NCBI GenBank assembly: GCA_046563655.1 | Contig: CM102287.1 | Coordinates: forward strand, 10,168,001-10,232,000 | Length of the DNA: 64,000 nt | Direction of reading: 5' to 3' | From: Yuukianura sp. NJ FZ-2021 | Lineage: Eukaryota | In this document: positions 1-64,000 of the stretch, piece by piece | Position numbering within the stretch: position 1 is the first letter of the stretch | Layout of the letters: each line of letters begins with the position of its first letter | Notes under the pieces: generated by a model | The model's input: the letters and a program-made list of their open reading frames with translations, nothing else | Told to the model about the DNA's origin: nothing | Databases searched by the model: none | Program-made: the position numbers and the translations under genes

Positions 1-1
1 A

Positions 2-394
2 CCAGAAACGTCAGTTACAAAACCAACAGAATCTTCTAAACCAGAACCAGAAACGTCAGCTGAATCTGGTACGAAGAGCTCAACAGCAAATCCGTCAGGG
101 AATTCCGGAGAATCTAAAACTGACGGTACAAATCCAACTTCGCGGAACAATCCGGAACCAAAACCAACGAGTAGTTCGTCGGCAGAGAACTGTACCGAGG
201 AAACCGGTACAGCGAAACCGGATTCTCCGGTAAACGACTCCTTTTCATCAGAGAATCGGAGTATGGCCAAATCGTCGTCTACCCCATGGGGACTTTACAT
301 TGGAATTCCAGCAGGAGCAGTCGTTTTTGTGACGATTCTGGCCGGAGGCTATTTTCTCAAAAAGAAACGCGAACGGGGGACAGTCACACCTTGA
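2..394 (+). CDS. 3' end of a type I membrane protein (Ser/Thr/Pro-rich stalk, TM helix, short basic tail); 5' part lies outside the window
   Basis: Frame 2 is open from the window start: PETSVTKPTESSKPEPE...TPWGLYIGIPAGAVVFVTILAGGYFLKKKRERGTVTP, TGA at 392-394. Confidence 0.75.
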   Translation, partial: PETSVTKPTESSKPEPETSAESGTKSSTANPSGNSGESKTDGTNPTSRNNPEPKPTSSSSAENCTEETGTAKPDSPVNDSFSSENRSMAKSSSTPWGLYIGIPAGAVVFVTILAGGYFLKKKRERGTVTP

Positions 395-541
395 AAAAAA
401 TCAATTTTTAAAAACTTCCATTTTAATTCCAAAATTTACCGTACCTTGCATCACAATTAACTTTTAAATGTAAATCACATGATCATGACGTTCACTTGAC
501 GTTTGTTGACGTCAAAAACGTTCACTTGACGTTTTTTGACG

Positions 542-3358
542 TCAAGCGCCTTGACTTGACGTTGTTGGCGTATTGACGGGTTTGAAATATGACTGAATCG
601 ATCGCATGCCAAATCCTTCTGTCGCCTTTCCCCTCTTCCCCCCTCTGGAATCCTCAGTTGACCTTTGACCTTTCCGCTTCGTTGTTGGCTTAATTCGTTT
701 CGGCAAGGTCACGGGCTCAAACGTTTTCTTGTCGTTTTTGTCCACCGCTGCTGCTAACGGCGGCAAACCGTTGATTTCACGCTGAACGTCTTTGGCATAA
801 TGATAGTCTTTGTGAACTTCAAGGTCCCATATTCTAAATTTTCAAAATTTCAAAAAATTTAGAAAACGAACTTGAAATAACTTAAAATTTTTTGATAACT
901 TACACAATTAATTGTCCACATCTGTCACACTTTTTGGACAAGGCTTTGAGCGGAACTTTTCTGCTTGGAGTGCACGTTGGCGCGGCGTCAGTTTCAGTTT
1001 CAGCAGAGGTCAAAGGTGATTTGGGTGAAGATTTTTCATTTTGAGGATTTTCAATCTGAAAATCTTCATTTTCAGAATTTTGAATCTGAGAGTCTTCATT
1101 TTCAAAATTCTCTAAACTTTCTTTCCCGAGTTGTAAAATGTTTTTATCACTTTCACTCTGGATTGAATTTCTGTTAAAAACTCCTTGGCAAAAGTCTTCT
1201 TCGAAATCACTTTCTCCAAACTTGTTCAATTTTTCAGCAATAAGCTTCTCGCCTTGCGCAATTCGTTCAAAAAAATCTTCAGTGTTTTTTACCACTCCAT
1301 AAAACGGATTTCCAATTCGCTGCTGCAGCGATAGCGCTTGCAGCGATTCTGATTGAAAACTGGATTTGGAAGTTGACGGAGGAAAGAATGATTTGGATGT
1401 TCCCGGTTGGGGTGACAAATCGGCAGAAACGGCGGAAGTGGTCGGATTGCGATGAATTTGAAATGGAATTTGTTGATCGGTGAGGTCAAGGTCACTTGGT
1501 CTTGTGACTGTGCAAGAAGGTTTAGCTTTTTCTGGTTGTTTTGTAAAGAAGGAATCAATTTTCTGAAAAGCGGTGGAACTGAGCTCATGTTCGAATTTAC
1601 TGGCGATTAATCCAAGACTTGTGATGGGCAGGGTACTGTAGTTGGATATGAACAGAAAGTTAATTAAAATTGTTAATTACTCTTAGTTTTTAGCTTCATA
1701 TGCAATAAACATTTGTGCTTACGGATTTCTGAAATAGATTTTTTCAATGACTTGGTAAACTTCGGTGGCCATTCGAACAGAGTCGTATGAAGGATGACCA
1801 CATGATTTAGATATTTGATTTCCATCTTCAAATCTTATGTGCAATGTCAATGATTTGGACCTCCGATTGTTCTAAAAAATGAAAATAGTTGAATGTAGGT
1901 TTGGCAAACTTTGAAAATGTGGAAAATTTTGAAAATCCTTGCCGTTTCAAAGTCCTTTTGAATCCTTTCCACCACTTCAGCGCTCAACTGTTCGATCCAG
2001 TGCTTGATCTGCATTTGCAGAAAAAACAAAATTTAGCACTTTCTCCTTCAAAATCTCAATGAAATTGCAGAATTTTCGAAAATTTATACCTTGTCTAACT
2101 TCCGAAGAGCTTCGGGTCCTGTAAAGTTTTTATTGCAACCGATGGATTTGGGGAGCTGTCGTGCCGTTACTGTTTCGTCGTCATCTCCTTGCGCCAAGTG
2201 ATACAGCCAAGAACTAAAAAATTTTCGAAGTCAAGATGTTTTCAACTTTTTCTAAACTAATGTTAGTTGATATTTTTTTTACCCAGTTTTGTTCCCAAAA
2301 ACTTGAGCCAACTCTTTTTCGCTTAATTTTCCAAGATCCGCCATCGTTTCAATATTCATTTGCTCCAGTAGAATGTCTCCCAGTTTCCCACCCAAGTTAC
2401 GCACTTTCTTCACTGGAGTTGTGGAGTACAGTTGAGCAACTGAGGCAAATGGTAACACCGTCTGCTTATTCGGTTTGTTAATTCCGCATACCAGCTTCGC
2501 CAAAACCTGAAACGAAAGTTGAACGTTTTGAAAAAAGAAAAGTTTGAAAAAGTTTTTGCAAAGTGGTGTCAACATACCTTGTTATGAGCAATTCCTGCTG
2601 AACATCTAAATCCAGTTTTGTCCAGTATTGCTCTCCTCATTTCCCCCACAATTTCAGCACCAATGGCCAACTTCACATCGGCCAAATTCGTCATCCCTTC
2701 GCCTTCTCTGAGCGATTCTAACCATGATTCGGTAGAGTCGTAGCCCAACACAAAGTTTTTGTCCAAATAGTCTTCATTGAGATTTGCCAAAGAAGAAGCG
2801 TAGTTCCAATTGTCCTCGCATGCTGACAAACGTTGTTCCACCATTTGAGTCAAATCTAAATAAGCTTCATCGACTGATGCTCGTTCCACAATCGTCGGGA
2901 ATTCAGACAGAACTTTTATCACTTCTGAGCCTGCTGTACGATATCTACGACAATTCCAAAATTAAATTTAAATTATTTCATTTCCACGAAAAACTGAAAA
3001 GTTTGAAAAAATTTACTTTGTTAGGTCCGCTTTGCCTCGAAGTTCTGGAACTTTGACTAGTATGATTTCTGGGCATGCAGCTTTAGCATCATCTCCTCTA
3101 ATGTGTCTGTTCACACCTTTGTCTCTTGCTTCGTAATTTACAGCAATCAATCTACATTTAACAACATAAGAATATCAATTAACATGTTAACATTCAATTA
3201 AGCTAAATTGAGCTAAAATCTTACGCTCCACCTTTCCATGCATTGTACTGCACTACTCCTGCTGGTTTCCCTATGATTGAAGGATCATCCCTCTCTTCCA
3301 CTTGGACGTAGAAACAATCCATGTCAATTAGTGCTATCACTCTTGCACAATTAGGCAT
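542..3358 (-). CDS. POLH: DNA polymerase eta (Y family), multi-exon
   Basis: Start MPNCARVIALIDMDCFYVQVE; motifs IAVNYEAR, ERASVDEAYLD, SAGIAHNK, NKPNKQT, GGKLG; C-terminal UBZ-like CDRC..H..H and PIP-like MRSIQSYF; GT-AG introns. Confidence 0.93.
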
Positions 3359-3900
3359 TTTAACGATTAATTAACTCACTCAATTAATGTAGTCAAAAAT
3401 TAACATTACAAAACAAAGAAAACGAATTTTCACAAGTTTCTGTTTTGTTTACCTCTTCAATTTAAAAATATTTCGCGGTTTATGCAAATGAAGGTCTCAC
3501 ATTGCCCCTACCAAGACATGAGTCGTCCGTACTCCAATTGGCGGGATTCGAATGAATTTTAAAACCATTTCAATTTTAATTTTGAATTTCCAATTTCGAA
3601 ATTTCGGAAAATTTCGAAGATTTGATTTGATTAGCGATTAATCGTTTTAACTAAGTTCAGTTTCTGTTTGAGTTAATTGGAGTTGGCTGAAGTGAGCAAT
3701 CAAGCAGACTCTTAAGCGTTTCCTAACATTTTCAACAAAGTAAGTGATTTTTTCGGAGTGTCTTTCTTATTTATCGTTAGCGTTTCTTAGTTGTTGTGTT
3801 CTATTTTTTGGGTATCTGTATTTCATTATGTTAATATGTATATATATTTCAATATGTTAATGGATTAATTAACTTCAATTTACAGGTTTAACGGTACAGA

Positions 3901-6673
3901 ATGCCTGTGGCAGAGAACGATGGGGTGGAGGTGGACGATGGACTAGGAGTGGGCTACTTTGAGGCTCAAGGAATGCAAGGGTTCGTGGCTGTTGACGAGT
4001 TAAGTTCCATGACACTTGGGGACGACGATAACAGCGAACAGGAACCAGCAATTCCTCTCAAGCCAAGCAAACCAATCGTTGGTATCATCTTTCCACCGCC
4101 GGAAGTTAGAAGTAAGTCACAAATGTTAAAAATGGAATCATGTTTGTTTCATTTTCGGTGCTAATGATTTACTTTTCTCCCTGTAGATATCGTGGACAAA
4201 ACGGCCAGTTTTGTTGCTCGCAATGGTCCAGATTTTGAAATCCGAATCAAGCAGAATGAACAGAACAACTCCAAGTTCAACTTCCTCAACAGCGGAGATC
4301 CTTATCATGCTTACTACCGAAACAAAGTGAAGGAAATCCAAGAAGGGAAAGTGACTGTGCAACCACAGAGTAGCAGTGCTGCTGCTGCCGAGGGATTCAA
4401 AACTTCTCAGCAACTTATCGATGATGCCAAGAAGAAAAAACAAGCAGATTTACTCAAACAAGTGGAACTTCCTTTCGTACCGAAGGATCCACCAGCTGAG
4501 TTTGAGTTTATTGCCGATCCACCCTCAATTTCAGCCCATGACTTGTAAGTTTAAAAGAAAAACTTTCTAAAACTTACTTTTTTCACTAAAACTGACTCAA
4601 TGTTTTATGATTTAGGGAAGTTGTAAAACTGACAGCTCAGTTTGTGGCTCGGAATGGACGTCAGTTCTTATCGACGTTGATGACTCGTGAACAACGGAAC
4701 TATCAGTTTGACTTTCTGCGTCCCCAGCATTCCCTTTTCCAGTACTTTACCAAACTACTGGAACAGTACACCAAAGTTTTGATTCCTCCGAAGGATTACA
4801 TCAAAACCTTGGAAAAAGAAAATCCAGCACAAATCCTTGAAGATGTCAAGTATCGGGCCAACTGGATCAAGCATCAGGAAATGCAGAAACGAAAAGTGGA
4901 AGAGGAAGCAGAGAAGGAGCGGCGTAAGTTTAAAGATTCAAAAATTTTAATTTAAAAAAAAAATTAAAATTTTAAAAATGTGAAATTTTATGTAATTTTT
5001 GGTTTTTAGTGGCTTACTCCAGTATTGACTGGCATGACTTTGTTGTTGTTGAGACGGTGGACTACCAGCCTTTTGAGCAAGGCAGTTTCCCGCCTCCGAC
5101 GACTCCACAAGAAGTTGGAGCTCGCGTTTTACTTCAAGATCGGATTCTACAAGGAACTGAAAAGGAAGTTGTTGAAGAATCTTATCCACTCACGACTGTT
5201 GATGACACGCAAGTGCAAGACATGGAAGAAGATTCAGAATCTTCTGATGAAGATGAGGAACAAAGTCACAACAAACCGCCTCTGCCTCCTCCAGAACCAG
5301 AACAGCCTCAGCGTCCTGCTTTGCCAATTCCAGAACCACCGAGAGAAGATCAAGTTATCATTAAGAAAGGCTACGATCCGAAGATTTCTAAACAGACAGC
5401 GGAGAAGGTGGTTCGTCCTGGTCCAAAGCCAGAAGAGTACACGATCTCACCAATCACAGGAGAGAGAATTCCTGTAAGCAAACTACAAGAACACATGCGC
5501 ATTGGACTCCTCGATCCAAAGTGGAAAGATCAGAGAGATCGACAACTCATGGAAAAAGTCAACCAGGAATCAGTTTTTGCTGCAGGTAGGAAAAAAGTCA
5601 AAAAATTTCATTTGAAGTTTGAAAATTGGAAGATTTTGAAAAATTTTGAATTTTGTTGTTTGTAGGGTTTGCTGTTGACGAGAGTTTGAAGCAATTTGCC
5701 GAAAGGCGTTCGGATATTTTTGGAGTTGGCGTGGAAGAGACCACAATTGGAAAAAAAGTTGGCGAGGAAGAAAGAATTCCTGGAATGCCGTGGGATCCGA
5801 CCGTTGGACTCACCAGTTCGTTGCTAAGCAACTTGGACGATTCAAAATCAGATGATCCCAAAGACCAAATTGGGCCAATGTAAGTTTTCAAACATTTTGA
5901 AATTTTGAAAGTTGAACAGTTTTTTAAATTTTGAATAATATTTGGTTTTTAGAATCACGCAAGCTCCTCCACAGCCACCATCAGGTCCACCTCCGCCAGG
6001 AATTTTGCAGCCACCAGGATTATCTGCTCCCGGAACCGGCCCACCGCCACAGTTGCCCCAAATTCCTGGAATCGTTCGGTCTCCAATGGGACTCCCACCA
6101 CAGAGCATGATGATGCAAAGTATGCAAAGAGTGGGGCCACTTCTGGGCCCACCGGGTGGCTTCAACTACTCTCCGTCTCGTCCTCCACTGCTTCCACAAG
6201 CTCCGCCTCCTCAGATGCTGATCCCTCCCATTCCTGGAACAATTAAGCCAGCAGGCCCTCCACCGTCACTTCTCAAACCGCCGCCACCAGTTCCTTCTGC
6301 GGTTGCCGTTGACGACGAGCCGTCAGCCAAGAAGATGAAGTCGCTGGAAGATGCTTTGATTCCAGAGAATCAGTTTTTGGCCATGAATCGCTCTCCAGTG
6401 ACATTCACTGTCATCTGTCCCTCGGTTCCGGACAAGCCAGAGTTAAATCTGAGTGGACAGATCATTTCAGTGAATATGGGCCTCACTGAACCAATTTCAC
6501 TGATCAAGACGAAAGTGCAGGAGCTCATTGGCCAGGCACTGGCTCCAGGAAAACAGAAATTGAGCACGGAAGGACTGTTTTTGAAAGATAACAACTCGTT
6601 GGCTTACTACAACATTGGAGACAGAACGACTTTGCAATTGTCACTGAAAGAACGTGGAGGCAGGAAAAAGTAA
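3901..6673 (+). CDS. SF3A1: Splicing factor 3A subunit 1 (two SURP domains, PRP21-like region, Pro-rich region, C-terminal ubiquitin-like domain)
   Basis: GIIFPPPEVR, DKTASFVARNG, QFDFLRPQHSLF, AYSSIDWHDFVVVETVD, ends LSLKERGGRKK; a 5' UTR intron precedes the ATG. Confidence 0.96.
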
Positions 6674-6871
6674 AGACAAAGGTCAAAGGTCAACAGTGTT
6701 TTATATTTCATTTGACATTAACTTTAGATTCAGAGTGCAGAGGTCACTTACTAAACAATTCCACTGTAAATTGGATGATAAAAAGTAATAAAAAATTGAA
6801 AAGTGTTTTAGAAAAGTGTAAAAGTTGACATGTACTTCTTTGGATTTGACTCGGAGATTTTGTGGAAGATT

Positions 6872-7690
6872 TTAGGCATAGATGTAGTGGAACTGCGGTG
6901 ACTGCTTGTCGCGGATGATTTGGTACTGAGAGTATACACACATCAAACAGTAAAACTGAAACACAAATTAAAAGTTAAGTTTAACACTTTAATTAAAAGT
7001 TGAAATTAATTAATGTCAGCTTTTGAGCGATTTTCTTACGTTGTAGGCCATCCAGATCCAGACGACAAGAGTGACAATGACAGTTTCCAGCTGAAAATGA
7101 GAGAAAGAGGATGTTAGATAAATGTTAATTAATCAAATAATCAATTAGTTAGCTTACGTAGATGTAGTACATGAAGAGAATGGAGATTCCGTAGTAGAAT
7201 TGATAAGCAACCACAATGATCATCCATGAAATCCAGGGTAAGATCAATCCCCGATTTTCAATAGCAATTCCCTTCCACATCAAGTAGCTGAAGACGAAGA
7301 AGGCAATGAAGAACACAATGGCCAAACCCCCTGCTACTTGGGTAGCTGAAACAATTAATTAGTTAATCAATTAATTAGTTAATTGTAATTAAACTATTGA
7401 AATTGAAGCAATCTTACAAGTTCGAATGTCAGTTTCAAAGTAAGGCATGTAGTAATTGGACGACTCTCCCCCTCGCATTACATAGACAGTGTACGTAATC
7501 GACACGATGGACATCATCTAGTACCAAAAGTTAAAATTAAAACGAAGTTAAAACGTTTAACTTAAAAGTAATTCAACTAATTGATGTATGATTTTAGTAG
7601 TACAGCGGTGTAGAAAGCAACAGTGGTAGTTGCCTGCTTGATGTCGTCGTAAAAGTAGCAAGGAGACCAAAACGTCCGTATGAAAACCAT
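6872..7690 (-). CDS. Small four-TM membrane protein (DUF4728/LAPTM-like), 5 exons
   Basis: Manual splice: MVFIRTFWSPCYFYDDIKQATTTVAFYTA / MMSIVSITYTVYVMRGGESSNYYMPYFETDIRT / STQVAGGLAIVFFIAFFVFSYLMWKGIAIENRGLILPWISW... / LETVIVTLVVWIWMAYN / FYCLMCVYSQYQIIRDKQSPQFHYIYA*; absent from the ORF track. Confidence 0.75.
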
Positions 7691-8227
7691 TGTTAGAACA
7701 ACGTTTTACGTTGAAATAGTTAAAACTTTAAACTGTTTCAACAATGGTCAATTGTTAATTAAATTTTCAATTAGTAATTACAGGTGAGATGTCGGAGTTA
7801 TGCGTTGTTGTTTTTTTTTCTGGAGGGTGTGGGTCTTTTCCTTTCGGATTTAGCGGTACGATGAGTTCTATTGTTGTGCTTTTTCTTTTGTTGACACTTT
7901 TTGCAACAGGTGGATTCGTCATTATGTTAAAGTTGAAATTGTTAAAAGAGGAACAGTTTTTCACTTTTTAGTTCGAAATTTCAGAAAATTTTGACAATTT
8001 GGAAATAAAAGTGGAAAATATTTAGCTGTTGGCGTCCTTTAAAAAAATTTTTGAACTTCTCCTACCATCTCTCGGAAATGTCTTGAATCAAATTTGTAAA
8101 CAAAAGGGCGATTGGCGCCAAAAAATTTAAAATTTTTGAATTCTTTTGGTTCAAAAAACTTTGACATTTTTGACATTTCATTTGTTTCTTTGTCTCGCTT
8201 TTGAAATCTATCTCAGGTAGTGTGCAA

Positions 8228-8701
8228 ATGTAAGTTTAACTAATTAGTAATCGACTAATTTAATTACATCAAGTTTTTGTTGGATAAGGGCGCTGCCCTT
8301 AGCATTTACTTCGCTGAACGCTGATTTCCAAAAAATAAGGACACTACTTAAACTCATTTCCTGTAGGAACTTCTGCTCCACTTTTTAACAGATAACCGAG
8401 TCAATTTACATGATCAGATACTCCCTTCAATTCTTGATTAATAATTGATTTACTTTTCAGGACTTCCGGTAAGCACTCAATTGTATCAAGAGTTTCCGGA
8501 ACATGCGACAGCCTGAAGCTGGATCTGGTAATTGATCCAATATTAAAAATTTGATTAATCTCCAAGTGAAGATGCTTACTTTGTCTATTTCATTTCTAGC
8601 TCACCTGCGCCAACTTGCTACCTACCAACCTCTGCTGTACAAATGACTTGGTGGGAGGCGAAGGAAATCGGGGGAAATGCTTCAAAATTCTGAGCTGGTA
8701 G
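8228..8701 (+). other. Spliced leader exons upstream of the epimerase, possibly encoding a 56-aa upstream ORF
   Basis: Donors at 8230 and 8528, acceptors at 8460 and 8599; the joined exons read AT|G ... TAG (8699-8701) with no internal stop. Confidence 0.35.
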
Positions 8702-8855
8702 TTCCAGAAATATAAAAAAAAACATGGACTGAAGAAATCCTATAGTTTTCCTCGTCCTTTCCAGCTGACAGGAAAAGTTTAACCTCAATTCAGTTAATTT
8801 TCAGTTATCGTTTGCTATTTCAGTGGAAACATAAACGGATTAGCTTCTTGGCATA

Positions 8856-10611
8856 ATGGGTTCCGTAGAAAATGAGACGAGTGAAGAATTCAGTGGGAAC
8901 AAATCCAAATTTCTTATTCTTGGAGGTAAGATTAACAAAAAGTGTTAAAATTTCAATTTTTCATTATCGCTTTCCAACTTATCTCAACTGTACAGTTAGT
9001 TTTTAGTTGAAGTGAATGATTTTTATACTTTTTAGGATGTGGATTCATCGGTAGACATTTGGTGACTTACTTGGCTGACAAGGCAGAACGGATCTTCGTC
9101 ATTGACAAAACACCGCCAGAGTTAGTTTGGCTTACTCCTGCTCAACAACAAGTATTCTCATCAGAAACAGTTGTATTCCGAAGTGCCAATTTAATTACTC
9201 AAGGTACCACAACATAACTTTTTAGAAAGAAATTGAAATTTTATGACCTTTGACCTTTGATTTCAGCTGGTTGTGAAAAGGCTTTTGAGAGTATTGACCC
9301 TGACATTGACTACGTGATCAACTTGGCTTCGGAGACACGCAAAGGTCAATCAGAGCCAGTTTACCTCGAAGGAATTTACAAATTGAGTGCCAACGTTATC
9401 CAGCAAGTGTCAAAGTTATCCAGTGTCAAGACTTTTGTCCACTTTTCAACTTCACAAGTCTACGGAGATGGAAAGGTTAGTTCAGTAATTCGTGAGTAAA
9501 TAGTAATTCATTGGTAATTCATTAGTAATTCGTGATTAATTCATAAGTAATTCATTAATTCATTAGTAAATTGATTCTTCACTTTTTAGTCACCTCACAA
9601 AGAATCGGACAAAGTTGACTTGTGGAACTACGAAACAAGATTTAACTTTGCCGTTGAAGAAGAGCTGGAGAAGAACCTCAGAAACTTTGTCATCGTTCGA
9701 CCAGCCATTGTCTATGGCCCTGGAGATAGAACTGGAATCAGTAAGTTACAATTAGTTAATTACAATTTGTTAATTAACTTTGTTAGTTAATTTTGATTAA
9801 CTTTGTTAATTAGTTGATTCACTTTTTAGCTCCACGTCTCGTTGTTGGTGGAATCTACAAGCACTTGAGGGAGACAATGAAACTGCCATGGACTGAAGAT
9901 ACCAAAACGCATACCGTCCATGTCGCTGACGTGGTTCGTGCCACTTGCTTTCTGTGCCGACGTGGGAGACATGGAGAGGTCAGCTCATAACTTTTTAACT
10001 CAAAGGTCAAAGGTCAACTTTTAATTGTATTTGGTTTTAGGTGTACAATGTCGTAGATATGGGTGACACGACACAAGGGGCTGTCACGAACATCGTCAGC
10101 TCAATTTTCAGAATCAAGCATGATTACTGGGGAACTACGTTCAGCACTCTTGCCAAAGTAAAAACATTTTCTTCACAACGATTTGATTTCTGAAAGGATT
10201 ATTTTTTTCAAAATTTTGAAATGAATTATACAAAATTTTGAAAAATGGACATTTCGCAGTTGGATCTGACTGACATCGTTGAGGAAATCAATGACAAACA
10301 CATGGGACCTTGGGCTGCACTCTGCGCTGAGGATGGAGTTCCGAACACACCACTCACACCTTACATTCATCCAAGTATTTCAAAATTACTGAATTACTTG
10401 AACTACTGAATTACTTGAATTACTAAGTAATTACATTGCTTATGTTTCAGGTTCTTTGATGAAGAAGCACATGAGTGTATCGGGGTCAAAGTTGATGGAA
10501 GAAGGATTCACTGACTTCAAGTATCCAAGTGTGACCAAGGAAGTGTTGCTGGAAATCCTGGATGAATTTATTCAACTCGGGATGTTCCCCAAGTCCCTCC
10601 TCCAGAACTGA
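8856..10611 (+). CDS. NAD-dependent epimerase/dehydratase (extended SDR), multi-exon
   Basis: KFLILG|GCGFIGRHLV Rossmann motif, VINLASET, FVHFSTSQVYG, VIVRPAIVYGPGD, HTVHVADVVRA, ends GMFPKSLLQN*. Confidence 0.88.
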
Positions 10612-11015
10612 ATGTCCATCGTCACACTTGAAGCGATTTCAAGCGATTTGGAACAGATCACAGCCCAACCTCCACTTTAGGCTTAAAGTACTTTTAAGAT
10701 ATACTGGGATTTCCCAGTTTCCTCTGGACTCTAGTCGTTCCTTTCAGCATTCCTATTCTACGCTTCTGAAACCGTGAGAGCAATAAAATATAATAATTAT
10801 AATTAAAACTATTAATTTATATTAATTCAGTTCTAGTTTATTTTAATTCACATAACACTTGAGTGGGAGGGGACCTGGTTGTTACTCTAGAAGTTGACAG
10901 GGTTCTACTAGTTTTTGATTGTACAGCAGAGCAGGATGACCTTTGACCTTTCGATGACTTTGACCTCGACCGTGACCTTGACCTTGACCTGTGGATGACC
11001 TTGACCTTTGACCTT

Positions 11016-14000
11016 TCAGACGAACTTGTCCATTTGGTACATGTCTACGAGGAGTCTTTGCATCTGTAGTTCTCCAATGGTGTCCTTGAAGAAGAGTCCT
11101 TCTACCGTCGTCTGTCGAATGGCCCTCAGACTCGGCACGAGCAAAAGCAGTCGGCCGAACCGATTCGGCGTCCGAGCGTACCTCCCTCGGATGTAGTCGT
11201 TCAAAATGCACTGAGCCTGATCTTGCAGCATCTCAACTGGCTGCACATCCTGCAATCCTGTAGTCTCTGTCACAAGTAATTACAAAGTAATTACCATAAT
11301 TCAAATGAATTACTTGAAATATTTGTAATTACCAGGTTTGAGGAGAATTATGGCCTTCATGCAACCACACTCACTGCCGTCCGGAGACAACTGCCGGAAG
11401 CGACTCATGATCTCCTGCAACATCGTTTTCAACATTATTTTTCAAAAATAAAATAATTAAAAAAAATCTGGACTTTTTCCAAAAGTCCTTCTGTGGAAAG
11501 TTAGAAGGTGTGATGAAGTTTTTAAAAAACAATATTTTGGAATTTTTAAAATTCACATAAATTAGGAAAATACACTTTAGTGATTTTCTTGGTATTTCAC
11601 TTAGTATTATAATAATATATTATATTATCATAATATATTAAAATATTATAAATAATAGTATTAGAATGGATAGATGAATTACCTGAATTGCTTTGATGTC
11701 TTGGAGAACGAGTGGATCTTTTGGTAGTTTGTCTTGTGCTTTGGGTGCATTGAGGATAGAAGAAATGTCGAGGGGAATCGACCACTGGGCCAAGTGAAGC
11801 AGAAAAAGTTCTTTCCATGACTCACTTAGCAGAAGAAGCTATGGAAAGGAACCAATTTCAAAAAAGTTTTCAAAATTTCGAAATTTTTAAATAATTTTGA
11901 AAACAGTTTGGTTGAAATTTACTTGATCTCTTTTGGACAAAGTTTGGAAAGGACCGAGACACTTGACCCACCGCACAGCCATGAACAGTAGCCTGGCCGA
12001 AGTTTCCTGGAAGTTTCAAAATTTCGAACAAATTCTAAACCGAACCTTTTTTTTAGGTGACCTTTGACCTCTACCTGCAGAGTTTCTCCTGATGGCGTCC
12101 ACGTTATGACTGGCGGAGTGTGTGGCACGATTCGTTCGTTACCTCCATTTTCTCCAGCGCGTGGACCCCACACGAATTCCTAAATTTCAAAAATTTTGAA
12201 AAATACTTTTTGAATTCAGTTTTTCGATTTTGAATTTGAACTTTGACCTCAAACTGACCTGACATCGCTCAGCAGCCATCAGAATCTGGAGTAAACTGGT
12301 GGAATGATGCACAAAAAGCGGATTGGCCACAACGGGGCTGAAGTGATTCGAATCCAGAATCGCTGCAGAATCGCTGGAGAATCGCTGTGCTGGAAGTCCA
12401 GCCGCCACTGCAGACTGGAACAAATGCTGGGCAGTCGCCTGGAGACTCAAGTGCGCAGCCGCTGCTGCCGAAGAGGGAAGCAGACTCCAGGAATTGGAGG
12501 GTGGGGCATTGTGAGATCCAGAAGAATGGAAAGCCCCACCGGAAGTGGGGCCAGTACTGGGTGGGATGCTGACAGTACTGTTGGGACTTCCGTGGGAATG
12601 TGGGGCCGATCCGGGCGAACCCACCGACAGGACAGAAGAAGAAGACGAGGAAGAGACAGACATTGACACGAGACCAGCCGATCCGACGGTTCTTGAAGTA
12701 AGGGCAAAGGGGGAGAGACCATGGGGGTGGTGGGGGTGATCCATGAGGGGGAGGGGGTGGGTTTGTGGTGGGGCATTTGCATGTGGACCCACATGGTGGG
12801 GCATGGCATGGGAATGGGGCATGTGGTGGGACTGAGAGTGATGATGAGCTGGATGACTCATGGAACTCCCGCCGTCTTTCCCGGTTTTCGACTTTCTCGG
12901 TCCCCGCTCATGCTGAACAGCTTCACATGACACAAAAAGTTAAAAAAAAATGTTCAAAAGTGAAAGTGACACTTCTTTTCAAAAACTTAAAAAATTAAGT
13001 TCTTTAAAAAAAATGAAACTTTTTCAAATTCCAAACTCAAATTTCAACGCCGGTGTTGAAACGTTTCTTTTTTCTAGCCTGAGTTTTTACACGTTGGAAG
13101 TTTTTCCTTGCACAAGCGAAGTTGTGAATTTACGTTAATTTATACAACTTGTCTTTAGTTTTTCTTTTTCACTTTGAGCAATTAGCGAGCTAAATTAAGA
13201 AAAGTGTTTGAAAAAAAAAAAGAACAAAAGCAACGTAATTAAAACTGAGTTTTGTCAAAAAAAAAAGTTTACACCGCCAGAGATTTCGTTTTAAGTAAAA
13301 AAAATTCAACTTTTTCTCAAAACCAAACGTAGAAGAGGAAATTCAAACTCTGAAAACTTTCTCCTCTTCATTTATGGTACCAGTTAATAAATAGTTTTAA
13401 CCTAAGGCAGTTAAAACTTAAGTTTTAACAGTTAAAACTTGAGTTTCAACTGGCATTACTCAATTCAGAAACTTTTTTTGTCTAATGCTACTGTGCAAGT
13501 GAAGGGGGCATTGCCTTTGTCATTCTTCGTCCAATAGGAGACTGGAGGGGGTTTGACTTTTTGGCTTTTGTGCAAAAGTGGAGGGAAAGGCGGAGTTCTT
13601 TCAAGGAGAAAGTCCCTTCGTCAAAAAAAAACACTTTCTTTTGTTTTCTCCCGCCAAATGTCAACTCCTGAGTTATTTAAAAATCCGAAATTTTGAAAAA
13701 AACGAAGAAAAGTGAAATTTTTGATTTTTACCGTCTTTGTTCATGGCGGCTTCAAAGCATTTTTTGAGTCTGCATGCTCTGCACTGGTTGCGATGCGTTT
13801 TGTCAATGGGACAACGCCCTTTGAGGTCCCCTTGAGCCTTGCAAGTGTACACTCTGTTCCGATGGATACTTCGCTTGAAAAAGCCAGAACAACCTAAGTT
13901 CATAGAATATTTTTTACCTTTGACCTTTCACTTTTTAGTTGACCTGTACTAAAAAGTGGAACTTTTTCGTACCGTCACAACTGTAGATGCCGTAGTGCTT

Positions 14001-14391
14001 TCCAGAACTTCTGTCGCCACAAACTTTGCAAGGAATGTCCAGCAATCGGTCACCTTTCACCAAAACCAAAATTTTAACTATAGAAAAACTAAAAATTTTG
14101 ACTCACCCAAAAAATATTCAAAAAGTACTTTTAAATTGCGTCCTTAACAAAAACCTCAGTTATTAAAACAAGTTTAAAGATTATGTTCCTGAATTTAGAA
14201 AAATAGAGAAAGTTGGAAAGAGTTTGAACGTTTTAACTGGCTAATGCTCAACCTAAATTTTTAAAAAACAAATTTAAAAATCCAACAGTTCTGAAACTGT
14301 TTTTCTCAAAATGTGTCGGACTTTTCGTAATTTGGTAAATTGAGTATGAATTTCATAATTTTTGAAGTTGAAATGTTGTACCTGTTCCCAT
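11016..14391 (-). CDS. dsf: Nuclear receptor dissatisfaction (NR2E4)
   Basis: [73 protein letters not shown]...VQHERGPRK matches the dsf DBD as I recall it; LBD ends [13 protein letters not shown]...QRLLVDMY; 10-nt first coding exon at 14382-14391. Confidence 0.92.
11470..11590 (+). repeat. Dispersed repeat copy in a dsf intron (same family as the 44160-44565 array and the reverse copy at ~31770-31840)
   Basis: Shared core gaaagttagaaggtgtgatg...aaaaacaatattttggaatttttaaaattc. Confidence 0.8.
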
Positions 14392-17300
14392 GCTTTTCTT
14401 GACGTTAGCCTGGAGCTGATTTCGGAGAAGAGTGAAGCTGTAGTTTTCAATTAGCTTCTTAATTGGTTCTGTGGGAAGTGGACCACATGCTAAGATTTCA
14501 AATGGAAACTGACACGGCCTCCAACTTTTACTTTCACTTTTAAGTGAAAGTAGAAGACAAGGTTAATTGAGTTAGGCTAATTGTTACAGAAGTGACAGGG
14601 GGTACTTGAAGTGACTTTGGACAGGGTACTTAAGTGACTCTGAGGGTACTTATTGTGGAACTGACTGTGGACAGGGTACTTCTGGCAGGAGAGACGGAGA
14701 GTGACTAAAGCGAGAGGAGAGAGGGAGGGCCCTTGTCACTTTCACTTTCCACTGGAGAAAGCACAGGCCAATAAGGAAACTCCTCTGCAGACCCACTCTA
14801 AACACACCACATTCACAACATGTACCAAAGTCACCCACTCACAAAAAAAACGCATTTTTTCAAAATTTTGAATTGAAATGAAAGATTTTGAAGTGAAATT
14901 TTGAAGAGACTGATGAACACGGACCTAAATTAATTTGTTTTTTAACAAACGTGGGAAATATTTTTATTATTTTTGACTGGCGTTTCGTCGCTATATTCTC
15001 TTTTTGTTTTTTGTTATTGAAAATTTTGATTTTTCTTGTCAAAATTTATCTTAAACTTTTGAAAAATTAAGTTTTTGTATTACTTTTTTTTTTGAAAAGT
15101 GTTGTTTTTACTGTGTGTTGAAGTGGTGAGGTGACTGGACTGAGAAGAAGAGGGTATGCACTGTGCTGTTCGTGTGTCCAGGATTAGTGTTCTCAGAAAA
15201 GAATGAAAGTGGGGGGAATAATAGATTTTGGGTGGACTTTTGGAGACTTAGAGTCAATAAAAGGCGAAATCCATCCGACACGCCAGAGCCTAATCCCTCA
15301 CTTTACACTTTTACACTTCTATCTGACCAGAGGGAAAGTGCGACCACAACCCCCCTCACGCGCCAAATTCAAATCCAATTCGCTTTACCCCGCCCCCCTT
15401 TCCGCTTCCTGGACAACCCAAAATCAACATCATTCCAATTCGGAAATCCCACCAAAGCCTCACAACTCCAAGTCCCCCCTTCAAGGGGGGACTTAAACTA
15501 ACATGTCATTTGTTGTTTTGAATTGAGGTGGGGGCGGGGGAAAAAGTGAAAGTGGAAGATCGACACGAAAGCCTCTCGATTCAGAATCTTCTTTTGTGTT
15601 TTTTCAATTTTCAAAAAGTTCAAACAATGCCTTTTCTAGTTTCCCGAAAATTAAGTTTTCCAGAGTTTTTCGAAGATTTTCCAGTTTTCCGAAAGTTTTC
15701 CACAGTTTATCCATTTCCAAAAAGTTCAAACAATGTTGTCTCTAGTTTTTAGAAAATTAAGTTTTCCGAAGATTTTCCTTAGTTTTCCAGTGATTTCCCA
15801 GAGTTTTCCGAAGATTTTCCAGGAAGTCGTTAACCGCCCCCACTTTTCAAAACAAACTTTTGAATTCGCTTCCTGTTTTTGCGAAGAACAAGAAAAAAGT
15901 TTGTATGAAAGTGAAAGTTTTGATACAATTCAAAGTTTGATTCATTTTTTTTTCGTTTTTCTGAGAAGTGAAAGTTAGTAAAACGTATGAGTGGGAATTA
16001 ATTTTGGAAAAAAGGAATCCTCGCTCATGACATCGCATTTCAATTGAGTTCAAAAACTACAAATGTAAATCTGACAAAAGGATTTTTCCCTTTTTCAAAA
16101 AAATGTTCGAAGCGGAAAAGTAATCTTTAAAAAAAATTCTTTTTTGGCTCCTACATACAAATGGAACAAACAAACCCACAGAATTTTCTCCTTTTTCTTG
16201 TTCAAACAAAATTAGAAAACGTTTTCACTTTTTCATTTTTTAAAAAGAGCCAAAGGCAAACAAAAATTTAGAACAAAATGGGCCTTGATTCTCACAAATT
16301 TACATTCTCACTGTTTTACCAAAAAGTGAAGAACTTAGAGGTCAAAGGTTATGGCAAAAAAAAAGTTTGTTACTTTTTCATTTTTTTTTTTGTCAAAAAA
16401 ACTTTCATCTTTCATTTTTTTTTGGTTTTGGCCATAAACTTTCACTTTTCTTTCTCTTCCTTAATGTTTTCCGTGAATGGCTTCACGGTCAGTTGAGTTT
16501 TGTGAGAAAGTGGAGAAAGCGAGATCTTTTTTGACAAGAATTATTGTTATCCAGACTCTCTGAGGTCAGGGGTCACGGAATCCTTGTGTTAGGCTAACAT
16601 TAGGCTAACGTTAGGTTATGGAGCCTAACCTAATGTTAGCCTAACGTATTCATGGTCCATTGAAACTTATGGGGCGTGAATACCTCTTCTCATGACCTCT
16701 CTCTAGATCTAAGCTAGGGTCAAAGTGACCGTTGTATTTGTGGATTTATTTGCTGGAAACATGACATTTTCCCTTTCCAGGAATCCTGGAGCTTCCAGAC
16801 TGCTGGAGTTTTGTCCAGGAGTTAGTGAAAGTGTGGAATTAGGAGTTGCGTAAGCCAGAGCTAATCTGGCGTGACTCAGTGGGAACAGAAACACATGGAG
16901 AGCATGAAGATGAGCAGAGCGGATTTAGCACACAAGCCTCCCCGCCCCCTGCGTGTCCCTCGCTCTTAATCTGACTTTGAACCCCCTCCTTCTCCAAAAC
17001 CTAATTAACAGGCAGCCGAAAAGTGGAGTTTCTAAAAGGTCAGAGGTCATGAAAACACAAAAAGTTCAAAATTTTGAAGTTTTGAGTAGGATGAGAGAGG
17101 AGCGTGGGCTGGAGTGAAAGTGGGTTCGAGCCACCCCACCCGAGGTGGGGCACCCCATGGTTGGCTGATCATTGATCAGCAATCATGACACTCCATGGTC
17201 GCTTTGTTCCACCTTGGCTACCCGCATGCTCAGTTCCAGCTTCTCCAGCAGATTCCAGGAGCTTCCAGGAACTGTGGATTGGACCAAATCGATGTGTGAT

Positions 17301-17539
17301 GGGCCATCGAGTGAAGAAGCCACACGCTCCACTGCGCCTTTCAGCTTTCACTCCTTCACTCCCGTCAAAAGCCCACTTTAGCCCACACCACTTTCTCCGA
17401 AGTGAACGCAAAAAAAAACTTCGATACCTGAAATTTAGCAGACTTTCACTGACTTAAAGCCCAAAAATTTTTTGACGTAAACAAAATTGTGAAAAATTTT
17501 TGGTAGAAATTGAAGATTTACAACTCAAGAGGAATTTAA

Positions 17540-17800
17540 CGGCTGTGAACCCGAGAGTTTTTTTGCTGTTGTAAGAACAGGAAAGTTTTTGCCGTTGTGA
17601 ACGTGAAAGATTTTTTGCTGTTGTGAACCGGAGATTTTTTTGCAGTTGTGAACCCCGAAGAATTTTTTGCCGTTGTGAATCCGAGAGATTTTTTTCATTT
17701 TTTGCCGTTGTGAACCCGGAGAGATTTTTTGTCGTTGTGAACCTGTATGAACTTCTATCGTGTTATGAACGTAGTTAGACTTTCACCGTTGTGAAGTAGA
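17540..17800. repeat. Degenerate minisatellite, unit ~25-30 bp
   Basis: Repeated ttttgc(c/t)gttgtgaacc..gaga units, about 8 copies. Confidence 0.75.
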
Positions 17801-20453
17801 TTTTGCTTTCCCCTTTGTGAACGCTAGTTTCTTTGACGTGAAAGCAGCAGAAGGTTTTGAATAGCGTGAAAGGAGTTGACAGGAGTGAAGGCATAAGATG
17901 AAGATGATCCTAGTTCTGAGTTCGGTTGAGTGGGTTTGGGGATTAAGATTGTGGCTGGGGCTGTAAATGAGCTCAGTTGTCTCAAAGCTACTTAAGTTAG
18001 CAAGTCCCCCGCCATTTGGCTAATGGCACAACTCCATCTTCACTCTTCAAGAGAGAAGAAGAGTGAAAGTGAGCAGGGTGGACCTGTTCCCAGGTCTCTC
18101 TTTCTACTCCCACAATCTCCCTACCAAATCCTCACAGATTCAAACACATTTAAATCAAATGCCAAACACAAAGAACCAACTTCAAACACAAACCTCCCAC
18201 CACAACTCAAACTTCAAACGACACAAACCAAAATCACACAAAACTTACAATTTTAAAGTTTTTCATAGTTTCAATACCATTTTCAAGATGAAAAGTCCAA
18301 AAAATTAAAGAAACTCAAAGTTATTTACTGCATAAATAAACCCCGTTTAAAAAAAAAAGAAAAAAAAGCTCCCAAAATTAATTTTTTCTGTACTAAGAAA
18401 TCCAGTATTTTTTGTCTGGCGTCAAAGTCAAACTATTTTCAGTCAAATTTTTTGCTGCGAATCGTTTGACCTCTGACCCCCCCCCTCCCTTCAACATATG
18501 TTTCTAGAGGGGGGGGGGGTTGAAAAAGGTGTTTTTGTTAAAGTTTGAGTAAATTAGAAGCGTGAACACTTATTTCCGCTTGACCTGTCACGGGATCACC
18601 CCAGAATTCATGTGATTTGGTCCAGCCGTTGGAAAATGAAGCTCATCTCCTCCCCTCTCCCAGTCCAAATTAATTCATGTGTTGCTTTCTCGCCTTTTCC
18701 CAGCATCCCCTCTCACGCAACAATTGACCCCCCCCCCATCTCTCTGAACCCCCCCCCTTGCTACAGAACAAGAACAATGGAAACAATCAATTCAACAATG
18801 ATCCCCCATCCAGCATCTCTATGAAAGCAACAGCTGACGACATCATCGCTCAAACTTCATTTTTTGAAAATAGCTTCAAGCATTTTTCAAAAAATTAGAA
18901 TTTTTTGAGAAACTCAGATTTCTCATTTCAGTTTTTAGTTTTGAGAGACTGAGTGGAGAAAGTAGGAAAAAGCCTTTAAGCCCTTGATTGTGAAACTTTT
19001 AATTTATTTGTTCCTTTTCTCAAGTTTTTTTGAGTTTGAGCGCTCTCCAACCAAAAAGCTCCAGAATGAAGCCAAGGGCAAGAATTTTGGAGAAAGCGAC
19101 GAGCTGGAAAGAGAAAAGCTTTTTGTGAAAAAATGAGAAGAAAATAAAAAAGTTAGGAAACTGCTCACAAACTTCTCTTCTTTTTTGGCGTGTGCGAGAA
19201 GTTAAGAAAAAGTTGGGATGGAGGAGAAAGTAAATGAGGGAAATCAAGGCATGTGGATCATCTTCTTCACAAAGAACAACCAACAGACTTTTCTCTTTTT
19301 TCAACAAAAAAAGTTTTTGAAAAAGTTTTTTTTAAAAGAAAGTTGTTCCTTGAGTGTGAAAAATCACGCAGTCAAGAAGATGAACAAGAAAAGAAGGGAA
19401 AGTTGGAAGAGAGAAAGGAAAAGAAATTGATCGAAAATGATTTCTCCATTTTCCCACGAAAACAATTTCTTCAACCTGGCACAAAAACACATAAAATTTC
19501 ATAATTTTGTTGTTTTTTTGAAAAGTCACTTTTTTGAACATTTTCAAATTTAGTTTCATCCTAGACATTAACTTCATGGAGAAGAAGTTTTGCGTTCTGT
19601 TTGGACAGAGTTACTTTCTAAGAAATTTTGAATATGTAATGTCAACCAAACTGTTGAAAAGTGTTCTTTTTGGAAAAAAATACTTTTCAAAAAGTGCTTT
19701 CTCCAAAAAGAACAGTTTTCCTATTGGTGTTTTTTTTTCTACTAAGTGAAAGCAGTGACAAAGGTTTTCAATTTTTGAATAATTTGGCGCTTCTTTTCTA
19801 TTTTCCCTGAAAAATTTTCGGTGTCACTTTTTCTCTTTCTTTTGAAAATGAAGATGTTTCGTGGCCTGGAAGCGATTTTTCGTGGATTGAAGCGCTGAAA
19901 TGGGCGGATCGCTTCAAAAAATGATTCTTTTTCTTGAAAAATTCATTGTGTAGTGTCACAGTCTCCATTTAGATTCCCGCTGAGTGGATTTGGGATTGAT
20001 GATTTCTTAAACTCTCTTTGTCACTTCCACTTCTCACTCCAACAGACACATCTTAATGGATTACTCACTTTTCACACCTCACCACTCAACTTTATTAATT
20101 ACAATTCAAAAATATATTTCAACAAAAGTGGAAAATGTTAAAATCAACAACTATGAATACTATAAATCTACAAATTGGAAGTTTTCTATTGTGAACGTTT
20201 GGATTTTGGCGTTTTCACTTTTTTAACAGACACACAGACAGGCAGACAGACAGGCAACGTCAAACCATAAAGTAGCTAAACAGCACTGCTTACTTAATTA
20301 CAATTGGTCATTCGAATAGTTATTCCAGGAAGTATTGTGTTAATTACATATTCACTTTTAGCAAAGTGGGTTAGTTTCTTATACTTGTTCTGCCTCGAGT
20401 TCTAAGAATTGAAATTTTGAAACAAATTTTCTCAGAATTTTTTTTTCGTGGAA

Positions 20454-21028
20454 ATGAATACTACGTTTGTTGTTATATTTACTGTTGTACTTTTTGCAAT
20501 TTACTACACCGCATCGACGCTTGAAGACTACGAAACTGATGGCCCATTAAAAATAATCCGACGTACTAAAAGGCAGACGGGAGGTATTTAACACAAAATG
20601 GAAAACTTTGCCTCAAAATTTTCAAAAGTTTTTTTTTTTTTTGTATAAACCGGATTTGACAAATTGAAATTGTGGTATTAAAATGTGTAATGTTAATGTA
20701 TGTCTTTCTAATGTTAGGTTGTGTGTGGTATAAACAGAAGTTCGAATTGAAGCAGAAATTTTCCCTCAAATGTAGGAAATGCAGATGTACGAAGAAGGGG
20801 ATTGGATGCGCCTATGGAGATTGTAAAATAGGAGCTAAGCCTACTACACTTAAGGCACCCCATGGTGCACCTGCAGGAGCACCTAGCCCCTCTGCAGCAG
20901 CACCTACTCCAGCACCTACACCAGCACAGACTACACCTTCTGCAGGAGCACCTCCTAACCCCCCTGCACCTGAAACTACTGCAGCCCCTGCACCAGAAAC
21001 TACTCCAGCCCCGGCACCAGGACCTTGA
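20454..21028 (+). CDS. Secreted pre-pro-peptide A: signal peptide, RTKR site, cationic 6-Cys pacifastin/vWC-like domain, Pro/Ala/Thr tail; 2 exons
   Basis: MNTTFVVIFTVVLFAIYYTAST-LEDYETDGPLKIIRRTKR-QTG|GCVWYKQKFELKQKFSLKCRKCRCTKKGIGCAYGDCK...APAPETTAAPAP. Confidence 0.85.
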
Positions 21029-21093
21029 AAAGTTTAAAAAAATAAAAATTCCAACAAAATTTTACAATGACAAAATTTTTACACCTCTCTACT

Positions 21094-21381
21094 CAAGGTT
21101 CCTAGAGCAACAAAGTAGAATTTCTTTAACAGGTTAGGCAATAAGTCCAGTTTTCGGAAAACCTCTCCCATACTTTTTTTTTCACCCAAGTTTCAACCAG
21201 ACTTGTTTTGTGCAAAAATGTAAAAGTTTGCATCAAACTGGCCGCTCAAAATACATGAAAAAAATTCGGCTTCCAATAATTGCCCAGGAAACGAGACTAA
21301 AATAACCGTGATTTTCTTCAATTTTGAAATTTTTTGGGAAAAATACGACTTACTACTTATTTTCTTGTTTAACGAGCCTTG
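21094..21381 (+). mobile_element. Non-autonomous TIR element, CAAGG...CTTG family (P- or hAT-like)
   Basis: Left end matches the element at 48359; degenerate 8-bp TSD tctctact/tccccact. Confidence 0.6.
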
Positions 21382-21807
21382 TCCCCACTCAACTTTTCAA
21401 ACATCACCAGTCAATTTTATTACAATTCTAAAATACATTTCAACAAATGTTCAAAATTTTGAAAACAAGAATTCAGAAATACATTGTTATAAATTTTTTA
21501 AAATTTTGAAAATTTAAAAAAAACTATGAATCGATAAATTGGAAAGTGAACTCTTTGATTTTGGCGTTTTCACTTTTTTAACAGACAGACAGGCAGACAG
21601 ACGGACAGACAACGTCAAACCATAAAGTAGCTAAACAGCACTGCTTACTTAATTAGAATTGGTCATGCTAATAGTAATTCCAGGAAGTATTGTATTAATT
21701 ACTAATCAACTTTTAGCAAAGCTGGTTAGTTTCCTATACTCGTTCCGCCTCGAGTTCTAAGAATTGAAATTTCGAAACAAATTTTCTCAGAATTTTTTTT
21801 CGTGGAA

Positions 21808-22365
21808 ATGAATACTACGTTTGTTGTTATATTTACTGTTGTACTTGTTGAAATTTACTACACTGCGTCGACGCTTGGAGACTACGAAAATGATGGCCCA
21901 TTACAAATACTCCGACGTACTAAAAGGCAGGCGGGAGGTATTTGACACAAAACTCAAAATTTTGATTCGACAATTTCTTTTTGATGTGAATCGGATTTAA
22001 AAAATTGAAATTCTGGTATTAAAATTTGTAAATCTAATGTCTTTCTAATGTTAGGTTGCGTCTGGTATGGAAAGAAGTTCCAAGTCAGCAAAACCCAGTT
22101 CAACATTAGTTGTAGGAAATGCAGATGTACGAAGAAGGGCATTGGATGCACCTTTGGGGATTGCAAAATAGGAGAAAAGCCCTTTAAAAAAGGCCCTAAA
22201 GGAGCCCCTAAGGCACCCTCTGCTGCACCTGCAGGAGGACCTGCAAACCCCCCTGCAGCACCACCTCCAAACCCCGCTGCACCTGAAACTACTGCAGCCC
22301 CTGCACCTGAAACTACAGCAGCCCCTGCAGCAGAAACTACTGCAGCCCCGGCACCAGGACCTTGA
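21808..22365 (+). CDS. Secreted pre-pro-peptide B, tandem paralog of 20454-21028
   Basis: Same signal peptide, RRTKR-QAG, CVWYGKKFQVSKTQFNISCRKCRCTKKGIGCTFGDCK, PAT-rich tail; upstream ~250 bp also duplicated. Confidence 0.85.
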
Positions 22366-22556
22366 AAATGTTAAAAAAATAAAATTTCCAACAAAATTTT
22401 GAAATGGTTTCTACAATCAAAACTGTTGTTTTCAAAATGAACTTTTTTGGTCAAAAAAAATACAGGACGGTAAATCCATTTAAATCCGGACTTTTAATTA
22501 TAATTCAAAAATACACATTTTCAACAAAAGTTCAAAATTTTGAAATCAACAAGAAT

Positions 22557-25318
22557 TTAGAAATTGGAAGTTTTCTTTTGAGGATTTTTGGATTTAGTTT
22601 TCGCTTTTCTTGTGAGATCGATTTCGTTCCAAAATTTAAGTTCCTGTTCAAACGGATTTTGAAGTGTAGAGTAAGTCTCGTTTTGGCCAAAGATGAGCAG
22701 ATGAGGCAGTGGACGCCAGAGGGTGTGACCTTTGACCTCAAGGTCATTGACCTCGGATGACCTCTTGACCTCTACGGCGGGGTCACCAGTTGAAATGAAG
22801 TTTGTTAGCAGTTGAACCATGTTTTCACTTAAGTCGATTTCCGTTGTTTGAGACTTTGTAAAACCGGGGTAGTAGCGACTAACATTGAAAATGTAGAATT
22901 GATCCTCCGTGTGCCCCACTCCTAAATTTTTTTAAACTTTGAAAATTTAAAAAAAAGTTTTGAAATTTTGGAAATTTTACCCCACTCATCCGCTCTGATT
23001 CCGATTGTATTTACCAAGTTATCTTTTCCTTGAAAATCAAAAACGTAGGAATAAGTAGGTGCCAATGAAGCATGCGCAATTGTGGCTTCGTGGATTCCTT
23101 GGATGAAGAATCGCAGAGTTAAGGCCTAGAAAGGTCAAAGGTCAAAGTTCAAATGTCAAAGGTCAATGACCTTTTGAAGAAAAACTTATGCTAACCTTGG
23201 CTACTGCAGCATTTGATTGTTTAGCACCAAAACCCGAATTTTTGAAATAAAATTTTGAAATTTTCTTTTGAATTTGTTCCTTGTTTGGATAGGATTCGTA
23301 GTTGAGGAGATTCGGGGCTCTCGTCCACCACTCCCTTCTCAGCTGCGGAATTTTCAACGTCATGTAGAACACTGCAAATTTTTCAAAATTTAACTTCTTT
23401 TTTTCCCCCGAAATTTCAAATTTTGAAAATTTGAATTCGTACATTGCAGAATAAAGTAGCCTTCCTGTTTTGTACACGACGTGATCCACGGGATTTTTGC
23501 AACATCTTTTCGCTTGTACATTTCGCGAGGCGTCGCGGTCAAAAAAGCGTTTGACCCCGCTGATTCCACCACTGGCCCAAAAAGTATCAACGGAGTCGGT
23601 CCAAAATCCTACTTTACAAAATTTTGAAACCCCATTTTCGAAATTTTGAAAAAAAAATTTTGTCAAATAAAATTTCTAGTCCTCACGAGAAGATACTTTT
23701 GGTTGCTGACGAGAAAGTTTGGATTCCGATTTCTGAAACATTTTAAAATTGCTTCTGAATTGTTTCTGTTTGGATCCATTGGTTGACAGCGCACTCTCTT
23801 GGCCAGTCGGTAGGTCAAGGTCATTGACCTTTCTCTACTGGATACTGCCCAGTAGTTGAATGCTGTTCCACTGAATGACATTGCCCTGTGAAAGAGACTG
23901 CGTGACCTTGACATCATGTGGAGATGGGTACTTGACCCGCCTGCACTGTGACCCCCCAAGGTCACCTTCAAGGGGTCACCCCCAAAAGCTCCGATGTTGT
24001 CCCGCACCCATTGCAGAGCTAAAACTTGATCTTTCAGTCCATTGTTCCCAGGGACAACGCTGTCTCCAGTACTGAGGAACCCTGGAAATAGTGTCAACCG
24101 CAAAATGATCAACAGGAGAGTGGTCAAAATTTCAAAATTTCCTCAAATTTTTTACAAAATATGAAAATTTTTCAAAAATTTTCAGAATTGTACCCAGTAC
24201 ACCAAGTCTGTAGTTGAAATTGACTAGAATTAGGTCTTGGTTGAGCAAGTAGCTTGGGCCATAGTCTGCTCCACTCCCAAACAGAAACGACCCGCCATGG
24301 ATGAAAACAAAAACAGGAAAGGAAGAATTCTTAGGAAAAATCTAAAAAATATTTTCCAAAAAATGAGATTTTTTTCAATTTGATCTTCAAAATTTTAAAG
24401 AGTTTACTCTTTTTGGAGCGTAGACGTTAAGAGTGAGACAGTCTTCTGATCCAATTGTTGTGTACAGAAGTCCCACGTCCAATTGGAGACACGGCGATCC
24501 AGGACTTTTGGCCAATCGCGTTCCAGTCCAAGCAGATTTCGGAACTGGAGGCTAAAATAGTTGAAAGTAGTAGTTTTAACACCTCAGTTCAATTTTTACA
24601 ACTCAATGAAAATCAATCACGTTTTGAAAATTAAAGAAAAAAAATTGAAATTCTAACTAAGATCGACGCCACATAAAAAATAAATTTTTTGGGATACGGA
24701 AGTTTACATGGACTGAAATAAATTGAGAGGAGGAATGTGATTGGTCCAGAAAAAAAGCATTAGGCGAGATAGGGAACGAGATAAGAAAAATACACAAGGA
24801 AAAACACACTTTTCAGTTTTCACATGAGAATTCTCATATCTCAAGAAATGAAAAGTTCAACTAGCGTTTTAATTAAACAAAACTTTTTCAACTACATCTT
24901 TAAAATTCACGTTATTACTCTTCTAATATTCTAAAAATTTTGAAATTCTAAAAATTCCAACAATTTTTTGATGAAAAATATTTTTGAATAATTTACCAAA
25001 ACATTTGCAAAAATTTTGGGAATTGCGAGAAAGGAATTTACTAAAAGTAGTTTTTACCTGAAATTGATTTTGGCCAATTGGTGGCTCAGCGTATGGAATT
25101 CCCTCGAAGGCTTCAATAGCTGCCCCACCGGAACTGATCATGTAGTAACCCTCAACGGCCCCACCGTGGGAAAGTATTGCTCTTGGTGGTGGCTCAGCTT
25201 CCAAAATTTGCCCCACCAAATTCACTCCTTCTCCAAGTATTTCTGGTTGTGGGTACTTTGGCCAGCACCAAGTGCCCATGGCACACAACAAGTAAGTCAA
25301 GTATGCTCCCACGAACAT
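22557..25318 (-). CDS. Secreted carboxyl/cholinesterase, multi-exon
   Basis: Signal peptide, [42 protein letters not shown], catalytic GHSAGG, acid residue in KQEG, His in GHTED. Confidence 0.92.
24579..24960 (+). repeat. ~400-bp dispersed repeat in carboxylesterase intron 1; second copy at 57541-57955
   Basis: Collinear match, including gaatgtgattggtccagaaaaaaagcatt.ggcgagatagggaacgagataagaaaaatacaca. Confidence 0.85.
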
Positions 25319-26613
25319 CACAAATTTTGAAGTTTGAAATTCAAAATTTTGGTTTTCTAAAATTTTGAAAAAGTCGCACAGTTTAGAATTCCATTGGCTT
25401 TAGCCACGTTTTCACAGACGACGCTGCTGGATTTGGTTTAATTGCATCACAAACATAAGTTGCGCAACAACTGATAAAATTCCTTGAGAAATTTGTTGTT
25501 TTGCAGCAATAAAATTGCATACTGCTGCTTTTTTTCTTAATGTTGTGTACACAGATGTGTTTAGTTGCTGTTGTAGTAATAAACCTGTTTGAAATCACGT
25601 GAGATTGTGTTAATCAAGTAATTAGTTACGAGGGCACACGGTGGAAGCAGGTTTTACTAACCTTGCTCCATTCAAAAAGCAACTTCCTTCGACTTTTGTT
25701 TTAAATGTTAAGGAAAACTACATTTTGAATTTGAAATCTAATTAGGGAAAGTCAATTTCTAAAACTAATCTGATTTTAAATTAATCTCAAAACTCGCATT
25801 TTCATAATAAAAAACTTAAAAAATGCGAAAGATTTTTATTGCATCAAGGAAGACAATGGAAAATTAATTTTTCAAGGCCATCAGAATTTAATTTTCACAC
25901 AAGAAACAACGTTAATCAAAAAGCAAACAAGAATTGCTAACTTTTTTGTTCAACAAGGTCTGAACAAGGCTTAAGTTCATTTAAAAAAAAATGAAAATTT
26001 ACGTCAAAACGAAACTGGGAGTGAGTGAAATCTTACATAAGAGTGAGTGTAATTAAAAAGTTAAGGTTAGTGTTTGTGGTGAGTGAAAGTAAAGAAGTTG
26101 TGAGAGAGAAAGTTTGAGTTTGGTGGGAAGTGTGAAAGTAGGTGTTAATTGAAAAGCGAACTTCCATGATCCACTCCCGCAGAGTTAATTGAATTACTTT
26201 CACTTCCCAAAGCCATCAACAAACACTTTCCATCTTGCAACTTCACTTTCACTTTTAACGTATTGTACTGACTGTATTCAAAAATAAGTTTCTAAGTTGG
26301 TAAGTTTCATGATTATTATATAAATAAATCAAAATAAGTGTATAATAATTTTATATAAGTACATATAATTTTTTAAACGCTTTTTCTGTTGCCGTGGGAA
26401 TGTCGATTCCAAATTCAGTTTGTTTTTGTGCTCGTTTTCTTTGTTTGTTTAGTCTGTTTGTTTAGTCACCTGACCAAAACTGTTCCAGTTCCATACAAGC
26501 ACACACTCCGCATTATTCCCTTGCGGATTTATATTTGGTTTTGATAATTTTTACTTCGATTAATTGAAACCAGGATCAATCAGTGCACAATCAATTGAAA
26601 AGCCAATTGAGCA

Positions 26614-27722
26614 ATGGGCTTTGGCGTGGCAGTTTCCGTGGGAGTCTGGGTCCTTGGTCAAGCAGTTTTTGCTTCAGCAGCATTCATAGCTCCTCCCTGC
26701 ATAGTAGTTCCCGAAAACGGATCAATTTTGGTCAGTTTGTGAAAATGAGAATTTGTTTGTATATTTTTGGCAATTTTTTTGAAATTTCTGTTGCAACGTT
26801 TTTGAACAGGAGGCGAATGTTTCCGAGGATGTACTCAAATGGGCTCAAGAAGGGCTCGACGCCCATAACAAACTTCGCAAGAAACATGGTTCCAAAGATT
26901 CTCAAAAGTTAAAAAAAAACTGAGAAATGATGGTCTTTGAAAACGTTTGTGGTGATTTCAGGTACTCCTCCTTTGGTGTTGAACCCCAAGGTGAGTTTCA
27001 GTTGAACTCAATATGAAGAAAGCGCCACATTCCAAACCCTTCCGAAGTTATTGACTAAAATCGATTACTTTTATTAAGAATCGATTACTTTCAGATGTGC
27101 AAGAGTGCTCAGTGGTCAGCCAATTGGAACGCACCAAACACTAATTGGAATCGGAATCCTCATACTCAAGTAATCGAAGGGATTGGATTCGACGGGATGA
27201 AATGCGGTGAAAATATGGGGGCGAGAGGTGGAGCCACATTGATGCGAGCTAATGACACTGCGCAAGATTGGTACAGCGAAATCGAAAACTACGACTTTGT
27301 TAAACACGCCCAAAAGCCTGGAAAAATCGCTGGTCACTTCATACAAGTCGTCTGGAAAGGTAATGTGATTAAAAAATACTCACAAATTTTGAAGAAAAGA
27401 AAGATTCAGAGAAGTTGGTTGAAAAGTTTAAATTATTTGGGAAATTTCCTGTCTGATTGTTTAGCAACCAAGGAAATGTGTATGACCTACGCACAAGCAG
27501 AAAATAAAAGCCAATACTGGATTGCAGCTCACTACTATCCACCCGGTCGGTGATCAAACGTCTTTTTCTAAGATTTTTATATATTCTTAAGTTTGAATTT
27601 CTTTTTGATCAGCATTTGATGGGTCATACGCTGAGAACGTCTTGAATTCGAATTCGGCTAACCACGACCACTTCAAAACCGGAATCATTTTCATTTCGAT
27701 TATTTGTGTACATTTTTTCTAA
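26614..27722 (+). CDS. CAP/SCP (PR-1/GAPR-like) protein 1 with signal peptide and GPI-signal-like C-terminus, 6 exons
   Basis: LDAHNKLRKKHG|TPPLVLNPK|MCKSAQ..PHT..CGENM..WYSEIENYDF..GHFIQVVWK..AHYYPP..ENV; tail SANHDHFKTGIIFISIICVHFF*. Confidence 0.88.
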
Positions 27723-28100
27723 CGACCTCTTTTTCAACATTTTTCTAAAACGTAATTTCAAGTATCATTACCAGAAAGTATTCCAAAAATTTTCATGCAA
27801 TAAAAGGCAAAACGATGATCCAAGTTTACACGTACAACAGTGGGGTTATATGCAATGTTTTTTTTTCCTTTCAAAATACAAATCTCATCCTACCCCGCCC
27901 AAAAGGCAATCGAAAACTGAACGCATAACAGCTAACTTTTGTTTGACTAAAGTTTCTAAACTTTCTCGATACATTTTTGGATTTCTGATGAAGCAGAACA
28001 TAAAACTTATACTTTCAAAGTTTAAGTTAAGTTAGTAATCGTGTTCAAGGAGATTCAAATAGTAACATTGAAAAAGTGACTTTTCCCTTAGACTCTAGAC

Positions 28101-28597
28101 CAGTCTTTCTAGCGCTAAAAAAGAATAGCTTAGCAATTTTAGCAAAAGTGCTAAAAACCCCGCTACTTATGCTAAAAACAATGTATCCTTATGGGGATAG
28201 GCGCAAGGGTCGCAATCAGAACGCCAAGCGGTAATTCGGGGCATATAAAACCTTAACCTCCGTGAACAGAGAAGAACGCCGAGCTTCTAAAATATTTAGC
28301 GCATTAATTAATAATAAATTAACAAATAATATAGCGAAAAAGAATATAATAATAAAAAATAATTAATAAGATTAATTTCATAAAGTAATTACTTCTTACA
28401 CCACAATAACTATGATAATGATAGTATCAATTTCATAAGAAAAGCTTTCTTTTTACACTTTAAAAAAAAAATTATGGGTTTCAAAAAAACTTTTTAAATT
28501 TCGCAGTAAACTTTTAGCATCGTAGCAGTTTTAGCTTAGCATAAATAGTAATCATAGCTCGCGCTAAAAATGCTAACGTTAATGCGAACTAGCCCTG
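28101..28597. mobile_element. hAT-like non-autonomous element
   Basis: Perfect 8-bp TSD ctctagac (28093-28100, 28598-28605), CAG...CTG ends with degenerate TIR, dense subterminal gctaa/ttagc repeats. Confidence 0.7.
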
Positions 28598-28743
28598 CTC
28601 TAGACCTTTTGTTGCCAGCTTTTGAAACCGGGGACCCCAACCATTCAAGTAAAAATCAAATCCAGGGCTCTCGGCCAATCGCCTTCCAGTTCAAGCGGAT
28701 TAGGAATCAAATACTCCAAACGTTTTAATGATTTTATTTATTT

Positions 28744-29406
28744 CGATTGTTTACAATGGTTTCTGCATAGGAGGAAATCAGAAATACATTTCACAGTGGT
28801 TGTTTTCTTATTTTTTGGGTTCTCATGGAATCAAATAAATTTTGTGAACAAACTAACTTATCAGCGTATTTTGACCCAAAAATTGACGTACCGATTGATT
28901 TTTTGCCTCAAAATGCCTCACCCTCTAGTGACAAACCCAATGACAATTAGCGTTCGTGAAGACTTGGTCTTCGACATTTTCTTGCGGAAATCCCCGGAAA
29001 ATGCTCAGTTATGACGCAAGGCTTATCCAAAGTACATCCAAATTCTTGTTGATTTCCTTGGTTGCAATAATCATAATTTGCGAATTTGTGATTTTGCATT
29101 CATAACTGAACTTTATATTGAGATTTGGCGTCACCACTTTCGACACGCTAAATCCTTACTTTCAAAAAGGAAACTCGGTGAGTTTAAACTATTCTTTGTC
29201 TTTTGTGTCTTTCTGGCCGGTCGTCAATCAAGCATATGGGTACAGTGTTCACTGTTTTATTCTTTCAACCGACTCAGTTGTCAACGGTAACGTTGTGATT
29301 AAAGGTTGTTACAAAAAACGACCGAAATTTTTTGTTTAGAATCCGACCACTGTGCATTTGTGGCGAATCGGGACAAAGCTCTATGCTCAACTTACGCAAC
29401 TCTTCC
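28744..29406 (-). pseudogene. Duplicated 3' tail of the vWA gene at 34144, interrupted by a Transib-like insertion
   Basis: 28744-28791 plus 29360-29406 match 34110-34204 (EELRKLSIELCPDSPQMYF* and 3' UTR). Confidence 0.85.
28792..29354. mobile_element. Transib-like non-autonomous element (563 bp)
   Basis: Terminal IR CACAGTGGT...ACCACTGTG, 5-bp TSD cattt (28787-28791, 29355-29359), empty site visible in the parent sequence at ~34150. Confidence 0.85.
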
Positions 29407-29455
29407 CAGCCCCCTGCAAATGGCGCCCATAGCAACCAACGCAATTTTTTGTTTG

Positions 29456-29594
29456 TGACGTCACCAGCTGAAAAATACCGTAATCGTGAAATTGGAACCC
29501 GTTGGCATTTATGTAAACAAGATGTGTCTTACGGGTTTCTATAGGACACCACCAATAATTGGCAGAATTCCGGTATTTTCAGCGGGTGACGTCA
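29456..29594. repeat. Inverted repeat in the filler DNA at the duplication junction
   Basis: tgacgtcaccagctgaaaaataccg ... cggtattttcagcgggtgacgtca. Confidence 0.6.
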
Positions 29595-29658
29595 TTTTTT
29601 TTTCTACATGGCAACTTAGTATTTTACTCACCTTGGAATTTACTAAAGTAATTTTTAC

Positions 29659-29919
29659 CTGAAATTGATTTTTGCCGATTGGTGGCTCAGCGTATGGAAT
29701 TCCCCCGACGGCTTCAATAGCTGCCCCACCGGAACTGATCATGTAGTAACCCTCAACGGCCCCACCGTGGGAAAGCACTGCTCTTGGTGGTAGCTCCGCT
29801 TCCAAAATTTGCCCCACCAAATCCACTCCGTCTCCACGTATTTCTGGTTGTGGGTACTTCGGCCAACAGCAATTGCCCATGGCACACAACAAGTAAGTCA
29901 AGTATGCTCCCACGAACAT
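29659..29919 (-). pseudogene. Orphan duplicate of carboxylesterase exon 1, with its donor site and ~110 bp upstream
   Basis: 261-nt copy of 25058-25318 (FEGIPY changed to VGGIPY); no downstream esterase exons follow. Confidence 0.88.
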
Positions 29920-30360
29920 CTTAAATTTTGAAGTTTGAAATTCAAAATTTTGGTTTTTTAAAATTTTGAAAAAGTCACACAGTTTAGAATTTCATTGGCT
30001 TTAGCCACGTTTTCACAGACGACGCTGCTCCAGATCCAGATCTCCAAGAATTTCTGGATGTGGGTACTTCGGCTAACACCAATACAATACGTATTTAATT
30101 TTATATACGCATATACTATAATTTCTAAAAAAGAAAAACTCCTTTTCTGTTGCCGTGGGAACGTCGATACCAAATTCAATTTGTTTTTGTGCTCTTTTTC
30201 TTCGTCAAGTGACCTGATCAAAACTTTTCCAGTTTCACAGAAGCACATTTTGCACGATCGGCGATCCCTTGTGGATTTCTTTTTGGTTTCATAATTTTTC
30301 GATTAATCGAAGCTACATTCAATCAGTCGTTCCACAATCAATTGAAAAGTTAATTGAACA

Positions 30361-31450
30361 ATGGGTTTTGGCGGGGCAGTTTTGTTAGTTGGAGTCTGCG
30401 TACTTGGTCAACTGGATTTTCCTTCAGCAGCATTCGAAGCTCCGCACTGCGTAACCATGAACGAAACACCTCGGGTGGGTTTCTACAAATGAACAGGTTT
30501 TTTGAAATTTCATCAACCTGTTTTAACATTTTTGAACAGGAGCTGGAAGTTCCCCAGAGTGCAGACAGAGACAAATGGGTTAAAGAAGGACTCGACGCTC
30601 ACAACAAATTTCGCAAAAAACATGGTTCCAAATATTCTCCAGAATTAAAAAAAAACAATGAAAAATGATTGTGAAATTTAGATTCCTTTGCAAATTTTAG
30701 GCGTTCCTCCTTTGGTGTTGAACCCCAAGGTGAGTTTCAGTTGGACTCAGGTTGAAGAAAGCTCCAGTTTCCAAGTTCTTCCGAAGTTTTTGAATTGCTT
30801 TGACAACAACCGATTACTGTGAATCGATTACTTTCAGATGTGCAGGAGTGCTCAGTGGACAGCCCATCAGAATGCCATCAACGGTACTCGCAATTTGTTT
30901 ACTAGGGAGATGGAGGGGAAGTTTGTGATGAGCTGTGGCGAAAGTTTGGCCGAGATCGAAGCCCCTGTACCGGGTTCAGCGATTAGAATTGTGGAAAGTT
31001 GGTACGACTATCGCAAAAACTACGACTTTGTTAAACACGAACCAAAGCCTGAAACATTCGTTTGGTACTTCCTGTCAGTCGTTTGGAAAGGTCAAGTTAT
31101 CAAAAAACTAACAAATATTGCATGAAAAAAAGTTGATTGAAAAGTTTAAAATTAATTTGAAAAATTTCCTGTCCGCTTGTTTAGACACCAAGGAAATGTG
31201 CATGAGCTACGCAGTAAGCAAGGATAATAAGAAAAAATACTTTGTTGTAGCTCACTACTTCCCTGCAGCTGCAGGTAGGCGATCGGACGTTTTTTTTTTC
31301 TAATGTTGTCATTTTTTTTAAGTTTGAGTTTCCTTTTGAACAGAATGGTATGGTGCAGAAGTAAACGCTGAGAATGTATTGAATTCAGCTAACCACCTCT
31401 TCAAAACTGGAATTATTTTGACTTCGATTCTTTGTATTCGGTTTTTCTAA
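30361..31450 (+). CDS. CAP/SCP protein 2 (divergent), signal peptide and GPI-signal-like tail
   Basis: Same 6-exon structure as CAP1; LDAHNKFRKKHG, CGESL, WYDYRKNYDF, WYFLSVVWK; tail SANHLFKTGIILTSILCIRFF*. Confidence 0.85.
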
Positions 31451-32011
31451 AAACCGATTTCAACATTTTTCTAAAAATGTAATTTCAATCAATACCACGA
31501 AGTATTCAAATATTTTTCATGCAATAAAACGCAAGTTTACAGGCAATAACAATCGTTTAAAAAACATTGATTCTTTCAAAATACAAATGTTATCGTACCA
31601 CAAACGACAATCGAAAATTGTAACCAATAGTTGCAACAATAATGGCAATCTGTAATAAAGGTTCACACATATCACACATACCATTTGTTCAGTGAGCAAA
31701 TTACCTTGGCTAGGCTAAAATCATAATTACACTTCATCAGTCGATTCATGAACAACTCAAAATGTCGAAAACATTGTTTTTTTTGTTAAACACCATCACA
31801 CCTTCTAACTTTCTAACTTATTACTTTTGGAAAAAGTCAAGTCCGAAAAAACAAGAAATCAAAATTTATTTAACTAAGAAGTAACTTCAAAAAGTAACAA
31901 AAATGTCTACTAACAAATCAAAAATTGGTTGGTTGGGGTCAAGGTAAATAGAATACCCCAAACGACAATCGAAAATTGTAAGCAATAAAATTTTTACAAT
32001 AATGGCAATCT

Positions 32012-32180
32012 CAAGCTTGTTTAACTCGAAATTTTGTTTATTTCTTCTTAGAAGGTTATGTCAAAACTCCTGTTTTCTTGATTTTAAATTTTTTGAATCA
32101 CACCTCTTGTGCTACCCTTACACGCTTCCGTTGCGTTGCGTCTTACGCCATTTGTATAAATGGTTGCTATAGAAACCTTG
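32012..32180 (-). mobile_element. Probable third CAAG...CTTG family element, reverse orientation
   Basis: Reverse complement of the right end (caaggtttctatagcaac) resembles the family left end; flanks tggcaatct/tgccaatct; empty-site-like aatggcaatctgtaataaa at ~31640. Confidence 0.5.
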
Positions 32181-32527
32181 TGCCAATCTGTAATAAAAGT
32201 TTAATAATTTCGAGTTAAACAAGTTTGGTTTATACGGTGTACTTTTTTATTCTGGTTTTTTTATTGCTCGAAACGTAGTTGGGGTAAGTTGAGAATGAAG
32301 TTTTATAAAACTCTTTTCTGTTCTCGTGGGAACGTCAATTCCATTTCCAATTCTCAGTTTATTTTTGTGCTCTTTCTTTGTTGACCTGACCAAAACTTTT
32401 CCAGTTTCACACAAGCACATTTTCCGCAATCTCGTGCGGATTTCTCTATTTCATAATTTTGTGTTCGATTAAATGAAGCTACAATCAATCAGTTGGTCCA
32501 CAATCAATTGAAAAAGCCAATTGAACA

Positions 32528-33646
32528 ATGGGTTTCGCCGTGGAAGTTTTGTTAGTCGGAGTCTGCGTCCTTGGTCAACTGGATTTTCCTTCAGCGGCAT
32601 TCGAAGCTCCACCCTGCATAACCTCAAAAGAAAACGGATCAGTTGTGGTCAGTTTCTAAAAGAGTGAAAAACTTTTTTTTTGTAAAGTTTTTTTGTTTGA
32701 TCAATCTGTGTCAACATTTTTGAACAGGAGATGGATCTTCCCGAGGATTGGCTCAAGTTTGCTCAAGCAGCTCTCGTCGTTCATAACAAATATCGCAAGA
32801 AACATGGTTCGAAATATTCTCAAAATTTAAAAAAAAAACAATTAACAACGCTTATGGAAGACGTTTGTATTGAATTTCAGGCGTTCCTCCTTTGGTGCTG
32901 AACCCGAAGGTGAGTTTCCGCTAAACTCAGGCTGAAGATAGCGCCACATTCCAAATTCATCCGAAGTTTTTGAATTACTTCGACCTTTGACTAAATTAGA
33001 TTACTTTGAATAAGAATCGATTACTTTCAGATGTGCAAGAGTGCTCGATGGACAGCCTATCAGAACACAGCGTCCCAGGATTATGTGCATACTGGTGCCA
33101 TGCCTGGGTTTAAGATGAGTTGTGGTGAGAATTTGCACCGGGGCTATGGTTTCGAAACAGTGAGTTACTTTATAAGAAGTTTTTACTCCGAAATCAAAGA
33201 CTACGACTTTGCTAAACACAAACCAAAGACTGAGGGAGCCCTGTATCTGCACTTCACACAAGTCGTCTGGAAAGGTCAAGTTATTAAAAAACTAACAAAT
33301 TTTGAAAAAAAAATTTAAAAACTTACTTGGTCAGTTCTGAAACAGTAGTTTAGTTTATATTATTTTTAAATTTAAAAAATGCTTTTCTGACTTGTTAGAT
33401 TCCAAGGAAATGTGCATGAGCTACGCAAAATTCAATGGCACATTCCTTATCGCAGCTCACTACTATCCACCAGGTCGGTGATGAAATGTTTTCTAAAAGA
33501 TATTGGAATTTGGTTTTTAAAATTTGAATTTTTGAACAGGAAACGTCATTAGTAAAGAGGCAGAGAACGTATTCAACTCAGCTAACCACGATCTCTTCAA
33601 CGCTGGAATCATTTTCATTTTGATTCTATCTATACACTTTTTCTAA
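32528..33646 (+). CDS. CAP/SCP protein 3, signal peptide and GPI-signal-like tail
   Basis: VVHNKYRKKHG, YVHTG, CGENL, FYSEIKDYDF, LHFTQVVWK, HYYPPGN; tail SANHDLFNAGIIFILILSIHFF*. Confidence 0.88.
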
Positions 33647-33816
33647 AAACCGCTTTTTCAACATATTTATAAAAAAAAATCAATTATCATCTTCATCACC
33701 ACTCTTTATAACGGTGAACTACGTTGCCGTTTATTTTTCTTTCAAAATACAAATCTCATCTTACCGAATATTCACGTTCCATGTCTGGAAACGGAACTTT
33801 TGCCCGTTTCCGTGTT

Positions 33817-34020
33817 AAATTAAAAAGTTATAAGATTTAGTGTTTGTGGTGACTGGTGAGGTGAGTGAAAGTAAAAAAGTTTGTCGCGAGAGTTTGCGTT
33901 TGGTGAGAAATTATTGCTAACTTTTATGTTAAACAATTGAAAAAGAAATTGGTCACTTCACACAAGTCGCCTGGAAAGGTCACGCTCTCACGTTATTAAA
34001 AAAAACTATCAAATTTTGAA
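33817..34020 (+). pseudogene. Relic of a fourth CAP copy
   Basis: Copy of the CAP1 upstream segment (~26050-26130) fused to IGHFTQVAWKG (33948-33980) and intron-like sequence. Confidence 0.6.
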
Positions 34021-34143
34021 AAAAAAAAAACCTAAAAAAAAAGTTTAAATATTAAACAAAAATGCTTGTCCGTCTTTTTAACATAGAAATCGCAGAAGTT
34101 TTTTTATTCCGATTGTTTACAATGGTTTCTGCATAGGAGGAAA

Positions 34144-36736
34144 TCAGAAATACATTTGTGGCGAATCGGGACAAAGCTCTATGCTCAACTTACGCAACTC
34201 TTCCTCCAACTTTTGGAAATTCTTCACTTGAATTACCCGGTCTTGTCTTCCTAAAGTCATTTCTAGAAGGTTTTCCTCTTCAATAAGCTGGCCAATTCCC
34301 ACGGCAAAGACTTCGATTCCCTGTTCACGTGCCACTTGTGGTTCATTTTCCAACGGATCCGAGGGATCGCCATCCGTTATGAAGACCATCACTTGTGGAA
34401 CCCCCTCTCGTCTCTTGCTGGCCATTTCATAGATGGCAGCACTCATTGCCTTACCTGTTTGCGTGTCGTGGTGCAGATGAGGCGTTGCTCTGATGACTGC
34501 AGAAACCTCAGCGGGGGTTAAGTAGGTATCGAGTTCTATGCCTATCATGACGTCACCGCTGTAGTAGAGGTACGCTATTCTGCTGTTGTCTACAAAGGCT
34601 GACGCCAACTTGTCAACAAAGTCCAGTGCCACAGGAAAGTCGTATTTGCTGATGCTCTCAGAAACATCCAACACAATTCCGAGATCACTAACGTTGTAAC
34701 ATTTCTTCGGTGGTGGTGGAGTTGTGGTGGGCTGTTCGGTGGTCGTTGTGGGGGGAGTACGTCTGGTGGGCGGAGTTGGAGTTCTGGTGGGCCATGTAGG
34801 TTCAGTTGGGGTATATCCAGGGGACGTGGTTCCTCCAGGGGACGTAGTTCCTCCGGGGGGCGTAGTTGGAATGCCGCTGGGGGGCGTAGTTGGAATGCCG
34901 CTAGGGGGAGTAGTTGGAATGCCGCTGGGGGGCGTAGTTGGGATGCCGCTGGGGGGCGTAGTTGGAATGCCGCTGGGGGGCGTAGTTGGGATGCCGCTGG
35001 GGGGCGTAGTTGGGATGCCGCTGGGGGGCGTAGTTCCTCCGTAGGGCGTAGTTCCTCGGGGGGCGTAGTTGGGATCCCGCTAGGGGGAGTAGTTGGAATG
35101 CCGCTGGGGGGCGTAGTTGGAATGCCGCTGGGGGGAGTAGTTGGAATGCCGCTGGGGGGCGTAGTTGGAATGCCGCTAGGGGGAGTAGTTGGAATGCCGC
35201 TGGGGGGCGTAGTTGGAATGCCGCTAGGGTGATGTAGTTCCTCCGTAAGGCGTAGTTCCTCTGGGGGGCGTAGTTCCAGGGGAAGTAGTTCCTCCGGGGG
35301 GCGTAGTTCCTCCAAGGGGCGTAGTTCTTCCGTAGGGCGTAGTTCCTCCGGGGGGCGTAGTTGGAGTGTCTTTGGGTGGCCTTGTGGTCGGGCCTGTTCC
35401 GGGAGGCGGTGTTGGGGTCGGGTCTGTTCGGCGGGGCCCTTCGGTCGTAGTAGAGTTGGGATATGGATCGGGCGGTGGTGGGATACAGTATTTTGGCAAG
35501 TCTATTAGGAAATCCACAAGATGCTCTACGAATTCGACAATACTTTTGCGACAGGACGTGCATTCATCGCCTATAGGTGTAGGGCATGTATCACCGACTG
35601 GATCTTGTTGCCTGGGTTCCGGATAAGTTGCGATGTTTCGATATTTTCGGATATCCTGGAGTTTCGGTACCTCTAGAGTTTTGTCTACCTTAAATACCCA
35701 CACTCCGTTTTGACCCACGTTGCTGGATCCTGCCAATTCTCTAGCCCGATGGGTACATGAGGCGGGACTAACAAGTTGAATTTCCCCTTTGTGAATTTTG
35801 TCTCCAGCGTAGAATCCAGCAGTTGCCGAGCCAAACGCCGGCTGGCTGCAGTTGCCATCGAAATCCATTCCAGAAATCCAGTCGAGCGTTTCTGTAACAC
35901 AAAAGATTCAAAGTTGTCTTTTTGTTTGTCTATTAGTGCTTTAATTTTTTTTTTGGAAATAGTTCTAACCATAGTAAATGATGACATATGAGCCAGTGTC
36001 GTCTCTAGTTAGGATCGTCTGGAACGTGTTCCTGCAGTACGTGTCATATGCATTGTGTCCTCTGGCAGGTACATCCAGCCACGTTGCGACAAAAACCCAA
36101 CGCACGTTGTGGGGCTTAGACCGCGGAAACGCTACTTGAAGTTGTCTGTTGGCTTTTTCCAGATTCTTGACATCGGCATTGACGGAGTGTGAAATTAGCC
36201 CTCCCATTTGTGGGTTAACTTCTGACCAAAAAGGCGCGATAAACATTGACCCATCAACTCGTCCTTGAAGATCGTTGCAACCAAAAATGAAGTAATCGAT
36301 TCCTGTACAAAAAAACAAGTGTTATCAACTTTTCTGTATAAAGTAAATAGCTGTATGTATAATGTATAATATACAATGTGTGTAAACATATTTATGTATT
36401 AATGTAATTAGAAGTATGTATATGTATAATGTACAATATACAATGTGTGTAAACAAATTTATGTTTAATGTAATAGCTTCATGTATAATTTAAGAACAAC
36501 TTAAGTTCAGAATTAGCATAAGAATTACCTTCAAGGAATGAAAGAATGCCATTGTCGCCGACAAAGATGCGGTTGAACGTGTTTCCAAAAAACTTGAAGT
36601 TTGGTAGGCGCGTGCCGACATACGCTTCATCTTTGCTCAAAACTTTGTCCGTCCCAATCTCAAAGAAATGGGACCGATCAATTCCAAGCGTACTTTTGGT
36701 AAAGATCAGAATTGGCAACAACGTTAAGAAATACAT
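34144..36736 (-). CDS. V1: signal-NIDO-Cys/helix-PT repeat-vWA protein; as assembled, broken by two compensating 1-nt indels in the repeat
   Basis: MYFLTLLPILIFTKSTLG; NIDO motifs FIAPFWSEV, VFVATW, NTFQTIL, SNVGQNGVWVFKVD; vWA DVSES..T..TDG; in-frame TAG at 35224. Confidence 0.75.
34820..35365 (-). repeat. Coding minisatellite: 24-bp (TTPPSGIP) and 18-bp (GGTTPP) units
   Basis: About 14 copies of gccgct(g/a)ggggg(c/a)gtagttgg(a/g)at, plus 18-bp units. Confidence 0.92.
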
Positions 36737-38653
36737 TGTAGCCACCTGGAGTTGTGCTCAAGAAGAAGTGCAAAAATGTACTAACAGCAACAGAGCTACT
36801 ATACTACAATTTCGAAAATTCCGAAAGTAGGTTTTATTTGATTTCCTGGCTATTGTTATGATTCCGGGTCATAGTTGCTGTACCAAGAGAAACCGATCCA
36901 GCCGATCCAACTGGTTGGAATTAGAATGGCCGATTCGAGCATAGACTGTAAGCAGAAAGGCCAAACCTTCTTACAAGCAAAATAAAAAAAGCAATAGTTT
37001 AATGCAAATTCAATTAATAATTATTTTAAATCAAATTCCAGCTGAAAATCGCAAGCTAAAACACGTTGATGTAACCGAAAATAAACTAACGTAAATTTAA
37101 AATAATCCAAGCCAAACTGATGTAAAACGATGAAACCCATGTTACGATGAAAAGAAAATCTGTTTTCGGCATATTTCGGATCGGTCCCAAGGATCGGCCG
37201 CATCCTTCCGAACTATGTTTTTTTAATTGTTACTTCAGCCTCATTCTATTTAGGCTATGACCCAGCTTCCTGGTATTATACGACAATTTCTCCATTGTAT
37301 ACACTTTGAATAGGCCATAAAAATATTAGAAACTCAAAAAACTTCCAAATCCACAATGGGGAAATTTCTGGACAAAATCATAAAAACTTATTAGAAAGTT
37401 AGCATTTATTAGACGATGACACGTCATGCACAGCTAGAAAATGTATGGTTTCCGAAAAATTTTGTCATGCGGATGAAATAGGGGTATGATCATGGATGTT
37501 CGTTTCTCACTTCCCAAAAAAAAATCAAACTTTCTCTCGGCAACCTCCTTTTGCTTTCACTCAGAGCAGACGCTAACCTTGTTAAAAAAAACTTTCAATT
37601 ACAATCATTGCAAATTTGTTTCTCCAACATTTCTTGGCGCCTCGTGAGTAACGCGAAAATGTTGCCACGAATGTTAGGATTATGGTTTGGTGGGTTTCCG
37701 TTTCATTGGGGCGTTCATGTGAAATTCAAAAATATCACTTGAAGTTGAGATTACATGATTTTTTCACTTTTTCAAGAATTTCAAGAAACACGAATGTTTC
37801 ACTTTTTCAAGAATTTCAAACAACTCTGAAATTTTTTTTTTCCAAAGCTACTTACTGCCACCTGGGCATTCCACCAAAATGTTTCCACGAATGGTGGGAT
37901 CACGTTTGGGTGGGTTTCATTGGGGCGTTCATTGGAGAAATTCAAAAATAGAGCCACTTGAAGTTAAGAAAAGCGAATTTTCTCACATTTGAAATCCAAC
38001 TTTGGAAATACTTTTTTTTTTTTTCGAAACCATCCATTTTTTTACTCTGGTTTTTGGTTTATCGTTTTTAATAGTAAAGGGTTAACTTTCTAAAATTCAA
38101 ATATTTTATGATTTTGTTCAAAAATTTCTCCATTGTATTTTTAAAATTTTGGTTGAGTTTCTAATATCCTTATGGCCTATTCAAATTGTTTACGACTATT
38201 CTCGAAAGTTACCATAGTTCGATCCGAATAGCCCCGATCCGAAGTACGCCGATCCTAGGGTATTTTTAGAGTAACAAGGGTTTAATTGTTTCACATTAGT
38301 TTATTATAGTTAGATTATTTAAAACTTGCTTAGCTTATGTTCGGTTAGATACGTGTTTTACCTGTGGAATTTTAGCTGGAATTTGATTAAAAATAATTAT
38401 TAATTGAATTTGCATGGAACTACCAGGTCACTTGTTTGACATAAAATTTAGTCACAATTGTAAGCGGCCACAGTTGAAATGCCTGCCATTTTGATTTGCT
38501 CGAGTTGGATCGGTTTTTACATTCAGCGACTATGACTTGGAATAGACAACAACCCTGAAATCCAATAAAACTACTGGCGGGATTTACTTCAACTTTCTTT
38601 TGTTATTAGTACATTGCTACACCTCTTCTTGCGCACAACTCCAACTGGCTACA

Positions 38654-40706
38654 ATGTATTTGTTAACATTGTTGCCAATTCTGATCTTTACTAAAAGTAC
38701 ATTTGGGATTGACCGGTCCCAATTCTTTGAGGGTGGGACGGAAGCAGTTTTGAGCAAAGATGAGGCATATGTCGGCACGCGCCTACCAAACTTCAAGTTT
38801 TTTGGAAACACGTTCAACCGCATCTTTGTCGGCGATAATGGCATTCTTTCTTTCCTCGAAGGTAATTCTTACACTAATTCTGAACCTGGGTTGATCTCGC
38901 ATTATTTTTTATAAAACCTATTACATTAGATTGATGGATAATATTATACATAATATAATATAATGCATAATATAATATTATATTTACACGTGATTCATAA
39001 ATGTGTTTACATATATTGTACATTATACATATTTCAATTTACATTATACATAAATGTTGATAACACTTCTTTCTTTTTACAGGAATCGATTACTTCATTT
39101 CTGGCTGCTTCGATATCCAGGGAAATGTTGATGGGTCAATGTTCATCGCTCCATTTTGGTCCGAAGTTAACCCAGAAATGGGCGGGCTAATTTCTTACTC
39201 CGTCAATGTTGATGTCAAGAGTCTCGAAAAAGCCAACTCTCAACTACAAGCAGCGTTTCCGAGCTCTACTCCCCACAATATGCATTGGGTATTTGTGGCA
39301 ACATGGCTGGATGTTCATCCCCGGGGACACAATGCAAGTAACACACACTGCAGAAACACGTTTCAGACGATCCTAACCAGCGACGGAACGCGCTCTTATG
39401 TCATCTTCTACTACGGTTACAATTATTTCACAAAAAAATTAAATAAATAAATACTAATAGACAAATATAAAGACAACTTTAATTTTGTGTTTTAGAAACT
39501 CTCAACTGGATTACTGGGAAGAACTTCGATGGAATCTGCAGCGCGGAGGCACATGGCTCAGCAACTGCTGGGTTCTACGCTGGACACAAAATTCACCAAG
39601 GCGAAATTCAACTAATTAGTCCTGCCTCATGTACCCTCGAAGTTAGAGAATTGGCATCATCCAGCAACGTGGGTCAAAACGGGGTTTGGGTATTTAAGGT
39701 AGACAAAGCTCTAGAGGTACCGAAACTCCAGAATGCTCGGAAACCTCGACAGATTAACCCATATGCTGCTCAAGAATTTCCTAAAGAATGCCCTAAGGCT
39801 AAAGATAATCTTTGTAAATCAACTACTCCTTGTCGCGCAAAAATTGTCGAGCTTGTAGAGTATCTTGTAAAGTTCATACGAGACTTCCCATCCAAATGTT
39901 TGAATAAAGAGCCCGGGACGGGGAACCCACCTCAGGAACCCACCGATCCCCCTGGGTACCCACCAGAACCCACCGACCCGCCTGGGTACTCACCTCCAGA
40001 ACCCAGCTCTTCTCCGAGATACCCTGAAGATCCTTACCCAACTGAACCCCCGTGGCCGGAATACCCTGAACCCACTCACCCCCCAACGAGACCACCTCCA
40101 CCCCCCACTCCGCCCCCCACCCCACCCCCACCACCACCCACTGAGGCGCCAAACGTCGCAGTGGAATGTCCCAAAACCAATGACATTGGAATTCTGGTCG
40201 AAGGCTGTAAAATGACTGGTAGCAACAATTATCAGCTGGCATTGGCATTCATTGACAAGTTGGTAGCAGCCTTTGTTCAAACTAGCAGAATTCAGTTGTA
40301 CTACTTCTGCCAACAAGCTCTGGTACAAGTACGAATTGACAACACTTTTAATCCAGGAAAGATTTCTGATCTTATCAAAAGAACCCCGTTTCTAAACACC
40401 CAAGTCCAAGTGCAAACTCCACAAGCAATCCTTATAGCAGGAGAGAACATGCGCAAAAAGAAACGCCCTGGCGTGCCACAGAAACTGATCGTTCTAGCAG
40501 GAAACAACCCCTCTGTTGCATTCCATACTTCACCAAAAGCAGTTCGTAACATGGGAGTAGATCTGTATGCTGTGGGAATAGGGAATGGCATTAGTTATAA
40601 CCAACTTCTAGAAATGGCATTGCAGGAAGACAGGGTCATTACAGTTGGAAGTTATAACGAATTGGACCAACTTTTGAATAAGGTCAGCAAAACGACTTGT
40701 AATTGA
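38654..40706 (+). CDS. V2: signal-NIDO-Cys/helix-Pro-rich-vWA protein with degenerate MIDAS, 3 exons
   Basis: Exons ~38654-38861, 39083-39415, 39496-40706; vWA reads ILVEGCKM and VLAGNNP. Confidence 0.88.
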
Positions 40707-41409
40707 TATGTTTTGGTGAAATTTTGTGATTTCCTCGTATGTAGAATCTTATTTGAAACAATCTGAAGAAATAAAATCATGAAAACATTTGGATTATTTT
40801 ACAAACTTATTAAGTAGCGAAAGCTGCTTCATGCATCCACCTTGTCCGTCTGTCTGTCTGGACGGCAGTTGGCGGCAATAATAATAAAACTTTTTAGTTC
40901 TGAATTTTGGAAATATTTTAGTTTGCATAATATTTGCTACAGGAATTCATGAATTTCACGCATTTGGGATTCACGAATTCCAAAATTGCAATGGCTTTAG
41001 CTAGATTTTCACAGAAAATGCTGCTGGATTGGATTTAAGTTACATCAATAAAAAAGTTGCGCTACACTTTATAACATTCCTTCAAAAAAAATTGTTTTCC
41101 AGTTTATTTTGTACGAAAATTTTTCAAACCATCTTATTTTGGTGTTCTGGTTTACGTTTATCGTATTGTCACATTGTAACAAGCAAACGTGGGTCATGAG
41201 TCATGATCTTTCACATAGAATTAGAATTCATGACTTAAAAGTAATAATTAAATATACGATTGGATCTGTTTTTTACTTGGAATCAACAATAACCCGGAAA
41301 TGCAATAAACTTAATTGCGGCATTTTCTTGGAATTTAGGAATGGGATTTTGCTGTCTCTCAGTACATTTGTCAACCTTCCTGTTGCGAACAACTCCAAGC
41401 TGCTACAAA

Positions 41410-42360
41410 ATGTATTTCCTTACGTTGTTACCAATTCTGATCTTTACTAAAAGTGCATTTGGAACTGACCAGTATTTAGCCAGTCACCCAGATGTACAGA
41501 AACTCGGGAATATTCGGAATCGTCGAAGCAGCGAAGGCGCAGAGTCGTGCGCCAAAGTCATGGATGTCGGAATTCTGGTCGAAGGCTCTCCAAACATCGG
41601 CGCCAACAATTATCAGCTCGCACTGGGATTTATTGACAAGTTGGTGGCAGCCTTCGTTCCAACGAGCAGAGTAGAGTTGGTTTACTTCAGTCAACAGGTA
41701 TGGAGGGATATTAGTACCAAAACGAATTAAACTTTTCCCGCCAATTAAAGTTTCTCCAATTAACTTTTCGCCAATTTAGAACACGCCAATTAAAATTAAC
41801 TTTAAATAACTTGGCGAAAGATGTTTTTATATGGAGAAACTTAAATTGGCGGGAAAAGTTTAATTAGTTTTGCAACTAATATCCCTCCATAATTTTTTCT
41901 TAGAAATGATTTATTTATTCGTCGATAAATCTCCATATATTGCTAATAAATATCCCTTCATAAACAGGCCCTCATACAAATTCCAATTGACAACACTTAC
42001 ACTCCGGCTCAGATTTCTGATCGGATCAAGAAAACGCCGTTTCTTAACCAACCCCAAATCCAAACTCCACAAGCAATCCTTATAGCAGGAGACAAATTGC
42101 AGAAAAGCAAACGAGCTGGAATTCCACAGAAACTGATCGTTTTGGCCGGAAACAACCCGTCTGTTGCATTCAACACTTCACCAAGAGCAGTACGTGAGAA
42201 GATGGGAGTGGAAGTCTATGCTGTTGGAGTGGGAAGTAGCATTAGTCGTGACCAACTTTCAGCTTTAACGTTGCAGCAAGAAGATCGGATCATTACGGTC
42301 CCAAGTTATAACGACTTAGACCAAGTGCTGAACCAGGTCAGCAAAATGATTTGTGTTTGA
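41410..42360 (+). CDS. V3: signal-propeptide-vWA-only protein with degenerate MIDAS, 2 exons
   Basis: Exon 41410-41697 (96 codons) plus 41968-42360 joins as YFSQQ|ALIQIPIDNTY, collinear with V2. Confidence 0.85.
41699..41962. mobile_element. Non-autonomous TIR element (TAT...ATA ends, 6-bp TSD; IS3EU-like) forming the V3 intron
   Basis: TSD aacagg at 41693-41698 and 41963-41968; ~60-bp inverted repeat 41699-41758 / 41832-41891; second TIR copy ending at 41962. Confidence 0.8.
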
Positions 42361-42926
42361 ACTGTTCTCGAACCAAATTTTTTGATTTCCTTGTATACAG
42401 AAACCAATTGAAACAATCGAAATAAATAAAATTGTGGAAAAGTTTGGGTTATATTTTACAAAATTATTTTACAACACAGTTCATGAAATACTTCTGAAAT
42501 TCCTAATTAAAGTTAGAAAGAAGATTTCAGAAGTTTCAGGTACCTAAGAAATAAAGTGAATAAAATGGAAACAGCGAAACTACGATTGGTAAAGAAACAA
42601 AAACAGCTAGAAATCTTGATTTTTGAAGGCATTGTGTTTGTACAATTCGGTTTTTTAGTTTTTTCTTTCTTTTTCAAAACTTATAAAATTTTCAAAAAAT
42701 CATCCATCTGGTTTGCTTTTCATCGTGTTTAGAAAGTGATAATTTTTTAATGTTCGGATTTTATATAGTTTGGTCCGGCAATTTCTCCATTGTTTTGGAA
42801 TTTTTTTTTGGATCGCCTCAAATCCAATAAACTTATTGCTTGCAGTAGTTTTATTCGTAAAATAGCTGTTTGTTGCTATTGGTCCACTGCTACACTTCTT
42901 GTTGCCCAAAACTCCAAGTGGCTACA

Positions 42927-43883
42927 ATGTATTTCTTCACGTTGTTGCCAATTCTTTTGCTCACGAAAACTACATTTGGAATTGACCAGTATGAAGATAC
43001 TTACCCAGATTTACGGAAACTCGGGGATATTCGAAAACCTAGACAGATCGACGTTCCATATACCGATCCAGAATTTCCCGCCGATGGGCAATGCCCGAAG
43101 CCTAAAGATGACCACTGCGGGTCAACTACACTCTGTCGCAAAAATATCGTCGACCTGGTAGAGCATCTTGTCAATTTCATACGAGACTTCCCCACGAAAT
43201 GTTTGAAAAACCCCCCCGGAGATTCATCCCCACCCACCGAACCCCCAACGGACCCCGAGAACCCTGAAACTGAACCCCCAACATGGACTCAAGACCCCCC
43301 TAATTCTCCGCCCCCCTCAACCACTCATGCGCCAGACGTCGCAGTGCCATGTCCTGAAGTCAGCGATTTCGGAATTATGCTGGATTCATCTGGCAGCATC
43401 GGCAAGAAAAATTATAATTTAGCACTGGAATTTGTTGACAAACTGGTGGCAGCATTTGTTGGAAGGAGCAGAATAATGATGATTTACTATTCCAATCGAG
43501 TCGTACTGTACATTCCACTTGCCAATACTTACACTCCAGCTGAGATTTCTGGACTCATCAAACGAACTCCCTACCTCAACCAAGGAACTCACACGAGCAG
43601 GGGATTTCTGAAAGCAATTCAGGAAATGAAGGCTAACAAAAGAGCGGGGATTACACAGCGTTTGGTAATTTTAACAGATGGAGTGCCCGCTTCTCCACTC
43701 ACATTCGAACCAAAACGAGCACGAGACGCGGGAATTCAAGTATTTGCGGTGGGAATCGGCAAAGACATTAACGAGCGCAATCTTGTACAAATGACGTTGC
43801 GAAAAGACCGCGTCATGACGGTCCAACGTTATGATCAGCTAAAGCAAAAATTAAATGAGATCAGCAAAATGATGTGTCTTTGA
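42927..43883 (+). CDS. V4: signal-propeptide-Cys/helix-PT-vWA protein with no NIDO, single coding exon
   Basis: MYFFTLLPILLLTKTTFGIDQ...IRKPRQ...CPKPKDDHCGSTTLCRKNIVDLVEHLVNFIRDFPTKC...DSSGS..T..TDG. Confidence 0.9.
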   Translation: MYFFTLLPILLLTKTTFGIDQYEDTYPDLRKLGDIRKPRQIDVPYTDPEFPADGQCPKPKDDHCGSTTLCRKNIVDLVEHLVNFIRDFPTKCLKNPPGDSSPPTEPPTDPENPETEPPTWTQDPPNSPPPSTTHAPDVAVPCPEVSDFGIMLDSSGSIGKKNYNLALEFVDKLVAAFVGRSRIMMIYYSNRVVLYIPLANTYTPAEISGLIKRTPYLNQGTHTSRGFLKAIQEMKANKRAGITQRLVILTDGVPASPLTFEPKRARDAGIQVFAVGIGKDINERNLVQMTLRKDRVMTVQRYDQLKQKLNEISKMMCL

Positions 43884-44159
43884 ATTGCTCTATTTCTTAT
43901 TTTGTTTGTGAAATCTTAATTCCTCGTAAGTAGAGGCCGGTTGAATCGGAAGGAAAAAATAAAATTATAAAAACATTTGAGTTATTTTATAAACTTATTT
44001 TACAACTAATACTTTGTACACTAGAAAGTAATTATTGCAAGTTGCAATAATTACTTTCAAATTGCGTTGGAAATTGCCCCGTTGCAATTTGCAACACACT
44101 TTATTGAGTTTATAGAATATGAATATGGAATACAGAATATGATTTGAGAAATTTAAAAA

Positions 44160-44565
44160 TACACTTTTTTCCAAAAAGTAAAAAGCTAGAAAGTTAGAAG
44201 GTGTGATGGCGTTTGAAAAAAAAACAATATTTTGGAATTTTTTAAATTCTGCATAGTAAGTTTTGTAAATACACTTTTTCAAAAAAAGTAAAGAGCTAGA
44301 AAGTTAGAAGGTGTGATGGCGTTTGAAAAAAAACAATATTCTGGAATTTTCCAACTTTCTATAAAAAAGGAAAATGCACTTTAGTGAATTTGTTAGCCTA
44401 ATCCTGACTTTCTTCAAAAGTCCTACTGTAGAAAGTTAGAAGGTGTGATGGGGTTTTCAAAAAACAATATTTTGGAATTTTTAAAATTCCCATAAATTAG
44501 GAAAATACTTTGAAGTGAGGTTCTCAGCCAAATCGTCACTTTTCCAGAAGTCCTACTGTAGTAAG
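44160..44565 (+). repeat. Tandem array of ~110-130 bp units of a dispersed repeat family
   Basis: Three full and one partial copy of agaaagttagaaggtgtgatgg...aaacaatatt.tggaatttt. Confidence 0.85.
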
Positions 44566-45103
44566 TTTAGACGACAAAGAAAAAGACGAGAAACAGAATT
44601 CCATCAAGAAGAATAGATATTTCTGACTAGATATTCTATATCGTAATCTATATTTCGGTTTGCAATTTACTCTCTATTGCCAATTAAATTTCGAAGAGTT
44701 TCAGTTTAAGCTTAAAAAATAAGTTACATGAAATTTAAACTTCATGGCGTTTGTTTTTATGAATCATCGAAGCATTTTTTTTTACAAGTTGTCTGTCATC
44801 TCAAATAAGCAACAGCATTTTCCAAAAGCAATTAATTTTGGTGCCAGGATTTACGCGGGGAGTTGTGGATATACGCAAATTCTCGGGTATTTAGAGCTTT
44901 TCTGGCTATCTTATATAAAGAGCATGCGCAGTTTTTAGAAAGTGTTAACTTTCTAATTTTCGCATTTTTTATGATTTTGTCCAGAAAGTTTCTCCATTGT
45001 GAATTTGGAAATTTTTTCGTTCAATTTCTAATATTCTTATGACCTATTCAAAATGTTTCAATTGGGAAAGTTGTCGAAAAATACGAGAAAGCGGGGTCAT
45101 AAC

Positions 45104-45889
45104 CAGGGCTGCAAAAAATATTTACTAAAAACCCCCAATATATTTATTGAAATATTTACCGAAAAACGGCACTATATTTAAGAAAATATTTACTAAGCAT
45201 GTCAACATTTACAAAATTTTACCTTGAAATCACATAAATTCAGTTGGCATTTGTCAAGGTAAATAGAATACTTATAGGTACGGTTGTTGAAAATTGTTTT
45301 TTCAAAACTGAGTTGCTATGGGATTTTTTTGACTCCGAGCTCATTCATTTACAGTGTTGTTCAAAATTTTCAGCATTTTAGTCTCAATACTTTCGCCGCA
45401 AACTTAAAAATAGCTTAAAAACTCGGATGAACCTGTATTTTCACTCGGAGTGACGTCACTGTGAGTGAAATTGTAAACAAATAAAGAATCGGTTTTGGTC
45501 GCTAAGGCATTTTTGCCGCCCCCTGGGCATTTGTTAATTTATCACTGATGCTATTAGCGCAACCGGGATTTTGAGTATTGCTAACCTGAACTTTTTTTTT
45601 CTTGGCTTAAAAGTTAACAGGATATCGAATTTGTTCAAGGATGATGGCTTTGGTGTTTCTTTATCGGTTGAAAAAGAAAAAATTGTTAATCGCGGACGAC
45701 AAATATCACCAAGATACCGAAATTGTGGGCAGAAAAACGCTGAAACGGCAAAAAATTTACAAAAAATATTGATTATTTTTCAAAAACAGCCAGAAATTGA
45801 GAAAAATATTTATATTTTTTAAAATGGCGGAATATTTTTTTTAAATATAAAAATATTTAATATTTAAGAAAATATTTTTTGCAGCCCTG
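45104..45889. mobile_element. hAT-type MITE (786 bp) in the V5 upstream region
   Basis: 20-bp TIR cagggctgcaaaaaatattt, 8-bp TSD gtcataac (45096-45103, 45890-45897), empty site in the V1 upstream region at ~37230-37270 (reverse strand). Confidence 0.92.
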
Positions 45890-46406
45890 GTCATAACCTA
45901 AATGGAATGAGGCTGAAGTAAGAATTAAAAAAACATAGTTAGGGAGGATGCGGCCGATCATTCTGTCCCGATCCGAAATATAGCGAACCAAGGGTATTTT
46001 TTATCTTAACATGAGTTGCATGATTTTACATTAGTTTGGGTTAGATTAATTCAAATTTGCTTAGTTTACGTTCGGTTACAGCATACAACGTGTTCTAGCT
46101 TAAGAATTTTAGCTAAAATTTGATTGAAAATAATTATTAATTGAATTTGCATGCAACTATTCCGTCTTTTGTTTTACATAAAAGGCCGATCTTGGCACGC
46201 GCCACGTTGGAATCGGCAATTCCCTTTGGCACAAGTTGGATCGGCTAGATCGGTTTTTTCGCACATGAACTATGACTTGGAATAGACAATAACCAGGAAA
46301 TCAATAAAAACTATTTTCGGTATTTACTACAATGCAGTACAATAGCTGAGTGTTGCTGTTAGTACGTTTTTGCACTTCTTCTTGAGCACAACTCCAAGTG
46401 GCTACA

Positions 46407-48356
46407 ATGTATTTGTTAACATTGTTGCCAATTCTGATCTTTACTAAAAGTACGCTTGGAATTGATCGGTCCCATTTCTTTGAGGTTGGGAAAGACACAA
46501 TTTTGAGCAAAGATGAGGCGTATGTCGGCACGCACCTTCCAAACTTCAAGTTTTTTGGCAACACGTTCAACCGCATCTTTGTCGGCGATAATGGCATTCT
46601 TTCATTCCTTGAAGGTAATTCTTATGCTAGTTCTAAACCCAAATTCTTACATTATATCTACATGTACATAAATCTATTGTCATTATACATAACTATATTT
46701 ACAGTAGACATTGTACATGAATGTTGCTAATACTCCTTTTTTTACAGGAATCGATTACTTCATCTCTAGTTGTTTCGATATCCAGGGAAGTGTTGATGGG
46801 TCAATGCTTATCGCCCCATTTTGGTCTGAAGTTAATCCAGAATTGGGTGGGCTAATTTCTTACTCCGTCAATTCTGATGTCAAGAATCTGGAGAAAGTCA
46901 ACAAACAACTGCAAGCAGGGTTTCCGAGATCTAAGCCCCACAACATGCATTGGGTATTTGTGGCAACATGGCTGGATGTTCATCCCAGAGGACACAATGC
47001 AAGCAACACACACTGCAGAAACACATTTCAGACGATCCTAACTAGCGACGGAACACGCTCTTATGTCATCTTCTACTACGGTTAGAATTATTTCACAAAA
47101 AATTAAATAATTTTTTTTAAAGGTAAATAAATTTATTTGTTATAAAATTATTATTAAATAATTAATATTAATATAAATTATTAAAATAAATTAATATTAA
47201 TATTAGTATAAAATATTTTTAAATAAATAATAATAGACAAATATAAAGACACCTTGAATTTTGTGTTTTAGAAACTCTCAACTGGATTTCTGGGAAGAAC
47301 TTCGATGGCAACTGCAGCGAGGAGGCTCATGGCTCGGCAACTGCTGGATTCTACGCTGGACACAAAATTCACCAAGGCGAAATTCAACTTATTAGTCCTG
47401 CTTCATGTACCCGGGAAGTTAGAGAATTGGCAACATCCAGCAACGTTGGTCAAAACGGGGTTTGGGTATTTAAGGTAGACAAAACTCTAGAGGTACCGAA
47501 ACTGCATGATATTCGGAAACCTCGACAAATCGAATACTCTGATCCGAAATTTCCCGCTGATGGTACATGCCCTAAGCCTAAAAATGACTTGTGTGGGTCA
47601 ACTACTCCCTGTCGTAAAAATATCGTCGATCTGGTAGAGTATTTTGTCAATTTCCTAAAAGACTTCCCAACTAAATGCTTGGGTAAACAGCCCGGTACGG
47701 GGAACCCACCTAAGGAACCCACTGACCCGCCTGGGTACCCACCTCCAGAACGCACCTCTTCCCCCAGATACCCGGACGATCCTGACCCAATCACGCTGCC
47801 GCCAGACGTCCCTAAGAAATGTGACCAAGTCAATGACATCGGAATTCTGTTAGACTCTTCTGGTAGTATCGGTGACGAATCGTATAAGTTGGCACTGGCA
47901 TTTGTTGACAAATTGGCATCAGCTTTTGTTGAGAAAAGCAGAATCATGATGATTTACTACGGAACTGCTGTGAGATTTCAATTGGAACTTGATAACAAAT
48001 GGAATGCAGCTGAGATTTCTGAAGTCATCCAAACAACTCCTTACCTGAGCGAAGACACGTACACTGGAAAAGCAATTGAAGTGGCAACAGAGCACATGAA
48101 GAAGAGGAAACGAGATGGAGTTTCACAAAACCTTGTGATTTTAACTGACGGTGATCCGACTGTTCCTCTTGCTTATGCACCAATAGATGCAAAAGAAGCG
48201 GGAATTTCAATCTTTGCAGTGGGAATAGGTAAACAGATCAAAATGCAAAACCTCATGAGTATGACTTTGCAAGCAGACAGGGTTACTACGGTCCAAAGTT
48301 ATGAAGAATTGGACCAAAAGTTAAGAGATGTCAGCCGAATGATTTGTACTGTGTGA
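46407..48356 (+). CDS. V5: signal-NIDO-Cys/helix-Pro-rich-vWA protein with intact MIDAS, 3 exons
   Basis: Same NIDO exons as V1/V2; IRKPRQ; DSSGS..T..TDG; ends SRMICTV*. Confidence 0.9.
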
Positions 48357-48358
48357 AC

Positions 48359-48572
48359 CAAGGTTCCTAGAGCAACGAAATAGTTTTCATTTAACAGGTT
48401 TGGCAATAAGTCCTGTTTAAAACAAAATCCCACACCGGACAATTTTTTCCGCCAATCCCATTTGGTCACATATAAACAAAGATTTTTAAATAAAAATTTG
48501 ATTAACAAAAAAAAGTTGTAGTTATTGCCTAACCTATTGAAGAAAAAATTATTTTCTTGTTTACGAAACTTG
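48359..48572 (+). mobile_element. MITE (214 bp), CAAGG...CTTG family, inserted at the V5 stop codon
   Basis: Perfect 8-bp TSD gtgtgaac (48351-48358, 48573-48580) containing the TGA; ~50-bp imperfect TIR. Confidence 0.85.
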
Positions 48573-48920
48573 GTGTGAACTGTTTTGTCAAAATCTGCTG
48601 ATTTTCTCGTATTTTTAGAAACTTGTTGAAACAATTCGATTAAATAAAAATTATGAAAACATTTGAATGAATTTTAAAAACATATTTTACGACATAAACT
48701 TGGAATTCCGTGGGTGAAAGTTCCAAGATTTTTGAAATTTCAAAAAGCAAACAAATGTAAGGATTGTGACATATTTTATTAGAAAACGAGGTTATGATTG
48801 ATACAGACACAAAAAAAGAGCAGGAAATTTTGATTTTCTTTTTAGCGTATGATACAATTCGGTTTTAGATTTCCGAAACAGAAATTTTGGGTTTCACGGT
48901 TCAGTTTTTAGTTATTTACC

Positions 48921-51491
48921 TCAAAAGAGGATTTTGTTTTTCGGGAGTGTTTCGGCACATGAGCGGCGCACAAGCTTCGTGGAATTACGTTTCGCTTTGA
49001 TTGCTTTTCCGACGACAATGAGGGGCGGAGCTTCAGATGCTGCCAGTACCGGAAGTGGTGGCAGCCGATGGGCTGCTGTGATTGGTCGAGCGGAGACGGT
49101 GGAAGGCTGTGATTGGACGACTGGAGGAACAAATACCGGTGGAACCATTGACGGCATGCGGAACCGGTCGTCTAAAACGTCCTGCCGAGCTGAGTTCAAA
49201 TGGTACCGAGTTGTCGGAGCATGAACCGGTACTGGATCGACGAAACACTTGTTCGTACACTTGTGAGGACCTTTGCGTAGAAACTGTGCATTTGCGAAAA
49301 TTGAGCAGAGTTGTGTGTTTCGGTCGTTGAGGCAACCGAGAAACGAATTCAGTTTCGGTCCACCGTCGAGTAAGCAGTCGCCCGGTACCGGACACTGCGA
49401 GTATACCGGACCATCGTCCCAGATCAGATCGAACCCACCGACACGTTTCTCATAACCGGTCAACCTGTAATTACACAAATTCAAATGAATTACTTTGTAA
49501 TTACTCTGTAATTACCCTGTAATTACTTTGTAATTACTTTTCTTCCAGATCGAGGACGTTAATTGTATCGTCAATGAGAGCAGATTTGAGCCAATAATCT
49601 TCTTCGTTTGAAGGAGTGAAAGCCGGGGAACAATTGACCTGAAATTGAATTACTTTAGAAAGTATTTCGTAATTTGTAATTAGTAATTGTAATTACTTCG
49701 AGAAGCCAAGGTTGTAATTCATCGTCAATCAAAACGTCGAAACCATAGATTTCAAAGCAATGTGAATCCTGAATGATGAGTTGATGAACACTCTGGAGTG
49801 TGCGCACTACAATGTTGTCAATCTGGTTCATCAGTTCTTGAATAGCAACTTCGCCATGACGAGTTCTGCGCATGAGCAGAAAATTCATTTGTAATTACAT
49901 TTGAATTTGTGTAATTTTTAAGTTATTTCATTGAATTTATGTAATTTTTAAGTAATTTCATTGAATTTATGTAATTTTTAAGTAATTTCATGAATTACGT
50001 CATATATTCCCGCAACTTCCCCAATGACCACTTTGACCCCTGAAAATTCAAAAGCGATTTTCTATTACTCGATTACTCGAATTTCGATTACTCGATTTTT
50101 CTTACGATTGCTGGATTGTAGTCTTCTGCTGTACGTTGAATGGCGACATTTGTCAAGTGAATGTAAACGTCTTGGAGCGTGTCAAGTGAAAATTGGCGCT
50201 GTGAAAACCGTGCAAATCCTTCCCGGTACATCCAAGCTTTGAGCGGGTTAAATGACGTCACGAGCACAAAGAATCTCAGGTCAAACTTTTTCCCGTCGAT
50301 CAAGTACGGATTGGCAATGTACTTCTGAATCACGTACACTTCGTTCCGTGACCCGCCTTCCGACGTCACCCGCCGACCCCCGCCCTCGATCACAGGCACA
50401 CTCCCACTCAGGTCATCTTTGGATGAACTCTCAGGCAGCTCACAACTTCTACTCTCACTCTTCTCTACCGGCTCAATGTCGGGTTTGGGGTCATTGACCT
50501 CGGTGACCTCGGATTTGACCTCAGTGACCTCGGATGTCACTGGATCCTCTTCTGCTTTCTTGGGATTGTCTGGTGTTGAAATTTGGAGGCGGGCCATCAG
50601 GTATGACGTCTGGGCTAAGCATTTGACATAAAATTGACCTGGAGGCGGGGTTCCGATTGCGGTTGGAGGCGGGGTTCGGGGTTTCGAGATAAGTTTTTCA
50701 CGCCAATCGTAGTAGTCCTTGATACTAGACAGTTAAAATGATAATTTGAGGTCAAAAGGTCAAAGGTCAACTTTGGAAAAGGTCAAAGGTCAAACCCTCT
50801 AAAAATGAAAATCCCGCGTCCATGAGCTCCTGCTGCCGGCTTGATGATCCAATAACAAGAAGGCTTGTACAAATATTCTTGCAAAAACGATGATTCCTCC
50901 ATCTGAAGAAACGATTTTCAAATTTTTCATTTCCAAATTGGTCAAAATTTTCATTTTCAAAGTCAAAATTTTCATTTTCAAAATTTGCAATGTAAGACTT
51001 ACCGGCAAAATGAAAGTGGTGGGGAAAAACGAACACTTTTTGCCCTCATTTCGGCCAAAGGCTTTTTCAATTCGTGATCTGAGGTCAAAGGTCACACAAA
51101 ATTAGGAAATTCATAATTTAAATTGGAAATTGAAATTTCTGAAATTGGAAATACTTTTTTGAACTTTTTGAAAACTTTACTTGAGGTTTTTGAGATTCCA
51201 GGCCATGAAGTGTTTCCTGGATATTTCGTAGTTGTTTCTGAAGTGTCCCACTCTCTGATGGTCTCTGAGTGGCCTTGACCCCTGTCCGAAGAGGTCCCGC
51301 AGTTGGACCATGTCACAGAAGAAGATGTCCCAGTCGTCACCCTCGTCCACGGACACCCACCCACGGCGCATGAACACGTCAGACACCGTGGGAGAGAAGG
51401 ACTTGTACTTCATCACACGCACCTTCACCGCCTCCTGGGCGCGTAACAACGCGCCTTCAGCGCGAACTTTCCGCTTCCCCCCTGGAGCCAT
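48921..51491 (-). CDS. TTLL9: Tubulin polyglutamylase, TTLL9-like, multi-exon
   Basis: [97 protein letters not shown]. Confidence 0.88.
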
Positions 51492-51804
51492 TCACCTCCG
51501 CTTTTCAAAGTAAAACAGAATCCCGATGAATCAATTTAAAAAATCTGTTGGATTTTTGCCTTCTGCTCTTGCGCAGCAGCAGTAATGAAATTTCAATTTT
51601 TCAAAAAATGGAAATTTTTCAAGAAAATGAAAAATTTCAAACGAAAACATTTCGACCTTGTACTAGAACAAAATGGAGTTGCTCCGGCAGCTACTTACAG
51701 GAAAATTCTGCTCAACTGGAAAACAAAATTTTTTTTCGAAATTCAGAAAAAGTATTTTTTTTAAAGTTCAGATTTTCAAAATTTGTATACCCGAGCTACA
51801 AAAG

Positions 51805-53825
51805 ATGGCGGAGTGTAAAAATGGTGGGAATGGATCATCTTCTCCGAAAGATGAATGTACGAAATTGAGTTACTTGAAGGACAATCAGATACGCATGAGA
51901 ATCAGAGTCAAACGTAAACGACGATTGTCTAGCAGCAAAGAAATCGGAACAACTACGAGTACTGGCGACGTTGTCGTCTCGAAGATTCCAAATGTCGCCG
52001 AACTGGCGACATCCAACCGGGAAATACAAACAGCCAATCAGGATCCAGCTGAAGAGGAAACCAAAAATATACATCTGTCAGTTCCAGAAACCGATGTCAC
52101 TTCGGCTCCAATTACTTCAAGGTCAACGGTCAGCACGATCAAAGTTGAGCAAGAGGTCAAAGGTCAGGAGATCAACAGCCAGGAGATCAACAGCCAGGAG
52201 ATCAACAGTCAGAAGATCAACAGTCAAGAGATCAACGATAAGCAGTCAGCCTCAACCACCCAAATAGTCAACGTCCAACGTCAAGGTCAGCTACTTCACA
52301 ATGCGTTTAAAAAAAACATGCGCACTATCTAATTTTTTTTTGTATAACACGCAGATTTTTCAGAATTCCGGAGGTTTCGACCGTTAGGACCGGCAAGACT
52401 CGAACCGGTTTTTCCGGAACAGAACGATATTCGGTACCTTTTGAATTTTGCACGTGAAAGAGGCCAAAACGCGCCTCCGCCTTGGCAGCGCGAAGGCACT
52501 TTCCATGTCAACCAACTCCTACACAGTCTGAATCCACTTACGACTCCTCTCGTCTCCATCAGTTTCCCTCTACAAATCAAATGTTCAAATGCAAATGGAT
52601 CAACAGTCCGCACACTTCAACTGCACTTTTGGTTGATCGGATTGGCCATTGCCAATTTGGCACCAAGTACGCAAGTTGACGCAGACTTTGATTCGTTAGT
52701 TTATCAACTCAGGACGCCCATGCGCAGACTCCACAAACTCAATTTTCAAATTCAGACCGTTCTGCGCAGACCGTTCAAAAAAGTTCAACGTTGGCTCAAA
52801 CCGGTTGTGCAGGAACTAAATCGCGAAGTGTACCAGTATATACTGCGCATGACTCCGCCTCCTCTGTCCGTCACGATGCTGGACAAGTTTGAGCAAGTAC
52901 AGCGTCTAAGTCACGTGGACGAGTTGCGACAAGGACTTCAGAAGTCGCAAGTAGTCGTGACGTCATTTGCGACATTGCTGGTCGTCAGTTCTGAAAGAGA
53001 CGCTGATTCTGGAAATCGGACTTTCCGGGATTTGTCACAGCGAAGCCGGATTTCAGTCGTTCAAGCGATTTTGACTTTTATTGAATCGCTTTTGAAAAAA
53101 ATGAAAACTGAAGCAGACGATTTTGAAAATTTAATGAAAAGTAGAGTTGGTCGAGGGGCAAAGTCAAGTTTTAAAAAGTTGGCTAAAACGCTGACCAAGA
53201 TGCGAACTGACCATGGACTGCGCTATGTGACGACGACACATCGCTTGGCTGAAGCGCTGAAATCGCTGGAACTGGAACTGAGTTTGGTTGTCAGCGTCAT
53301 GGAAGATGTGAGGGAGCGATTGGATTGGCTGGAAGAAGCAGCCGAAGTGACGCTGGCAGAAGCAGAGAAATGGTTGCCAGCATTCTGGCACGAGAAACTA
53401 AGACTAAACAGATCGCTGAAATCGCTGAAATGCTTCCGCAGCGATTCTCGCTGGCCCAAAACTTTTGAACAACTTTTTCCGCTGGAAGATTTTGGCCAAA
53501 AGACGGATTCGTTTCAGATCAGAGTTCCAGTTCGGCTGGATTGTTTGAGCCGAATGTAAGAAAACTAAAAAAAAAATTATAGTTTTTCAAAATTTTGAAA
53601 CTTTTTAATTTTTTTTACAGTTTGAGTGAGCCCTTGCGTAAAGTGGAGGTTGAGCTGAACTTTGATGAGCCGTTTGGGGTCAAAGGTCAAGTGGCTTCCA
53701 CAACAACAACGACAGCACAGGAAGTTCCAGCGTCTTCTAAAAGTTCTGTTTCAAATTTAGTCACTCCAGGCTCAACTCCGGTCTTAACTTTAGAAAATAG
53801 ACCACTCGAACTACTCATTTTTTAA
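51805..53825 (+). CDS. Uncharacterised protein (basic NLS-like patch, QEINS repeats, helical C-terminal half), 3 exons
   Basis: Long ORFs joined in frame through introns 52286-52354 and ~53556-53620; no motif recognised; start codon uncertain (51673 is also in frame). Confidence 0.6.
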
Positions 53826-54315
53826 AAAAAGTTCAAAAAAAAATGAATCGAGAGGTGGATTTGTTCTAAAAAGTTTATTAATTCTAAAAAGTCTAAAAAA
53901 TATTCTAAACATGGCACAATTGACTAAAATTTGGAGGTATTTGGATATTTTGATTGTTAGATTCAACAGTAAAATGAACAAGAACAATTTTTTCTAATGA
54001 CTCGTGATTCATGAGTCATGAGTCAAGAGTCATGAGTCATGAGCTAAAAAAGTTGTCAAAGTAGAAAAGGAAGACAATTAGCAGTTATTCAAAAGTTAGT
54101 TAACGGAGATACTAGTAATTAACAGTTAAAAAAGAAAATGTTAACAAAAAGGTTGCGAGTTTTAGTATTTTTTGCAAGATCAACAAAAATTGTATCACAT
54201 TGGGATTAAATCGTCGTTGGAGATTCCGATTACAGCAGTAATCCAATTTGAGAAGTTGCTTGATTTGACCTTGAGGTCACGAGGTCAATGACCTCGAGGT
54301 CACGAGGTCACCTCG

Positions 54316-56893
54316 TCACTTGTTACTTTTGTGACATTCTGGATCTGTTGCCGTGTCACAACTGGGAGTTGATGGGTTCAGTTTACATGGACGACGAAAT
54401 TCTTGTCCTCTTTCGTGAATCCATTTGTTGGCCACTGCGTCAAAAAAAAAGTTAAGAAAATTTTGAAAACTAAAAACTCAGTTTTTTTAAAACTAAAACT
54501 AAAAAAAACTACTTTCTCTTACCCCATTTTGTGCCAAGTAAAACTGGACAGGCAGCCTACAAAAAAGAGAGGAAGAATTTTTTTTTGAAAGTTTTTTTTT
54601 TTCGAAAACTTCAAAATTTTGGTTTTTACATGTCTGGTTGAGTAGTCTCCGGTTCCATCTTCATGTAAATTGTACCAGAATGCTGCTGATCCTTTACGTG
54701 GGTAAATGGTGAGCCCCACTTGTGGAAAAACCGTCCCACCACCAGCAGCCACATCGCTCATGTAAAACAAAAAAGTCGCAATCCGATTTCCAGTTCCAAG
54801 ACTTTTAAAAGCATCTTTCTCATCACGCTAAAAAGTTAAAAATTTCATAAACTATAAAAAGTTTGAAATTTTCACAACAGATTCAATCAAATGACGACGA
54901 TCAAAAACTGGATTCAGATTTTTTTTTTTAAATCTTACCCTGGCAAAATCTGGAATTCAAATAAACCAAAGCAAAGGTGAGAAATGTTCAGAATCAAAAT
55001 ACGAAAATCGTTAAGAAATCGATTTAGAAATCGTTTTAGAAATCGATTTTTACCGAAGTGCGGTTCGTAGTGACCGGCCAAACCATAATTCACAACTTGG
55101 AGTTCTTCGGCTGTTTCCAGCTCCAGTCCAGTGATGGCGCTGATTCTTTTGTTAACTTTTTCAACTTCAACGCTTTCTCCAGTTTGTAACCACGATGACT
55201 TGCTGATTCTGTACTGCGCTGTAACCAATTCTCCCGTCACGTGGTTGTGCACTGTAGCTCGCTTGAACTAAAATTTCAAAAAAACTGAAAATTTCGAAAT
55301 CCTAAGATCTAAAATTTTGAAATTGATGGAATTACCCTCGGTTGTGCCAGTTTCTGGATGACTTCGATTTCGTTATCAAAGATGACATCGTGGTAAATGT
55401 AGATTTTGGGTTTAATTGATACAATTTCTTCCTTGAGTGGACCAATTAAAAAGTACGCTTTTCCATGTGTTGCGTATTTGCACTTTGTTCCTCTCTGCTC
55501 AATTTGCTGTTCACCGCGACACAGAGCTTCGTAGTTTGCTTTTTCAAATCCAACTGCATCAGCTCGTCGCTCACGAATAGTCAAAGTCTAAAAGAAAAGT
55601 AAAATTTTAGTAAAAAGTAAAAGTGAAACGTAAAATTTCATATTTCAGAAAAGAGATTTCCTGGAATTTTTTAAATTTTGGATGTTTTACTTGATCAGTT
55701 TCTGTTCCATCTTCTCCTTTTTTGTCCAGCAGTAACTTTTCATAGTGGACAATGTTTCCAGCAGCCCGTGGGTGGTTGGGGTCAATGCGAAGTAGTTGCT
55801 GGGTCAATCTAATTGCACTGCCAACTTGACCTTTCTGATAAGTAGAGAATGCTAAATACTCAAGAATATCTGCTTCAGAAATCATAGGAGAGGTGGACCC
55901 GTTTTTAGTCTCTTCGTTGTTCTTTAAAAGTGCTTCTGTCATCCACTCAATTGTGTGGTCATGGTCACCCGAGTTGTAACTCTGTCGCCCAAGTTCAAAA
56001 CAGTCTTCAGCTGCACAAAAAATCGAAAAAAAATCGATTACTTCCACACGAAAATGTAAGAAATCGATTACTTCCACACTAAAATCGTAAGAAATCGATT
56101 GCACAATAAGGCAGAATTCGTACGGCTTCTCCCGGAATAACCCGTACGAACTCTGCCTTGCTCCACACCTTCAAATGGAAGAAATCGATTACTTCCAGAA
56201 AGTAATCGACCGGATGTAATCGAAATCTAATAGAATTGTAATCGATGTAATCGATTTTTTTGAGCTTACAGTTGAGTTTAGTAGCACAACAGTGTCCATC
56301 AAGGTCGCCTTGGGCCATTTTGGAAGTGTCGAGGAGATAAGTTTCTTGTAGTCTCGTCAGAGCCACCGAAGCGCCATTTAAGTCTTCATTTGTCGGAAAT
56401 TTATAAAGAGCTCTCAGCTGATCCATCTCCATCTTCAACCCTGGGAAAATCCACAACAAAATTGGATGACCTTTGACCTCAAGAGTCTAAACATTTTGAA
56501 AAAGTGAAATTTCGAAAAAATGAAATTTTACTTTTCGGACTTACCATTTTGGTTAGCTTTGTCCTCCACGAGAGTGACAATGTCGTCGAGGTCAATCGTG
56601 AGTCCCTTGACCAGTAAAAAGGCATTGATCGGATTTCCCACGACCTCTGACCTCACTTTTCTTCGTGTTTCGATAAAAGGATGAAGTCTTCTCTTGATTT
56701 CTCTCAACCTGCCTTCTTCTTTTGCTAAATATCGCTCCAGTACTTCAATCACTCCCTCTTCAGTGTCAAACAGCGATTCCAGCTCCACTTGGGCTGTGAA
56801 CAACTCGTCACTCGGAATCGCTCGGCCTCCATCGGAAAAAACTTCTACAACAATCGTTAAAATCCCGAAGAGAAACAACACCCTCATCCCCAT
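54316..56893 (-). CDS. P4HA: Collagen prolyl 4-hydroxylase alpha subunit, multi-exon
   Basis: Signal peptide, [93 protein letters not shown]. Confidence 0.95.
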
Positions 56894-57540
56894 CTTAGCA
56901 AAAATTAAAATCCTAACTAAAAGTTTCCAGTTTTAACTTCTCACTCTCACTTGAGGAAAGTTTTGTCTTTTGTTCTAACTTCTGTTCAAACAGAAACACT
57001 GAAAAGTGAAAGTGTTTTTAAATCCCGTTTTTCTAAACAAGAGTTCCGTTATTTTCTAAAAATAGAGGTACTATATAACCTCTTCCTCCAAATGAGAGGA
57101 AACAAGTGAGAGTGACTTCTGGGCAAAGTAGATAGAAGGAGGGGGAAGATTTTTTTTTTGAAATTTTGGAAGATGAGTTGAATTGAGATGAGAGTTCACA
57201 AAAGGCGAAGATTAAGTGTTTTTACATCCCTTGAATAGACTTTTTCCAGTGGAAACGCAAGTGAATTCTAATCATGCAACTTCCTCCTTCGTCACTTCCA
57301 CTTTTTGGACACGACGTTTGTGTTTTGTGCACCAAAAAGTTCTAATCTCCTTTTTAAGCATTTTGAAATGTATGAAAATTTTGACCTTTCAAGTGTCTAG
57401 AGGTCAATTTTAAAAAAAATGAAGTTTTTGTTTTGTCACTTTTTGATTAAAGAGGGTGATGATCCCGCCGCGTCTGGAAGGAAAATCGCGAAATGAAATT
57501 TTTAATCAACTTAATACAGCTTTAATTTTCATTAATTTTG

Positions 57541-57955
57541 ACACCTCAGTTCAATTTTTAGCAAACTCAATGAAAATGAATCACGTTTTGCAAATTTTTA
57601 AGAAAAAAGATGTAAAAAAACTAAAATTGAAATTTAGGAATAAGTTGGATGCCACATAAAAAAATAATTTTTTGACAATAATAATTCAGGAGTTTACATG
57701 GACTAATGTGGAATGGAATAATTTGAGGGGACGAATGTGATTGGTCCAGAAAAAAAGCATTGGGCGAGATAGGGAACGAGATAAGAAAAATACACAGGGA
57801 AAAACACACTTTTTCGCATGAGAATACTCATATCTCAAGAAATTAAAAGTTTAACTGGCGTCTTACTTACAATTTTTTTTTCAAAATCTTTAAAATTAGT
57901 GTTATTTACTCTTCTTAAATTCTAAAAAATTTTAAATACTAAAAATTTTAACAAA
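57541..57955 (+). repeat. Dispersed repeat, copy of 24579-24960
   Basis: Direct collinear match. Confidence 0.85.
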
Positions 57956-58218
57956 AATTCATGATTGTAACATTGCCTTTAAAAAAAACAACAATGGAGG
58001 TTAAAATGCAAAAAAAAAACAACAACAACAACAACAGTAACATTTCCGGTGGAACGGCGGCGGATTTATTCCCACAGAAAGAGAATCAAAAGAGGTCAAT
58101 GACCTTACATTTACGTCAACTCATGAAAACATTTCCTCAATTCCTGAATCTTGGAAACTTTCCTGAATCTTTCGCGAATCTTGAAAATTTTCTTGTATTT
58201 TGAAAAAGTGTTGACATT

Positions 58219-60023
<1,805 letters not shown>

Positions 60024-61530
60024 TTAATTGAAAACAACTTAAGCAGAAGATTTCTTTCAAAATTGAAAAGAAAGTAAACAAAAAACAGCAGTTGAAATTC
60101 CTCACCAAAAGTCCAACACGTGTGTAAATTCCAACCTCACCAGCAGATACCAACACAGGAGATTCCAGAACCACCCATGGAATACGTTACACTGTTTTAA
60201 TTCCAGAACATTCCAGAACAATATAAAGAATACAATAAATATAATCTTTAGTTTATTTGTATTACATAAAATAATTAAAGCAATAAATAAAATAATTTAT
60301 AAAAAAGAGAGTAACGGTTGAGCAATAATTGAAATGTGAAGTAATTTCGGTTGAGTGCCCATGTTTGACCTCAGAAACTAAAAAAATAAGGCCCTTGCCT
60401 CCTTTTTTCTTCCCCTCGGGGCAATCCCCATTTCTTTCTTAAGACAATTCCCTACCCCTTGTACTCCTTTACCCTCTATTTAAACCCGATGACCCTACCC
60501 CGGTGACCTTTGACCTGTCTACACAATTCCACAGCATGTACCCACAAATCTCAGCTCATTTCTACCAAAAGTTGGAAACAATTTGGAAAACAAGAAGCCA
60601 TTTTGCAGTGCGCCATTTGTACCCATAAATAAATCCTTACTTCAACCTCCAAAAAGGTGTTTGTAGCAATGAGGCCAGAGGAGGGTTTTTGAGAGGGACG
60701 AGACGAGGGTATTGTTGCTATATTTGGTTCCTTTACTCCCTTTTTGAGGCCACAAACGCAGCTTAGAAGGTTTCTCCCTCATGGCATCACAGCCTCCTAT
60801 ACTCAAAAACGTCGGACATAAGAAGAGGCCACACAACAGCACAGCACAGTTTAGCACAAGGGTGGCTACCAACTGCCATTAAACTAAAACAGTTCAATTA
60901 AACTGAGTCTTAATTGTTAATTTCCAACTGTAATTGGAGCACTTTGTTTATCATATAACTTTTATTACCCGTGGACTGGAGAGTGGTGGATCCTTAACAA
61001 TGGAGTGTCTATAACTCCTAGCGGACTTCCATATACTGCATCGCTTCAACTGCTTTAGCAGAAGAAAGTTGAGAAGAAACAATGCCCAAGTTGATGGCAG
61101 GGCGTCAGCGATTGAGGGGTAAGGGGTCGCAGATCCTAAACAATCAGTCACCCACAGTCTAGATATGAAAGACAAATGATTAATATGCTTAGTAGTGAGA
61201 TAGTACATGTGATACACTTGAGCAATATGTAGACAGCGATCGTACCACTGGCCAGAGGCTGGGGTTCTCGGATTGGTGGGCAACAATCCCACCAATCCGA
61301 CCAATTCGGGAGGAAAGTCAAGGAAGTTAAGGCGCTGGACCAAATCAAACATGCTTTCTTGACTTTCAAGAATGTTGAATGTTGTAGACAAACTGCAAAA
61401 TAGTTAGCTCCATGTTTGAACATGACTCAGCATGTGGCTCAGTTTGTGCTTGATTTCGATTTGTTGACCTCCCGAGTTGAAAAGTTGACCTTAGAAGTTC
61501 GAAGTTTCCTAGAATAGATAAGATTTCAAA

Positions 61531-64000
61531 ATGATGAATTACTACAAGAATAGAACGATTGGTACGACGTTGAGGGCGACGATTAGTGGACCATACCAGA
61601 GCCATGTCCAAGACCAATCAAGGTCAGCCTCAACTTCAATGTCAACAGAAGATGAGGAAGAAGTTCGTTCTTCGCCGGAACAAGCGCAGAGAGTGTTGGA
61701 TAGTCGCGTGATTCATGGAAAATTGGGTCGCTACTGGGCGATGAAGCTGAAGGATCCGAACAAAGATCCGTTTCTAGGGAAAGATCGCGATGCTGATGCT
61801 GGGCCAGCATTTAGAACAGTTCCGAGTCCACCCAGACCTCCACCCGGTAGCGATCCCCTGGAATACATGAATATTTAATGATTAAGTTAAAAAGAAAAAG
61901 TTTTTTTTTGTTATTTTTGGGAAACGTTTTTAAAACGTTTTGTTTTTAACTTACAGAACGGTCGCCGGATATTTGTGCCGGAGTTCGTGTTCCGCCTCTA
62001 CCGAGAACCCCACAGAAGAAAACCGTTGAACCTTATACACTGCGTCGTCCTGGGAAACAAGTTTCGACTCGTCGACGAAACGATGACGACGATCAGCTGA
62101 TCAATGACGATTTCTCAACAGGACGAGATGTACATTTCCCAGGACCGTCAAAACGTTTGGCCCACGGAAGTGACGGTGGAGACTCACTTGAATTCAGTCC
62201 CAACTATGACGAAGATCCAATTGGGGACCCTGAAGATGACATTGACACGGTCAATCCCTTTGCCCAAGACATGTTCTTCCCCCATGACACTTCCCTTGTC
62301 GAAGCCTTTGGATCCCTTATTCCAGACCCCTTCATATCATCTTCTGAGCCTTTGCTGGACTACGCCGATGAGTCAATCAATGATGGTCTCAACACCCCTC
62401 CATGTCGCTCACCTTCCCCCGTGACTTCTCCCCTCGTGTTACCGGATACACCAGACATGATGTCACCCGACAGTCCAGCTATCATGTACGCCCCTCCAGA
62501 ACCCGAAGTGTCGCCCAATACGCGGAGATCCTTAAGGTCCGCTTCTAGGAAATCCAAGTCCCCCTCCCCCTTGACCACTCCGACTAAAGCCCTCCAACCT
62601 CTGACCTCAGTTCGTCAAGGACGAGTCAACAAAGTGACTCCTAGAAAACGGTCACCCAAAGTAGAACGTCCAGTGGAAGACGAAGATATTGTTAGAATGA
62701 AAGCAAATCTTGAATCCATAAATCTTGAATCGACACAGTCTCGACTGCAGCGTAAAAGGGCTCGAATGGATTCTGGAGACAAAGAAGAAGTTCCGCCGAA
62801 GTCAACAATAGTTCCGTATGTTCCTCAGAAACCGATTCAGGAGGTCAAAGGTCGACCTCAGAGAGTTCCAGCTATCAAAGGTGGTAGCTCACCATCCAGT
62901 TCTGAAAAGTCATTCAAGGAAATCATGAGCAACTATGTAAGTTTTTACATTCATACCTTCAGTTCTATTAAATTGTGAACTTTAGATTGATCGAAACTTT
63001 ATCAATTCAGTTAATCGAAACTTACTTAATTCACTTACAGATACACAACTTCGAAGCCTTTCAACGGCCTGGCAAAATTAAGCGACTAAAACTTACTAAC
63101 TTCATGTGTCACGTTTGTTTCGATCAAGATTGGAACCAAATGGTAAGCTCCCTAAACGTTCAATTAACGTTCGATTAATTAGTTGTATCGCGATTAATTG
63201 GTAATGTCTTTAGGTAAATTACATTATAGCTGACAACGGTGCCGGGAAAAGTGCAATTTTGGTAGCGATTCAGCTGGTATTCGGCGCCAAGGCGAGTACG
63301 ACCATGAGAAGTGCGAGTGTGAAGGAGTTGATTCAGTACAACAAGTACCAGGCTACAATTGAAGTGACATTGGCCAACGATGGAACTCTGGACATGGACA
63401 AGTATGGTCCAGAGATAGTCATTAGTCGAACCATTAGAGACAATGGGACATCGTGGTACTCCATTCGGAAGGGAGAGAGTAAGGCCAAACGGAGTTTACG
63501 GAGGAAGGAGCTGGAGTTGATACTGGCCACTCTGCAAATCATGGTGGACAATCCAGCCATGATTTTGAACCAAGAAGCTTCCAGTAACTTCCTTCGAGAG
63601 AACAATCCCAGAGCTCTGTACATGTACTTCTACCGTGGACTCAATCTTGAACACTGCGAACTTCTGCTCAATCGTAGTTGGGACGACATGGAGTCTGCTA
63701 GATTGGCACTCAATAACAAACGGAGGGTAAGTCATTAACTACAGCTGATGAATCAGCTGTTCTACTCAGACTTAGTTTAGTTAACTAAATGTTAATTAGT
63801 CATGATCAGCTGATTGACATTTGACTTTGGTTGTTGACATTTCAGATGCTGGAGGAGCTCCAGAGTAAGGCAAGAGAGCGGAAATCGTACTACGACGCAG
63901 TCGTGACAATGGAAAATGGGAAAGACAAAGTCCGCAAGCTGACAGCCGAGCATCACTGGGCAATTGTAGCGCAAGGTGAAGAAGAACTGGCTTCTTTGCA
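61531..64000 (+). CDS. SMC6: SMC6-like protein with ~430-aa low-complexity N-terminal extension; continues beyond the window
   Basis: GKIKRLKLTNFMCH, VNYIIADNGAGKSAILVAIQLVFGAKASTTMR, YGPEIVISRTI, IMVDNPAMILNQEASSNFL; upstream exons 61531-61846 and 61957-62936 splice in frame. Confidence 0.8.

Follow-up and report, generated by a model that had tools for sequence, protein, structure and literature searches.

We regard it as almost certain that a transposon, accompanied by a 6-bp target-site duplication (TSD), inserted into a formerly continuous exon, the vWA-coding sequence of the gene V3. The insert lies between a GT and an AG whose joining would restore the reading frame exactly. We lean towards the reading that V3 is a working gene in which at least some transcripts undergo exact splicing, the insert having become an intron only recently; use of the two sites by the spliceosome and expression of V3 are what we infer from the DNA.

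V3 and its uninterrupted paralogs

Pfam and tblastn searches of the window (the whole 64-kb stretch of DNA that was analysed) revealed a secreted NIDO/vWA protein family, represented by five tandem paralogs between positions 34171 and 48356. Their positions and those of the two V3 exons are given below.

About 34171-36793, minus strand: V1
38597-40706, plus strand: V2
41350-42360, plus strand: V3
42861-43883, plus strand: V4
46341-48356, plus strand: V5
41410..41697, plus strand: V3 exon 1, with the ATG at 41410, a signal-peptide-like N-terminus, a short linker and the first ~47 positions of the vWA profile
41968..42360, plus strand: V3 exon 2, with the remaining vWA domain and the stop codon at 42358-42360

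The frame of exon 1 is open and matched V2 and V4 in tblastn, its residues 52-95 corresponding to positions 1-47 of the Pfam VWA profile, and exon 2 corresponds to profile positions 53-173 (E 7.9e-09). Alignment of the five proteins indicated that the position of the V3 stop is conserved among the paralogs, and the 3' end of the gene is likewise paralog-like, with AATAAA retained. The sequence-only reading had placed a stop of the unspliced frame at 41730 between two exons that both remain open. The list of open reading frames matched this, since one frame runs from 41293 to the stop at 41730 and the frame reopens downstream of the insert (ORF 41950..42360).

V3 and V4 have no NIDO exons, and V3 also lacks the Cys/Pro-rich linker and is thus shortened relative to V2 and V5. 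V2 and V3 are 67% identical, and the protein alignment showed that the metal-site residues of the vWA domain (DxSxS, T, D) have all been lost in both. Word searches retrieved no homologous or annotated protein for V3, and within the near length range they retrieved no protein relative of V3 exon 2 or of V4 at E <= 0.001.

Several further features of the window were observed in and around the array. The exact 20-nt motif CTATGACTTGGAATAGACAA, for which no occurrence is expected by chance, was found at 38530-38549 ahead of V2 and at 46270-46289 ahead of V5, in each case about 125 nt before the start codon, and a diverged copy lies upstream of V3 at about 41270-41313; the motif may be a shared promoter element. 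The linker of V1 (34144-35079, minus strand) contains at least seven PPSGIPTT repeats, a mucin-like proline/threonine run that the other paralogs lack and over which overlapping frames are open too. Two near-identical exon-like ORFs (24923-25399 and 29539-29991, minus strand) stand beside carboxylesterase-domain ORFs, one ORF at 23663-24142 matches Pfam COesterase, and the pair looks like a second local gene duplication.

At the point homologous to the V3 interruption, V1, V2, V4 and V5 are single open frames; the ORFs and the alignments agree on this, as had been proposed from the sequence. Alignment of the nucleotide sequences revealed that the V3 exon ends abut without a gap when compared with V2, V4 and V5, the junction reading ...TCAACAG|GCCCTC in V3 and ...CCAACAA GCTCTG in V2, so that the earlier claim of an exact return to a paralog-like frame (QQ|AL) by the GT/AG register was borne out. 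Because four paralogs are uninterrupted here, the interruption of V3 is derived and not ancestral.

The insert, its family and its age

The insert and the signals associated with it are composed of the following features.

41693..41698, plus strand: left TSD, AACAGG, whose final G is the G of the donor GT
41698..41967, plus strand: proposed 270-nt GT-AG intron, made of the insert in full, preceded by the final base of the left TSD and followed by bases 1-5 of the right TSD
41699..41891, no strand assigned: core palindromic MITE of 193 bp, the multicopy family unit
41739..41793, plus strand: sub-terminal 15-nt spaced repeats, CGCCAATTAAAGTTT-like, three copies, mirrored in the right arm
41892..41948, plus strand: tail of the insert, outside the multicopy family, with depth at the single-copy level
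41893..41903, plus strand: competing acceptor-like site TTTTTTCTTAG, just behind the inner right end
41943..41947, plus strand: CTAAT, branch-point-like, its A at 41946 lying 21 nt before the acceptor G
41949..41962, plus strand: outer right end, matching the family end at 13/14 positions and abutting the TSD
41963..41968, plus strand: right TSD, AACAGG, in which the acceptor AG (41966-67) is followed by the base that opens exon 2

The insert comprises 264 bp (41699-41962), starts with TATGGAGGGATATT, ends with AATATCCCTTCATA and thus has TA..TA ends; it contains no long ORF, only short stop-to-stop frames. Its 14-nt terminal arms are complementary at 13/14 positions (93%), and the two AACAGG copies are exact and directly abut it on both sides. 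The description of a TIR element within a 6-bp aacagg duplication was therefore correct to the base in letters and coordinates, and the donor GT, built from the G of the left TSD and the T of the element, and the acceptor in the right TSD were read as described at 41698-99 and 41966-67. A TA duplication of the Tc1/mariner kind was considered and rejected; it leaves the flanking AACAGG unexplained and makes the gene before insertion 8 nt too long relative to the paralogs.

With up to two mismatches, the terminal 14-mer occurred three times in the 64-kb window, all three within the insert, where 0.26 occurrences are expected by chance; this number was reached in 0/100 shuffles. The three are the left end, an inner right end confirmed at 41878-41891 and the outer right end, the element reading TATGG...(C/T)CATA to either of the two right ends. 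Other copies of the insert were absent from the window in a blastn search with word size 7, the best other match being 27 nt long (E 0.046).

The inner end delimits a hairpin whose 65-nt arms, 41699-41763 and 41827-41891, are 91% complementary and whose RNA fold reaches -103.8 kcal/mol (z -12.8 against shuffles). A comparison of the hairpin (41710-41880) with Rfam gave 12 matches, all far below the gathering thresholds (best 50.6 bits against 83), and we read these sub-threshold matches to plant MITE-type miRNA precursors as a reflection of the generic long-hairpin shape only.

Contigs were compared with the locus from three runs (X1-X3) of one sample, S1 (organism A), and from one further run (X5) of a differently labelled organism B from a separate study. 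The summed contig depth on the MITE, which does not equal copy number, exceeded that of the flanks by a factor of 50-90 in X1 and of about 100-180 in X5. The values for individual bins were as follows.

Exon flanks: about 240 in X1, 3.8 in X5
Arm bin 41737-41773: 12,680 in X1, 366 in X5
Arm bin 41848-41884: 21,078 in X1, 685 in X5
Tail bin 41922-41958: 226.5 in X1, no cover in X5

Contigs covering the right arm diverge directly behind 41891 (four in X1, five in X3 and five in X5), and the sequences that follow are unrelated and mutually different, with a consensus agreement of 0.49-0.56. Among the pieces listed, at least five (5/31) start at 41698/9 and stop at 41762/3. Since both depth and contig boundaries change at these points, the family unit is taken to be a 193-bp MITE that begins at 41699 and terminates at 41891. 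This core is multicopy in organism A and in organism B, and its properties are those of a MITE: it is short and non-coding, has inverted terminal repeats and occurs in many copies with the same ends. Summed read depth peaks on the sub-terminal repeats (41739-41793, mirrored at 41797-41861) rather than at the outermost ends or in the loop. The 15-nt repeats may be common to a wider group of elements and are possible transposase-binding sites.

The 71 bp behind the core (41892-41962, the outer right end included) have single-copy depth and are special to the V3 locus. The second right end at 41891 that the sequence-only reading had pointed to is thus present, but it is the usual end of the family, and the end at 41962 is the unusual one. 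The insert stands as a real transposon but not as a simple copy of its family. Because the TSD abuts the outer end, the transposed unit would be a composite of MITE and tail. Alternatively, the tail may have been added at the junction of element and TSD by aberrant repair.

Insertions at this site were also found in other sequences. A 664-nt contig of organism B is continuous from 41293 to 41905, across the left junction, with 40 differences and 14 gap positions; cover from this organism is absent at 41922-42032, and the shared insertion is read there from the left junction only. A variant contig from sample S1, 600 nt long, covers 41439-42038, the entire insert included; it shows 24 differences and is free of gaps. 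Since the insert is present in both, it predates these lineages. Contigs joining 41697 to 41968, as expected of an empty site, did not occur among the contigs listed for the four runs, which show presence and not absence. Sample S1 (X1-X3) contains at least three versions of the V3 locus, about 4-8% apart and with small indels in the tail (41899, 41928), and the insert is present in every version seen. Such variation suggests high heterozygosity, pooling of animals or duplicates of very recent origin. A metagenome scan with the 18-nt element end returned eight loci, all of them chance matches of ~17-25 nt at the query word, and one further weak match of 40 nt at 80%, and a distant search of a phage collection gave no match.

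Complete IS3EU families are described as always having TA..TA termini and usually a 6-bp TSD (PMC10045372). GingerRoot elements, reported from several aquatic animals, have a 6-bp TSD, mostly TA...TA termini and TIRs of 100-150 bp (PMC6839031). Polinton likewise makes 6-bp TSDs (PMC10045372, PMC6839031), and the TSD of Ginger2 is given as 6 bp (PMC6839031) or as 4 or 5 bp (PMC10045372); the termini of these two differ from TA..TA, being AG..TC and TG..CA, respectively (PMC6839031). The V3 insert shares with IS3EU and GingerRoot the TA..TA termini, the long TIRs and the 6-bp TSD, the last read exactly at this one copy. It differs from GingerRoot in the length of its TIRs (65 nt against 100-150 nt) and from both in being known without a transposase, no transposase domain being found in the 11 long ORFs scanned in the window. 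The IS3EU signature named in the sequence-only reading accordingly fits the published criteria in TSD length and termini, with the TSD known from a single copy, and "IS3EU-like" is a fair label rather than a statement of membership.

Two other origins of the interruption were weighed against transposition into a continuous exon. Introns are frequent sites of transposons, and the element might have landed within an older V3 intron at the same position; however, the two TSD copies lie exactly on the exon edges, and removal of the element with one AACAGG leaves zero intron bases, so that there was no earlier intron. The four paralogs, including V2 as the closest, are also intronless here, and we regard this origin as extremely improbable. 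Repair of a break with filler DNA and a short direct repeat, a route reportedly proposed for new introns of Daphnia, agrees with the short direct repeats that flank the insert and with the 71-bp tail, which as non-family sequence could be filler. Yet both copies of the repeat abut genuine element termini with 13/14 matching inverted ends, and the left terminus is also the boundary of other genomic copies, which makes break repair very unlikely.

Splice signals and constraint on V3

The proposed course of events would begin with the entry of a non-autonomous DNA transposon into the vWA-coding exon of V3 and the duplication of the 6 bp AACAGG, the transposed unit being the 193-bp hairpin MITE with its 71-bp single-copy tail and second right end. 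Since the target ended in AGG and the element begins with T, the left junction reads CAG|GTATGG and the right junction ...AACAG|G. U2-type splicing between the new sites would then remove the element together with one duplicate and restore the codons QQ|AL.

The frequency of such a fit was determined by counting every register in which an element with T...A ends and one TSD can be removed exactly between GT and AG. In the coding sequences of V2-V5, exact removal is permitted at 97/3940 (2.5%) of the 6-bp target positions, and AACAGG qualifies through the NNNAGG register.

Ten introns of the window served for comparison, four from SF3A1 (by alignment to database proteins) and two each from V1, V2 and V5. 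The V3 donor, CAG|GTATGG, falls within the range of the ten local donors (GTAAGT, GTAGGA, GTAATT, GTTACA, GTTAGA). In all ten local acceptors YAG is immediately preceded by a T-rich run, and the proposed acceptor AACAG|G within the TSD is weaker: CCCTTCATAAACAG has purines at -4 to -8, with ATAAA standing between a 7-nt pyrimidine run and the CAG. The site TTTTTTCTTAG, ending at 41903, is closer to the local acceptors than the proposed one, and its use would leave 64 nt of insert in a frame-shifted message that stops immediately. CTAAT at 41943..41947 may act as the branch point, judged by its likeness to the general consensus. The donor sits in the stem of the very stable MITE hairpin, and this burial could hinder its recognition. 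The description "precisely spliceable" thus holds in principle, for the register is exact, but it is weakened by the poor acceptor and by the better-looking competitor at 41903; judged by these signals, exact splicing of the insert is possible and not assured.

Differences among haplotypes were compared over 40 of 100 rows, in which the pieces covering exon 2 are not physically linked to the insert. The cluster at 42093-42115 and records 23 and 29 (17-18 differences in ~130 nt) were set aside as V2 sequence placed on V3, and so was one row in the signal-peptide region that is common to all paralogs; record 23 was taken as V2 because its spacing of 586 nt is that expected between the V2 end and 41293. 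Gene conversion by V2 was rejected as a source of the variant letters, which match V2 at some positions only and form no simple conversion tract.

Among the differences listed, those in the vWA domain comprise seven synonymous changes and three conservative replacements (L>V, V>I, S>G); if a share of 0.23 to 0.30 of neutral changes is taken to be synonymous, the one-sided binomial p is 0.002 to 0.011. In exon 2 considered by itself, the ratio of synonymous to replacement changes is 5:3 (p 0.019 to 0.058). In the linker (41455-41535), seven replacements were listed against two synonymous differences, and this part of V3 looks unconstrained. The dN/dS of the vWA domain was 0.345 between V2 and V3 and 0.34 between V4 and V5, and lineage-specific residue changes in V3 and V2 numbered 10 and 15 with V4 as the outgroup, 12 and 8 with V5, and 10 and 12 with V1, although both of these tests mainly reflect the time before the insertion. 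V3 thus has no excess of residue change over V2 and no sign of decay in this comparison.

V3 may instead be a dying or dead duplicate whose exon was disrupted, whose GT/AG register is coincidental and whose message is absent, unspliced or mis-spliced at 41903; we hold this to be a serious possibility, though short of probable. The truncation of V3 relative to V2 and V5, the missing metal-site residues, the weak acceptor with its better competitor, the replacement excess in the linker (7:2) and the empty word search for a homologous or annotated protein all speak for decay. The loss of the metal site is, however, common to V2 and therefore predates the insert, V3 residues evolve no faster than those of V2, and the listed vWA differences stand at seven synonymous to three replacement. 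Coincidence would also have to supply a register expected at only 2.5% of target positions. Moreover, both V3 exons are open in the window even though the insertion is not brand new, being shared with organism B and with diverged haplotypes. Removal of the insert as an intron is the better reading because of the 1-in-40 register, the frames still open although the insertion is shared and has diverged, and the excess of synonymous changes in the vWA domain.

Relation to known cases of intron gain

Insertions of maize Ds/dSpm and of C. elegans Tc1 in exons are spliced from mutant messages, usually imprecisely and by way of cryptic sites. The V3 insert resembles them in that an exon insertion would be tolerated through splice sites in or beside the element; unlike them, it lies in a register that allows exact restoration.

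A closer likeness is found in the Introners. In these elements the TSD supplies, depending on the family, the 5' site, the 3' site or portions of the two, and their splicing mostly leaves the message length unchanged (PMC9860276); the same scheme is presented in the review PMC11282704. The sequence-only reading had called co-option of the TSD a known Introner route to intron gain, and both sources describe it as such. In Micromonas, Aureococcus, Symbiodinium, Florenciella and others (Gozashti et al. 2022, PMC9860276), as at V3, a short non-autonomous TIR element lies in a coding exon, and in the accounts of PMC9860276 and PMC11282704 the splice site or sites are built partly from the TSD and removal keeps the length of the message. 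At V3, too, the splice sites come from the element end and the TSD, and removal is exact and in register. The V3 case differs in being one copy, known from DNA alone, and in being a composite with a non-family tail. Since the mechanism has already been described for Introners, V3 is a possible further case of the Introner route and not a new mechanism.

Among animals, the 2022 survey of 3,325 genomes reported Introners in only two groups (PMC9860276), and a follow-up of 2025 added validated cases from a sea urchin and a tunicate. "IS3EU" has 0 occurrences in the main text of that follow-up, whose family classifications stand in the supplements, and judged by titles and abstract openings none of the literature found on springtail intron gain is about Introners. 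The MITE-derived introns of Fritillaria borealis (PMC11282704) are alike in their animal host, in the hairpin TIR elements within genes and in the TSD-like repeats at the junctions; their ends are non-canonical and need a changed spliceosome, whereas the V3 insert is canonical GT-AG.

The SF3A1 gene of the window has its closest named matches in two springtails, and the host is therefore probably an arthropod of this kind. A wider proposal would make the hairpin MITE family an active Introner, of the IS3EU/GingerRoot type, in a springtail-like terrestrial arthropod, with V3 as one of many introns in two related species; on the present sequences this seems unlikely. Under such a proposal, because the two MITE ends share 17 identical nt whichever way the element is read, NNNAGG insertions either way would give splice signals, each insertion yielding a G|TATGG donor, CTAAT with a pyrimidine stretch and an AG acceptor carried by the TSD.

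If the 41697/41968 junction is absent from RNA, V3 would represent an ordinary exon disruption in a decaying duplicate. Clean, datable intron gains are rare in animals, and if the junction is real in RNA, the V3 locus would display every step of the route from transposon to intron: the target site is known, the TSD is intact, the uninterrupted paralogs represent the "before" state and a second organism shares the insertion. It would also tie the little-studied IS3EU/GingerRoot-type elements to intron gain.
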